A DNA stretch of 64,000 nucleotides from Mobula hypostoma (Eukaryota): the NCBI RefSeq assembly GCF_963921235.1, contig NC_086097.1:7688001-7752000 (forward strand). The letters are read 5' to 3'. This document shows positions 1 to 64,000 of the stretch, in pieces (position 1 is the stretch's first letter; each line of letters opens with the position of its first letter). Below the pieces are notes generated by a model that made no database searches, was not told the origin of the DNA, and worked only from the letters and a program-made list of their open reading frames with translations. The translations under genes and the position numbers were made by a program.

Positions 1-182
1 GTGTAAATCCTGATGCTCCTGTATCTTCTTCCAAGAAGAGAGCACGGTCTGGATGGTGGGGTATCCCTGATGATTGATGCTGCTTTCCTCCAGCAACTTT
101 CAACGTAGATGGACTGGGCCATATCTTCTACTTTTTGTAGGATTTTCCATTCAAGGGCACTGGTATCCCATACCAGGCTGTG
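1..182 (-). mobile_element. Rex1/Babar-type LINE 3' fragment
   Basis: Similar to the Rex1-like copies at 12150-12680 and 18560-18780 (GATGCTGCTTTCC, CCATTCAAGGGCA..GGT.TCCCATACC). Confidence 0.7.
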
Positions 183-999
183 TTGTGGCGAGAAGTTACA
201 AAGTAGTAATGGATTCAGAAGAACTTTGAGAAGCTTTTCATAGGAAACACAGAAGTTAAAAATTCAGAGGTAAATATTGTGTCCCAAACAAAGCCTTGTC
301 TGCGGTCCAGAATCAAGAGAGAAAGATATCAACGTGTTCTCTGAAAATGAGTTGAATTTGCACTGTGTTATGTCTTGGGCAAAAAAAAAATCACAAACAT
401 GAGTCATTTGAATAAATTTCTAATGATTTCAGATGAAAGTGAGGGAGCATAGACTTCAGTTAAAGTTAAACATGTTTTTTTCTAAGATTTGATGTATCCT
501 GGGTAGTAGGAGAGAGAAATGGCTGACTACAGACCACATCAAATGATGGGAATGTTCTTGTCTGCTGATATCAAGGATTTTAAGTGAAGTGAGACTACAC
601 AGTCTGAAACTAGTTCCTGTACAGAATAGAGCTGCAGTAAAAAGGGGCTCATATTTCATCGCTAATTTGCACTAAGTTGACACAGGTGGAATTGCTGATG
701 CATTTCTACCCAGAGATAGGCATAACAAGGTGGAAAGGAAAACAGTGGTAGAAACATTCATCCAGACGAGGATTAATGGTCAACTGACAGAAAAAGGATT
801 AAGTAAAGCAATCCACCATGAGTTTGTTGAGGACAAATCATGTTGAACCAATTTGATAGAAATTTTATGTGGAGGTGCAGGAGAAGGACCTGCTTACTGC
901 TTATTTATTATTATTGTTCTATTTTTTTTTCTCAGCTCAAGCTGGTCCAGACTGAGATAAGGACATAGCCAAGCACACTCATTTCTCAATTGCTGGGAA

Positions 1000-1380
1000 C
1001 TCTCTGACGGTGGTGTCTGAAAAGAGGATGCTGTCCAAGTTGCATGCCATCTTGGACAATGTCTCCCATCCACTACATATAATGGACTGGTTGGACACAG
1101 GAGTACATTCAGCCAGAGACTCATTCCACCGAGATGCAACACAGAGCGTCATAGGAAGTCATTCCTGCCTGTGGCCATCAAACTTTACAACTCCTCCCTT
1201 GGAGGGTCAGACACCCTGAGCCAATAGGCTGGTCCTGGACTTATTTCCTGGCATAATTTACATATTACTATTTAACTATTTATGGTTCTATTACTACTTA
1301 ATTATTTATGGTGCAACTGTAACGAAAACCGATTTCCCCAGGGATCAATAAAGTATGACTATGACTATAACTATGACTAC
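1000..1380 (+). mobile_element. 5'-truncated Rex1/Babar LINE 3' end with (GACTAT)n tail
   Basis: Encodes the ORF2 C-terminus RMLSKLHAILDNVSHPLH...SFLPVAIKLYN (frameshifted), followed by CAATAAAG and a tandem tail. Nearly identical coding part at 57430-57635. Confidence 0.85.
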
Positions 1381-1871
1381 TTTTGGACTTTTCTAATGAT
1401 GTTTATTATTGTGACTGTCTGGAGATTTACATAAATATTGCTGTGTAGACCTGTGTAGACTTTGGGATGATACCAGTTGTAGATATTACTGTTGAGACAA
1501 TGTATACTCTGTTCATGTTCCATAGTCTTTCAACTTTCTCTTTCATTCAGCATATTTCTGGTATTCATCACTTACTGATTTCTGTATGTTGTGAGTGTTT
1601 GGAATTGCTATATCTATTAAGTGAATTGTACTTTTATTGATTATCCTGTACTATTATATCTGGACAGTTATTATGGATTATCCTGTCTGTAATAATGGAT
1701 CGGTAAAAAAACAATTTGTAGGATTCTGACTCTAAAACTGGATCAAGCTTGTGTTTATAATAAGACATAGTAACTTTTGTAAGTCTGTATTTTTATTATT
1801 ATTAATTTCTTAGCGTTTACCGTGAATGCATACAAAAAATGAATCTTAAGTTGTATATGGTAACAAATAAC

Positions 1872-2238
1872 CTCACAAATAGAGAAAGCCTGGAGAGTGT
1901 GAGAGGCAGGATAGGCAGGTGATAGTGAAGGGATGGGCTCAGACCGATAGTTTGAAATGTGTCTATTTTAATGCAAGGGGTATTATGAACAAAGCTGATG
2001 AGCTTAGAGTGTGGATCAGTAATTGGAGCTATGATGTTGTGGCCATTACAGAGACTTAGATGGCTCAGGGGCAGGAATGGTTACTTCAAGTGCCAGGCTT
2101 GAGATGTTTCAGAAAGGACAGGGAGGGAGGCAAAAGAGATGGGGGCGTGGCACTGTTGATCAGAGATAGTGTCACGGCTGCAGAAAAGGAGAAAGACATG
2201 GAGGGATTGTCTACGGAGTGTCAGTGGATGGAAGTTAG
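1872..2238 (+). mobile_element. CR1 LINE, ORF2 endonuclease N-terminus (left half of an interrupted element)
   Basis: CVYFNARG...YDVVAITET...GGVALLIRD APE motifs; the element resumes at 5689. Confidence 0.9.
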
Positions 2239-5200
2239 AACATAGAACATAGAATAGTACAGCAAAATACAGGCCCTTCGGCCCACAATGTTATGCCGAC
2301 CCTCAAACCCTGCCTCCCATAAAACACCCCCACCATAAATTCCTCCATATACCTGTCAAGTAGTATCTTAAACTTCACGAGTGTATCTGCCTCCACCACT
2401 GACTCAGGCAGTGCATTCCACGCACAAACTACTCTCTGAGTAAAAAACCTTCCTCTAATAACCCCCTTGAACTTCCCACCCTTTACCTTAAAGCCATGTC
2501 CTCTTGTATTGAGCAGTGGTGCCCTGGGGACGAGGCACAGGCTATCCACTCTATCTATTCCTCTTAATATCTTCTATACCTCTATCATGTCTCCTCTCAT
2601 CCTCCTTCTCTCCAAACAGTAAAGCCCCAGCTTCCTTAATCTCTGATCATAATCCATACTCTCTAAAACAGGCAGCATCCTGGTAAATCTCCCCTGTACC
2701 CTTTCCAATGCTTCCACATCCTTCCAATAGTGAGGTGACCAGAACTGGACACAGTACTCCAAGTGTGGCCTAACCAGAATTTTATAGAGCTGCGTCATTA
2801 CATCGCGACTCTTAAACTCTATCCCTCGACTTATGAAAGCTAACACCCCATAAGAATTCTTAACTACCCTATCTACCTGTGAGGCAACTTTCAGGGATCT
2901 GTGGACATGTACCCCCAGATCCCTCTGCTCCTCCATACTACCAAGCATCCTGCCATTTACTTTGCACTCTGCCTTGGGGTTTGTCCTTCCAAAGTGTACC
3001 ACCTCACACTTCTCCGGGTTGAACTCCATCTGCCACTTCTCAGCCCACTTCTTCATCCTATCAATGTTTCTTTGCAATCTTCGTCAATCCTCTATACTAT
3101 CTACAACACCACCAACCTTTGTGTCATCTGCAAACTTGCCAACCCACCCTTCTACCCCGACATCCAGGTCGTTAATAAAAATCTCGAAAAGTAGAGGTCC
3201 CAGAACAGATCCTTGTGGGGCACCACTAGTTACAGCCCTCCAATCTGAATGTACTCCCTCCACCATGACCCTTTGCCTTCTGCAGGCAAGCTAATTCTGA
3301 ATCCACCTGGCCAAACTTCCCTGGATCCCATGCCTTCTGACTTTCTGAATAAGCCTACCATGTGGAACCTTGTCAAATGTCTTAGTAAAATCCACATAGA
3401 TCATATCCACTGCATTACCCTCATCTATATGCCTGGTCACCTCCTCAAAGGACTCTATCAGGCTTGTTAGACCATGATCTTCCCTTCACAAAGCCATGCT
3501 GACTGTCCCTGATCAGACCATGATACTCCAAATGCCCATAGGTCCTATCTCTAAGAATCTTTTCCAACTGCTTTCCCACCACAGACGTAAGGCTCACTGG
3601 TCTATAATTACCCGGACTATCCCTACAAACTTTTTTGAATAAGGGGACAGCATTCACCTCCCTCCAGTCCTCCGGTACCATTCCCGTGGACAATGAGGAC
3701 ACAAAGATCCTAGCCAGAGTCTCAGCAATCTCTTACCTCACCTCATGGAGCAGCCTGGGGAATATTCCGTCTGGTCCCGGGGACTTATCCATCCTAATGT
3801 ATTTTAACAACTCCAACACCTCCTCTCCCTTAATATTAACATGCTCCAGAACGTCAACCTCACTCATATTGTCCTCACCATCATCAAATTCCCTTTCATT
3901 GGTGAATACCGAAGAGAGTATTCATTGAAGACCTCGTTCACTTCCACAGCCTCCAGGCACATCTTCCCACCTTTATCGCTAATCAGTCCTACCTTGACTC
4001 CTGTCATCCTTTTGTTCTTCACATAATTGAAGAATGCCTTGGGGTTTTCCTTTACCCTACTCGCCAAGACCTTTGCATGCCCCTTTCTTGCTCTTCTCAG
4101 CCCCTTCTTAAGCTCCTTTCTTGCTACCATATATTCCTCAATAGACCTATCTGATCCTTGCTTCCTAAACCTCATGTATGCTGCCTTCTTCCACCTGACT
4201 AGATTTTCCACCTCACTTGTCACACCTGGTTCCTTCACCCTACCATTCTTTATCTTCCTCACCGGGACAAATTTATCCTTAACATCCTGCAAGAGATCCC
4301 TAAACATCAACCACATGTCCATAGTACATTTCCCTGCAAAAACATCATCCCAATTCACACCCGCAAGTTCTAGCCTTATAGCCTCATAATTTTCCCTTCC
4401 CCAATTAAAAATTTTCATGTCCTCTCTGATTCTATCCTTTTCCATGATAATGCTAAAGGCCAGGGAGAGGTGGTCATGTCCCCCAGACAGTCACCCACTG
4501 AGAGATCTGTGACCTGACCCAGTTCGTTACCTAATACTAGATCTAGTATGGCATTCCCCCTAGTCGGCCTGTCAACATGCTATGACAGGAATCCGTCCTG
4601 GACACACTTAACAAACTCTGCCCCATCTAAACCCTTGGAACTAATCAGGTGCCAATCAATATTAGGGAAGTTAAAGTCACCCATGATAACAACCGTTATT
4701 TTTCCACCTTTCCAAAATCTGCCTCCCAATCTGCTCCTCGGTATCTCTGCTGCTACAGGAGGCCTATATAATACTCCCAATAGAGTAATTGCTCCCTTCC
4801 TGTTCCTGACTGCCACCCATACTGACTCAAAAGAGGATCCTGCTACATTACCCACCCTTTCTGTAGCTGTAATAGTATCCTTGACCAGTAATGTCACCCC
4901 TCCTCCCCATTCCCCCACCACCCACTATCCCTTTTAAAGCACTGAAATCCAGGAATATTGAGAATCCATTCCTGCCCTAGTGCCAGCCAAGTCTCTGTAA
5001 TGGCCACTACATCATAATTCCATGTATGTATCCAAGTTCTCAGTTCATCACCTTTGTTCCTGATGCTTCTTGCATTGAAGTACACGCACTTTAGCCCTTC
5101 TACCTTACTACCTTTACATCCTTTATTTTGCTTCTCTTTCTTCAAAGCCTCTCTCTATGTTAGATCTGGCTTTACTCCATGCACTTCTTCTACTGCTCTA

Positions 5201-5688
5201 TTGCTCCGAGTCCCATCCCCCTTGCAAATTAGTTTAAACCTTCCCAAACCATGCTAGCAAACCTACCTGCAAGGATATTGCTCCCCGTCGAGTTCAGGTG
5301 CAACCCATCCAATCTGTACAGGTCCCACCTTCCCCAGAAGAGATCTCAATGATCCAAAGATCTAAAACCCTGCTCCCTGCACCAACTCCTCAGCCACGCA
5401 TTCAACTGCCATCTCCTCCAATTCTTACCATCACTGTCACATAGCACTGGCAGCAATCCTGAGAATGCCACCCTTGAGGTCCTGTTCTTCAGCCTTCTGC
5501 CTATTTCCTGAAACTCACACTTCAGGACCTCATCCCTCTTCCTGCCTATTCATTGGTCCCAACATGTATCACGACTTCTGGTTGCTTTCCTTATCGTACC
5601 AGGATGTCAGGCACCCGGTCAGAGACATCCCGGAGCCTGGCACCCGGGAGGCAACAAACCATGCAGGTGTCCTTCTTACGTTACGTCC
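2239..5688 (-). mobile_element. CR1 LINE (3' part of ORF1 esterase, decayed ORF2, tail) nested antisense inside another CR1
   Basis: ORFs contain [40 protein letters not shown] and RPHLEYC. The (CTATGTT)n tail is at 2239-2255 and TTAG is present at both junctions. Confidence 0.95.
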
Positions 5689-8279
5689 TTAGGAACAGGA
5701 AGGGGTGAATAACTCTACTGTGTTTTTTTTGTAGACCTCCCAATAGGGACATTGAGGAGTAGATAGGGATACAGATACTGGAAAGTTGTAATAATAACAG
5801 GGCTGTTGCGGTAGGAGATTTTAATTTCCCAAATATCGATTGGCATGTCCCTAGAGTGAGGAGTTTAGATGGGGTGGAGTCTGTTAGGTGTGTTCAGGGA
5901 GATTTCTTGACACAATATGTAGATAACCCTGCAAGAGGAGAGGCTGTACTTGATCTAGTATTGGGAAATGAACCTGGTCAGGTGTCAAATCTCTCAGTGG
6001 GAGAGCATTTTGGAGATAGTGATCATAATTCTATCTGCTTTTCCATAGCATTGGAACGAGATAGGAACTGACAAGTTAGGAAAGTGTTTAATTGGAGAAA
6101 GGGGAAATATGAGGCTATCAGTCAGGAACTTGATAGCATACATCGGGAACAGGTGCTCTCAGGAAAATGTACGGAAGAAATGTGGCAATTGTTCAGGGGA
6201 TATTTAAGTGAAGTTCTGCATAGGTACATTTCAATGAGCCAGGGAAAGGGTAGCAGGGTACAGGAACCGTGGTGTACAAAGTCTGTTGAAAATCTAGTCA
6301 AGAAGAAAAGAAAAGCTTACAAAAGGTTCAGAGAGCTAGGTAATGTTAGAGATTTAGAAGAATGTAAGGATAGTAAGAAGGAGCTAAAGAAAGAAATTAA
6401 GAGAGCCAGAAGGGGCCATGAGAAGGCCTTGGAAGGCAGGATTAAGGAAAACCCCAAGGCAGTCTACAAGTATATGAAGAGCAAGAGGATAAGATTTAAG
6501 AGAATAGGACCAATCAAGTGTGACAGTGGAAAAGTGCATATGGAACCAGAAGAGATAGCAGAGGTACATAATGAGTATTTTGCTTTAGTACTCACTACGG
6601 GAAAGGATCTTGGTGATTGTAAGGATGACTTACAGCGGACTGAAAAGCTTGAGCAAGTAGATATTAAGAAAGAGGATGTGCTGGTTTTTTTGGAAAGCAT
6701 CAAGTTGGAGAAGTCACTGGAACCAGATTGGATGGACCCCAGGCTATTGTGGGAGGAGAGGGAGGAGATTGCTGAGCCTCTGGCGATGATTTTTGCATCA
6801 TCAGTGGGCACGGGAGAGGTTCTGGAGGATTGGAGGGTTGCGGATGTTGTTCCTTTATTCAAGAAAGGGAGTAGAGATAGCCCAGGAATTAATAAACCAG
6901 TGAATTTTACTTCAGTGGTTGGTAAATTGATGGAGAAGATCCTGAGAGGCAGGATTTATGAACATTTAGAGAGGCATAATATGATTAGCAATAGGCAGCA
7001 TGGCTTTGTGAAAGGCAGGTTATGCCTTACGAGCCTGATTGAATTTTTTGAGGATGTGACTAAACACATTGATGAACGTAGAGTAGTAGATGTAGTGTAT
7101 ATGGATTTCAGCAAGGCATTTGACAAGGTACCCCATGCAAGGCTTATTGAGAAAGTAAGGAAGCATGGAATCCAAGCGGACATTGCTTTGCAGATCCAGA
7201 ACTGACTTGTCAAGAGAAGGCAAAGAATGGTTGCAGACAGGTCATATTCTGCATGGAGATTGGTCACCAGTGGTGTGCCTCAGGGATCTGTTCTTGGACC
7301 CCTACCCTTCAAGATTTTTATAAATGAACTGGATGAGGAAGTGAAGGGATGGGTTAGTAAATTTGCTGATGACACAAAGGTTGGAGGTCTTGTGGATAGT
7401 GTAGATGGGTGTCAGAGGTTACAGCAGGGCATCGGTAGGATGCAAAACTGGGCTGAGAAGTGGCAGATGGATTTCAACCCAGATAAGTGTGAGGTGGTTC
7501 ATTTTGGTAGGTCAAATATGATGGCAGACTATAGTATTAATGGTAAGACTCTTGGCAGCGTGGAGGATCAGAAGGATCTTGGGGTCCAATTCCATGGGAT
7601 ATTCAAAGTGTTGAGCAGCTTGACTCTGTGGTTAAGAAAGCATATGCTGCATGGTGTATTGGCCTTTATCAGTCAAGGGATTGAGTTTAGGAGCTGAGAG
7701 GCAATGTTGCAGCTATATAGGACCCTGGTCAGACCCCACTTGAAGTACTGTGCTTAGAACTGATTGCCTCACTACAGGAAGGATGTGGAAACCATAGAAA
7801 GGGTGCAGAGGAGTTTTACCAGGATCTTGCCTGGATTAGAGAGTGTGCCTTATAGAAATAGGTTGACTGATCTAGACCTTTTTTCCTTGGAGCAATGGAG
7901 GATGAGAGGTGACCTGATAGAGGTCTATAAGATGATGAGGGGCATTGATCGTTGGATAGTCAGAGGCTTTTTCCCAGGGCTGAAACATGAAGGGGCATAG
8001 TTCTAAGGTGTGTGGAAGTAGGTTAAGGTGGGATATCATGTGTAAGTTCTTCACACAGAGAGTGGTGGGTGCATGGAATACACTGCTAGCAGTGGTGGTA
8101 GAGGCGAATACAATAGGGTCTTTTAAGAGTCACTTAGATAGGTCCATGGAGCTTGGAATAATAGAGGGCTATGTGGTGGGGAAATTCTAGGCAGTTTCTA
8201 GAATAGTTTACATGGTCAGCACAACATTGTGGGTCAAAGGGCCTGTAATGTTCTGTAGATTTCTATGTTCTATGTTCTA
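5689..8279 (+). mobile_element. CR1 LINE, rest of ORF2 and 3' tail (right half of the interrupted element)
   Basis: LDLVLGN/SDHN endonuclease end; 373-aa ORF with QHGFVKGR and [18 protein letters not shown] and KFADDTK; CTATGTTCTATGTTCTA tail. Confidence 0.95.
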
Positions 8280-8281
8280 GA

Positions 8282-8690
8282 TGGTGATACAACCAGTTGA
8301 GTGCTTTCTACAGCACACCTGTGGAAATTTGTGAGATCTTCTGGTGACATATGAAGTCTCCTGAAACTCCTAATGGAATTTAGCTGCTGTCATACCTTCT
8401 TTGGAATTGCATCAATATGTTGGACCCAGGAAAGATATTCAGAGATGTTGACATCCAGGAGTCTGAAACTGCTCATCCTTTCCACTGCCGATCCCTCCGT
8501 GAGGACTGCCGTGTGTTCCCTCAACTTCCCCTTCCTGAAGCCCACAATCAATTCCTTGGTCTCACTCATGTTGTGTGCAAGTTTGTGTTGCCACAATGTT
8601 CAACCCACTGATCTATCTCACTCCTGTATTCCTCCTCATTATCATCTGAAATTCTGCCAAACATAATTGTGTCAATGGCAAATTTATAGA
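8282..8690 (-). mobile_element. Rex1/Babar LINE RT fragment
   Basis: ETKELIVGFRK...AVERMSSFRLLDVNISEYLSW motif on the minus strand. Confidence 0.8.
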
Positions 8691-9714
8691 TGTGTCTCGC
8701 TCAATGGCGTATCGCACAATTTAGATCCAACAGTGTTAAAGGACTAATGATATTTTTTACAAATTAGGGCGTTATGTTGCCTGGAAGAGAACTTGCAGGT
8801 GATGAGCCTCCTGCAAATTCTGGTGAGAAAGGTAAAAGGTTTGGGAGGAATAATGCCAATGCATTTTGCAGTGGGTGCTCTTTGTAGTCACTTAGTATCA
8901 CTGGTGCAGGGTATGAATATTAAGAGAGTGCCAATCCATCGGGGTTCCTTGGTACCAGAAGGTGTCAAACTTCCTAAGAGTTGCTGGAGCTGCATGCATC
9001 CAGGAATGTGGCGACAATTCCATCTCACTCCTGACTTGTACAGAGTAGGTGGAGGAGGCATGCTACTCTGAAGCACACTGGCCTGTAATTTCAGCCTGAG
9101 TTCTATTCCACTATGTTTGGAATCTGGACAGAATTAAATGATATGGCATTTAAGATCACAGATGTCTTGGAACTAGAATTCAAACTCTTTGGCAACTTAA
9201 ACATATGTTGAGTTCGATGATAACGCCCACTCTGATCTCCTGAAGAAGGGTGTAGTCTTGGCCAAAAACGTTGGAAGCTTCGTGTTACGGTATTTAACTT
9301 ACAAATTCAGAGCGTGAATCAGGACATTTGCCAGCTCCTGATGGGAACTCCATGCGGAGATCGCAGCTGTGATATAATTGCTCTGTAGTGCTAGAAGTGA
9401 GTCAGGGCTTTTATAAATCATCTCCACCATATCCACAGTGCAGTAGCAGAACAGACTGCCAAGGAGATGAAGAAAAGCATTGGGTAGGTACGTTCCAAGT
9501 CTGTCTGAGCTTTTCTCCCATGCAAAAAAAAAATGGCCTGCTTGAATCCAGTATCACAAGAGCTTCCCCAAGTCACTTGGAATTGCCTACTAATCAGTGG
9601 GCTGGGGACGACAGAATGCAGCTCGCACATGCCTCTGCTGGAAAATTGCTGCAATAGTGAACTGTGTCATGCGATACTGGTCATTGAAATATGATGCTGG
9701 GAGATGATGTGCAG

Positions 9715-10228
9715 AGGACACCACTGTGACGGCTGAGACCCACGAATTGCCATCAGCCTGACTGCCATCAAGGACATATATACTGAAAAGGGCCAGTAAC
9801 ATCATGAAGGATCCCATCCACCCTGCTCATGGACTGTTTGTCTCAATCCCATCAGGGAGGAGGCTATGTAGCATCCATCCCAAGACTGCCATACTCAAAA
9901 TCAGCTATTTTCCCGAGCAGTAAGGCTGATCAACACATGCATACATTAACCCCACTCCCGCCCCCCACTTCTTTATCGTTTCATGTCAGCCACTTTATGT
10001 ACAGACATTCCTGTGCTTAGTGTCACTTTGTGGACATATAATCAATCTATGTATATGTTACTTATGTATTTATATTTATTGTGTGCGCTCTTATTATTGT
10101 GTCCCTTATCCTATTGTGTTATTTTGTGCTGTATCGGATCCAGAGTAACAGTTATTTTATTTTCCTTTTCACTTGTGTTCTGGAAATGACATTAAGCAAT
10201 TCTGAAACCTGTCTCTTGAATCTTGAAT
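9715..10228 (+). mobile_element. Rex1/Babar LINE 3' end and UTR
   Basis: RASNIMKDPIHPAHGLF.SIPSGRR motif; the UTR ends GAAATGACATTAA with (TCTTGAA)n; related UTR at 35325-35520. Confidence 0.7.
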
Positions 10229-10889
10229 TACTAGAACATGAATGATGAATACCTTTCTTTTTCCTCTAACTTAAAAACAAAAATTTTAACACTACCATCA
10301 AAATTCCAGATATTTTCCCCAGCTGTGTAAGAAACACGCACCTCTTGTGACTCAATCCTGTATAATGGCAGGCAGGCCCAACAGATTGCCAATTAACCCA
10401 GGAAAGATATCTACTTGATCTATATAAAATACTTTTTATAAATACATATAAACAATTAATGCATCAGGATCAGAATCTTGTTTAGAATCACAGAGAGATA
10501 CAAAAGAACAACATTGAAACAGTCCCTTTGGCCTATCGAGTCCATGCCAAAACATTTTGGCTGCCAAGTTTCATCGACCTGCACTGGGACCATAGCCCTA
10601 AGTTCCCCTCCCATCCATGTACCTATCCAAACTTCTCTTAAAACTTACAAGAAGGTTCACAGCCGTCTCTATTTCCTGAGGAGACTGAGGTCCTTTAACA
10701 TCTGCCGAACGATGCTGAGGATGTTCTACGAGTCTGTGGTGGCCAGTAATCAGAACGTACCCCAAAAAGGTGGTTACAGGCCAAGACCAGAGGGGCAGAA
10801 CTACTACTGCTGCCAGTCCCTGTGATCACCATATAGCATCAAGGAACATGGGTTTACAAGCATCCAAGTCACAAATATCCAAGAGACAG

Positions 10890-11162
10890 TGAGTTTAGGA
10901 CCAAAGGACACAGACTCAGTATAGAGGTATGTCCATTTAGAGCAGAGATAAGGAGGAATTTCTTTAGCCAGAGGATGGTGAGTCAGTGCAATTCATTGCC
11001 ACAAATGGCTGTGGAGGCCAAGTCATTGGGTATATTCACAATGAAGGTTGATAGATTCTTCATTCATGAAGACATCAGTGGTGACCGGGAGATGGCAGGA
11101 GCCATGATGGAGCAGACTCAATGGGTTGAATGGCCGAATTTGCTCTTATGCTTTATGGTCTT
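10890..11162 (+). mobile_element. CR1 3' fragment
   Basis: RRNFFSQRMVS..NSLP C-terminus plus the 3' UTR (GGAGCAGACTC.ATGGG...TATGGTCTT). Confidence 0.8.
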
Positions 11163-11670
11163 TCACGTTTACTCTCCTCAGCTAATTTTTGGCTGAGAAT
11201 TTCACTCCTTTTCATTTTGGAAATTAAAGGAAGAACTACCATCACGCAGTTATTGCAGACATCACATTCAAAATGGTGGAGGAACACAGCAGGTGAGAAG
11301 GAAAAAGACTATTGACGTCCACTGCCAAGCTCTTCATGTTATGCAGTCATGACTGGTTTCTCTCCCCACACTTTTCCGGCTCAGTGCTTACAATTGAGGT
11401 AGCTGATTAATGATAATCTGTTGTTTTTAACTCCCTTTCTTGCTGTACACTAAGTAAATTATCTTGTAGCTCTCCAGATCAGAAGGTTCAGATTCAAAGT
11501 TCAAAGTTCACAGTAAATGTATTATCAATATAGATATATGTCACCAAATACAACCCTGATTCATTTTCCTGTGGGCATACCCAGCAGATTTAGAGAATTG
11601 TAACTATAACAGGATCAGTGAAAGAGCAATTAGAGTGCAGAAGACAACAAATTGTGAAAAATGCAGATAT

Positions 11671-11958
11671 TGTAGCGGTGTGTTACACACAGCGCTAGAA
11701 TAACGACACGTAGTCGGTGAGCTGTAGTTGCAAAAAGAGAGATTTATTCAAACTTCGCGGCCTCCTTTAAAGCCTTCCTGTTCCCGCCCTCCCCGGGTAG
11801 GATTGCTGTGGGGAATGCATAATCGCAGACCCTTTCCACGCGCGGGATTTTCCCCCTGCTGGTGAAGATGGCCTGGCGCCCTTTTTGGGGCCGGCCTCTC
11901 TGCCGGCGCACGCCATTTTGTGAGCCGGTTCGAGTGTGCTTTAAAGTGGGTCACCACA
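11671..11958 (-). mobile_element. Solo LTR, 288 bp (Gypsy-like)
   Basis: TGT...ACA ends; flanks ATAT/GTAT (4-bp TSD, 1 mismatch); removing it restores GCAGATATAAATAAATAGC as seen at 18426; AATAAA on the minus strand near 11743; CpG-rich. Confidence 0.85.
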
Positions 11959-12248
11959 GTATAAATAAATAGCAATAAGTAGCGAGAACATGAGATAACA
12001 AGATAAAGAGACTTTAAAGTGAGATAATGAATTGTGGGAGCATCTCAATGGATGACAAGTGAGTTTAGTTATTCCCTTTTGTCCAAGAGCCTCATAGTTG
12101 AGGAGTAGTAACTGTTCTTTAACTTAGTGATGTGAGTCTTGAGGATCTTGTACCTTCAACCTGATGGCAGCAGCGAGAAAAGAGCATGGCCTGGGTGGTG
12201 AGGATTCTTGATGATGGATGCTGCTTTTCTATTACAGCATTTCATGTA

Positions 12249-12569
12249 CCTGGGGTGATTGATAAGTTCGTGGCCTACGGTAGAAGGAGATGAGTTATTA
12301 ACTTCAAACTTTCTGTGTTATCACTCAAAGAGTTAACCTGCATGTGCATGTAACTACAGCCGTATAACCCATCTCCTTCTACCTTAGGCCATGAACTTAT
12401 CAATCACCCCTGCTGTGGACACTTTCTGGAGGTCCAAGATCCATATGCTTCACGACCGCTGAACAATGTGTGTAAAAGTAGGAGGGGACTACGTTGAAAA
12501 ATAAATGTGCTAGGTTTCCTAAAATTGACTCCTTCTACCTTAGGCCATGAACTTATCAATCAGCCCCCA
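12249..12569 (+). mobile_element. Mariner-derived non-autonomous DNA transposon
   Basis: TA duplication; about 40-bp TIRs GGGGTGATTGATAAGTTC(G/A)TGGCCTA.GGTAGAAGGAG; transposase C-terminal remnant R*TMCVKVGGDYVEK* at 12457-12504. Confidence 0.9.
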
Positions 12570-15500
12570 TAGATGTGTTCAGAGGTTGGGAGGGCCTTAC
12601 CCATGATGAACTGGGCTGAGGCCACTAGCTTTTGTAGAATTTTCTGTTTCCACACCAAGCTGTAATGTAGCCAGTCAATACACCCTCCACCACACATCTA
12701 TAGAAGTTTGATGTCATGCTGAATTTCCGCAGACTCCTAAGAAATGAGAGGCGCTGCCGTGCTTTCTTCATCATTACGTTTACATACTAAGTCCAGGACA
12801 GGTTTTCTGAAATAATAACACTCAGGAATTTAAAGTTACTGATCCTCCGATGAAGACTGGCTCATGGATTTCTGGTTTCCCTCTCCTGAAGTCTAAGATC
12901 AATTTTTGGTCTTGTTGACATTGGGTGAAAGGTTGTTGTTGTTATGACAGCACTCAGCCAAACTTTCAATTTCCCTCCTGTATGCTAATTCATCACCACC
13001 TTCGATACTTTGCAGGTATGCTTAAAAAGCAAGGCTCCAGAGATTAGGACAACTAAGGGGTGTTTGTGGGAACAGTGGTGTCAGCAGCAAACTTGAATAT
13101 GGTGTTGGAGCTATACCCAGCCTCACAGTCATAGATGTAAAGTGAGTGGAGCAGGGGTCTAACACACAGCCCCTGTGGTGCACCTGTGCTGATAGAGATC
13201 ATGGAGGAGATGTTTTTTCCAATCCAAATTGACCAGGGTCTACAAGTGAGGAAATCCAGAATCCAATTGCATAAGGGGATATTGAGGCCAAGGTCTTGGA
13301 GCTTATTGATTAGTTTTGAGGAGATGATGGTACTGAATGCTGAGCTGTAATCAATAAAGAACACCCTGATGTATGCATCTTTGCTGTCCAGATGTTCCAG
13401 GGTCGAGTGAAGAGCCAGTGAGATGGCACCTGCTGTGGACTTGTTGCTCTGGTAGGCAAATTGGAGAGGATCAAAGTTATCTTTCAGACAGGAACTAGTA
13501 TGTTCCATCACCGGCCTTGCAAAACACTTGATCATTGTGAATGTAAGCCTAACTGGGTGCTAGTTACTGAGGCAAGTCACCACACTCTTCTTGGGCACCA
13601 GTACAATTGAAACCTCCTTGAAGCAGGCAGGTACCACACATTGCCAAAGCGAGAGGTCAAAAATATCAATGAACACATCAGCACATGCCTTTGGCACACA
13701 GCCAGGTACCCCATCCAGTCCGGATGTTTCCTTGGATTCACACTCCTGATGGCAGCCCAAACATCAGCTTCAGATACTGAGCTCAAAGGCTCATCAGGAG
13801 ATGTGGGGGTTCGCCAGGTTTCCTCCATGTTCTGAATTTCAAAGCGAGCTTAGAAGGCATTGAGCTCACCTGGAAGTGAAGCCCTGCTGTCACCTAAGCT
13901 GCTTGACTTAACTTTGTAGAGGTTATTATATTCAAACCCTGCCACAGCTCTTGAGTATGCCTCATTGAATCCAGTTTGGTCTGGAATCTCCACTTTGCCC
14001 ATGAAATGGTTTTCTGGAGATCATACTTGCACCTCTTGTAGCATTCTTGATCTCCAGACTTGAATGCCTCTGATATTGCCCTCAGCGAATTTCAGGACTC
14101 CTGGTTCATCCAGGGTTTCTGATTGAAGAAGAGGCTAAACAATTTAGTGTGGACACACGCATTTACAGCTACTTTAATAAAGTCCATTAAAATCTTGGTG
14201 TCATCATTCAGATGAGTGCTTGAACACGGCCCAGTCCACTGACCCAAAGCAATTCTGTAATCGTTCCTCTGCCTCCAACAACCACCTCTTAGTTGTCCTA
14301 ATCTCTGGAGCTTTGCTTTTCAAGCTCTGTCTTTATGCAGGTAAGAGGACGACAGCCAAAGTGAAATCTGGGCAAGGAGTGGTAGGTATTCCTTATCACA
14401 GTGTAGCACTGGTCTAGTGGGTTGGCACCTGGTGCTACAGGTTACATGCTGCTGATAGTTGGGCAGGGTTTTTTCAAGCAGTTCTGACTATAATTTGAAA
14501 TGCATTGGGGTGGGCTGTTTCTTGTCTGCAGTGGACATCATGCAGTGTCACAAGTGTGTGTTTATAGTTTGCAGCTGGTGGTCCATAAGCTTTGGACAGG
14601 ATCACAGATGAGAACTCTTGAGGGAAATAAAATGGTCTATATTTGATCATTAGATGTTCCAGTTGGGGGAACACAAGTTCAACATAACTACTACATCAAA
14701 GCACCAACGAGAACTGACTATAAAGCACACGCCTCCTCCGTTTGCCTTACTACAGTCTGCATGGTCTACCATGGTCTGACTGACGCATCCAGTGTGTCGG
14801 CAGTTAACCAGCATCTGCAGAATCTCTTGTGTTTAGAACATGTCTGATATTGTGTTTGTAAATAAATACAGTTTAGATACAGAATCCTGAACTCAGAAAG
14901 AAATTGAACTTCAGACCCTTCTGCTGCTGGTTCAGTGATAAACGATCTGTGAATGTCTCATAGACATTTGATCTTGATATCTGTCTGAGTAGAGTAGGAA
15001 GAGACATCAGACTTAATGCCCTAGGACTTTAAAGATCCTCAGCTTGGATTTCTGCTTGTGACTGCTAGCAATTGGTTTGTGCCAAAACAAAAGGTTTATG
15101 GAGTGGGAACAAGCTGAGCTTGGCTCTGATGAACTGTGATTGAATATTCCACTGAGAACCAATACCCAAGTTCCCACATGAATAACTTTCAGTCAATTGG
15201 TCTCCCCTTTATCCCAACATGAGTGAACATTTTGATGGTAGTAGTATTTAAAGTTCAAGGTCACAACTGTGTGCTTATTGAGCACATCTATACAGACCGC
15301 TGCTACCGCACCTTCCATCCTTTGCCTGCAGTCTTTAGTTGATTCTTTTATGTTTCCTATATTTACTATGATTGCCTACAAGAAAATGAATCTCAGGGTT
15401 GTGTATGGTGACATGTATCGTATGTATTTTAATAAGTTTACTTTGAACTTTGAACTTTAATCATTGGAATTTCATCTAAGTTTTACCTAGGCAGAGTCTG

Positions 15501-15813
15501 TTCAACCTAGCCCTTTGAAAGCTTAGACACCTCTTAGTTAATTCCACGAAGAAAACATCGAGTGTTGCCCTACGTTGGAAAGAAGTCCTGAAGAAGGCCC
15601 AAAATGCTGATTGTTTATTCAATTCCATTGATACTGCCTGACCTGCTGTATTCCTGCAGCATTTTGTGTGTGTTGCTGTCTAAAGAATGGTACGGCCTGA
15701 ACCACATCAGGGCAGCTCTTGTGAGAAGTGGCCAAAGCATCTTTAAATGGAGAGGCAGATAAAATACCAACAGTCATCCAGCGCAGACAAAACAGCACGT
15801 GACTCTATGACAT

Positions 15814-16360
15814 CAGTACTGTGCAAAAGTCTTAGGCACATATATACAGTATAGCTAGGGTGCCTAAGACTTTTGTACAGTATGATTATAATTTTATGTA
15901 TAGCATTATATTGCTGCCACAACAAAAAACAAATTTCATGACTTTGCGAGTCGTGATAAACCTGACTCTGATATGGGTCTCCATTGTGGGCTGCGAGTGG
16001 GAAGTGGGCCGGAAGAGGGGATTCATGGTTGGGAAAAAGGAAAGGATGAGAGAAGAGGGAGCGGGAAGCACCAGAGCAACACTCTGTAATGATCAATAAA
16101 TCAATTGATTGGAATCAAATTACCTTGCCTGGTGTCTCGGGGTGGGTGTGTCTGTAGCCATGCAATCTCCACACTGCTGGCACTCTTTCTCTGCCACCTG
16201 TCCCACAACCCTCCCATGGCGCTCCACCCTTGCCATTCCCAACATTCTTTGCTCCTGCCAGATTTACAAACTCACTCTCCACATTCACAACAGACAGTAC
16301 TCTGCAAATATCTTCGGGACCCTAGCTACTGTATACGGCTAAGACTTTTGTACCATACTG
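15814..16360. mobile_element. Composite Tc1-like MITE with a palindromic mini-element at each end
   Basis: CAGTACTGTGCAAAAGTCTTAGGCAC...GTGCCTAAGACTTTTGTACAGTA hairpin at 15814-15883 and a degenerate copy at 16295-16360, followed by TA. Confidence 0.75.
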
Positions 16361-16496
16361 TATAAACAGAATCAGGCTTACTATCACTGACATCTATTGT
16401 GAAATCTGTTGTTTGGTGGCAGCAGTATAGTGCAAAACAAAATTATTATGTTATAAAATTAAGTAAATTTTAAGTAAAGTAAAAGTCCTCCCGGGA

Positions 16497-17195
16497 GGGG
16501 GGAGAAGATGGCGGCATGATGACAGTGTGCGCGGCCACTTCGGTGATGAATATCTGTTATCAGTCAAGTAGGGGACCGCGCACAGTTCTAATTTAATAGA
16601 GACAGATGTGAGAGCGCAGCGGAACATCTGGAAAACTTCTGAAATGCCTGTTCCACTGTTGCTGCTACTGTGTGGTAACCAGAAACTCCGGAGCAGAAGG
16701 CCCCGAAACCCTTGGCTTTGCGTGTTTCAGCGGCCGGGGAGAGGTCAAAGGCATTCAGCGGAGGATGGAGCTCGGGAGGCTGTATCGGAGGGGCTGGTCG
16801 TAGGCTCGAAGTTTTTGGACGGATGGACTCAGTGTCGGCTGGGGTCGGCTGCTTCCAGGGTATCGGCAAGTTGACGGTGCCTGGAGGTTTATGGCAGAGA
16901 GTTTCTCCCTTTTGCCGCCTGCTATCGGGGACTCGGGAGTTGATCGACTCGGGAATTTGAGACTATTTTTTACTGTGCGCATGGTCCGTTCTTTATCAAA
17001 TTATGGTATTGCTTTGCACTGCTGTAACTATATGTTATAATTATGTGGTTCTGTCAGTGTTAGTCTTTGGTCTGTCTTGTTTTCTGTGATATTACTCTGG
17101 AGAGACATTGTATTATTTCTTAATGCATGTATGCATTTCTAAATGACAATAAATGAGGACTGAGTGTTCTCATAATCTAAAAAAAATCTAAAAAA
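16497..17195 (+). mobile_element. Non-autonomous non-LTR element (probably Rex1-mobilised)
   Basis: GC-rich head starting GGGGGAGAAGATGGCGGC, T-rich 3' part, ATGACAATAAA and an ATCTAAAA tail; no coding homology seen. Confidence 0.6.
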
Positions 17196-18261
17196 TTGTG
17201 CAAAAGGTGAATAATAAGGTCGTTTTCATGGAGTGTTCAGAAATGTGATGGTGGAGAGGAAGAAGCTGTTCGTAAAGAATTGACTGTAAGTCTTCAGAAT
17301 CCTGTACCTTCTCCCAGATGATAGTAATGAGAAGAGGTTTTTAATAATATTGCAGATGGTGAGGGGTCTTAATGATGGATGCCAGCTTTTTGATGCACTG
17401 ACTCTTCAAGATATCCTCGATGATGGGAGGTTAGTGCACAATGGAGCTTGCTGAGTCTACACACTGTCCCTTGCAGCCCTGTGCATTGGAGCCTCCATAC
17501 TGGGCGATGGTGCATCCAGTCAAAATGTTTGTAAGAGTCTTTGGTGAAGCCTAAAGGCACACACTCAATGATTCAGGACCAGCTTCTTCCCATCTACCAT
17601 CCGATTTCTGAATGGACATTAAACCCACGAACACTACCTCACTACTTTATTTATTTATAATTTTGCACTTCTTACTTAATTTAACTATTTATGATATATA
17701 TATTCTGCAATTCATGTTTTTTTCCCTAATATTATGTATTGCATTGTATTGCTGCTGTAAAGACAACAAATTTCATGACATATGACGGTGATATTTCACC
17801 TGATTCTAATTCTGACATACTGAATCTTCTCAAACTCAAAATGCAGCAAAGCCACTGGTGTGCATGGTTCGTAATTACATGGCCCTGGGAGAGGTCCTCT
17901 GAGATACTAACACCCGTGAACTTATAGCTCTTTATATCTTCCATCTGCATCCCCTCAATGAGGGCTGGTGTGGTTTCTCCTGACTCTTCCCTACTTTCTG
18001 AGTGTCCTCCTTACATAGTCTCCTGGATTCCAAAACACAGCGAAAGAATAGGTAGCTATTGCTAAAAGTCCGTACAAAATATAAAATAAGGAGGTGTGAA
18101 AAATATCAAACAGGTTCCCTTATCACCAATGACCAACCTTACACCTCAAACACAAGTCAACAGATATTTCTTGTTGTATACTCTTCATGAAGCCTAACCT
18201 GCAAAGAGTGAAGAACAAAGTCTCTCTTTGATTGATTCTCCATTTCTTTCATATATCTCAA

Positions 18262-19345
18262 AAGCTCGAAGCTCAAAGTAAAATTTATCATCAGAGTGCA
18301 TATGTAGATGTCACGACATACAGCCCTGACATTCTGTTTCTGTGAGCATATTTAACAAATCTACAGAACAGTAACTGTAAATTGTAAACATCAGGAACTG
18401 TAAACTGTAAATAAACTGAGCAAATGCAGATATAAATAAATAGCAATAAATAATGAGCATGAAATCACAATATAAAAGAGTTCTAAATGAGTGTAATTAT
18501 CCCCTTTTGTTCAAGAGCCTGATGGTTGAGGGGTAGTAACTGTTCTTGAACCTCAGGCACCTGTACTACCTATCCGATGGCAGCAATGAGAAAAGAGCAT
18601 GGCCTCAGTGGTGAGGATCTTTGATGATGGATGCTGCTTTCCTGCAACAGCATTTCATGTCAGTGTGCTCAGTGGTTGGGTGGGCTTTATCCCTGATGTA
18701 CTGGGCTGAATCAACCACCTTTCGTAGTAATTTCCATTCAAAGGCATTGGTGTTCCCATACCGGGCTGTAATGCAGCCTGTCAGCACACTTTCCACCATT
18801 CATCTATAGAAGTTTTCGAAAGTTTTCAATGACATGTTGAGCCTCTGCAGGCTCCTGAGAAAGCAGAGGTGCTGTCGTGCTTTCTTCACAATAATATTTA
18901 TATGATGGGTCCAGGTCATGTCGTCTGACATAGTGAAACCCAGGAATTTAAAGTTACTGACCCTCTCCACCTCAGATCCTCCAATGATTACTGGCTCATG
19001 GACCTCTGGTTTCCCTCTCCTGAAGTCTAATTTGAGTGAGAGGTTGTTGTTATGACACCACTCAGCCAAGTTTTCAATCTCCCTCCTGTATGCTGATTCA
19101 TCACCCCCTTTGATACGACCCACAACGGTGGTGTCATTAGCAAACTTGCATATGGTGTTGGAGCTGTACTTAGCCACACAGTCACAGGTGTAAAGCGAGT
19201 AGAGCAGGGGGCTAAGTACACATCCGTGCTGTGCTCCTGTGCTGGTGGAGGTTGCGGAGGAAATGTTTTTGCTAAATCAAATTAACTGGGTCTACAAGTG
19301 AGGAAATCCAGGATCCAGTTGCACAGGGGGTATTGAGGCCCAGGT
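18262..19345 (-). mobile_element. 5'-truncated Rex1/Babar LINE
   Basis: KFANDTTVVG...ESAYRREIENL...FKFLG...ESVLTGCIT...KAASIIKDPHH; 3' UTR matches 11490-12200. Confidence 0.9.
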
Positions 19346-19638
19346 CTTGGAGGTCTTGTCAGCATCTCAGAGGACCGATCCTGGTTAATGCAGGGTTGCT
19401 CCATCATAGGCATTAGCCTCCATAGCATTGAGGACACTTTCAAAAGGCGATGCCTCAAAAAGGCAGCATCCATCATTAAGAACCCCTATCTGACATCAGG
19501 TTTCAGAATGGAAAGTAAATCCGTGATCATTAGCTCATTATTTTTTCCTCTTTTTTTGCCCTACTTACTTAATTTAATTCTTTACAGTATATTTACTAAT
19601 TGTAATTTATATTATTTATTATTAATATTATTATCATT

Positions 19639-19939
19639 GGGGCGGTATGCTAGTGTAGTGGCTAGCACAACACTTCACAGTCCCAGCGACCCGGGTTCAA
19701 TTCCTGCCACTGGCCGTAAGGAGTTTGTACGTTCTCCCCACGGCTGTATGGGCTCCTCCAGATGCTCCAGTTTTCTCCCACAGTCCAAAGATGTACCGGT
19801 TGGTTGATTAACTGGGCATCGTAAATTATCCTGTGATCAGGCTAGGATTAAATTGGGGGATTGTTGGGCGGTGCGGGTCGAAGGGCCAGAAGTGTCTATA
19901 CTGTGCTGTATTGCCGTAACTAAATAGATAAATAAATAC
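19639..19939 (+). mobile_element. tRNA-derived V-SINE (HE1-like)
   Basis: A box TAGTGTAGTGG at 19651, B box GGTTCAATTCC at 19694, V-domain (TCCTCC..TGCTCC..TTT.CTCCCACAGTCCAAAGA), CR1-like GAAGGGCC tail and (TAAA)n. Confidence 0.9.
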
Positions 19940-20858
19940 ATATTTTTTTACAATGTACTATTGTCACAAGGCAACAAATTTCAGAGCATATAACTGATAT
20001 TAAACCTGATTCTGACTCAGATTCTGAGATCTCACGACCAGACTGTAATGAACTTTGAGAAAATGGGGAGGCCAGCTGCCTTAAGGCATGCTGCAGCCTT
20101 GTATCAGGTCAAAGTTGACCCAGCGGGGCGGGGAGATAAAGGGGACTTATGAGTAAAAGCAAAAAAGTTTTCTACTTGAGCTTTGAGAATGTGTTTCTGA
20201 TTAATGCTAAGTAGGAATTCTCCCCTTCAGGTTAATAGAACTATACTTCATGAACAAAGCACTTCAGTCAGCTCATATTCCTCGCTGGCTCACATTCTCA
20301 TTACTTCCTCTCAAATCAATCATATGTTCCTGTTTAATGTATAGAGCTCAGGAGCTGAAAAACAGACTGGAGGCATGTCTTAATCTCACACTTAAAAGCT
20401 AACTTTGATAAGTGCTTTAATGTTGCTTAATACTTAGATGCTAAAATTCAATTTCTCCATATTCAAATGCCTGATACTGTACGCTATCAAGGATGGAACA
20501 GTGGTATTGTCCATAGAGCTTAGGAACCCGAGTTTCCTTCTGGTACCGTCCTTTGCCTTGTTGACAGCGAGGAAGAGGTTCGCCTGGCACCAAGCCTCAA
20601 ACTCTTCCACCTCCTCTCTCTGGGCCCCTCATCTTTGTTGGTGAAGAGCCCCAACACTGTCGTGTCACTGATGAACTTGATGATGTGGTTGCTCGGGTGT
20701 TTGCCCATGCAGTCGTGTGTGAGCAGTGTGCAACAACGAGCTCACTACACTCGTGTCGAGCATAATGGGGAGGGAGGAGCAATTGTGCATCCTGATGATC
20801 TGAGCCAATCATTATTGGAGTAACAATTACTTAATCCTTCCACTCGTGTACAGCAAAT

Positions 20859-21089
20859 TGTTATGTTTTGTAACTCTAAAACTAATCAAAGGAAAAACAT
20901 GGAGCCAGGAGATGCATGTCGACTTATTTACTTTTAGTGAGTCACACACGTATGACACGGCAGCAAAATGACGTATGTCGTTCACGTACATCTACATACT
21001 GTGTAACCTGTAGTGAATTATCCAGGCAACAAAGAATGCTTAATCTAACAATATATTTACAATATAACTCAAATATTAAATACACAACT
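20859..21089. mobile_element. Small solo LTR, about 230 bp
   Basis: TGTTATG...ACACAAC ends, flanks CAAAT/GAAAT; reverse-complement relative of 55736-55975. Confidence 0.7.
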
Positions 21090-22096
21090 GAAATGACATT
21101 AAACAATCTTGAATTTTAAATGTTCTCCCTACGGATGGATAGATTTCTTCAGGGCGCTATGGTTAAATTATAAATTGTAATAATTAATCTTTTAAAAACA
21201 ATTTTTGCTCTCTTTTTGCACTAGGTATTTAATTTATTATATATATATTTCTTATTGCAATTTATAGTTTTCTATGTTGTATACTGCTGCTGCAATAGAG
21301 CAAATTTAATGACGTGCTAATGAAAAAACAAATGAGATAAGCAGTGCAAAAAGAGAGGAAAAAATAGTGTGGTAGTGTTCCTGGGTTTATGGTCCATTCA
21401 GAAATCTGATGGCGGAGGAGAAGAAGCTATTTCTGAAACATTGAGTGTGTGAAGTTACCGTTTTCACTCTGCAAGACTCCGTGAGTATTTTGGAATAATC
21501 AATAAATGTTATTGATCAAAGTCATAAAGGAGCTGATTTTCTAAACTTTTAACAAGGAATGTACTCTGCCTGTGGAAGCCACAGTAAATTAGCAATGTGC
21601 TATTTTTCTGCATTTTTGCCATGACTTTGAAATATATATGACTTTGCAGAAAAATATCTCATGTCCAGCAATTTGCTTTTATGCTTTTAAGCAAAAATGT
21701 ACTAAGGAATGTAATTGGATGACACAAAGGCAAAGAAATAGATATTAAGGCAGGTGCCTAAACTTTTGGCTAAAGAGTTACTTTGTTGAGCGTTCTTGAA
21801 GCAGAACAGATGGATGGTGGGTGTGGGCAGCTTTATGATGAGAATATCAGAGGCAAATGGCATTATGTCATAACTTATGGCAAAGAAAACTAAATGTAAA
21901 AGTCATGGGATTATGCTTGTGTTTTCTAAGGCACTTGTGAAAGCACATCTGGAATTCTATGCACACTGCTGATCTCTATATTGAGAGAAGGATGTAAACA
22001 TATTGAAAGTAGTTCAGACAAGCCTTACCAGATGAAAATCTGGAATGGCAGTTTATTTTATGAGAGATGGATGAACAAGTTTGGGTTACAACAGTG

Positions 22097-22930
22097 CAAC
22101 ACACAAGGGTACTGGAGCAACTCAGCAGGTCAGTCAGCATCTAAGGAGAAAAATCAACATTTCAAGTTGAGGCCCTTTAGTAGGACATGAAAGCAAGAGA
22201 GGTGAGAGCCCTTATAAAAAAAATGTGGCAGAGCAAATAGAATGTGGAGTTCTGAAGTATAAGAATTGGCGGGGGGGAGGGAAGGAACTCATTGAAACCT
22301 TTCAAATATTGGAAATACACTGTACTACACAGAATGGAAGTGGAGAGAATGTTTCCTGTAGTGGGTGAGTCTAGGACCAGAGAGCACAGCCTCAGAATAG
22401 GTGGATGTCCATTTAAAACAAAGATGAGGAGGAATGCCTTTAACCAGAGGGTGGTGAATCTGTGAAAGTCATTGCCACAGACAAACATGGAGGCCAGGTG
22501 TTTGGGTGTATTTAAAACAGAGGTTGATAGTTCTTGATTCATGAGACTGCCAAAAGCTATGTAGAGAGTGCAGAAGAATTAGGTTGAGAGGGATAATAAT
22601 TCAGCCTTGATGGAATGGTGGAGCAGACTCGATGGGCTGAATGCCCTAATTCTGCTCCCATCTTATGGTCTTGAGAGTTGGTGTATGATAGGTGGATCCA
22701 GGTGAGGAGGGTGGAGTGAGAGGAACATAAGAACTTGGAAAGAGACAGGTGGAAGTGTCAAAGGGATGAAGAAGATGGAATCTGATCGCAGAGGTCAGTG
22801 GACAATGCAATGAAGGGAAGGGGATGAGGAGGTGAATAGGTAGGAGAAATATGCGGGAGATGTGCAGATAAGTTGGGCAGGGGAGGGGAAAGAGATGGGA
22901 TGATGGGGGTCAGAGGGATAAGGGGAAAAC
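22097..22930 (-). mobile_element. Penelope-like pLTR relic interrupted by a plus-strand CR1 3' fragment (about 22285-22672)
   Basis: GGAGCAACTCAGCAGGTCAG..CAGCATC motif shared with 32070, 38430 and 44260; purine-rich pLTR body resumes after the CR1 tail. Confidence 0.65.
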
Positions 22931-22972
22931 AAATCAGTTGTGGCTTAAAAAGAGTGAGTGGACTTGACTAAG

Positions 22973-23410
22973 CATAAGACCATAAAACAGAGGAGCTGAA
23001 TAAGGCTATTTGGCCAATCAAGTTTGCTCCACCATTTCATCATGGCTGATTTATTATCCCTCTCAACTTAATTCTCTTGTCTTCTCCCCGGGAACCTATG
23101 ACACCCCGACTAATCAAAAAACCTCCATCCTCTGCTTCAAATATACCCAGTGTCTTGGTCTCTACAGCCGTCTGTGGCAATGAACTCTACAGATTCACGA
23201 CCCTCAGGCTAAAGAAATCCTTCTTATCTCTGTTCTAAAAAGACATCCTGTATTCTTTGGCTGTGCCCTCTGGTTTTAAGCTCCCTCACGCCAGGAAACA
23301 TCCTCTCCATGTTCACTGTATCTAGGCCTTTAAATATTCGATAGGTTTCAATGAAATTCCCCCCCCCACCGCCCCGCCACAACACACTGCTCATTTTTCT
23401 CAACTCCAGC
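22973..23410 (-). mobile_element. CR1 3' fragment
   Basis: IETYRIFKGLD..MERMFP..TRGHS motif; ATAAGACCATAA tail. Confidence 0.8.
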
Positions 23411-23754
23411 ATAGTATGCCATGAAAATGTGATGCGTGGTCAGCGATGGGATGTATGGGTAAAGTATTTGAAAGGGAAATATTAAACCAGGATTACTACC
23501 CTAAACATTTAATATAAACATACATATATAACATATAGTACCCCAAAAGCTCTTGACAAAATGGATATTTCCATTTGTGGGACAATCTTGAACTTGGGAA
23601 TTGATTTTTAAAAAGAAAGGGTCAACCTCTGAGGTGAAGCAAAGGATTTTTTTCTCAGTGGGCTGTAAGAACTTCCTCAAAGGTAACTGGAAGCAGATTG
23701 TGGCAGAGGTAGACAGATGCTTGGAAGGCAACACAGAGAAAGGTTATTGGGGTA

Positions 23755-25262
23755 AGTAGTAGTGGCATACGTTAGTCCCGTGAGACCATGGATCTGCGCC
23801 TGGAAAGTCTTGCTTCAGTCTGTGTTAGAGCAGCGTCTGTTGTGGCTGTGGAGGCCCACACGGGAGTGACAGTCTCGGCTACCGCGACTGCACTCGAAGG
23901 CGCTGTCCTCCAGTGTTGTCTTGGTGCTGTTTCTCCGGCGAGTGCGCTTTTCTTCAGCAGCAAGCCTCAGCTTCTCTCCTCCTCTTTTTAGACCTCTGCA
24001 TAGTTCCAGCCTCCAGCGAGAGCGATTGCTTGCGATGTACTCCCACCTCTCGACGTTCATTTTCAGTGACTTCATGGCTCTCTTGCAAACGTCTTTGAAA
24101 CGAAGATGGGACTGCCCTTGTGCTCTCTTGCCGGAGGCCAGTTCCCTGTACAGCAGGTCTTTCAGGATCCTCCCGTCTGACGTGTGGTGTATGTGGCCCA
24201 GACGGCGCTTTTGGAGCAGGGTGAAGAGGCTGGGCATCTGGGCGTGGGCCAGGTCCTCATTGTTGGTGACTCAGTTAATCCACTTGATGTCCAGGATGTG
24301 TCTCAGGCTGCGAAGGTGGAAGACGTTGAGACGCCGCTCTTGTCTGGAGTAGATGCTCCAGGTCTCGCTGCCGTAAAGCAGTATGCTGAGGATGCAGGCC
24401 CTGTAGACTGCAACATTGGTGTGCGTTGTCAGCTTTCTGTTCTCCCAGACCCTCTTTGTCAGCCTGGCAAATGTTGAGGCTGCTCGTCCGATACATCTGT
24501 TGATCTCGGGGTCTAGGGAGAGACTGTCCATGATGGTGGAGACAAGGTATGTAAACTCGTGGACTACCTCCAGCTCGTAGTTGTTGATGGTGATGGCAGC
24601 AGGGTGCTCAACGCCTCGGCCCAACACGTTGGTTTTCCTCAGGCTGATGGTCAAGCTGAAGTCCTGGCAGGCTCTTGAGAAGCTGTCCATGAGGCGTTGC
24701 AGTTGCTCTTCAGAGTGTGTTGCCAGTGCCGCGTCGTCTGCAAACAACATGTCCCTGATGAGTACTTCACAAACCTTGGTTTTTGCCCTTAGCTGGGACA
24801 GACGGAACAGCCTCCCGTCCGATCTGGTGTGGAGGTAGACACCATCAGTTGATGTTCCAAAGCCATGCTTCAGCATGACTGCGAAGAAGATGCCGAACAG
24901 GGTGGGGGCAAGCACACAGCCCTGCTTCACACTGCTGCGGATGTTGAAGGCCTCCGAAGAAGAGCCGTCAAACTGAACGACGTCCTTCATGTCTGTGTGC
25001 AATGACTGAACTCTCCTGAGGAGCCTTGGGGGACAACCAATCCTGGTGAGGATTTTGAACAGGCCGTCTCTGCTCACGAGGTCAAAGGCCTTCGTGAGGT
25101 CAATGAAAGCTACGTAGAGTGGTTGCCTTTGCTCTCTGCATTTCTCTTGTAGCTGTCGAAGGGAGAAGATCATGTCGATTGTGGAGCATTCTGACCTGAA
25201 ACTGCACTGAGACTTGGTATATTTCCTTTCGGCTATTTTCTGCAGTCTGTTCAGGACCACGT
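23755..25262 (-). mobile_element. RTE-clade LINE, 5'-truncated RT with C-terminal Cys/His motif
   Basis: RSECSTIDMIFSLRQLQEKCREQ, FIDLTKAFD, VKQGCVLAPTLF, LFADDAAL, LLYGSETW; C-terminus CSRGSRDCHSRVGLHSH; (CTA)n tail. Confidence 0.95.
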
Positions 25263-25638
25263 AGGACCATGTAGGAGTATAGTATTGAACATTCATGATC
25301 CTATTGCATAGCAGAGTCGATGTGAGGAGCAGTCTGAGGTTGGAAATCATATCTGTGTATGTCCATGTGCAGCTTTGAAGCTACAGTTTGAAAAAAAAAT
25401 GGTTGGGAAGGACAGAGTCCCAATTCAAGGGAATAGAGTTCCCAAGGTATTACTGAAGGAAGGAAGGAAGGAAGGAACATGGACATAGTGGGTTTGGACA
25501 AGAGAGCAAGAATTATATAATTGTGAAATGTTATGTTTAGAAACAAACACATGTAATTTGGGAATGGGATTAAGAATGCAGCTAAAAGTGTTATGATGAA
25601 AGATAAACCGTCAGCTTCATTTTAATAGTAGCTTAAAG

Positions 25639-25718
25639 CAGTGGTTCCCAACCTGGGGCCCACAAACCCATCGGTTAATGGCAGGGGTCCTTAGCATAAT
25701 AAAGGTTGAGAAACCCTG
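25639..25718. mobile_element. hAT (Charlie-like) MITE, 80 bp
   Basis: TIRs CAGTGGTTCCCAACCT / AGGTTGAGAAACCCTG; 8-bp TSD GCTTAAAG/GGTTAAAG. Confidence 0.85.
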
Positions 25719-26094
25719 GGTTAAAGGTTTCAGTAGTAGGCAGGCAGGCTTGAAAAAGCATTGTATCTGCAATCATGTCAGGTCCATTCTCCAGCATTTT
25801 CATCATGGACCTACAAGTTTTTGAACATACAAATATTTATCCAATTCCCTCTTCAAACTCATTGTTAAAACTGTGACCACTGCATTATCTGGTCAAAATT
25901 TCAGAAAAAAAGCTAATAGTGATTTAGAAACTTTTCCTTACACCACCTCTGAATCTTTCTGGCAACATTTTAAACCTGTGCCTTCTGGTTCTTGAAATCT
26001 CCATGAATGGGATTACTTTTTTTCTATTTACCATGCTTAAACAACTCAAGATTTTGTATACCCCCTTCAAGTCCTCTCGGAACCTTCTGAAAAA

Positions 26095-26685
26095 AGGATG
26101 TAATGCTGATGCTATATAAGACATTGGTCAGACGGCACTGTGTGCAGTTTTGGGCGTCTTTTTTAAGAAAAGATGTGCTGGCATTGGAGAGGATGCAGAA
26201 GTGGTACACAAGAATGATTCTTGGAATGAAAGGGTTAACATATGAGGAGCATTTGATGGCTCTGGGCCTACACTTGCTGGAGTTTCGAAAAGTAGGGGGG
26301 AATCTCATTGAAACCTATTGAATATTGAATGGCCTAGATAGAGTGGATGGGGCGAGGATGTTTCTTATAGTGAAGGAGTCTAGGAACAGAGGGCACAGAC
26401 TTAGAATAGAGGGACATTCATTTAAGATAGAGGTAAGGAGGAATTTCTTGAGCCAGATGGTTGTGAATCTGTGGAACTCATTGCCACAGATGGCTATGGA
26501 GACCAAGTCATTGAGTATATTTAAAGCAGAGGTTGATAAGTCCTTGATTATTCAGGGTGTCAAAGGTTTCAGGGAGAAGGCTGGAGAATGATGTTGAGAG
26601 GGATAATAAATCAGCCACGGTGGAATGCTGGAGAAAATCTAATGGGTTAAATGGACTAATTTTGCTCTTGTATTTTATCGTCTTA
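26095..26685 (+). mobile_element. CR1 3' fragment (adjacent to an older minus-strand CR1 fragment at about 25780-26090)
   Basis: MLMLYKTLVR..CVQFW..KDVLALER...RRNFLSQMVVNLWNSLP. Confidence 0.85.
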
Positions 26686-27507
26686 TTATTTTATCCTTAC
26701 CGTAAACTAGCCAATCTTTGTGAAGGAGAGAGCGTGGAATCACAAGTTCATTTTAAGGTTCAGTGAAGCACCAACATTTTCACTAAAGGCCCAGGAGTGG
26801 TGACAGGAATGGAGTATGTCTTGGCATCTGAAGATAGTAGCTCTGGATGTTTAAACTGGGAGATATTTTGGTAGCACTACATCTGAGGCCAGGGAACAGA
26901 GTTAATGCATAAGTCAAGAGGCAGATGTAACACTACTAGCAAATGCATAAAAAAATTAAAATTTAATTTTGTACCGTTTGCAGCTAAACCTATATGCAAA
27001 TTGAAATTATTTCCCTCATGGGAGGTTAGGAATGTGACTAATGTGGAAGGCTTCACATTCTTTCCAAAATAAATACAGGACATACAACTATAGCACACCC
27101 TTTACTCCACAGTGCCAAGAAAAACATCATGTGACTCACAATAGTCTGGCCAAATTGGATGGAGGCCAATGAAGACCTACAAAAGTGAAGCCAAGTCATC
27201 CTAGATAAAGCGAAAAAACATGCCACAGAATTGTGTAGAGTTAATTGATTTATGTAGCCATTTAGTCCTTGGTACTAGCTGTTAGGAAGTTGTTCGCGTT
27301 ATCTTCAATATTGCTTTACAGAATCGTAGGACTGTTGAGGCACAGAGGAACGTCATTTGGCCCAACACTTCTCCTGTACAGCAATGTGGTCACTCCCATT
27401 TCCCAGCCTTGCACATTACTCTCTTCAAGGTATCAGTTCTCTTTCTCTTCTGAATGATTCTGCTGCCTCCACCATCCTGACATTAAGTGAATTCCACATC
27501 ATAACAA

Positions 27508-29168
27508 CTCATCATCATCATCATCGTGTGCCATGTTGTATAATGTGGGCAATCATCATCATACCATGACCATGATTGTTCTTGGCAAATTTTTCTTCAG
27601 AAGTGATTTTCCATTGCCTTCTTATGGGCGGTGTCTTTACAAGATGGATGAGCCCAGCCATTATCAATACTCTTCCGAGATTGTTTGTCTGCAATCGGTG
27701 GACGCATAACCAGGAATTGTGATATGCACCAGCTTCTCACATGGCCGTCCACCACCTGGTCCCATGGCTTCACGTGACCCTGATTGGGACAGGGGGCTAA
27801 ATAGGTGCTATATTTTGCCTAAGAGTGAACTGCAAGATTCCGGAGGAAAGTATGTTGTTATGTACCCCCAGGGTTTATATTTTCTGTGGACTGTCACTTT
27901 AAAATGTCAGGAGAATGAGACTGACTTTTGGATATTGTTTGAGCTGCTCCAGAGAGAGAGAGAGGTGAAGTTATTTGATGGACAATCGAAGTTATGGTTT
28001 CTCTGCAGCTTGTTTAGAATATACAAGGACACACAGTTAGAGTCAAGATGGATTTGGTCAATGGAAGATACCAGTGAGATGGTCGCTGGTTTAAACATTC
28101 AGTAGCCCAAAAGGGGTGAGTTGAGATCAATCCTGAGTATTGATAAATGACTCTCACAAGTTTTCAGCAGCTAGAACAAGTTTGCAGGAAGAGAAGAGAG
28201 GCGAGATAGGTTTGAAACAGAAGAAACCTAGTGACACAGAAATCACTGTTTGGACTCTCTCTCTAAGTAGCCCGTGAGGGTGAGTTTGTTTCCATTCAAC
28301 TACAAAAGTGTGACTGTCATTTAGTTAATCCACGGGAGTGGGTTCTCTGGTGAGGGGAAAACCTTTGTGAATACCACGTGTGTATTTACCCTTGTCTGGG
28401 TGTGGTAGTTCACTGAAGAAAGACACCCCTGTGGCAAATCACTGTTGGAGTTACTTTGTATGTCGTGGAACTGGATAAGTGGCTACCACGTTGTGTGTTT
28501 AGGGTAACCTTGTGGAATCTACCGGTGCGTCGACCTTGTCTGGGTGGTGGTTCCGTTGAAGAGGGTCCCCTTTGTGATAAGCTACCGTTGGTGATAATCC
28601 ATAACTGGATTCTGTTGGAGTATCCTGTGGCCACCACTTTGAGATGTCCCGTAGTTGAATTCGGGTGTGGTGCCACTTGTGTTGAAAGGATATTCCTTGA
28701 AGATCACTGTCGGTGATACTTTGTGTGTGGAGTGGAACAATTTCGGAGATAAAACCTACTACTATTGTTATCTTGTATTGCTGTCATGGAATCTGTGGAA
28801 TATCGATGTAATTGCCTTCTCACAACATTTGCCTTCGGTTTACAAGTATCTCACATTAATTAACCTGTGCATCTGAACTGAACTTTTCTTACCTACCATC
28901 GTAAGTCTGTATCACTTACCACCTAAGCTTGAAGAAGTTTGTGTTTTATATTTCCACACCTATATATGCATAAACTTTGCTAACCTGTTTGATTTATCTG
29001 GTTATATATTACTGCATTGCGTAGTTACCAATAAAAATAGTGTTAGTAAACTGCAAAAACAGACTCCAGGTGTGTTCCATTTCTGCTGGTTCTTTAACCC
29101 ATCCCAGGTACGTAACAAGGATCACCTTATACCTCCTTTGGTACAGACGTATCTCCACCCCACCACCC
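27508..29168 (-). mobile_element. RTE-related non-autonomous/SINE-like element split by a solo LTR
   Basis: BovB/Bov-A-like motif GAAGGCAATGG.AAA.CACTTC on the minus strand and a (GAT)n tail; related copies at 43035-43383 (-) and 43997-44208 (+). Confidence 0.75.
27856..29117 (+). mobile_element. Solo LTR, about 1.26 kb
   Basis: TGTTATGTACC...GGTACGTAACA 11-bp inverted ends with 1 mismatch; AATAAA near 29030; internal direct repeats near 28440 and 28705; interrupts the element above. Confidence 0.85.
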
Positions 29169-32061
29169 AGAACAACTCATCACACACACAGAAATAAAAT
29201 TCCTCTCATCTCTCTTGTACCTTTGGACCCAATTTTTAAATTTGAGTCTCCCTCTTCTCTATATTTTCACTGAAATCTTGAAACATGCTAACAGAAAGAG
29301 TTGATCTCTATTTACGCTCTTTAAACTTTTCTTGATCTGGTTCTGTAAGTTTCTCAACTTTCATTGTTCCAATGAGAAAAGCCTCGGTTTTGCAGTCTAA
29401 ACATACTGTTGTAATCCTTCACCCCCGGAACTATAATACCATCAGTGCATTAGAAGTAGGAACAAGGGTTAGCTGTTTAATCCTTTACAATAGGCTCACG
29501 ACTGACCTAACATTCCTCATGACCTAACATTCCTGCCCCTTTCTTGATTTCCTTCTTAACTAGGTATCTATCTTTTTGGGCTTTCTGTACACACATGGTG
29601 TCTTTCCCATAGCTCTCTGCAACAAATAAAGCTTCCAAATTGTCTCAACTTTCTGATAGAAGAAATTCTTCTTCCTCTTGAGACCATGCCCTCCGCTTCC
29701 GGAGCTGTCCATGTGAAGAAGGACTCTCGCAGAACTCCCTTAGAAGATAATATGTTTTAGTGAGAATCACCTCTTATTCTTCTGAACTGCAACAAGAAAA
29801 CTTCCAGCTTCCTAATATTTCTTCCTAGGATAATCCCTCTATAATTAGGATCATCCTAGTGAACTTGCACTGAACTGCAGCCAATGAAATGATACCTTTC
29901 TTATAATATTCATGCATTCCGGTAAATCTTCTGCATCTTTGGGGAAGTGTAACACCAGATTTTGTGCAGGATCAGACAAATGTCCCATAAATTGCCTAAA
30001 TCAAGCAGCACTGTCAGGTTGCTTCAAATCAGATTGTTTCTTTTTCCCCCTGATAGTTTGTCATTTTTATCAGGTTCAACTTAGTCTATAGAAAAAGTGA
30101 TATATTAATTATCTATTAATTAAGTTTTAACAAAAGAATCCCCAGCTTTGGACATAACTTACTTTTAGAATGTCTGTTGCATCTGTCTTATTTCAATTTG
30201 CCAAAGAACAACACTGTCATCTGATCTGGATACTCACAACTTTGAGGTCAAAGATTCACACAGCAAGCAGACACACCACTCACATTCTGAAAAGTACACA
30301 ATTTTCTTTCCAATTTACCTTTCAAGTGCTTAATTTCTTTTTTTATTGGAAGGTTCTCACCACAGCCCATTCCTGCTGTGCACATAAAACAAACTGGGGA
30401 ATTGTACTTGAACTTCAGCCACATGATTAAGTTGCACAGTTAAATGCCTAGCCCTCTTCTATAGTAATCAAATCCTGCAGATTTAGGCCAATCAATATCA
30501 CCTGTGGCAGTCTACAAGAAAGTTCTGGGAGAGGAATATGTTGCTGGCACCAAGCAGATCCGATCATCAAGATTGTTGAGTCTAATTAGTACTCCAAACC
30601 TGTAGGCTTCAATACGTGGTCGAAGTTTAGCTGAACGGTAGCCAAAAGGACCATGAAAAATGGTGACCAGAGAATCATTAGACTGACTAAATATTATATA
30701 GGATCAGAATCACAGTCAGGGTTAATATCACTGGCATATGTCGTGAAATTTTTGTCTTTGCGGCAGCAGTAAACTGCAATATAAAATAATAGAAAAAAGC
30801 TATGAATTACTGTATATATATATATTTGTAAAATTGCTAAATTTAAATTTAATAAGTAGTGCAAAAATAGAAATAAACAAGTAGTTCATAGGTTCATTTT
30901 CATTCAGAAGTCAAATGGAAGAGGGGAAGAAGCTGTTCCTGAATTACTCAGTGTGTGGCTTCAGTCTCCTGTTCCTCCTCTTTGATGGTAGCAATGAAAA
31001 AAGGGCATGAGGTGGGTAACAGGGGATTCATGGGTGATTTCCTACCTGTTATTAGTTCTCTCATAAACTCATGGACAGGACTTAATAATATACTCCACAA
31101 ACATAGTGGTGTGATCTATATGCAACCGGGTGACCGTCGAATCTTATCCAGTTTCGTTAAAAGTGTATTTAGGCATCCATCTGGGTAACGCTAGAATAGT
31201 TGTCTGTGCCTTTAGGTGGAGACGATGATGTCATTACGCACGCACGGGATAGTGGGGAGACCATTTTTGTTTCCTGCAGAAGAAGCTGGTGGGGCTTTGG
31301 GATTAAGTTCCTCCCAGAGGTACTGGGCATGATGAGGAACGGTGAGTATTAATTAACGATATCCATGTGAGTTCGTTTATGCTTGTTGGCGAATGAGAAT
31401 ATCGGTAATTTGACATGTTTTACATGTGGATGCTTTAGATTTTCACGAGTGAAGGCATCGGTGCTGGATAACGTGGCTTGTGCAAAGTTCCTTACCAGCG
31501 AAGTAGGTCAGTCTTCCTGTAATTTAACTACCAGGCAATATCCTGTAAAAGTTGTGCCAAAGTGTACCTTTTGTCTAACTTTATTGTATCATGACTAATT
31601 GTGAATGTAACAGCGTAACGTGAATGTTTAGTCTCTGTTTGGAAGTTAAGCACATGTGTACTAAAAGGGAGCAGACGTCTTAGATGAGATGTATTCGCTT
31701 ACATTTTCACTGCTATGTATAAGATACAGGGTTGGTGGGATTCTAATGTTGTTTGTATTGTGTTCCTTCAGAATTGCCACTACCGTATTAGTTTTGTATT
31801 AGTTTTGTGCGGTTTGCTTTATGTATTTTTATCCGTCGATACACAAGGGCATGGATCGAAAGTTAAACTGAGATTGTAATGGAAGGGACTGGTTGTAAAT
31901 TCGTTTGTTTTGTTGTGAGACCCTATTCTGGCACTAAAACATCTAAAAAAGATAAAGGAATTAAGACCGGAAAAAGTATTTGTTGTCTTGATGTATACTT
32001 TTCCCCAGGCTACAAAATTTAGTTTTAAAGATTGGGCAAAAAACACACAACTGTAAGATTG

Positions 32062-32190
32062 CAACACACACAAAATGCTGGAGCAACTCAGCAGGTTCGA
32101 CAGCATCAATGGAAAAGTTGACATTTCAGGCCAAGACCCTTCATCAGGACTGAATTTCCAGCATCTGCAGATTTTCTCTGGTTTGGCATG
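32062..32190 (-). mobile_element. Penelope-like pLTR fragment with hammerhead motif
   Basis: Minus strand reads CAGTC CTGATGA AGGG TCTTGG CCT GAAA TG TC AACT (32115-32152). Confidence 0.8.
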
Positions 32191-32261
32191 CCTTGAAATC
32201 ATGTGTTGAAAGGATCAGACACATTGCATTCCTTTTTCCCTCCCCAGCACAGTCCTGTGTT

Positions 32262-32857
32262 ACACACATCAAAGTTGCTGGTGAATGCAGCAGGCCAGGC
32301 AGCATCTCTAGGAAGAAGTACAGTCGATGTTTTGGGCCGAGACCCTTCGTCAGGACTAACTGAAGGAAGAGCTAGTAAGAGATTTGAAAGTGGGAGGGGG
32401 AGGGGGAGATCCAAAATGATAGGAGAAGACAGGAGGGGAAGGATGGAGCCAAGAGCTGGACAGGTGATTGGCAAAAGGGATATGAGAGGATCATGGGACA
32501 GGAGGCCCAGGGAGAAGGAAAAGGGGGAGGGGGGGAAACCCAGAGGATGGGCAAGGGGTATAGTCAGAGGGACAGAGGGAGAAAAGGGAGAGAGAAAGAA
32601 TATGTGTACATAAATAAATAATGGATGGGGTACAAGGGGGAGGTGGGGCATTAGCGGAAGTTAGAGAAGTCAATGTTCATGCCATCAGGTTGGAAGCTAC
32701 CCGGACGGAATATAAGGTGTCGTTCCTCCAACCAGAGTGTGGCTTCATCTTTACAGTAGAGGAGGCCATGGATGGACATATCAGAATAGGAATGGGATGT
32801 GGAATTAAAATGTGTGGCCACCGGGAGATCCTGCTATCTCTGGTGGACAGAGCGTAG
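32262..32857 (-). mobile_element. Penelope-like element 3' end (GIY-YIG C-terminus and pLTR with hammerhead motif)
   Basis: Minus-strand translation QDLPVATHFNSTSHSYSDMSIHGL...LEERHLIFR.GS.QPDGMNIDFSNF; hammerhead motif at 32321-32358. Confidence 0.9.
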
Positions 32858-32884
32858 GTGTATGCTGTTTAAAGTCATTTAAAT

Positions 32885-33245
32885 CATGTCTCAACGAGGG
32901 CAGTTTACTCACCAGCCTCTGAGGGATGATTGTGCTAGACGCTGAGCTGAAGTCAATGAATACCGTCCTGGCATATGAGGCATCCTTTTCTAGGTGGGAC
33001 AGGAAGGAGTGGAGAGTTGAAACTAAGGCATCATCAATGGACCAGTTTGAGTGGGAGGCAAATTGGAAAGGATCCAATGTAGCCGAAAGGTGTGATTTTA
33101 TATGATCCATTACCTGCCACTCAGAGCTCTTCAGGATTGTTGAGGTCTGTGCCACTGGGCTGTTACAATCACTCTCTTGGACTCCAGAATGATGGTGACT
33201 TCCTTGAAGCCTATAGGGACAGTGGACTGTTTCAAAGAAGCACGG
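32885..33245 (-). mobile_element. Rex1/Babar RT fragment
   Basis: LDPFQFA..SIDDAL..YARTVFIDFSSA.STIIP. Confidence 0.8.
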
Positions 33246-33889
33246 CTATATTTATGTATAGTCAGATGACATCAGCTTGAAGTTCAAAATCTATTAGCTC
33301 TGGTCCTTGATCTTAAAATATCCTACATTAAATTTTGAAGATTGCACTCTTTCTTGGGAAGAGGTTTTACCAATGGGTCATATTAGTATGATAAGATTTG
33401 ATTCTCTCTACCTAACTAGACTAATAATATTGAAGTGGAATGAACACAGAACAGGACAGCTCCACACTGGTCCTTGAGCCCATGATGTTGTGCAGACCTT
33501 ATAATCTACTTTAAGATCATTCTAACCTTTCCCCCCCAGTTTTCTATCATCCATGTGCCTATCTTTCTTAAATGCCCCTAATGTATCTGCTTCTGCCCCA
33601 ACACTTGGCAGGCTGTTCCATGCACTTCCCCACACTCTATGTAAAAAAAAAACTTTCCTCTGACCCACCCACCCCCACATATTTTCCTCCTATTATTTCA
33701 AAATCATGACTCCTGGTACTATGAAAACTTCTTTGGCTATCCACTCTATATATGCCTCTTATCTTCTCATCCTCCTTCACTCTAACTAGAAAAACTCTTC
33801 CTCATTTAACAGATGAGTACAGAATTGTGTATCCCCATATATTCCAGTCTCATGCAACGAGTAATTAGGCTCCAGCAACACAGCCTCCC

Positions 33890-34130
33890 AAACATGCTAT
33901 TGCAGCTCAGGGAGTTAGACTTAAGGGTTCAATTTGGAAGCTGTCTGTATGTCCTCCCCATAATTGCATGGGTTTCCTCCAGGTGCTCCGGTTTCCTCCC
34001 ACAGTCTGAAGACATACTGGTTAGCAGGTCAATTGGCCTTTAGAAACTGTCCTAGTGATTAGGCCAGTATTAAAAAGGTGGCTTGCTGGACATTGCGGTT
34101 CTGAGCCGTATCTCTAAATAAATAAATAAA
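33890..34130 (+). mobile_element. V-SINE (HE1-like)
   Basis: GGGTTCAAT B box, GGGTTTCCTCCAGGTGCTCCGGTTTCCTCCCACAGTC V-domain and (TAAA)n tail. Confidence 0.85.
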
Positions 34131-34184
34131 ATGTAACTCAGACTCCCAGACACGCCAAGGAGAAGAACTGTTGTATAGGAAGTA

Positions 34185-35150
34185 AGAACATAAGACTATA
34201 AGATATAAGAGCAGAATTAGGCCACTTGACCCATCGAGTCTGCTTTGCCATTTCATCATGGCTGATTCATTTTCCCTCTCAATCCCAATCTCCCCATATC
34301 CCTTCATGCCCTGACTAACCAAGAATCTGTCAACCTTTGTCTTAAATATACCCAACAACTTGGCCTCCGCAGCCAATTGTGGCAACAAATCCCATAGATG
34401 CATCATTCTCTGCCTAAAGAAATCCCTCCCCATCTCTAAAAGGACACCCCTCTATTCTGTGGCTGTGTCCTCTGGTCTTAGACTCTCCCACCATAGGAAA
34501 CATCCTCTCCACATCCACTCTATTAAGGCATTTCAACATTCGATAGGTTTCAATGAGGTCACCCCTCATTCTTCTGAATTCCAGTGAGTGAAGGCCCAGA
34601 GCCATCAAACACTCCTCATAGGATCAGCCTTTTTAATCCCAGGATTATTTTTGTGAACCTCCTTTGAACCCCCTTCAATGTCAGAACATCCTTTCTTAGA
34701 TAAGGGGCCCAAAACTACTCACAATACTCAGTGTGGCCTTACTGCTATCCTATAAAGTGTCAATATTACATTTGCTTTTATATTCAAGTCCTGTTGAAAT
34801 GAATGCTAACATCTCATTTGCCTTCCTCACCCCCGACTCAACCTGCAAGTTAACCTTTAGGGAATCCTGCAGAAGGACATCCAAGTCCCTTTGCACCTCA
34901 GATTTTTGAATTTTTTCTCCATTTAGAAATTAGTCAACCTTTTCATTTCTTCTACCAAGGTGGATGACCATACATTTCCCAACACTATATTCCATCTGCC
35001 ACTTCTTTGTCCATTCTGCTAATCAGTCTAAGTCCTTCTGTAGCCTCTCTATCTCCTCAAAACTAACTTCCTTTCCACCTATCTTTATATTGTCCTTAAA
35101 CTTGGCCATAAAGCCATCAAATTCCGTCATCCAAATCATTGAGATTTAAT
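34185..35150 (-). mobile_element. CR1 3' fragment
   Basis: ALGLHSLEFRRMRGDLIETY..TRGHS motif and ATAAGA tail. Confidence 0.85.
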
Positions 35151-36765
35151 GTAAAAAAAAGTAGTCATTTTGGGTTCAGGAAAACTGTAGTTGCTTGTTT
35201 TTAGCTGGGAGATGCTGTTTTTTCTGTTTAAAAGTCTGTAAGTGCAATCCAATTGCAGCTGTAACACTTCTGGGTAGTTCTGAACTAGTTTATCAGTTCC
35301 TGCCAGAGTCACCTTACACATAGGCACTTGCGTATCCAGCCTCACTTTATGGACACATAAGCGTACTTACATATTTATATTTATTGTGTTTTTTTTTATT
35401 ATTGTGTTCTTTATCTTATTTTGTGTTTTTTTTGTGCTGCATCAGGTCCAGAGTAACAATTATTTCATTCTCTTTTACACTTGTGTACTGGAAATGATAT
35501 ACAACAATTTTAATCGTCTTAAATGTTAAATGATAAATGACTTATGTGAAATGAGTGTTCTGAAGTTCCTATATTAAACCCAAGGGAGGAGGTGCTGGAG
35601 TTGGTGAGGGAGAGGATAGAGGCATGGTGGACGCATTGGAATCCTTGCCGGGTTGAAGACTAGCCCCTTCTGGCTGGCTCTCAATGGTGTGACACTCCAG
35701 TGTTTAGTCCCTGGAAGTCAAGTTGAATTGCTTTCAACTTTGGCTGCTGGAGAAGTGGAACTGCTGTGTGCTTGTTCCTGCAGAAGCATGGCTCCAGGAC
35801 AACATCCCATGCACCATGAATCGTCAGGTCATGCCAATCGGGGAGTTGTTCCAAAATTATTTGGTTACTGTATGAACCATTACAACTTTACGTACAGACT
35901 GTTACAGCTATGTGTGTTCTGTGTGACTGTAGATACTGTTACAACTATATGTGCTCTGTGTGACTGTATGTACTATTTTTTCACCTTGGCCTGGGAAGAA
36001 CACTGTTTGGTTTAGTTGTATACAGATGTATGGTTGAATGATAACTAAATTTGAACTTAATCTAAATATTAAGCAATTCATTTGTACTTTTAAATTAATT
36101 TCTAGTAATTTAAAGTACTTGCAATTTAGTTCTGATTTTTTTAATTATTTAAGTCTACCTTAAATATCAGAGATATTTAAAACCATTTGAGGATTTGTCA
36201 AGGCCTTTAGGCCTTGCACAAATCAAGTCCTCAGGATCTGACTCTTAGCACTCAGCTGCTGCCCCACAACACCCCCTGTCTTGTGGGATAGTCACCTTGG
36301 TTGGCCGGCCTTCTGCTTCCTTAGCAATGTGACATGCATCATGGGCTCTGAGTTTGGGAAGAAGGATCAAAGTTCAAAGTAAATTTATTATAGAAGTACA
36401 TATATGTCACCTGTTCCATTTTGCTCATTTTTTTGTGCGGGAGGAGGAACTTGAGGGTCGCTGTGCCTGATCTGTTTTGTTCATCTTTTATGTGGGAGGA
36501 AAGATTTGGAGGTCAATGTGCCTCATCCATTTTGTTCATTTTTTTATGCAGGAAGAGGGGTTTGGGGGTTGATGTGCCTCTTCTGTTTTTGTTTTTTTTT
36601 GAAGGGGGGTGGGATTTGGAGATTGATGGTCCTTTTCTTCTGGGTTTCATGGCTGCCAGGGGAATTGAAGAATTTCAGAGTTGTATACTTTGCTTTGATA
36701 GTAAATAGACCCTTAACCTTTGGATCTTTGAAACTTTTGAGATTCATTTTCTTATGGGCATTCAC

Positions 36766-36798
36766 TGTGTGTGTGTGTGTGTGTGTGTCTGTGTCTGT

Positions 36799-36828
<30 letters not shown>
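36766..36828. repeat. (GT)n microsatellite, forming the tail of the adjacent RTE-type element
   Basis: Directly visible, interrupted by GTCT units. Confidence 0.95.
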
Positions 36829-36829
<1 letters not shown>

Positions 36830-37430
36830 GCCTCTGTCGGTCGTGGTCGACCATGGGTACTGCGCCTCTGGTAGTCACTGGGGAGTGGCCTCCTCCAGGG
36901 TACAAGCCAGGGCAGAGTTGATATGGAGATCCGTCTGTTGCCCATGCAGTGGGACCCCCCTCTCCATGCTGATGACAGGTCCAAAGGAATGACGGATGTC
37001 GATACAGTTTGGTGCCAGCAGCCTCGCAAGAGTTGCCGTGTCGGAGCTGGGTACAGCAGTCAGCCGCCTTCGGGAATCCGACTCCGGATTTTTCCTTGGG
37101 GTTTACTCTCAAAGCCTTTCCCGAGAGCAGGTATAGCCGCATGGCAGCGGAGGTTTGAAATCGGAGTTTTCCCTCTCCTAGATGAGCTACCATCCGTGGT
37201 TTGACAAGCCCCATCTGCCTGAAGCAACTGGTTTTAAGGCGCCAGTGTCCCCCCTTTGCCCCTTCTCCTGTCAGTGAGAACAGCCCTGCCGGGCATAAGA
37301 CCTATGCCACACGTGAAGGCCAGGAGTTGGACTTGGTTGTCAGAGGCTGTTTGAGACGCACGCCATGAAGAGCATTCGTTTAGCAGTGGGAGCTCGTCCC
37401 CACTACCATCCTTCAGCTATGCCAGCTTTG
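36829..37430 (-). mobile_element. Non-autonomous RTE-type element (structured 5' part plus RTE 3' end)
   Basis: Its terminus GACCATGG..TGCGCCT resembles the RTE terminus at 23765-23802; GC-rich and non-coding; (CA)n tail. Confidence 0.7.
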
Positions 37431-38379
37431 GAGCATTCACAGTAAATACACAGAAACACAGTAGAATAAATGGAAAAATGCACAAAAGATGGATAAAAAT
37501 CAAATGTGCAAAAGACAATAAATTGAGCATATACAAAAAATAATAATAATAATAATAATAGAAAACATTAAAAATCTACACAAATACAGATAAGACTTCT
37601 AAGGATATACTTTCATTAATAAAAACAGGAATCAGTTCCGAGCAATTGACGAATGAGCGTGCTTGGTTATACCCGTACCTCAGGCTTTACCATCTTGAGC
37701 TGAGAAAAAATATGAATAATAATAATAAATAAGCAATAAATATTGAGAACATAAGATGAAGAGTCCTTGAAAGTGAGTCCATAGGTTATGGGAATAGGTT
37801 AGTGATGGGGCAAGTGAATTTAAGTGAATTTATCCCTGCTGTTTCCAGAGCCTGATGGCTGAGGGGTAATAACTGTGGTGTGAATCCTGATGCTCCTGTA
37901 CCTTCTTCCTGATGGCAGCAGTGAGAAGAGAGCACGGTCTGGGAGTGGGAGTTATTGATGATGGATGCTGTTTTCCTGCAACAGTACTGCATGTTGATGT
38001 TCTCAGTGGTGGGGAGATATTTACTTGTGATGGACTGCGCTGTATCCATTACTTTTTGATGGATCCAGGACAATTTTTCTCATTGTGGCACTGTTATTCT
38101 CGTTTTTTAAAAGTACTGACTCTAATGTGGGAGTGGATGTGATATTCAAAATAGGCATTCAAAAGTTGCTGTCTAATTCGTCCATTCTGAGGTTGCAAGA
38201 TAGCCTCCACATTACTTCCCTTAACTCCAATGGATGCTCTGAAATTCTTGTGAGAGCATAAACTCTATAGCAAACTAATATTTATATGAAATAAATGTAT
38301 TAACTAACTATTTCAGACAAAATATTGTAATGTTCTTTTATGATATGGTTATAAATTAATTTAAGATTGAACAATTTCA

Positions 38380-38510
38380 AACATGAGAAAATCTGCAAAT
38401 GCTGGAAATCCAAATCAACACACACAAAATGTTGGAGGAACTCAGCAGGCCAGGCAGCATCTATGGAAAAGAGTAAACAGTCGACGTTTCAGGCTGAGAC
38501 CCTTCATCAG
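38380..38510 (-). mobile_element. Penelope-like pLTR fragment with intact hammerhead core
   Basis: Minus strand reads CTGATGA AGGG TCTCAG CCT GAAA CG TC GACTG (38478-38510). Confidence 0.85.
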
Positions 38511-39164
38511 AGCAATCCGCAAGTGCTGCCACACTTCCAGTGCCAACATAGCATGCTCACAACTCACTAATCCTAGCTCTTCATCTTTGAAATGTGGAAG
38601 GAAAGCAGAGCACCCAGACGAAATCCAAGTGGTAACGAGGAGAACGTACAAACTCTGAACCCCAATCTTAACACAGCTCTACAGTACCATCCATTCAAAC
38701 ACTCTCACTTGAAGTCTGAACCACCACATTTCTATACTCCCATTGTGGTTTTACTTGTTAGTTCAGGTCTTATAAAGCTTATCCCTCTCTTAAAATTTCT
38801 CAGATTATTTTTCCCTCCCTTTATTTATCATTTGGTATCTGATCTAACAGTGGATTGATCAATTCTACTCTCCACTCATCCATGAGCTTTTAATTCCATT
38901 TATTTACTTTTTATTTATTTGGAGATACAATACAAAACAGGCCTTCCAACCCAATGAGCTGCACCACCCAGCATCCCACTGATTTAACCCAAGCCTAATC
39001 ATGGGACAATTTACAATGTGCAATTAACCTACTAACTGGTACTGGAAAAAAAATGGCAGAGGCATTTTAAGTTTAAAGGAAACCATAACAGCTCCTGTAT
39101 TGTCTTCCAAACACAGAACATAAAGCGTGATAGAAAAAACTTCATATAATTTTGTCAGTGCATT

Positions 39165-39696
39165 AAAGGTCCAGGCCTGACTGTGGTCTTTTGTCGGGCG
39201 CCGGACGCTCGGAGAGATTCGGCAGGGGGCCGTGGTTGAGTGGTCAGCGACTTGGGCCGGATCCCCTGCTGGACTGGAGAGAAGGGTGTGAGGATACCCA
39301 GCAAGACAGAAAACAAACAAGACCTGACAAAGGGCGGATGAGCTCCTTGTGAGCCAATGGCCATCTTCCGTGGAAGAGGTTAAAGCCTCACCACGTATCT
39401 ACGAATCGTATGCTATGCACCTAGTTAGAGGAGACATGATGAACTTGGGCGCTGCACCGTGTGCCTGGACCTGCCCAAGGCCTCCGCCTAAGGGAAGGCC
39501 GAACTCGAAAAAGCGGCCACGGCTGGAGGCTGACACGGCCTCGGGCTCGAGTTCGGCAGGGGCGGCGGTGGGGTGCCAAGGTGGCCAACGAGAACAAACT
39601 GGAGGAGAGGCTGTACTCGGTGCTGTCACAAGATCGAAAAAGATGGAGGTGCATAGCCACCAACCCCAGATTCGGGACGGCACCCACTGACTGACT
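39165..39696 (+). mobile_element. RTE-type non-autonomous element interrupted by a gene fragment
   Basis: Removing 39449-39626 restores GDMMNLAQDRKRWRCIATNP, an RTE-like C-terminus (AQDR..WR), followed by an (ACTG)n tail. The 5' boundary is approximate. Confidence 0.6.
39451..39626 (+). pseudogene. ZFTRAF1: Circularly permuted fragment of ZFTRAF1/CYHR1 N-terminal coding sequence
   Basis: Encodes [11 protein letters not shown], then PNSKKRPRLE...[12 protein letters not shown] (one frameshift, one stop). Vertebrate ZFTRAF1 reads PPKKRLR...[25 protein letters not shown] (from recall). Confidence 0.85.
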
Positions 39697-40459
39697 AAAG
39701 GATATGGCGAGAAGGCAAGTATATGGAGTTGAGTGGAATCTGGGATCAACCGGGATGGAATGGTGGAGCAGACTGGATGGGCTGAAAAGCCTTATTCTGC
39801 TCCTCTGTCTTATGGTCTGATGGTAATAGCATCATGCTAATCACTATGCTAATCACGGAGCAGCAGTGAACCATCTGATTGGCCTATCACAGTTCTCTTT
39901 GGGATCTAGTTGACTTGATCAGCATTTCTGATCTGGCTATTGCTCACGACTGCACTTAATAAAAAAGGACTTTGCTAGTGTGGTGCCATAATTTCACAAT
40001 CCTTCAACTGGATGGTTTAAATCTGAGGTTCTTCCTTCTCTATGATAATACCAACTCATTTTTGCAATTCGCCACACTTGAATGTGAAGGCCAAAGTTAT
40101 CTACAGTAGACACAGTAGGATAATGTATTACAATGTTGTGGTTCTGTGTGTTTATTGCCTTTATTGTATATACAGGCTAACAAACATGTTACACAATAGA
40201 ATTTACTTCCATTTTTTTAGTTACCTCCTCACGGCTTGTTTCCTTTTACAGAACAATAAATCAGGAAGTTGTCAATGCTCTGATGTTTCATTTTTCTGGT
40301 AACATCTTAGAATCAGGATCAGAATCAAGTTTAATGTCACTGGCATATGTCATGACATTGGTTGTTTTTGCAGCAGTAGCAGATTGCAATACATCATAAT
40401 AAAAAAAACTATAATAAGAAATATAAATATTAAAAAAAGTAAGAAGATGATGGATACTG

Positions 40460-40810
40460 GTAGCTAGCGTTGAGGCATTTGATGTTGTGGTGTTTGGTGA
40501 GCTTACAGACATTTCATCACCAGTCTAGGGTCATCCTCAGTGCACATTATTTGGTGTTTCACTTGGGAGTGCTTGCGTTTATATAGGCGTATGTTCGCTT
40601 GCCTTGGTCCTGATTGGCCTCCCATTCAGTTGACCTTTGAATTCCATTGGCTCATGTTTCTTTGGCTCTTAGGAATTCGTGGATGGCATCTATTTGGGTA
40701 TGTTTATTTATGGAGCTATCAGAAGAGTATCGCACTTTTGAAAATTCTCGTGCCTGCACCAGGATCTCTGCGGTGTCCCAGTTAAAGTAATGTCCTTCTC
40801 GGTTTTCATG
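40460..40810 (-). mobile_element. Penelope-like (Poseidon-type) 3' end with hammerhead motif
   Basis: HENREGHYFNWDTAEIL..AREF...SINKH..ID.I..FLR GIY-YIG C-terminus; hammerhead motif at 40504-40544. Confidence 0.8.
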
Positions 40811-41124
40811 CCAAAAATTTAAATTAAGTAAGTAGTACATAAAGAGCAAAAAAGAAAAAAATACATCTTCGGTGCTGCATTGTAATTAGTAACATGATTT
40901 TAACTTCACAATTAGTTTTCTGTTTACTTGTTGAAATGGAGAATTCTTCTGCCGAAGATATATGCCGAAGGTACAGGTATATGGAGGAATTGAACGTGGG
41001 GGGGTACATGGAAGGCAGGGTTTAAGAGTCAGCACAACATTGTGGGCTGAAAGGCCTGTACTGTGCTGTACTGTCCTGTGTTCTATGTACTATATGGGGT
41101 TCATCAGAATGATCTCAGGTGGTT

Positions 41125-41560
41125 AATCTTCCATCCTTGGACTCACTTTACACGGCACGCTGTCGGAGCAGTGCTGCCAGGATAATCAAGGACACGACCC
41201 ACCCAGCCAACACACTTTTCATCCCTCTTCCCTCCGGGAGAAGGCTCAGAGCTTGAAGACTCGTACGGCCAGATCTGGGAACAATTTCTTTCTAACTGTG
41301 ATAAGACTGCTGAACGGATCCTGACCCGGATCTGGGCTGTACCCTCCAAATATCTGGACCTGCCTCTCGGTTTTTTTTTGCACTACCTTACTTTCCCTTT
41401 TCTATTTTCTATTTATGATTTATAATTTAAATTTTTAATATTTACTGTTGATTTGTACTCCAGGGAGCATGAAGAGCAGAATCAAATATCGCTGTGATGA
41501 TTGTACGCTCTAGTATCAATCGTTTGGCGACAATAAAGTGTAAAGTAAGTATAAAGTATA
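41125..41560 (+). mobile_element. Rex1/Babar 3' end
   Basis: AARIIKDTTHPANTLFIPLPSGRR motif; GACAATAAAG plus (TAAAG)-type tail. Confidence 0.85.
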
Positions 41561-41809
41561 ATCAAATTTGGTAAACTGCTAAGACATGAATTTGGCCCCT
41601 TGGACTTGAGACATATGTCACATATCTTGGAGAATTATAAGTCACTGCAAAATGTTGCAACACTGTCTGGTATTAAGGGACCACTGCACAGGATCAGAAA
41701 AAGCTGCAGAAAGTTGTAAACTCAGCCAACTCCATCATGGTTGCTAGTTTTCCCAGCATCGAGGACACTTTCAAAATGCAAAGCTCAAAATGGTGGTGTC
41801 CATCATTGA

Positions 41810-42790
41810 AGGTTCATTTTGTTGTCAAAGTATGCACGTACAATGCAACTCTGATAGTCATCTTCTCCAGGTAGCCGTGAATTAAAGAAAGAACCTGTGT
41901 ATTGTCGAAAGAAAAGACATCAACCCCACTCCCGCACGAAAAGGAAAAAGGAAGAAAACTCATATCCCTTCCCTTGCAGGAAAAAACTAACAGACCACCC
42001 ACCCAGAAAATGGCAGCTAGAACATTAAAGAGCCCAAAATCGCAACCCCTTCCCTTCCAAAAAAAAACAGTGACAGCAACATCAAACTCACAACCCCCTC
42101 CCCTGCAAGAAAGAACAGCGATCGTAACAAACTCCCAACCCCTTCTCCCATACACAAAAAGCAAGAGATCACCCACATGAAAACCCAACAAGGACATCAG
42201 ACCCCAAACCACCAACCTCTCCCGTGCACAACAACTAACACATTGTCCATCCAGTACCCCAACCCGCCTATTAGCAACAAGAAATAAAACACAGAAAGCT
42301 GAAGGAGACCAATATAAATTACAGTCCAATAATCACATAAATCTCAGAAATTTAAAAACATCTTCCCACCAGATCCAAGGAGAATAGCCGCTCTAACTCA
42401 AAGAGCGGCCTACTGTGCCGCCTACTTGCGGGCTTCTGAATGCCACCAACCCGGCTACCAATCCCGTTGACTGGTGGCCTCTGTGGAGTGCGACCGCTGA
42501 TCTCCTCTGCATTTGCCTCAATGCTTCATTCTTCCTCGATGCTTCAAATTGGAGTCGATCGTGGCCCCATGCCATGCCGCCGGTCTTCTGCATGAAGCAG
42601 TCCGTGCTTGTGGACCTCTCTCGGTACAGCAGAGTGCTCGATCAGTCGATTAAACTCCCAACTGCACGTCACAGGCTCCAAAACACAATCAAGGCAAAAA
42701 GAACAAGCAGACGATGTAGAAAAAGTTGAATAATTGGAGAGATTTTCTATCTGAAAGACGTCATCTAAGGAATCATTGTCTGCTTGCGGG
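41810..42790 (-). mobile_element. Non-autonomous non-LTR element with internal degenerate minisatellite
   Basis: Repeated AACCCC..CTCCC..CA.AAAA units at 41920-42230; 3' end shared with 36415-36725 (+). Confidence 0.55.
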
Positions 42791-44214
42791 ATAAGGACAC
42801 CTCCCCCCATCATTAAGGCATGCACTCTTCTCATTGCTACCATCAGAGAGGTAGTAGAGGAGCTGAGGACACACACTCAACATTTCAGAAACAGTTTCTT
42901 CTCTGCCATCAGATTTCTGAATGTACAATGAACCCATGTGCACTTCCTCACCATTTTTTCACCTTTTTTGCACTCATTTTGCGCTACATATTTAATTTAA
43001 TTTTTAATGTATTTTTATACTGTTCGTTTGTTATCTGGCGTGATGTATGACGTTGACGATGATGGTCTCATGACCATGATTGTTCCTGGTAACTTTTTCT
43101 ACAGAAATGGTTTGCCATTGCCTTCTGGACAGTGTCGTAACAAGATGGGTGACCCCAGCCATTATCAATACACTTCAGAGATTGCCTGCCTGGCATCGGT
43201 GGGTGGTCCCATAACCAGGGCTATACATTAGCTGCTGATACAACCAGCCACCACCTTCTCCCATGGCGTCATGTGACCCCAATCAGATGGGGGAGCTAAG
43301 CAGGTGCTACATCTTGCCCATGGGTGACCTGCAGAGGGGAAGGAGCCTCCTTTGATAGAAACGTATCTCCACCCTGCCACCCCGCTTATTTATATTAATA
43401 TATATATTACTGTACATTATAGATTTTTATTGTTGTTTATTGCAGTGTACTACTACTGCAAAACAATAAGTTTCATGACATATGCCAGTGATATTACACT
43501 TGATTCTGTTAGATCTAGGTCCTTGAATGCTGTAGCTTTTGAACAGCAGTTCTAACTACTACATTCAGAATGCAAGTCCAACCGTTGTTAAAATAATTTA
43601 CGTAAATGAAATGTACCACAATAGTAAGCCTCAGAAGAAACATAATATTTTGACATGTTAATTTTTTGATAGTAAAATTCTGAGAAGCAGATCTACCACA
43701 AGTACATGATTTGCATGGATTGCTTATCAGTTGAACTTGTCAGGTAGATGCTTTTTACAAGAAGAAAAGACAATGGCACAGGTAAGGCTGGAAGTTGTTG
43801 ATACTGACTGCTATGGAGGCATGCAGCCGTATTGTGTTTGCAGATTTCTGCACCATTCATGGACTCAGGGACCTAGCCTCTTTCACTTCCCTTTCAATTC
43901 CTCCCACAGCCTATCACAACTCCTCACCTGGTTTCACCTATCACTTGCAAGCTCGAGCATCACTTCTTCCCTTCACCCATTTGTATCTCCCCTCTTGGGT
44001 GGCAGGGTGGAGATACGTTTCCACCAGAGGAGGTGGAAGGCACTCCTTACCCCCGTGAGCTTGCAGGTCACACTTGGGCAAGGGGTAGCATCTGCTTAGT
44101 CCCCTGGATCAGGGTTACGTGAAGGCACAGGAACAGGTGGTGTACATCAGAAGTCCTGCCTATGCAACCACTGACACCATGCAAACAAATTTTGAAGAGG
44201 ATTGATAATCACAA

Positions 44215-44925
44215 GCAAGAAAACACAATCAGATGCTGGAAAACCAAGCAACATACGCAAAATGCTGGAGGAACTCAGCAGGCCAGGCAGCATCTATGAA
44301 AAAAAGTACAGTCGACATTTCGAGCCGAGACCCCTTTGGCAGGACTGGAGAAAAAAATTAAGGAGTAGATTTAAAAGGTGGGGGAGTGGAGAGAGAAACA
44401 GAAGATGACAGGTCAAACTGGGAGATAGAATAATGAAGTAAAGAGCTGGAAGTTGACTGGTGAAAGAGATACAGGGCAGGAGAAGGGAGAGTCTGATAAG
44501 AGAGAACAAAAGGCCATGGAAGAAAGAAAAAGGGGGAGGAGCATCAGACGGAGGTGATGGGCAGGCAAGGTGACATCCTATGTCCAGTGCTCCTGATGTG
44601 GCCTCCCATCAGTGACACCCAACGTAGATTGGGAGACCATTTTGCCAAGCATCTATGCTCCATCCGGCAGAAGAAGCAGGATCTCCTACTGGCCACCCAT
44701 TTTAATTCCACTTCCTATTCCCATTCCGATATGTCAATCCACAGCCTCCTCTACTATCATGATAAGGCCACACTCAGGTTGGAGGAACAGCATCTTATAT
44801 TCCACCGGGGTAGCTCCAACCTGATGGGATGAACATTGACTTCTCTAACTACCAGTGATGGACCCACCCCACCATCCTTCACCATTACCCATCCCCTTTT
44901 CCCTCTCTCACCTTATCTCTTTACT
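44215..44925. mobile_element. Penelope-like element: inverted pLTR (-) joined to a GIY-YIG 3' fragment (+)
   Basis: Minus-strand pLTR with hammerhead motif at 44309-44347; plus-strand ISDTQRRLGDHFAKHL..QDLLLATHFNSTSYSHSDMSIH..LRLEEQHLIF. Confidence 0.85.
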
Positions 44926-45639
44926 TTCAAGGACTCGATCTCATTTTCTCAATATTTATTTACTATTTATTGCCTATTATATACTGCTATTATTTTTCGT
45001 TTTGTATTTTCATTGTTGTCTTCAGCACTTTGATTGCACACCCTATTTGGGTGGTCTTTCATTTATTCTGTTATGGTTATTATTCTATAGATTTGTTGAG
45101 AATGCCCACAAGAAAGTGAAAATCAGGTTTGTATATGGTGACATATATGGTATTTTAATTTTAAAAATTACTTCAAACTTTTAACTTCTAAATGTTGCCT
45201 GACCTGCTGAGTTCTTCTGGCATAATGTGTGTATTGTTCTGGATTTCCAACATCTGCAGAACCTCCATAGATGCTGTGTGATTGACCGAGTTCTTCCAGC
45301 ATTTTGTAAGTGTTTCTGCGGTTTTCCATGCAACTGCAGAATCTCTTGTGCTTTTGTAAGCTACTCTAAATAACTTGCTTTGGTAGGATTGGAAATCACA
45401 AACTTTGGTTTAGCTGCCCGTCAGTGTAGTAAAGCTCCACCCTATTAAATTTTTATTTATTTTATTTGTTCCACGGAAGATTTGAGCCATTGTTTCCTTT
45501 GATTAACCTCATGGAATCTGACTGAAAATATTAACTAATCAAGTGTGAACTTCCACTTTGTTCTAACCTATTAATAGTAATTTCCTGTGCTGCTGATTGA
45601 GTTCAAGTTCAAGTTCAGTTTATTGTCATCCAACTCAGG

Positions 45640-48600
45640 TAAGTGTGAGGTGGAACCCAGATAAGTGTGAGATGGTTCATTTTGGTAGGTCAGATATAAT
45701 GGGAGAATAGTACGACCTTTGGCAATGTGGAGGATCAGAGGGATCTTGGGGTCTGTGTCCATAGGACACTCAAACATGCCGTATAGGTTGACAGTGTGGT
45801 TAAGAAGGCATGCAGTGCATTGGTCTTCATCAACCATGGGATTGAGTTCAAGAGCTGAGAGGTAATGTTACAGCTGTATAGGACTCCGGGCAGACCCCAC
45901 TTGGAGTACTGTGCTCAGATCTGGTCACCTCACAACAGGAAGGATGTGGAAACTATAGAAAGAGTGCAGAGATTTACAAGGATGTGGTTTGGATTGGGGA
46001 GCATGCCTGACAAGAATAGAAACATAGAAAACCTACAGCACAATACAGGTTCTTCGGCCCACAGAGGTGTGCCAAACATGCCCCTGCCTTAGAAATTACT
46101 AAGCTTACCTACAGCTCTCTATTTTATTAAGCTCCATGTACCTATCTAAAAGTCTCTGAAAAGACCCAATCGTATCCACCTCCACCACCGTTGCTGGCAG
46201 CCCATTCCATGCACTCACCAACTCTCTGAGTAAAAAACTTACCCATGACATCTTCTCTGTACCTACTCCTCAGTACCTTAAACCTCTGTCCTCTTGTGGC
46301 AACCACTTCAGCCCTGGGAAAAAGCCTCTGACTATCCACACGATCAATGCCTCTCATCATCTTATGCACCTCTATCAGGTCACCTCTCATCCTCCGTCGC
46401 TCCAAGGAGAAAAGGTCAAGTTCACTCAATCTATTCTCATAAGGCATGCTCCCCAATCCAGGCAACAACCTTGTAAATCTCCTCTGCACCCTTTCTATGA
46501 CTTTCACATCCTTTCTGTAGTGATGCGACCAGAACTGAGCACAGTACTCCAAGTGTGGTCTGACCAGGGTCCTATATAGCTGCAACATTACCTCTTGGCT
46601 CCCAAATTCAATTCCATGATTGATGAAGGCCAATACACCATACACCTTCTTAAACGCAGAGTCAACCTGCGCAGCTGCTTTGAGTATCTTATGGACTCAG
46701 ACCCCAAGATCCCTCTGATCCTCCACACTGCCAAGAGTCTTACTATTAATACTATATTCTTCCATCATATTTGACCTACCAAAATGAACCACTTCACACT
46801 TATCTGGGTTGAAGTCCATCTGCCACTTCTCAGCCCAGTTTTGCATCCTATCAATGTTCCGCTGTAACTTCTGACAGTCCTCTACACTATTCACAACACC
46901 CCCAACCTTTGTGTCATCAGCAAACTTACTAACCCATCCCTCCACTTCCTCATCCAGGTCATTTATAAAAATCACAAAGAGTAAGGGTCCCAGAACAGGT
47001 CCATGAGGCACACCACTGGTGACTGACCTCTATGTAGAATATGACCCATCTACAACCACTCTTTGCCTTCTGTGGGCAAACCAGTTCTGGATTCACAAAG
47101 CAATGTCCCCTTGGATCCCATGCCTCCTTACTTTCTCAATAAGCCTTGCATGGGGTACCTTATCAAATGCCTTGCTGAAATCCGTATACACTACATCTAC
47201 TGCTCTTCCTTCATCAATGTGTTTAGTCACATCCTCAAAAAATTCAATCATGATTGTAAGGCACGACCTGCCCTTGACAAAAGCACACTGACTACTCTTA
47301 ATCATTTTATACCTCTCCAAATGTTCATAAATCCTTCCTCTCAGGATCTTCTCCAACAACTTACCAACCACTGAGGTAAGACTCACTGGTCTATAATTTC
47401 CTGGGCTATCTCTACTCCCTTTCTTAAATAAAGGAACAACATCCGCTACCCTCCAATCCTCCGGAACCTCTCTCGTCCCCATTGATGATGCAATGATCAT
47501 TGCCAGAGGCTCAGCAATCTCCTTCCTCACCTCCCACAGTAGCCTGGGGTACATCTCATCCGGTCCCGGTGACTTATCCAACTTGATGCTTTCCAAAAGC
47601 TCTTTCTTAATATCTACATGCTCAAGCTTTTCAGTCTGCTGCAGGTCATCACTACAATCACCAAGATCCTTTTCCATAGTGAATACTGAAGTAAAGTATT
47701 CATTAAGTACCTCTGTTATTTCCTCCGGTTCCATACATACTTTCCCACTGTCGCACTTGATAGGTCCTATTCTTTCACATCTTATCCTCTTGTTCTTCAC
47801 ATACTTGTAGAATGCCTTGGGGTTTTCCTTAATCTTACCTGCCAAGGCCTTCTCATGGCTCCTTCTGGCTCTCCTAATTTCTTTCTTAAAGCTCCTTCCT
47901 ATTAGCCTTATAATCTTCTAGATCTCTAGCATTACCTAGCTCTCTGAACCTATTGTAAGCTTTTCTTTTCTTCTTGACTAGATTTACCTTTGTACACCAC
48001 GGTTCCTGTACCCTACCATAACTTCCCTGTCTCATTGGAAGGTACCCATGCAGAACTCCACACAAATATCCCCTGAATATTTGCCACACTTCTTCCGTAC
48101 TTTTCCCTGAGAACATCTGTTTCCAATTTAAGTCTCCAATTTCCTGTCTGATAGCCTCATAATTCCCATTACTCCAATTAAACGCTTTTCTAACTTCTCT
48201 GTTCCTATCTCTCTCCAATGCTATTGTATAGGAGATAGAATTATGATCACTATCTCCAATATGCTCTCCCACTGAGAGATCTGACACCTGACCAGGTTCA
48301 TTTCCCAATACCAAATCAAGTACAGACTCTCCTCTTGTAGGCTTATCTACATATTGTGTCAAGAAACCTTCCTGAACACACCTCGCAAACTCCACCCCAT
48401 CTAAACCCCTTGCTCTAGGGAGATACCAATCGATATTTGGGAAATTAAAATCTCCCATCACGACAACTCTGGCATTATTACACCTTTCCAGAATCTGTTT
48501 CCCTATCTGCTCCTCAATATCCCTGTTACTATTGGGCGGCGTATAAGAAACACCCAGTAAAATTATTGACCCTTTCCTGTTCCCAACCTCCACCCACAGA

Positions 48601-50619
48601 GACTCCGTAGACAATCCCTCCATGGCGTCCACCTTTTCTGCAGCCGTGACACTATCTCTGATCAACAGTGCCACGCCCCCACCTCTTGTGCCTCCCTCCC
48701 TGTCCTTTCTGAAACATCTAAAACCCGGCACTTGAAGTAACCATTCCTGTCCCTGAGCCATCCAAGTCTCTATAATGGCCACCACATCATAGCTCCAAGT
48801 ACTGATCCACGCTCTAAGCTCATCCGCTTTGTTCACAACACTCCTTGCGTTAAAATAGACACATCTCAAAGGTTCGGTCTGAGCCCATCCCTTCTCTATC
48901 ACCTGCCTATCCTCCCTCTCGCACTGTCTACAAGCTTTCTCTATTTGTGAGCCAACCCCGCCTTCCCCAGTCTCTTCAGTTTGGTTCTCACCCCCACAAC
49001 AATTCTAGTTTAAACTCTCCCCAGTACCTTAGCCAACCTCCCCACCAGGATATTGGTCCCCCTGGGATTCAAGTGCAACCCGTCCTTTTTGTACAGGTCA
49101 CACCTGCCCCAAAAGAGGTCCCAATGATCCAGAAATCTGAATCCCTGCCCCCTGCTCCAATAACTCAGCCCTTCATTTATCCTTCACCTCATTCTATTCC
49201 TATTCTCACTGACGCGAGGCACAGGCAGTAATCCCGAGATTACTACCTTTGAGGTCCTGTTTCTCAACTTCCTTCCTAACTCCCTGTAGTCTTTTTTCAG
49301 GACCTCTTCCCTTTTCCTACCTATGTCATTGGTACCAATATGTACCACGACCTCTGGCTGTTCTCCCTCCCACTGCAGGATATCTTGGATGTGATCTGAA
49401 ACATCCTGGACCCTGGCACCTGGGAGGCAAGCTACCACCCGAGTTTCTTTCCTGCATCCACAGAATCGCCTGTCTGACCCCCTAACTATAGAGTCCCCTA
49501 TCACTGCTGCCATCCTCTTCCTTTCCCTACCCTTCTGAGCCGCAGAACCAGGCTCTGTGCCAGAGGCATGGCCACTGTTGCTTCCCCCAGGTAGGCTGTC
49601 TCGCCCAACAGTACTCAAACAGGAGTACTTATTGTCAAGGGGCACAGCCACCGGGGTACTCTCTAGTACCTGACTTTTCCCCCTCCCCCTCCTGACTGTG
49701 ACCCACTTGTCTGTCTCCCATTGCCCCAGTGTGACCACCTGCCTACAACTCCTTTCTATCAACTCCTCACTCTCCCTGACCAAGCAAAGGTCATCGAGTT
49801 GCATCTCCAGTTCCATAACTCAGTCCCTTAGGACCTGCAGCTCGACGCACCTGGTGCAGATATGGCCGTCCGGGAGGCTGGGAGACTCCAGGACCTCCAA
49901 CATCTGACACCGAGCACAGAAAACTAGCCTCACACACCTACTTCCTCCTTTCTGCAAATAACACAGTTAAACCTACCTTGCCTTGTCCTGTTACCGCCTA
50001 AGCCCGCTGAGCCAAAGCCCTATCACTCAGCTGCCTGCTCCAAATGCTGCACACTGGATATGGCGGCCTTCTTTTTAAACCTTTCGCGCTCTGCTGCTGA
50101 CGTCATGCGCCTGTGCATTCTCACCTCTCTTTTACCCCGAGTAGTAAAGAACTCCATTTGCTCCAAAAAATCAGCTGTTCACTCGCAGCCTTCTTATAGG
50201 TTGAGTGAACTTGGCCTTTTCTTCTTGGAGCAACAGAGGATGAGAGGTGACCTAATAGAGGTGTTTAAGATGATGACAAGTATTGATTTTGTGGATAGTC
50301 AGAGGCTTTTTCCCAGGGCTGAAATGGCTAGTGCGACAGGGCACGGTTTTAAAGTGCTTGGAAGTAGGTACAGAGGAAATGTCAGGGGGATGTTTTTTAC
50401 ACAGAGAGTGGTGAGTGTGTGGAATGGGCTGCCAGCGACTGTGGTGGAGGCAGATAAAATAGGGTCTTTTAAGAGATTCCTGGAAGGTACAAGGTGCTTA
50501 GAAAAATAGAGGGTTATGGGTAACCCTAGGGATTTCTAAGGTAAGGACACGTTCGGCACAGCATTGTGGGCCGAAGGGCCTGTATTGTGCAGTGCGTTTT
50601 CTATGTTTCTATGTTTCTA
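45640..50619 (+). mobile_element. CR1 3' fragment split by a near-full-length antisense CR1 (host parts 45640-46019 and 50196-50619)
   Basis: RPHLEYCAQIWSPH..GSMP before the insertion; RLSELGLFFLEQQRMRGDL and a (CTATGTTT)n tail after it. Confidence 0.9.
46020..50195 (-). mobile_element. Near-full-length CR1 LINE: 5' UTR, ORF1 (zinc finger/leucine zipper plus SGNH esterase), ORF2 (EN-RT), all with lesions
   Basis: ORF1: CARC..CTRC, LEMQLDDL, VIGDSIVRG, VHIGTNDIG. ORF2: 338-aa EN ORF, NYRPVSLTS, DFSKAFD, KFADDTK, RPHLEYC. ATAG at both junctions. Confidence 0.95.
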
Positions 50620-51234
50620 ACCGTGCATATGTATACCGTATACTACTAAACAAAACAACGTTCCTCTGGACAAAGGTGTACAACACAGTATATAGAACTC
50701 ACATATACAATCCATTAAAAATATTACCACAAATAAAGTAACAAATATAAAGTGCATTTACAACACAAGTCAAAAGGTAAACACTACTGGTGCTTTATGA
50801 TGAGAGATGATTGGTGGCAAGAAGTTCAGTAGTATCCAGTCCTGAGGGAAGAAGCTGATCCCCTAACACCTTTTATCTGAATGCTACAGTACATCCTTCC
50901 TGATGATAGGGGGTCAAAGTGATTGATGCTTGGGAGGGATCTAAGGACCCAGCATACACAGCGCTCTGAATAAATATCTCTGATGGGTGAAAGAAAGACC
51001 CCAATGATCCTCTCAGCAGTCTTTGCAATGCTTTGTCAGAACTTGGAGTCAGATGTCTTGCAGTTCCCACACCACACAGTGATGCAGCTGGTCAGGGCAC
51101 CCTCGACTGGCCTTTTTCATAAGAGGCCTTTGAACATAATGAATTTAGATGCATCATTGAACAGTGGATATAAAATAACTTATTTCTTTATCTAAAAGAC
51201 TGTTGTTTTAAACAATCAACTTTAAGTTTAGGTG

Positions 51235-51730
51235 GAATTCAAAATTCAAATTAAATTTTATCATCAAAGTACATATTTGTCACCTACACGCCCTAAGATT
51301 CATTTTCTTGTGGATATACACAGTAAATCTCTACAAGTAACTATCCCAGGATTAACCAGAGTGCAGAAGACAACAAACTCTGCAAATGCAAATAGAAATA
51401 AATAGCAATAAATAATAAGAACATGAGGTAATAAGATAAACAGTCCTTGAAAGTGAGATCATTGGTTGTGGGAACATCTCAATGGATGGGCAAGTGAGTG
51501 TAGTTATCCCCTTTTGCTCAAGAGCCTGATGGTTGAGGGGTAATATCTATTCTTGAACCTGGTAGTGAGAGTCCTGACAGTACTTATATCTTCTTCCCAG
51601 TGGCAGCAGTGAGAAGAGAGCATGAGCTCATGGTGGGATCCTACGACAGCATTTCATGTAGATGTGCTTAATGGTTGGAAGAACTTTACCTGTGATGTAC
51701 TGGGCTGAGCCCACCTTTTGTAGGATTTAT
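51235..51730 (-). mobile_element. Rex1/Babar 3' end and UTR
   Basis: Colinear with 11490-12240 and 18265-18730. Confidence 0.8.
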
Positions 51731-53954
51731 CATGCTCAGTTTTATATTGAGGATAAAATAAAAAATTTTGGAGGTGGTCACAATAGTCACAGGTTTAGTT
51801 AGAGAGAAAAAGCACCACACTTCCAGAGTTTCCCTCTATTTTTATTGAATGTAATGGAAAACAGTACATACCTTGAACTGGGATCAATCTGCGATTGAAT
51901 GTTATGTGCAGATATTGCTGATGAGTTAAATTTAAACTGATAAAATTGATTCTGAATTGACTTATAGCTTTGCAGGGAAAGGTTTGACTACATACGTTGA
52001 TTAACAGGCCCTCTAGTTAATGAGGAGCCAAGTACCTATATCAGTGCCCATCTGCTTGGGCTCCAATTCATTCTCGACACTTCGAGGAAAGCACAAGAAG
52101 AACGGATCATATTTTGTTGTTCTTTCTTTCTTTCAAGTCAGCTTATGTTGTAACTGTAACCTTATTGCATTCAGTAACCAGTAATCTATCAATTTAAATC
52201 ACTGTATACTTAGAGCTAATGTACTCACTGTACTCATGAGCTGTAATTTGCTTATGTAAGCAATTATCCTCAATCTATTGAACAGTCTCAGTCTGCAACT
52301 GTGTGAGTTTGGTTAGAAATGCTTCTTTGGACATTTTCAAGGAAACTTACCTTCAGCTGCATGTGGATAACTGAGTCTTCCTTGTACCATATAAGATATT
52401 TCTATAATGTAGTACCATATCTCTAATAGGTAAAGACAACGAATAAGCATGAAAGTTGTAGTATCAGGAAAAGTGGAAAATTGCCTTTTGAATATCCATC
52501 ATTACAAATTTCCACCCGGAGTCTAAGTCATTTTGCAGAATATGATTTATAGTTTTAATCATCAGCAGATTACTTTGGCATGGTGACGTGAATGACATTT
52601 TACACAGTTCTTTTTACTGATTTTCACACATGTTCACTTTGTGACATTAACAAGTAACTGCAAATGTTTTGGTTCCAGCACAGCTAGTGTTGACAATCTC
52701 TGTTGAAAAAAAAATTCCCTCACTCCGCCCCAATACCGTATGTTGCAACATGGTGGTCAGTTGAATCAAGAGAGTATGGGGTGGCCTGCATTATTTTGGC
52801 AGGAAGGATCTCAATTGATAGATGACATGGTTCATTTCATAGCAGAAATTCTCAATTCTTCAATGAATAAAACACCTAGTGTTTGCATGACTGTCGCAGA
52901 ATCCGAGAATCACAAAGCTGAGAAATTGAATTCCTGCTTACCAAGTCAGGAGTAAACAAAATGCAGCATTGATGCAGCACAAGCAACAGTTCTAATTGAG
53001 CGTGACTTTTTAATAACTCCTAGAAATACTACAGTTTGAAGGAGGTGTACTTTTCATTAAATTACCAGTTCTTTAAACAAAGTTTATGTTAAATTGATAT
53101 AAAAATAAACATGAAAATCTAACTCACCAGAATGTCTGATCTTTGAATGCATTTCTATATCCCAGGAATTGGAGAGATCCAGCTTATTTCTGTTGCTGTT
53201 TCAGCGGTAGACACTGGAATGCGATGCTAACAAACTCCTAAATGGATAATTGCAGAGAATTATAGCAGTGTAGAAATGTATTTACAAAACCATTTGACAA
53301 GTCTGAAGCTAGTGACAAGAGTACATTTTCAAGGCTTAGATCATCACAAGGGAATGGAAAATTGGGATTTAATTTCCCTGCAATTATCCCTTTTAAATAT
53401 ATTCTGGTTTGTACATTCTGTTTATAACTGATAGTCAGCTTCCCCCTTGAAATCCACAATGAAAGAATAGCGATTTTCTTTTTCCCTCATAAGTTGAATC
53501 CTTTTGGGCACCAATCAGCCTCAACTTTTTGCCCCATTACTTATTTTCAGAAGTAATCCATTCTGCTAACATCAGACTTGAGTGAAAAGAGCACAACTCT
53601 CTATTATTGTTCAAAATAGGCCGCAAAAGAGTTCAAAGTTCAAAGTACGTATGCATTTATGCAACCTTGATATTAGTCTCGTCACAGGCAGCCTCAAAAC
53701 AAGAAACCCAAAAGAACTGATACAAATAAACAACAAAACCCCACAAAAATGAGCTCTAATTGAAGAGGAAATGAGGGAATGTTTCATCAGGGTAGTACTG
53801 CTACCAAATATAAATGATGTTCATCAACCAGACTATTTTGCTTAGGATAAGCACACAAACCGGAGCAATTTGATTTAAAATTATTCAAAATTTATGAGAG
53901 GCTATCTTATGAACAATCAACAATGAGAATATAGAACGTAGAAGATCAAACAGT

Positions 53955-54248
53955 CTGCGAACAATTCTGTTAACAGACATGTAGACCTCAATCCTATTTG
54001 TGAGCCAATGTGGGCAAAATTCCAGATCACAACACACGATGTTTGCCGCACAACCAATCAGCAAAGAAATTTCCTTCTCACATCACAACTGAGTTTCTGA
54101 AATGACGACCAATCAGCTGATTGATACGTACATAAGGCCAAGCATTCAGAGGACGCATCGCACTGATGATGTCTCTTTGCATGGTGACGAAATATTTGCA
54201 AGTAAATTGCCGAGGGCAGAGAACAGCACAACCCAACCATCAATCAAC
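53955..54248 (+). mobile_element. Penelope-like (Poseidon-type) 3' end with hammerhead motif
   Basis: NSVNRHVDLNPI.EPM C-terminus; GCA CTGATGA T GTCTC TTTGCATG GTGAC GAAA TA TT TGC at 54160-54199. Confidence 0.75.
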
Positions 54249-54294
54249 TAAGCTACACATTTTCTGAATTATTTCCAGTACAGCATAGTACAGG

Positions 54295-54516
54295 CCCCAT
54301 CAGATTCCTTCTTCTCCAGCCCTTTACCTTTCCCACTCACCTGGCTTCACTTATCATCTTCTAGCTACCCATCCCCCTCCCACCAACTTTTTATTCTGGT
54401 GTTTTCCCCCTTCCTTCTCAGTCTTCAAGAAGGGTCTCGACCTGAAATGTCAACTGTTTATTCACTTCCATAGATGCTGCCTGACCTGCTGAGTTCTTCC
54501 AGCATTTTCTGTATGT
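54295..54516 (+). mobile_element. Penelope-like pLTR fragment with degenerate hammerhead motif
   Basis: CAGTC TTCAAGA AGGG TCTCGA CCT GAAA TG TC AACTG (54419-54456) followed by GATGCTGCCTGACCTGCTGAGTTC. Confidence 0.8.
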
Positions 54517-55735
54517 CCCTTTGGCCCAAAAGGTTTTGCCAACTTTTTAACCTACTCTAAAATTAATCTAACACTCCTCTCCTCAAGATAGCATCCATGT
54601 GCTTACATAAGACTCTCTTAAATGTCCTAAATGTATTTGCCTTTACCAGTATCCTGGCAATGTATTCTTGACCAAAAACAATACCCAAAACTGTGTTCAT
54701 TTAGGCATTTGAAAAGGTGAGGTTGCAAACTACTTGAAGATATTTATACTAACTAAACATAGCATTGACTTGAATATGTGTGTATGGTCTTTTCTTTGGG
54801 TGCTGAGGGATGATTTGAGACTAGGGAGGGAGCTCTGAGCCTGGGCTGAACTTTCAACATACAATGAAAATTTTGTAATTCTGCTTGTTAGTTTTTCTGG
54901 ACCAGAAAGTAAGCTGGAAAAGAATTGCCCACCTTAAATTAACGTCTATTAAATTAAAGGTTAACCTGCAGGTTGTGTCAGTGGTAAGGAAGGCAACTGC
55001 CGTGTTAGCATTCATTTCAAGAGGACTAGAATATAAAAGCAAGATGTAATACTGAGGCTTTATAACGCATTGGTCAGACTGCACTTGGAGTATTGTGACG
55101 TCCATTACTACTGACCTCCAGCACCCAGGGCATGCCCTTTTCTCACTGTTACCGTCAGGTAGGAGGTACAGAAGCCTGAAGGCACACACTCAGCGATTCA
55201 GGAACAGCTTCTTCCCCTCTGTCATCTGATTCCTAAATAGACATTGAACGCTTGGACACTACCTCACTTTTTAAATACATATTATTTCTTTTTTGCACAA
55301 TTTTTGATCTATTCAATGTATGTATATTGTAATTGATTTACTTATTTATTTATTTATTACTTATTTTATTTTGTTTTTTCCTTCTATGTTATGTATTGCA
55401 TTGAACTGCTGCTGCTAAGTTGACAAATTTCATGACACAAGCTGGTGACAATAAACCTGATTCTGATTCTGAGTTTTGGGCCTCTTATCTAAGAAATTAT
55501 GTGTCGGTATTGCAGAGGAGATTCACAGGAATGATTATGGGAATGAAAGGATTAATGTATGAGGAGCATTTGATGGTTCTGGACCTGTACTCGCTGGTGT
55601 TCAGATGAGTGAGGGGAGATCTCATTGAAACCTACTGAGTATTGAAAGGCCTAGACAGAGTGGATGTGGAGAGAATGTTTCCTGTAGTAAGGGAATCTGG
55701 GACCAAATGGCACAACCTCAGACTTGAGGGACATC

Positions 55736-55975
55736 TGTTGTGTATTTAATATTTCAATAAACAATGATTAATCTTGTATATATATGTTGTTTTCTTATGC
55801 ATTCTTGTTCATTTAAAAAATTAATTACAGGTTCTGTGTACAAATATGTTAATTACATATGACATCAAGCTACCACATGTTTACCACTTGAAATGCACAA
55901 AGTTAGAGCTGCATTTTCAGACTGCTGTGTCTTCCTTTCAATCAATTTAATGTTTTGAAATTACAAAACTTAGCA
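55736..55975. mobile_element. Small solo LTR, 240 bp, inserted in a CR1 3' fragment (about 55470-56230)
   Basis: TG...CA ends; flanks ACATC/ATGTC, both derivable from ACGTC; the CR1 sequence GAGGG|ACGTC|CATTTAGAACAGAG is restored on removal. Confidence 0.85.
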
Positions 55976-56254
55976 ATGTCCATTTAGAACAGAGTTGAAG
56001 TGGAATTCCTTTTGCCAGATGGTGATGAATCTATGGAATTCATTGTTGTGGAAGGCTGTGGATGCTAGGTCACTGGGTATATATTTAACATGGAGGTTGA
56101 TAGGTTCCTGATTAGAGGGGCATCAAAAATTACTGGAAGAAGGCAGGAGAATGAGGTTGAGAGGGAAAATAAATCAGCCATGATGAAATGGTGAAGCAGA
56201 CTTGATAGGCCATTCAGCTCCTATGTCTTATATATTATACAGAATTGTTATTAC

Positions 56255-56805
56255 TGTTAGAGTGGATTTCTTTTTGGGTAGATGATTTGTTTACACTTAA
56301 ATGACTTTGGCCACCAGACTTCTATTTTACCTGTTTGACAAAGGACTGTGGATTGAGTCCACCACAACGGGCTTCCTAAAAGGTGTAAATATCAGATGCT
56401 TCTGGCGCTTGATGCTGAAGTTTCGAAGACAGTATTATCAATACATTATAAATATTAATTGTCTTCTATGTTAGCACGTAAAATGCCAAATAAATGTATT
56501 GTAGATTGAACTAAAGGCTGTGGATACCAACCCAGACATGTTGGCGTCAGAAGGAAAGGATGAAATCTGAAGGTGTGATGTTTGTATGTAACTTGAATAG
56601 GAAGCATTGTCCATGCATTGTCTGTAACTTTTTAAAGTAGCGATTGCCTTTGTGTTTAGCATATAAATATCGAGTCCACATTTAGCTAGCAGACCTTTCT
56701 GCGGAAAGCATCTCTGCCTGCTGTACCTTGTTGTGTCGAATAAAGAAGCTGCTTTGTATCTACCAGTGACTCTGCCTCTCCAGTAATTTCATCCACGCTA
56801 CAACA
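56255..56805 (+). mobile_element. Solo LTR, 551 bp
   Basis: Perfect 5-bp TSD ATTAC (56250-56254 and 56806-56810); TGTT...AACA imperfect inverted ends; TATAAA at 56662; AATAAA at 56739. Confidence 0.9.
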
Positions 56806-56969
56806 ATTACCATTTGTTGAGTAACATGAAATAAACTAGCAATCACTGTTGTTGAGTCCACTATCATTTTTGCAGGTGTATCAGCACAGAAAGAATTTCT
56901 AACCTTGTCTTACAAAGCAATGTATAATCAACAATGTATATGGATTTGTCCATATGTATTTTTACTCAA

Positions 56970-58180
56970 AGTGTGTACAGCACTGTTGGCTGGTGTATTC
57001 ACAGACATTTTTAACTTCTCCATACTGGACCCGTTCAACTTGCCTACTGACACAACTGATCAACAGACGATGCCATTACCACAACACTGCAGACCGTCCT
57101 CACTCACTTGGAGAAGAGGGATGCTTCTGTGAGAATGCTGTTCTTGGACTACAGTTCAGCATTCAACACAATAACTCCCCCCAGGCTTGACAAGAAACTC
57201 AGAGACCTTGGCCTTCACTTGCCTTGTGCTGCTGGATCCTGGACTAACTGTCAGATCACCAGCAGCTGGTAAGGGTGGGCTCCCTCACCTCTCCCCTTTG
57301 AACCTCAACACAAGAACCCTCCAAGGCTATGTCCTAAGCCCCCTCCTCTGCTCCCTATGTACTCACGACTGTGTTGCCATGCACAGCTCCAATCTGCTGA
57401 TTCAAAGTGATGTTGTGGGGATGGAACTGGACTCTCTGATGGTGGTGTCTGAAAAGAGGATGCTGTCCAAGTTGCATGCCATCTTGGACAATGTCTCCCA
57501 TCCACTACATAATGGACTGGTTGGGCACAGGAGTACATTCAGCCAGAGACTCATTCCACCGAGATGCAACACTGAGCGTCATAGGAAGTCATTCCTGCCT
57601 GTGGCCATCAAACTTTACAACTCCTCCCTTGGAGGTTTAATTATTTATGGGTTTTATATTGCTATATTTATACTCTATTCTTGGTTGGTTCAACTGTAAC
57701 GAAACCCAATTTCCCTCGGGATCAATAAAGTATGTCTATCTATCTATCTATCTATCAAATTCACAGATGACATCACATTAATAGGCTTATTTTCAACAAT
57801 GATGAGACAACCTACAGAGGAAATGTCATCACCCTGACACAGAAAACCATTTGTTCCTCAATGTCGAGAAAACGAAGGATCTGGTTATAGATTACAGGAG
57901 GAACGGAGACAGGCTAGCCCCTATTGACATCAAGGGGACTGTAGTTGAGAGGGTGAGTAGTTTCAAGTTCCTTGGTATACACATCACTGAGGATTTCACC
58001 TGGACTGTACATGCTGGCTGTGTGGTGAAAAAACCACAACAGCATATCTTTCACCTCAGACAGCTGAAGACGTTTGGCATGAGTCTCCAAATCCTCAAGA
58101 CTTTCCCCCGGGACATCACCGAGAGCATCCTGACTGGCCGTGTCACCACCCGGTACAGGAACTGTACTATCCTCAATCGT
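56970..58180 (+). mobile_element. Rex1/Babar RT fragment with a nested younger Rex1 3' end (57407-57754)
   Basis: [46 protein letters not shown]; the nested piece has a (CTAT)n tail and TCAAA flanks. Confidence 0.85.
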
Positions 58181-58529
58181 AGTGAATAAAAATCATTATG
58201 TTGTGTCTTCGTCACTATGTGCAAGCAAGAAGGAAGGGAAATGTGTTAAGATATTGCCCAAACACCGAGATTGTATACATAATTGTTTTGTATATGTGTA
58301 TGTACAGTCAGATATGTATCAATAACTCTGATGGCCTGGTGAAATAAGCTGTTCCGGAACTTGCTGGTCCTAGCCTTAATGCTGCGGTACCATTTACTAG
58401 ACGGTAGCAGCTGAAACCAATCGTGGTTTGGGGTGGCTGGAGTCTCTGATAATCGTCTGGTCCCTTTTTGCATACCAGCTCCTGTAAACATCCTGAATAG
58501 TGGAAGGTTCACATCCACAGATGCACTGG

Positions 58530-58677
58530 GCTGTGGGAGGAAACCAGAGAACCCGGAGGAAATACACACGGTCACAGATAAGATGTACAACATCCTTACA
58601 GGTGGCAGCAGGAATTGAACCTAGGTCACTGATATTGTAGAGCGTTGTGCTAACCACTATGCTACTGTGCTGCCCCC
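58530..58677 (-). mobile_element. V-SINE 5' half
   Basis: Minus strand has A box TAGCATAGTGG, B box GGTTCAATTCC and the V-domain. Confidence 0.85.
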
Positions 58678-59649
58678 TTTGATGTGTCTCAGTACTAAAC
58701 CTTAACTCGTATAGGTTTAAGAAGCCGGGTCTCATGTACTGTAAAGTGTTATGCTAACCACTATGCCACCGTGCCACACAATGCATGCGACCTTGTCCAT
58801 ACATATATGAATCTTGTCCATTCAAAGCAATGTACAACGAACAATATATGTTAACTTACCAGTAATTCTTACAGTCCAAGGATAAATAATAAGAAAACAA
58901 CTCTGGTCAGAGTAAGAGAGCTTTACATTCCAACAGTCCTGTTATTGTGTGATTTTTATTGTGCACAAAGAAAAATAAAAGCTATTTTTATCTGATTGTT
59001 GGTGTAAAAATGCATGCTTGTGCTCTTACTGATTTACACTGATGCAAATTGCAGCCAAAGAAGATCTCTCATAACAACTCATAACACTGGACCTGGACTT
59101 CCAAGGTCGAAAGAGTGGAACTGCCTTGATGCAATGGCTTTTCCACTTTAAAACTCTCCCATACAGGTCTCCTGTTACTGTTGCATATGACGGATAACCA
59201 ATGTCATGCAGATAGAGGCCATTTCACCCACTGGGATCTTGACTGCTCCCAGAAGTCTCTTTCCTCTTTCCTTATTTCATAGCAATTTATTTTATCAATA
59301 TGAACCCATGAAAATCCTTTTTTTTTGCCACTTATTTAAACTAAAAGGCAACTTGTGGCAGTCAACTATTCTACCACATATCCTTGAGAGAGCTGAGCAT
59401 CTGGCACAAACTCATATGAAACCCATGTGCTGACAGGAAGGAGATCCTGCTGGACTCTAATGCCCCAAGCTGTGATAGCAGTATGCTAATCACTAAGCTA
59501 CCGTCATGCTCTGAGGTACGTGGCTAAGGATGGTGAATGCATATGGACGATATTCTTCTCAAAATTTCTCTAATATGCCATGGTAATTATTTTTTCTGAG
59601 AAAACATCACATACATCACCTTATCAAAGGAACGCTCTCTGACCGTGAC

Positions 59650-59946
59650 AGGCTCCATGGTAGGGTACCGGTTAGCACAACGCTATTAAAGCTCGGGGCA
59701 TTGGAGTTCTGACATCAACTCCCGCGTAGTCTGTAAGGAGTTTGTACCTTCTCCCCGTAACCACATGGCTTTCCGCCAGGCTCTCCGGTTTCCTCCCATA
59801 GTCCAAAGACATACTAGTTAATAGGTTAATTGGTGGTTTTAGATGGTCTTGTGATTAGGCTAGAGTTAAATAGGTGGGTTGTTGGGTGGTGTATCTCTTT
59901 GTGCTGGAAGTGCCTGTTCTGTGCTGTCTCTCTAAATAAATAAATA
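59650..59946 (+). mobile_element. V-SINE (HE1-like)
   Basis: tRNA-like head, CTCCGGTTTCCTCCCATAGTCCAAAGAC V-domain and (TAAA)n tail. Confidence 0.85.
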
Positions 59947-60219
59947 TTCCTTTTTGCCACTTACATATTTATGGTAGTCAATGATCCTACCATTATAAGA
60001 CCATAAGACCATAAGACATAGGAGAAGAATTAGGCCAGTCAGCCCATCGAGTCTTCTCCACCATTCCATCATGGCTGCTCCCGGATCCCACGCAACCCTA
60101 CACACCTGCTTTCTCGCCATATCTTTCGATGCCCTGACCAATCAGGAAAATGTTAGCTTTCACTTTAAATATATCCACCCATTGGCCGCCATAGCTATCT
60201 GTGGCAGAGCATTCCACAG

Positions 60220-63200
60220 AGCAGGCAGGTGATGGGACTTAGGTGCAGCCAGCAGGTTGAGTGTCAAATCATTAGAGATGCAGAGTCAGAAAAGGTGGCA
60301 AATACGGTACTCAAGGTTTTGTATCTAAATGCAAGTAGTATAAGAAATAAGATAGATGATCTTGTTGCAATATTACAGACTGCCAGGTATGATGTTGTGG
60401 CCATCACTGAACCGTGGCTGTAGGATGGTTGTAGTTGGGAGCTGAATGTCCAAGGTTATGCGTTGTATCAGAGGGACAGGAAGGTAGGCAGAGGGGTTGG
60501 TGTGGCTCTACTGGTAAACAATTGCATCAAATCAGTAGAAAGTTGTGACAAAGGATCGGAAGGTGTTGAATCCTTGTGGGTTGAGTTAAGAAACTGCAAG
60601 GGTAAAAGGACCCTGATGGCATTTATATACAGGCCTCCCAACAGTGGCTGGGAGGTGGACCACAGGTTACAGCAGGAAATAGAAAAGGCATATCAAAAGG
60701 TTCACCAGATTGATTCCTGGGATGGCAGGTCTTTCATATGAAGAAAGACTGGATGAACTGGGCTTGTACTCGTTGGAATTTAGAAGATTGAGGGGGGATC
60801 TGATTGAAACGTATAAGATCCTAAAGGGATTGGACAGGCTAGATGCGGGAAGATTGTTCCCGATGTTGGGGAAGTCCAGAACGAGGGGTCACAGTTTGAG
60901 GATAGAGGGGAAGCCTTTTAGGACCGAGATTAGGAAAAACTTCTTCACACAGAGAGTGGTGAATCTGTGGAATTCTCTGCCACAGCAAACTGTTGAGGCC
61001 AGTTCATTAGCTATGTTTAAAAGGAAGTTAGATATGGCCCTTGTGGCTACAGGGGTCAGGGGGTATGGAGGGAAGGCTGGGTTCTGAGTTGGATGATCAG
61101 CCATGATCATAATAAATGGCGGTGCAGGCTCGAAGGGCCGAATGGCCTACTCCTGCACCTATTTTCTATGTTTCTATGTTTCTAAAAGGGCAATGTTATG
61201 GTAGTCAAGGGAGATTTTAAAATGCAGGTTGAACGGGAAAACCAGGTTGGTAATGGATCTCAAGAGAGTGAGTATGTTGAATGCTTAAGAGATAGCTTTT
61301 TAGAGCAGGTTATCCTTGAGCCTACTAGGGAATCAGCTACACTGGATTGGGTGCTATGTAATGAACTGAAGGTGATTAGGGAGCTTGAAGTAAAAGAACC
61401 CTTAGGAACCAGTGATCACAATATGATTGAGTTCAACTTGAAATTTGACAGGGAGAAAGTATAGTCTGATGTAGCAATATTTCAGTGGAGTAAGGGAAAT
61501 TACAGTGGTATGAGAGAGGAGTTGGCCAAAGTAAATTGGAAGGAGCTGCCAGCAGGTATGACAGCAGAACAGCAATGGCGTGCATTTCTGGGAAAAATGA
61601 GGAAGGTGCAGGACGTATGTATTCCAAAAATGAAGAAACACTCAAATGATAAAGTGGTACAACCGTGGCTGACAAGGGAAGTCAAAGCTATTGTAAAAGC
61701 AGAAGAAAGGGCATACAACAAAGCAAAAATTAGTGGGAAGGTAGAGGATTGGGAAGCTTTTAAACTACAGAGAGCAGCTAAAAATCATTAGAAGGGAAAA
61801 GATGAAATACGAAAGCAAGCTAACAAATAATGTCAAAGTCAGTAGTAAAAGTTTTTTCAAGTATATTAAAAATACAAGAGAAATGAGAGTGGATATAGGA
61901 CGACTAGAAAATGAGGCAGGAGAAATAATAACGGGGGACAAGGAGATGACTGATGAACTAAATGAGTATTTTGCATCAGTCTTCACTGTGGAAGACACAA
62001 GGCCTGATGTTGTAGTATTTGAAGGAAGAGAAGTGGGTGCAGTTGCTGTTACAAGAGAGAAGGTGCTCAAAAAACTGAAAGACCTAAAGGTACATAAAGC
62101 ACCCAGACCAGATGAACTGCAACCTAGGGTTCTGAAAGAGGCAGCGCTAGAGATTGTGGTGGCATTAGAAATGATCTAACAAAATCTTTGGATTCTGGCG
62201 TGGTGCCAGAGAACTGGAAAATTGCAAATGTTACTCCACTCTTTAAGAAAGGAGGAAGGCAGCAGAAAGGAAATTATAAACCAATTAGCCTGACCTAAAT
62301 AGTTGGGAAGATGTTAGTGTCAACTGTTAAGGATAAGGTGATGAAGTATTTGTTGACACAGGACAAGATAGTACAAAGTCAGCATGGTTTCCCTCAGGGA
62401 AAATCCTCCCTGTCAAAACTGTTGGAATTCTTTGAGGAGATTACAATAGGATAGATAAAGGGGATGTAGTGGATGTTGTATATTTGGACTTTCAGAAGAC
62501 CTTTGACAAGGTGCCATGCATAAGGCTGCTTACCAAGTTAAGAGCCCATGGTATTATAGGAAAGTTACTAACATGGTTACAGCATTGGCTGATTGCCAAG
62601 AGGCAACGAGTGGGAATAAAAGGATCCTTTTCTGATTGGCTGCCAGCAACTAGTGGTGTTCCGCTGGTGTTGTGACCACTTCTTTTTATGCTGTATATAA
62701 ATGATTTAGATGATGGAATAGATGGCTTTGTTGCCAAGTTTGTAGATGACACAAAGATTGGTGGAGGGCCAGGTAGTGTTGAGGAAACTGGTAGGATGCA
62801 GAAGGGTTTAGACAGATTAGGAGAATTGGAAAGAAGGTGGCAAATTAAATACAATGTTGGAAAATGCATGGTCATCAACTTTGGTAGTAGAAATAAATAT
62901 GTGGACTATTTTCTAAATGGGGAGGAAACCCAGGAACCTGAGATGCAGAGGGACTTGGGAGTCCTTGTGCAAAACACCCTGAAGGTTAACTTGCAGGTTA
63001 AGTTGGCTGCGAGGAAGGCAAATTCCATGTTAGCATTCATTTCAAGAGGTCTAAGATACAACAGCAGGGATGTGATGCTGAGGCTTTATAAGGCACTGGT
63101 GAGGTCTCACCTTGAGTATTGTGAACAGTTTTGGGCCCCTCATCTTAGAAAAGGTGTGCTGGCATTGGAGAGGGTCCAGAGGAGGTTCACAAAGGTGATT

Positions 63201-63593
63201 CCAGGAAAAAAAGGGTCATCATGCGAGGAACGCTTGATGGCTCTGGGTCTGTACTCGCTGGAATTCAGAAGGATGGGGTGGGGATCTCATTGAAACCTTT
63301 CAAATATTGAAAGGTCTAGACAGAGTAGATGTGGAAAAAGATGTGCCCCATGGTGGGAGAGTCGAGGATAATATGTGTAGCCTCAGGATAACCTCATTCA
63401 GCTCTGGAGGCCAGGTCGTTGGCTGTATTTAAAGCGGAGATTGATAGGTTCTTGATTGGACATGGCATCAAAGGTTATGGGGACTGTAACTGTGGTTGAG
63501 GAGGGAAAAAAAAGATCAGCCATAATTGAATGGTGGAGCAGACTCAATGGGCCAGATAGCCTAAATCTGCTCCTCTGTCTTATGGTCTTATGG
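60220..63593 (+). mobile_element. CR1 LINE, ORF2 EN-RT decayed, with tail
   Basis: LYLNASSIRNK, YDVVAITE, YRPP, GDF, SDHN, YLDFQKTFD, KFVDDTK, RSHLEYC; 7-bp TSD TCCACAG. Confidence 0.95.
60701..61183 (+). mobile_element. Young 5'-truncated CR1 nested in the CR1 endonuclease region
   Basis: Uninterrupted 125-aa ORF2 C-terminus, (TTTCTATG)n tail and AAAAGG duplicated at 60695-60700 and 61184-61189. Confidence 0.95.
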
Positions 63594-64000
63594 TCCACAG
63601 TTTTGCTACTCTCTGGATAAAATAATTCCTCCTTATTTTTGTTCTACAAAGTCACCTCTCAATTTTGATTCTGTGCCCTCTCATTCTAGATAATCCCACC
63701 ATAGGAACCACCCTCTCCACATCCACCCTATCTAGTCCCTTCAACATTCTGTAAGCTTCAAAGCGATCCCACCACAAAAATTATATTTTTGAGATAAATA
63801 AAAAGGGCTGAGTATCTGCCAGAAGTCCACATACTTGCAATTCAGAAGATGCAAATTCCTTACCACAACTTCAATGGTTAAGATTGAAACAAGTCACAGG
63901 AGCTACTGTTCCATGGTGTCATCCTTCGAAAGATGGAGCTAGAAACATCTTGAAAACATAATGTAATATTATGGAATGATGCTGTGCTAGTCACAAATAG

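Follow-up and report, generated by a model that had tools for sequence, protein, structure and literature searches.

A base-exact rotated exon fragment inside a retrotransposon-like unit of Mobula hypostoma and its possible origin from a microDNA-sized DNA circle

How did a short piece of coding exon come to lie in repeat-rich DNA of Mobula hypostoma with its downstream part placed ahead of its upstream part? The piece is an insert of 176 bases at 39451-39626 of a 64,000-nt window (contig NC_086097.1, positions 7,688,001 to 7,752,000; the window is this whole analysed stretch, and features are on its + strand unless stated otherwise). Its GC content is 0.665 and it contains 14 CpGs, with a CpG observed/expected ratio of 0.74 compared with 0.30 for the window. 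Neither a second copy of the insert nor its parent exon was found by blastn within the 64-kb window. An earlier note on this DNA had described the two ends of the insert and claimed that joining them restores two consecutive cysteines. The reading frames confirm this. The frame from 39453 encodes an 11-residue peptide with a stop directly after it, and the frame from 39452 ends with a 17-residue stretch that leaves a single base, T, at 39626. When the end of the insert is joined to its start, this T and the initial GC form a Cys codon, and the next codon is the Cys of CTVC.

The insert can be divided into two pieces. Piece B (39451-39486), placed first, is the downstream part of the parent exon from the second Cys codon onward. 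Piece A follows in two portions: a GC- and CpG-rich upstream part (39487-39595), which is a candidate for the same parent exon, and an end portion (39596-39626) that encodes a 10-residue peptide plus the first base of the Cys codon closing onto 39451. Read from 39451, the frame of the insert runs ...KGRPNSKKRPRLEADTASGSSSAG..., with ...SKKRPRLEAD... in the upstream part of piece A. Piece B runs into piece A at 39486-39487, which is the internal, putatively circle-closing junction, and homology to the relative's exon described below stops there.

To see the order of the pieces in a source, we used a degenerate DNA pattern for the terminal 10 residues of piece A alone, with piece B outside the pattern. 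It retrieved one locus (L001) in metagenome_contigs and none in genome_contigs or viral_contigs. Window bases 39596-39626 are identical to L001 804-834 (+) at 28/31 positions, and the adjoining L001 bases 835-868 (+) match window 39451-39484 at 31/34. The match of piece B, which the pattern did not include, is an independent confirmation, and the A-then-B order of the parent, taken as background in the earlier note, is now seen in a relative's exon. The boundary 834|835 of L001 corresponds to 39626|39451 of the window; the outer ends of the insert adjoin in the source with nothing lost, overlapping or doubled, and the bases just outside the insert (39450 and 39627) differ from the source continuation. 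Since the outer ends are adjacent in L001, the insert is a base-exact AB→BA rotation, i.e. the exact circular permutation claimed earlier. As judged by this sequence comparison with the relative's exon, which supports 31 + 36 of the 176 bases, the rotation is genuine and accurate to the single base.

L001 591-880 appears to be the first coding exon of an animal gene with a clean GT donor, that is, host or other eukaryotic DNA in a metagenome assembly. From an ATG at 591 the frame is open for 96 codons to an exon end at 878, giving an exon of ~290 nt. The end is marked by CAG at 876-878 followed by GT at 879-880 (CAG|GTAAAC), a good donor site, and it is believable because the frame beyond it holds no further Cys or His. 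The middle 109 bases of the insert (39487-39595) gave no L001 alignment beyond an 8-residue low-complexity match (E 2); a tentative link to the parent gene comes from base composition and from a KKR motif in about the same position. The GSSSAG common to piece A and the N-terminus of L001 (BLASTP E 2) was taken as low complexity and not as an additional rearrangement. A likeness between the insert and 39214-39235 was also rejected, as it scored 25 where shuffles reached 24 and other parts of the window up to 32.

Piece A contains a single frame change, near a G run at ~39570. Removing one G from the four-G run reunites the frame from 39451 with that of the terminal 10 residues, and the change could stem from mutation, from polymerase slippage or from an error in sequencing. 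Piece A also contains a hairpin at 39498-39557 (+), with perfect 11-bp arms (39498-39508 and 39547-39557) and an inner stem; such a near-palindrome is unusual for coding sequence. As RNA, 39488-39626 folds at −59.1 kcal/mol (z −2.9), a stability equalled by 1 of 200 shuffles.

What kind of event returns a piece of exon rotated exactly by one turn? We favour a circle, because a single cut in a circle yields adjacent outer ends automatically; by our own estimate, for an exon of ~290 nt, two independent breakpoints would coincide in this way about once in a few hundred cases. Our preferred reading, held at a probability of roughly 40%, is that the insert was a microDNA-sized double-stranded DNA circle of the first coding exon, opened once and end-joined into a break. 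In this model, a 176-bp circle would form from the first coding exon, rich in GC and CpG, of a gene that we take to be ZFTRAF1/CYHR1, closing by the joining of a point 8–9 nt before the exon end to a point farther upstream in the exon. One break would open it inside the first Cys codon of the RING finger, and end joining would ligate the opened circle into a break in a young retrotransposon-like copy or its progenitor, with perhaps ~12–18 nt of the host lost at the break, going by the spacing of motifs in the host unit. We infer the circular intermediate, its DNA nature and the origin of the middle 109 nt from the same exon.

Several properties of the insert are consistent with this model. At 176 bp, with a CpG observed/expected ratio of 0.74 and a match to a first coding exon in L001, it resembles microDNA, described as circles of 100–400 bp that are enriched in 5′ UTRs, exons and CpG islands and whose formation is MMEJ-dependent (PMC9527254). 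No spliced intermediate is needed, because the internal junction falls short of the exon end. At the outer junctions, at most 1 nt can be assigned to both sides, which fits blunt end joining. Germline insertions with the same AB→BA arrangement have been ascribed to eccDNA in humans, where they are reported as 82/327 source-resolved insertions >50 bp (10.64898/2026.09.03.749254), and others are described among human segmental duplications (PMC7188851).

The position of the internal junction bears directly on whether the circle was instead a spliced RNA. The earlier note had put this junction at about the exon end, which did not hold: piece B ends at L001 869 (or 870), 8–9 nt before the CAG|GT boundary at 878|879, assuming that the exon end is conserved between species. 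Under the circRNA reading, a canonical back-spliced exonic circRNA of the gene presumed to be ZFTRAF1 was reverse-transcribed and inserted, leaving a circRNA-derived pseudogene. Such pseudogenes likewise have a non-colinear block order and no poly(A) beside the insert (PMC4897178), and a GT does follow the last base of piece B in L001 (870-871), so a cryptic, though weak, donor is conceivable. However, there is no ATG in piece A; given that the L001 exon is open from its ATG at 591, piece A probably starts mid-exon, where no acceptor is expected. Of the two donors that the earlier note had offered, microDNA/eccDNA is still viable, while the back-spliced circRNA is disfavoured by the off-splice junction and the missing ATG, and we consider it the least credible of the origins weighed here.

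The surroundings of the insert, not seen in the earlier note, add a further possibility. The insert is embedded in a young, CpG-rich unit that resembles a retrotransposon and is likely bounded by a target-site duplication, and this context brings in a reverse-transcriptase route that the note had not considered. The unit is a 526-bp block (39170-39695), whose flanks have CpG observed/expected ratios of 0.60–0.72 against 0.31 in the repeat that follows and 0.30 in the window. The left flank (39170-39450; 281 bases) ends with the codons ...LVRGDMMNLG and has a ratio of 0.72 (39190-39450). The right flank (39627-39695; ratio 0.60) encodes (S)QDRKRWRCIATNPRFGTAPTD and closes with a TGA stop at 39692-39694 and terminal ACTG repeats. 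The motif D[RK]xxW[RK] occurs in two places in the six frames of the window, at 39632 and 32998. The flank motifs V..DM..LG and DR..WR look like the C-terminal ORF2 tail of some non-LTR retrotransposons, and by these motifs the host unit would be the 3′ end of such an element. Going by the motif spacing, the unit perhaps lacks some 12–18 bases at the insertion point.

Database searches with the host unit were blank. Its flanks had no other copy in the window, no Pfam family and 0 matches among 1.84 billion representatives, and the best Atlas score for the left-flank ORF was 0.86, below the useful range. A unit as strongly truncated as this would not contain reverse-transcriptase or endonuclease domains in any case. 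Rfam returned two matches on 38900-39448, both far under their gathering scores, so no captured small RNA was detected there. SINE-like repeat copies in reverse orientation lie at 38900-39041 and 59650-59944, and the first of these breaks off abruptly at 39041. Within the unit, a perfect 11-nt inverted repeat (39412-39422 and 39647-39657) has one arm in each flank, so that the insert lies within the 224 nt that separate them. It may be an RNA or DNA stem of the host element near the entry point, or may be due to chance (~0.1 expected in 951 bases by our own estimate). The sequence CTGACTG is present at 39177-39183, 7 nt inside the 5′ edge of the unit, and again within the 3′ ACTG repeats (39687-39695); the 5′ occurrence could be a remnant of a second copy of the tail, or chance.

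The unit itself appears to interrupt an older, CpG-poor repeat. Putative target-site duplications, TAAAGG, are found at its left edge (39164-39169) and on its right (39696-39701), where the older repeat resumes with these same bases. The 3′ part of this repeat (39696-39827; CpG observed/expected 0.31) was recognised by nhmmer with an E value of 2.1e-34 over profile positions 237-368. The family has at least five other copies in the window, and blastn matched 60126-60000, 23089-22973, 63514-63594, 34266-34189, 22601-22671 and 11104-11161. On the other side of the unit, the 29 bases at 39143-39171 weakly resembled the older repeat just 5′ of the break, with 6.5 bits against a matrix of that sequence, a score matched by 51 of ~128,000 window positions; this corresponds to ~0.016 for a 40-nt target, the target having been chosen after seeing the data. 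Neither nhmmer nor pairwise alignment, with a score of 33 where shuffles reached 40, found the upstream half of the repeat. With moderate confidence, we conclude that a young, 5′-truncated retroelement bearing the rotated exon piece entered an old repeat and duplicated 6 bp of its target.

If the unit is a retroelement, did its own reverse transcriptase make the rotation? According to this alternative, the rotation arose during target-primed reverse transcription: the enzyme would have copied the 3′ end of the element (39695 back to 39627), then piece A, then piece B, and then the template of the left flank. The foreign template would be either a small circle, not back-spliced, copied for exactly one turn until the enzyme came back to where it had begun, or two adjacent fragments of one cleaved RNA; copying two such fragments in succession would give the exact closure without a circle. 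The features of the 526-bp unit, i.e. its ACTG repeats, the stop codon in its tail and the apparent 6-bp duplication inside the older repeat, agree with this route. In addition, the insert and the unit are equally CpG-rich (0.60–0.74 versus 0.30), and the insert is sense-oriented relative to the frame of the unit.

These last two features also count against our preferred DNA circle, because capture of double-stranded DNA gives the orientation of the host frame only half of the time, and because young, CpG-rich sequence of this kind (0.60–0.72 versus 0.30) would rarely be hit by a random break. An event tied to the unit's own retrotransposition would explain why the insert lies in a young unit. 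The required behaviour also has parallels: R2-type enzymes jump end-to-end between templates. LINE chimeric retrocopies formed by one or two template jumps have been described (PMC2104539; 10.1101/2025.02.02.635956), and reverse transcription of structured linear RNAs can yield non-colinear junctions (Dong et al., PMC4897178), piece A being predicted to fold strongly.

The reverse-transcriptase route nevertheless meets several difficulties. Known chimeras carry the foreign RNA as their 5′ part. If the motif reading is right, the same element lies nearly in register on both sides of the insert, so the enzyme would have left and re-entered one template. Strand-displacing enzymes on circles tend toward more than one turn. 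Moreover, the retrotransposon identity of the flanks came without support from the tools used, and the upstream half of the split repeat was matched only weakly (~0.016 for the 40-nt target), with no upstream match by nhmmer. On balance, a rotation made by the reverse transcriptase is a possible but less probable origin than the end-joined DNA circle. More doubtful is the specific form in which the enzyme, while inserting, copied exactly one turn of a small non-back-spliced circle (RNA or single-stranded DNA) from the CpG-island exon.

The location of the source bears both on the DNA circle and on replication. In the human AB→BA set, 80/82 insertions are reported as intrachromosomal, with 78/80 of those <10 Mb from their source (10.64898/2026.09.03.749254). 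This also argues against the DNA circle in our case, because the human cases are mostly near their source, whereas the parent lies outside the 64-kb window. The same data, as given in that preprint, show source-near insertions mostly in the same orientation, and local replicative copying fits them as well as circles do. Template switching of the FoSTeS/MMBIR type at a broken fork could have taken up B from the parent locus and A after it, without any free circle. However, serial switches have no reason to stop A exactly one base before the start of B, and here too the parent is outside the window. We therefore regard replication-based switching as decidedly improbable.

A plainer possibility is that no special intermediate was involved, the parent already being arranged B-A or tandemly duplicated, or the arrangement being an assembly chimera. 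The frame change in piece A falls in a G run, a common site of long-read error. Against a tandem-repeat parent, a linear piece of it could comprise exactly one unit only if its two cuts fell at the same phase. Against a rearranged parent, the A-then-B protein order is kept in L001 and is required for a RING finger that starts with CxxC. Against a chimera, the junctions are clean and lie within unique sequence. Together these points make an origin without a special intermediate highly improbable.

The parent gene is presumably ZFTRAF1/CYHR1 (both names are in use), a zinc-finger gene with a RING finger. Homologous-protein searches with the two frames as they stand, and with a peptide read through the frame change at the G run, gave no match to a named parent protein at E values up to 10, and the representative search with 39488-39691 gave 0 matches among 1.84 billion representatives. 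The PDB had 0 matches to the translation of the L001 exon, Pfam returned only a chance-level TRASH match (0.04), and a text search of the literature for the insert peptide found no paper. These blank protein searches say little, as the queries held only 10–45 real residues.

In the wider window, Pfam was run on 185/189 stop-to-stop ORFs of ≥75 aa (four ORFs were left out, and short exons would escape such a scan). Only retrotransposon domains and one sub-threshold LRRNT match were obtained, and no host gene was detected among those 185 ORFs. The window is full of LINE remains, with RVT_1, endonuclease, ALKBH8_N and GDSL/OSK domains. A fairly complete non-LTR retrotransposon occupies 46145-49819 on the − strand, and includes a GDSL-lipase/OSK-like ORF (49187-49819, −), an endonuclease (47889-49004, −) and a reverse transcriptase (46700-47917, −). 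Other LINE remains are at 2577-7694, 13056-13559, 18803-19276 and 24274-25380, with matches to ALKBH8_N-type tails in several. A CA/TG dinucleotide microsatellite at 36780-36860, visible in ORFs as runs of C-V or H-T residues, lies beside the GC-rich stretch 36800-37400.

How does this insert compare with known rotated or chimeric insertions? The closest counterparts are the AB→BA germline insertions ascribed to eccDNA (Zhang et al. 2026 preprint, 10.64898/2026.09.03.749254; Takahashi & Innan 2020, PMC7188851), which likewise have swapped blocks in the same orientation and a single turn, and whose block order is read in those reports as a circle that was cut once and reintegrated. As described there, the published cases are defined against the source interval in the same genome, whereas our insert was compared with a relative's exon. 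The cases in segmental duplications are >1 kb (PMC7188851) as opposed to 176 bp here. The human set, as outlined in the preprint, left out insertions in repeats, while this insert lies inside a young repeat copy in a repeat-rich window. In size, GC and CpG richness and origin from a 5′ coding exon, the insert matches microDNA (Shibata et al. 2012, as summarised in PMC9527254). However, microDNA is defined by observed circles and by short direct repeats at their junctions, and the insert is known from its sequence alone. In the literature surveyed, apart from the AB→BA sets, no report described so small a circle going back into a genome.

The RNA-based counterparts fit in part. Circular-RNA-derived pseudogenes (Dong et al. 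2016, PMC4897178) resemble the insert in having non-colinear gene pieces and no poly(A) tail, but they join annotated exon ends, and the junction here is 8–9 nt inside the exon with a partner that is apparently mid-exon. LINE chimeric retrocopies, such as the tripartite chimeras of Gogvadze et al. (2007; PMC2104539), are described as fused RNA pieces in the same orientation, as here, with a retrotransposon 3′ end at the 3′ side and a flanking target-site duplication, an arrangement that the unit 39170-39695 putatively resembles. Unlike in those chimeras, the foreign piece is internal and rotated, and 281 bases of the unit (39170-39450) lie 5′ of it; the two flanks may belong to a single element. 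The one-turn AB→BA pattern is therefore a known signature, of which this example is unusually small and clean. It stands apart by its small size, its base-exact closure when compared with the exon of a relative, its off-splice junction and its young retroelement-like setting.

Circles of this size are abundant in cells, and their return to the germline is documented mostly for larger pieces and only recently, in human insertion polymorphisms. A base-exact, one-turn copy of a conserved exon, 176 bp long, would give a clean case from nature near the lower limit of size, apparently in a non-mammalian vertebrate. The location of the insert inside a young retrotransposon-like unit poses the concrete question of whether such pieces enter by end joining, as in our preferred reading, or by reverse transcription. 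For annotation, it is a warning that the start of a RING finger in repeat-rich DNA can be a rotated fragment rather than an exon. If reverse-transcriptase copying of a circle were true, the LINE machinery would provide host-gene circles of microDNA size with a way into a vertebrate germline.

Follow-up and report, generated by a model that had tools for sequence, protein, structure and literature searches.

The 526 bp at positions 39170-39695 of the window (the whole 64,000-nt stretch of DNA analysed here) are almost certainly one copy of a high-copy non-autonomous retrotransposon, an internally deleted LINE that carries exactly one 178-nt lap of exon 1 of the host gene ZFTRAF1 (CYHR1) in circularly permuted order. 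The stretch at 39451-39626, which holds the gene piece, is an internal module of this ~530-bp repeat and not a private insert. With the same near certainty, the piece was acquired once, in the founder of the family, from the lineage's own ZFTRAF1, and the derivative was amplified in trans by its partner LINE via target-primed reverse transcription. The original prediction had read the same 176 bp as a circle captured at this site. What survives of the captured circle is a statement about the topology of the founder, in which the closed-loop arrangement stands; the capture does not belong to this locus, which holds just one of the many ordinary copies of a LINE-derived repeat. On this near-certain reading, the features of the copy are as follows.

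39164..39169, plus strand: 5' target-site duplication TAAAGG; the same hexamer follows the tail at 39696-39701
39170..39695, plus strand: whole copy of the non-autonomous LINE deletion derivative, near full length, 526 bp (head, gene lap and tail)
39170..39450, plus strand: head; from the 5' UTR and initial codons of the partner LINE, slightly rearranged (39238-39438 versus the LINE locus L091, 82%)
39451..39490, plus strand: segment A; downstream portion of the gene piece, from ZFTRAF1 exon 1 (coding positions 284-323)
39490..39491, plus strand: internal (loop-closing) junction ...CCTA|AGG..., blunt, with 0 shared bases and 0 filler
39491..39626, plus strand: segment B; ZFTRAF1 exon 1, coding positions 146-283 (..EGPSSKKRPRLEAD...), up to the first base of the first Cys codon
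39627..39695, plus strand: tail; final ~70 nt of the LINE ORF (..QDRRRWRCIA.NP.FGTAPTD*) with terminal (TGAC)n, 97% versus the L091 3' end

ZFTRAF1/CYHR1, which had been named as the donor, is the best match, and the protein order given for it agrees with the batoid sequences. A protein search with the 122-codon frame of a sister copy returned three proteins, all of them batoid ZFTRAF1/CYHR1 (E values from 3.5e-9 to 5e-5), and by BLASTP this frame is identical to batoid ZFTRAF1/CYHR1 at 35 of 53 residues (66%). Comparison of a batoid protein with the 3.48-Gb genome placed the parent gene on the minus strand of contig C5, with four exon matches. The coding part of exon 1 is 327 nt long and ends in GTC TAC CAG|gtacag, the donor; exon 2 starts at ...cggcag|TGCACGAAT (TGC ACG AAT GGT). 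The exon boundary expected after VYQ is thus seen with both its donor (CAG|gtacag) and its acceptor (cggcag). The parent exon is colinear and single, in normal order and without tandem duplication, which disposes of the possibility that the gene itself is already permuted or tandemly duplicated.

Against this parent, the window copy is rearranged in one precise way. Its gene piece begins at 39451 with GC TGC ACC GTG TGC CTG GAC CTG CCC AAG GCC TCC and closes at 39626 with the T of ...AAA CTG GAG GAG AGG CTG TAC TCG GTG CTG T, letter for letter as first described. In BLASTN comparisons with the exon-1 locus (L024), segment B aligns to positions 1691 down to 1554 (124 of 138 identical) and segment A to positions 1553 down to 1514 (39 of 40 identical). 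In the gene, B comes before A and the two abut at 1554|1553; in the window, A comes before B, with a gap of 0 and an overlap of 0. The claim of an exact permutation with no base lost or duplicated therefore holds, and the opening point falls where it had been placed, inside the first Cys codon of CCTVC, after codon base 1. Parent and family consensus both have 178 nt in this piece; the window copy, which lost 2 nt in segment B (the gap in 'ggtg--gggtgcc'), has 176 nt and a shifted frame. The sole mismatch of segment A to the parent, C versus T at 39487, is fixed in the family, with C in 64 of 69 copies. Of the 178 positions, 40 lie within CpG dinucleotides. Gene-derived sequence is limited to coding positions 146-323, and both flanks are LINE; in a genome-wide protein search, all 98 of 98 repeat matches lay inside residues 43-113, and those reaching furthest upstream did so at low identity.

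The permuted piece recurs throughout the genome. The 176 nt have 925 first-look candidates, and among the best 40 of these all 39 scored non-self matches cover at least 174 of the 176 nt at 91-93% identity. Head and tail modules gave 899 and 1227 first-look candidates, respectively; our family size of about a thousand rests on these 899-1227 first-look candidates, of which the best 40 were scored. The gene piece is full length in 70 of the 83 loci examined, and homology among copies extends over ~39184-39704 (19 other copies). Among 25 copies, the distance from the 5' end to the gene piece varies between 41 and 329 nt with a cluster near 300, full-length copies beginning about 300-329 nt upstream of it, and the 3' ends are constant, 67-84 nt after it, closing in (TGAC)n. 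A word of at least 7 nt is common to the 5' and 3' flanks in 18 of 35 copies, compared with 7.2% of 1698 mismatched control pairings, and the target-site duplications differ between copies. The 5' truncations, the (TGAC)n tail and the target-site duplications are together the marks of target-primed reverse transcription.

Module order is likewise shared. A search with the head yielded 29 further loci, 28 of which run on into A, B and the tail in order (the remaining one, L078, is interrupted after the head). A search with the tail yielded another 29, comprising 19 whole units, 5 loci that start inside B and 5 that hold the tail only. The order H1-H2-A-B-T is accordingly present at 28/29 head-match and 19/29 tail-match loci. 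A direct head-tail join without the gene piece occurs in 0 of these 58 loci, which are the best of the 899-1227 candidates; since only the 40 best were scored, diverged relatives without the insert could be missed.

The majority consensus of 69 copies differs from the permuted parent at 3 of 178 sites, with 0 indels, and the copies differ from their own consensus by a mean of 5.6% (15.2% at CpG positions and 2.85% elsewhere). At the three sites that set the consensus apart, the parent has T 4 nt before the internal junction, T at lap position 85 and G at lap position 150. So small a difference between consensus and parent indicates that the piece was captured from the lineage's own gene, once. 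Because the batoid proteins are only 66% identical in this region, the capture should postdate the split from the compared batoid lineages. What looked like an insert is therefore one of about a thousand copies, and its flanks are LINE ends, not local DNA. For a private capture at this site, a chimeric assembly or a parent gene with A before B from the start, nothing speaks beyond the local sequence itself. The 39 scored matches at 91-93%, the 70 loci with a full-length piece and the differing target-site duplications stand against a private capture and a chimera, and the colinear, single parent exon stands against a permuted parent. The copies, the module order and the parent exon exclude these readings, to which we leave a vanishingly small probability.

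Both flanks of the gene piece can be traced to the partner LINE. In a longer stretch of L091, the head module matches the LINE 5' end at 88% and runs on into the LINE ORF. When the 5' regions of 7 LINE copies are aligned with the heads of 10 derivatives, the sequence is common up to ...GATGAAC(C/T)TGGGC and diverges thereafter, which defines the breakpoint. Relative to the LINE, the head lacks ~113 nt, 7 nt and 10 nt and contains a ~25-nt inverted piece. At the other end, 4 of the 5 tail-only loci extend upstream into the LINE ORF (...YDNVRQWTGLSYAEARKRAQDRRRWRC...), which ends in ...YDNVRQWTGLSYAEARKRAQDRRRWRCIATNPRFGTAPTD* with its stop inside the (TGAC)n tail. This ORF contains a reverse-transcriptase domain (RVT_1, E 2.9e-28), and relatives of its N-terminal half carry PF14529, an endonuclease family. 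The partner is at least 3.36 kb long in L091, or ~3.4 kb. Members of the RTE clade encode an AP-type endonuclease and reverse transcriptase in one ORF of ~3.2-3.4 kb, followed by a very short 3' UTR and a tail of short tandem repeats; in its size, single ORF and repeat tail, the partner resembles an RTE-type LINE. Its interior has 55 first-look candidates, compared with 899-1227 for the head and tail of the derivative. The derivative as a whole consists of about 280-330 nt of the LINE 5' end, then the 178-nt lap in the same sense as the LINE, and finally ~70 nt from the end of the ORF with (TGAC)n. Given that the flanks are the LINE 5' end and its last ~70 nt, the family is a LINE with an internal deletion, in which the gene lap took the place of the interior a single time, in the founder.

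The only ORF of the derivative has 122 codons and no family match above the cut-off. Of 65 copies, 33 keep it open over at least 115 aa, a fraction also given by a rough neutral-decay estimate, and selection on this ORF was rejected for that reason. No protein of similar length resembled the 122-aa product at E ≤ 0.001 among 97 candidates. We also considered whether the derivative could be a SINE. In a search for a pol III head, ARAGORN reported 0 genes in 39100-39800 of the window copy, whose head has deletions, and Rfam at E ≤ 1 gave two matches in the same copy, both at chance level and far below their gathering scores (21.5 versus 70 and 16.1 versus 40). As no pol III head was found in this copy and the head instead matches the 5' end of the LINE, the element does not qualify as a strict SINE. 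Some SINE-like traits are present, namely the partner's 3' tail, 5' truncation, high copy number and no reverse-transcriptase coding capacity. Neither a description of this element nor a link between CYHR1/ZFTRAF1 and a repeat was found in open-access papers and preprints.

All three gene-related junctions are direct and free of filler. At the boundary between head and A, the derivative reads ...TTGGGC|GCTGCACC; the LINE goes on with CCCC in 4 of 7 copies and with GCC in one, so that the microhomology is 0 nt, or 2 nt if the GCC variant was the source. At the boundary between B and tail, ...GCTGT|CGCAAGATCG (the CGCAAG side, no filler) compares with GAGCGCAAGATCG in the LINE, with 0 shared bases. 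The internal junction reads ...GCCTCCGcCTA|AGGAAGGG in the consensus; in the parent, the A side is ...GCCTCCGTCTA|CCAG|gt and the B side ...GCTGG|AGGAAGGG. The original prediction had set this junction at about the exon end. The A side ends 4 nt before the exon-1 donor, and the B side starts mid-exon, at 146 nt of the coding sequence, still in that first coding exon. It had also proposed that a donor joined to an AG acceptor would point to a circular RNA, and microhomology to an extrachromosomal circular DNA (eccDNA). Neither signature was found: the junction is not at splice sites, and its microhomology is 0 nt.

The simplest reading of an exact permutation is a closed loop whose ends were joined and which was opened once. 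If its two breakpoints were independent, exact adjacency would be expected at about 1 in 327 positions, counting the exon-1 coding part alone, which suggests that the piece behaved as a loop with its outer ends joined and a single opening. The alternative is that there was no loop and that two separate template switches, or two separate fragment captures, happened to hit neighbouring bases of the gene. Chimeras with multiple jumps do exist, and one rare accident would suffice for a family in which about a thousand copies descend from one founder. Nevertheless, the chance of such adjacency would be lower still over the whole transcript, and A and B share one orientation and come from one 178-nt span; we regard this alternative as very improbable. 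Joining followed by opening and cutting followed by swapping would give the same product, and the order of these steps would not be separable from sequence.

How the loop entered the LINE is a matter on which we hold a preference somewhat short of even probability: the founder may have arisen at the RNA level, by serial template jumps of the reverse transcriptase within a single reverse transcription. The LINE reverse transcriptase would have copied the last ~70 nt of the LINE RNA and then jumped onto ZFTRAF1 exon-1 RNA acting as a loop. This template could be a closed RNA circle or, more simply, a 178-nt fragment cut in a hairpin loop with its halves still paired. Exonic RNA circles usually close at splice junctions, and the internal junction is not one, so this common origin does not hold here. 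The exon-1 RNA would then be copied for exactly one round, the half ending at the cut first and the other half from its 3' end, and copying would halt where the enzyme's own cDNA began or the fragment ended. Finally, the enzyme would return to the LINE RNA about 300 nt from its 5' end and run to that end. Tripartite chimeras from double template jumps by LINE reverse transcriptases (PMC2104539) and serial template jumping by non-LTR reverse transcriptases (PMC8594491) have both been reported, and Dong et al. noted that open-ended structured RNAs with close ends can give noncolinear retrocopies (PMC4897178). The sense orientation of the gene piece and the direct, filler-free gene-related junctions support such a route, and the gaps (~113, 7 and 10 nt) and ~25-nt inversion of the head would be expected from jump-prone reverse transcription; these head rearrangements may, on the other hand, postdate the founder and belong to the master lineage. 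Structure prediction for the 178-nt RNA places the opening point (nt 138|139) within a 6-nt hairpin loop, and of the 58 predicted pairs 27 link one half to the other. The folding energy is unremarkable (z -1.85), a stem pairing the outer ends of the piece is not part of the predicted fold, and, as 62 of 178 nt are unpaired, an opening point in a loop has about a one-in-three chance and supports the route weakly. Two more observations run against it. With 0 nt of microhomology at the boundary between B and tail, there was no guide for the jump onto the gene RNA (the boundary between head and A has 0-2 nt), and a CpG-rich piece of 178 nt from exon 1 suits a nucleosome-sized DNA circle better than anything expected of an RNA.

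Such a circle is the basis of the second route, which we consider a real possibility of lower standing. A ~180-bp microDNA or eccDNA from the CpG-rich first exon of ZFTRAF1 would have been linearised once, within the first Cys codon, and used as filler in a double-strand break or 2.9-kb deletion of a genomic LINE copy; the recipient LINE, having by chance kept its promoter end and its 3' recognition end, would have become the master of the family. A variant without a circle would ligate two adjacent DNA fragments in swapped order. That the piece was indeed a covalently closed, nucleosome-sized germline DNA circle, opened once and stitched into a LINE copy, is in our judgement a real possibility, if less likely than not. 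In its favor, a single cut explains the exact permutation with neither loss nor gain, blunt junctions throughout are what end joining can give, and the source is GC- and CpG-rich and at the 5' end of a gene, where microDNAs are reportedly enriched (Shibata et al. 2012). The length of 178 bp fits the ~180-bp class; germline eccDNAs of mouse and human are mostly ~180-bp and ~360-bp circles from nucleosome-protected fragments (PMC10581685). The same study gives microhomology-mediated joining as the major route to germline eccDNA (PMC10581685), and the loop-closing junction has no microhomology. Moreover, the DNA route leaves the sense orientation as a 1-in-2 outcome and requires a large deletion with filler in the very LINE copy that became the master. 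We know of no documented case in which such a small circle was heritably re-integrated. RNA-level capture and a nucleosome-sized DNA circle would not be separable from the letters alone. A back-spliced circular RNA, in which the exon-1 donor was joined to a cryptic AG acceptor (GGAG|GAAGGG) in exon 1, copied for one lap and later altered at the junction, can point to the A side being 4 nt short of the donor, to the AG that precedes GAAGGG on the B side and to the existence of circular-RNA-derived pseudogenes with noncolinear junctions (PMC4897178). It predicts ...GTCTACCAG|GAAGGG (CTACCAG|GAAGGG), however, and the consensus has ...GCCTA--AG GAAGGG. Back-splicing thus needs a 2-nt deletion and a substitution (T>C) within 10 nt, in a piece whose other ~170 nt carry two differences, whereas a blunt join at CTA|AGGAAGGG needs a single substitution only. 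The acceptor would also lie inside the first coding exon, after ...AACCAACCGGCCCGAGCTGGAG, which is apparently not a pyrimidine tract. We judge back-splicing highly unlikely and retain serial template jumping as the tentatively favored origin.

The element resembles several known systems without coinciding with any of them. Like the chimeras formed by LINE template switching (U6-L1 and the tripartite pseudogenes of Magnaporthe, PMC2104539), it has a LINE 3' end joined directly and in the same sense to cellular RNA sequence, several template discontinuities within one insertion and target-site duplications around the whole unit. Unlike those chimeras, its cellular portion is a circularly permuted single lap rather than a colinear copy, its cDNA returns to the LINE 5' end, and it forms a family of about a thousand copies. 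Thanks to this return, neither of the ends required for expression and mobilisation was lost. With the pseudogenes derived from circular RNAs (Dong et al. 2016, PMC4897178), it shares a noncolinear gene copy within one closed transcript span and the occurrence of many copies per source (33 for circRFWD2, with flanking LTR sequences). In those pseudogenes, the defining junction is an annotated exon-exon back-splice and, for circRFWD2, the flanks are LTRs (PMC4897178); in our family, both sides of the junction belong to one first coding exon and the carrier is a LINE deletion derivative. Germline eccDNA and microDNA share the ~180-bp class, and the piece is likewise from a GC- and CpG-rich 5' gene region; these circles close mainly through microhomology, here 0 nt, they are described as extrachromosomal by-products, and the relevant passage on re-integration speaks of DNA transposons only (PMC10581685). 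We found no description of heritable eccDNA re-insertion followed by retrotransposon amplification in open-access papers and preprints.

The closest parallels in life-style are short elements that depend on a LINE. Non-autonomous LINE derivatives and composites include the BovB-derived Bov-A2 and Bov-tA, HAL1, and SVA with its MAST2 exon variants. Mobilisation in trans is reported for SVA (PMC3287187). Like elements of the Bov-A2, HAL1 and SVA type, the family is short, carries the partner's 3' recognition end, is mobilised in trans and outnumbers its full-length partner (899-1227 versus 55 candidates); unlike them, its interior is host-gene sequence in circular order, and no pol III head was found in the window copy.

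Cells produce small circles of RNA and of DNA in abundance as by-products, and here a base-exact, single-lap permutation of a gene fragment came to form the core of a successful mobile element. With about a thousand descendants, the junctions of the founder can be read confidently, in a piece with only 3 of 178 sites unlike those of the living gene. For work in this species, screens for circular RNA or eccDNA junctions and the annotation of ZFTRAF1-like sequences would be swamped by the repeat. At the same time, the family offers a datable test case both for the one-round copying of looped or nicked templates by LINE reverse transcriptases and for the re-insertion of nucleosome-sized DNA circles. 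If the DNA-circle origin were true, the family would be a replicated fossil record of heritable microDNA re-integration, and circles could seed mobile elements.

The ZFTRAF1 gene that supplied the permuted exon-1 piece extends over about 158 kb; its first intron is about 91 kb long, according to the positions of the exon matches. There is no LINE-derived sequence within 1.5 kb of its exon 1.

Parent ZFTRAF1 gene: contig C5 of this Mobula hypostoma genome (G000), 227.93-228.09 Mb, loci L021-L024

We compared the head of the derivative (L073:1286-1500, a locus of the same genome) with L091:3585-3990, a copy of the partner LINE, and with locus L095. The head departs from the 5' UTR of the LINE in several ways: about 113 nt are absent, a piece of about 25 nt is inverted relative to the LINE, and deletions of 7 nt and 10 nt lie immediately upstream of the gene piece. 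These rearrangements could reflect extra template jumps in the founder or, alternatively, later changes in the master copy.

The derivative carries an open reading frame (ORF) of 122 codons that starts within the first codons of the LINE (..SYAMHLVRRDM..). It reads segment A of the gene piece in a +1 frame and then passes through segment B in the reading frame that ZFTRAF1 itself uses, after which it enters the last 22 LINE codons in frame and terminates at the natural LINE stop.

122-codon ORF, window copy: 39330-39695, frameshifted
122-codon ORF, example copy: L002:1436-1801, minus strand

The ORF is open (at least 115 amino acids) in 33 of 65 copies. The open fraction is close to a rough estimate for neutral decay, so we do not take it as evidence of a function.

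Other interspersed repeats flank the element in the window. A different repeat lies immediately 3' of it (39697-39824) and also occurs at unrelated places in the fetched loci L002, L008, and L019, with 71-85% identity; at a further locus, L015, the similarity to the window spans the boundary between the element and this repeat. More repeats lie 5' of the element, at 38378-38613 and 38911-39041, with 73-92% identity to several fetched loci in both orientations. Within the window there is also strong GC skew in kilobase blocks, with alternating sign, and no tandem arrays scoring at least 200 were found there.

Negative GC skew: 3001-5000 and 46001-50000, -0.34 to -0.44
Positive GC skew: 6001-8000, 22001-23000, and 61001-63000, +0.31 to +0.43

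Across 69 copies of the 178-nt gene piece, divergence from the consensus reaches 15.2% at CpG positions versus 2.85% elsewhere. This is a five-fold excess, which germline methylation of the copies would predict.
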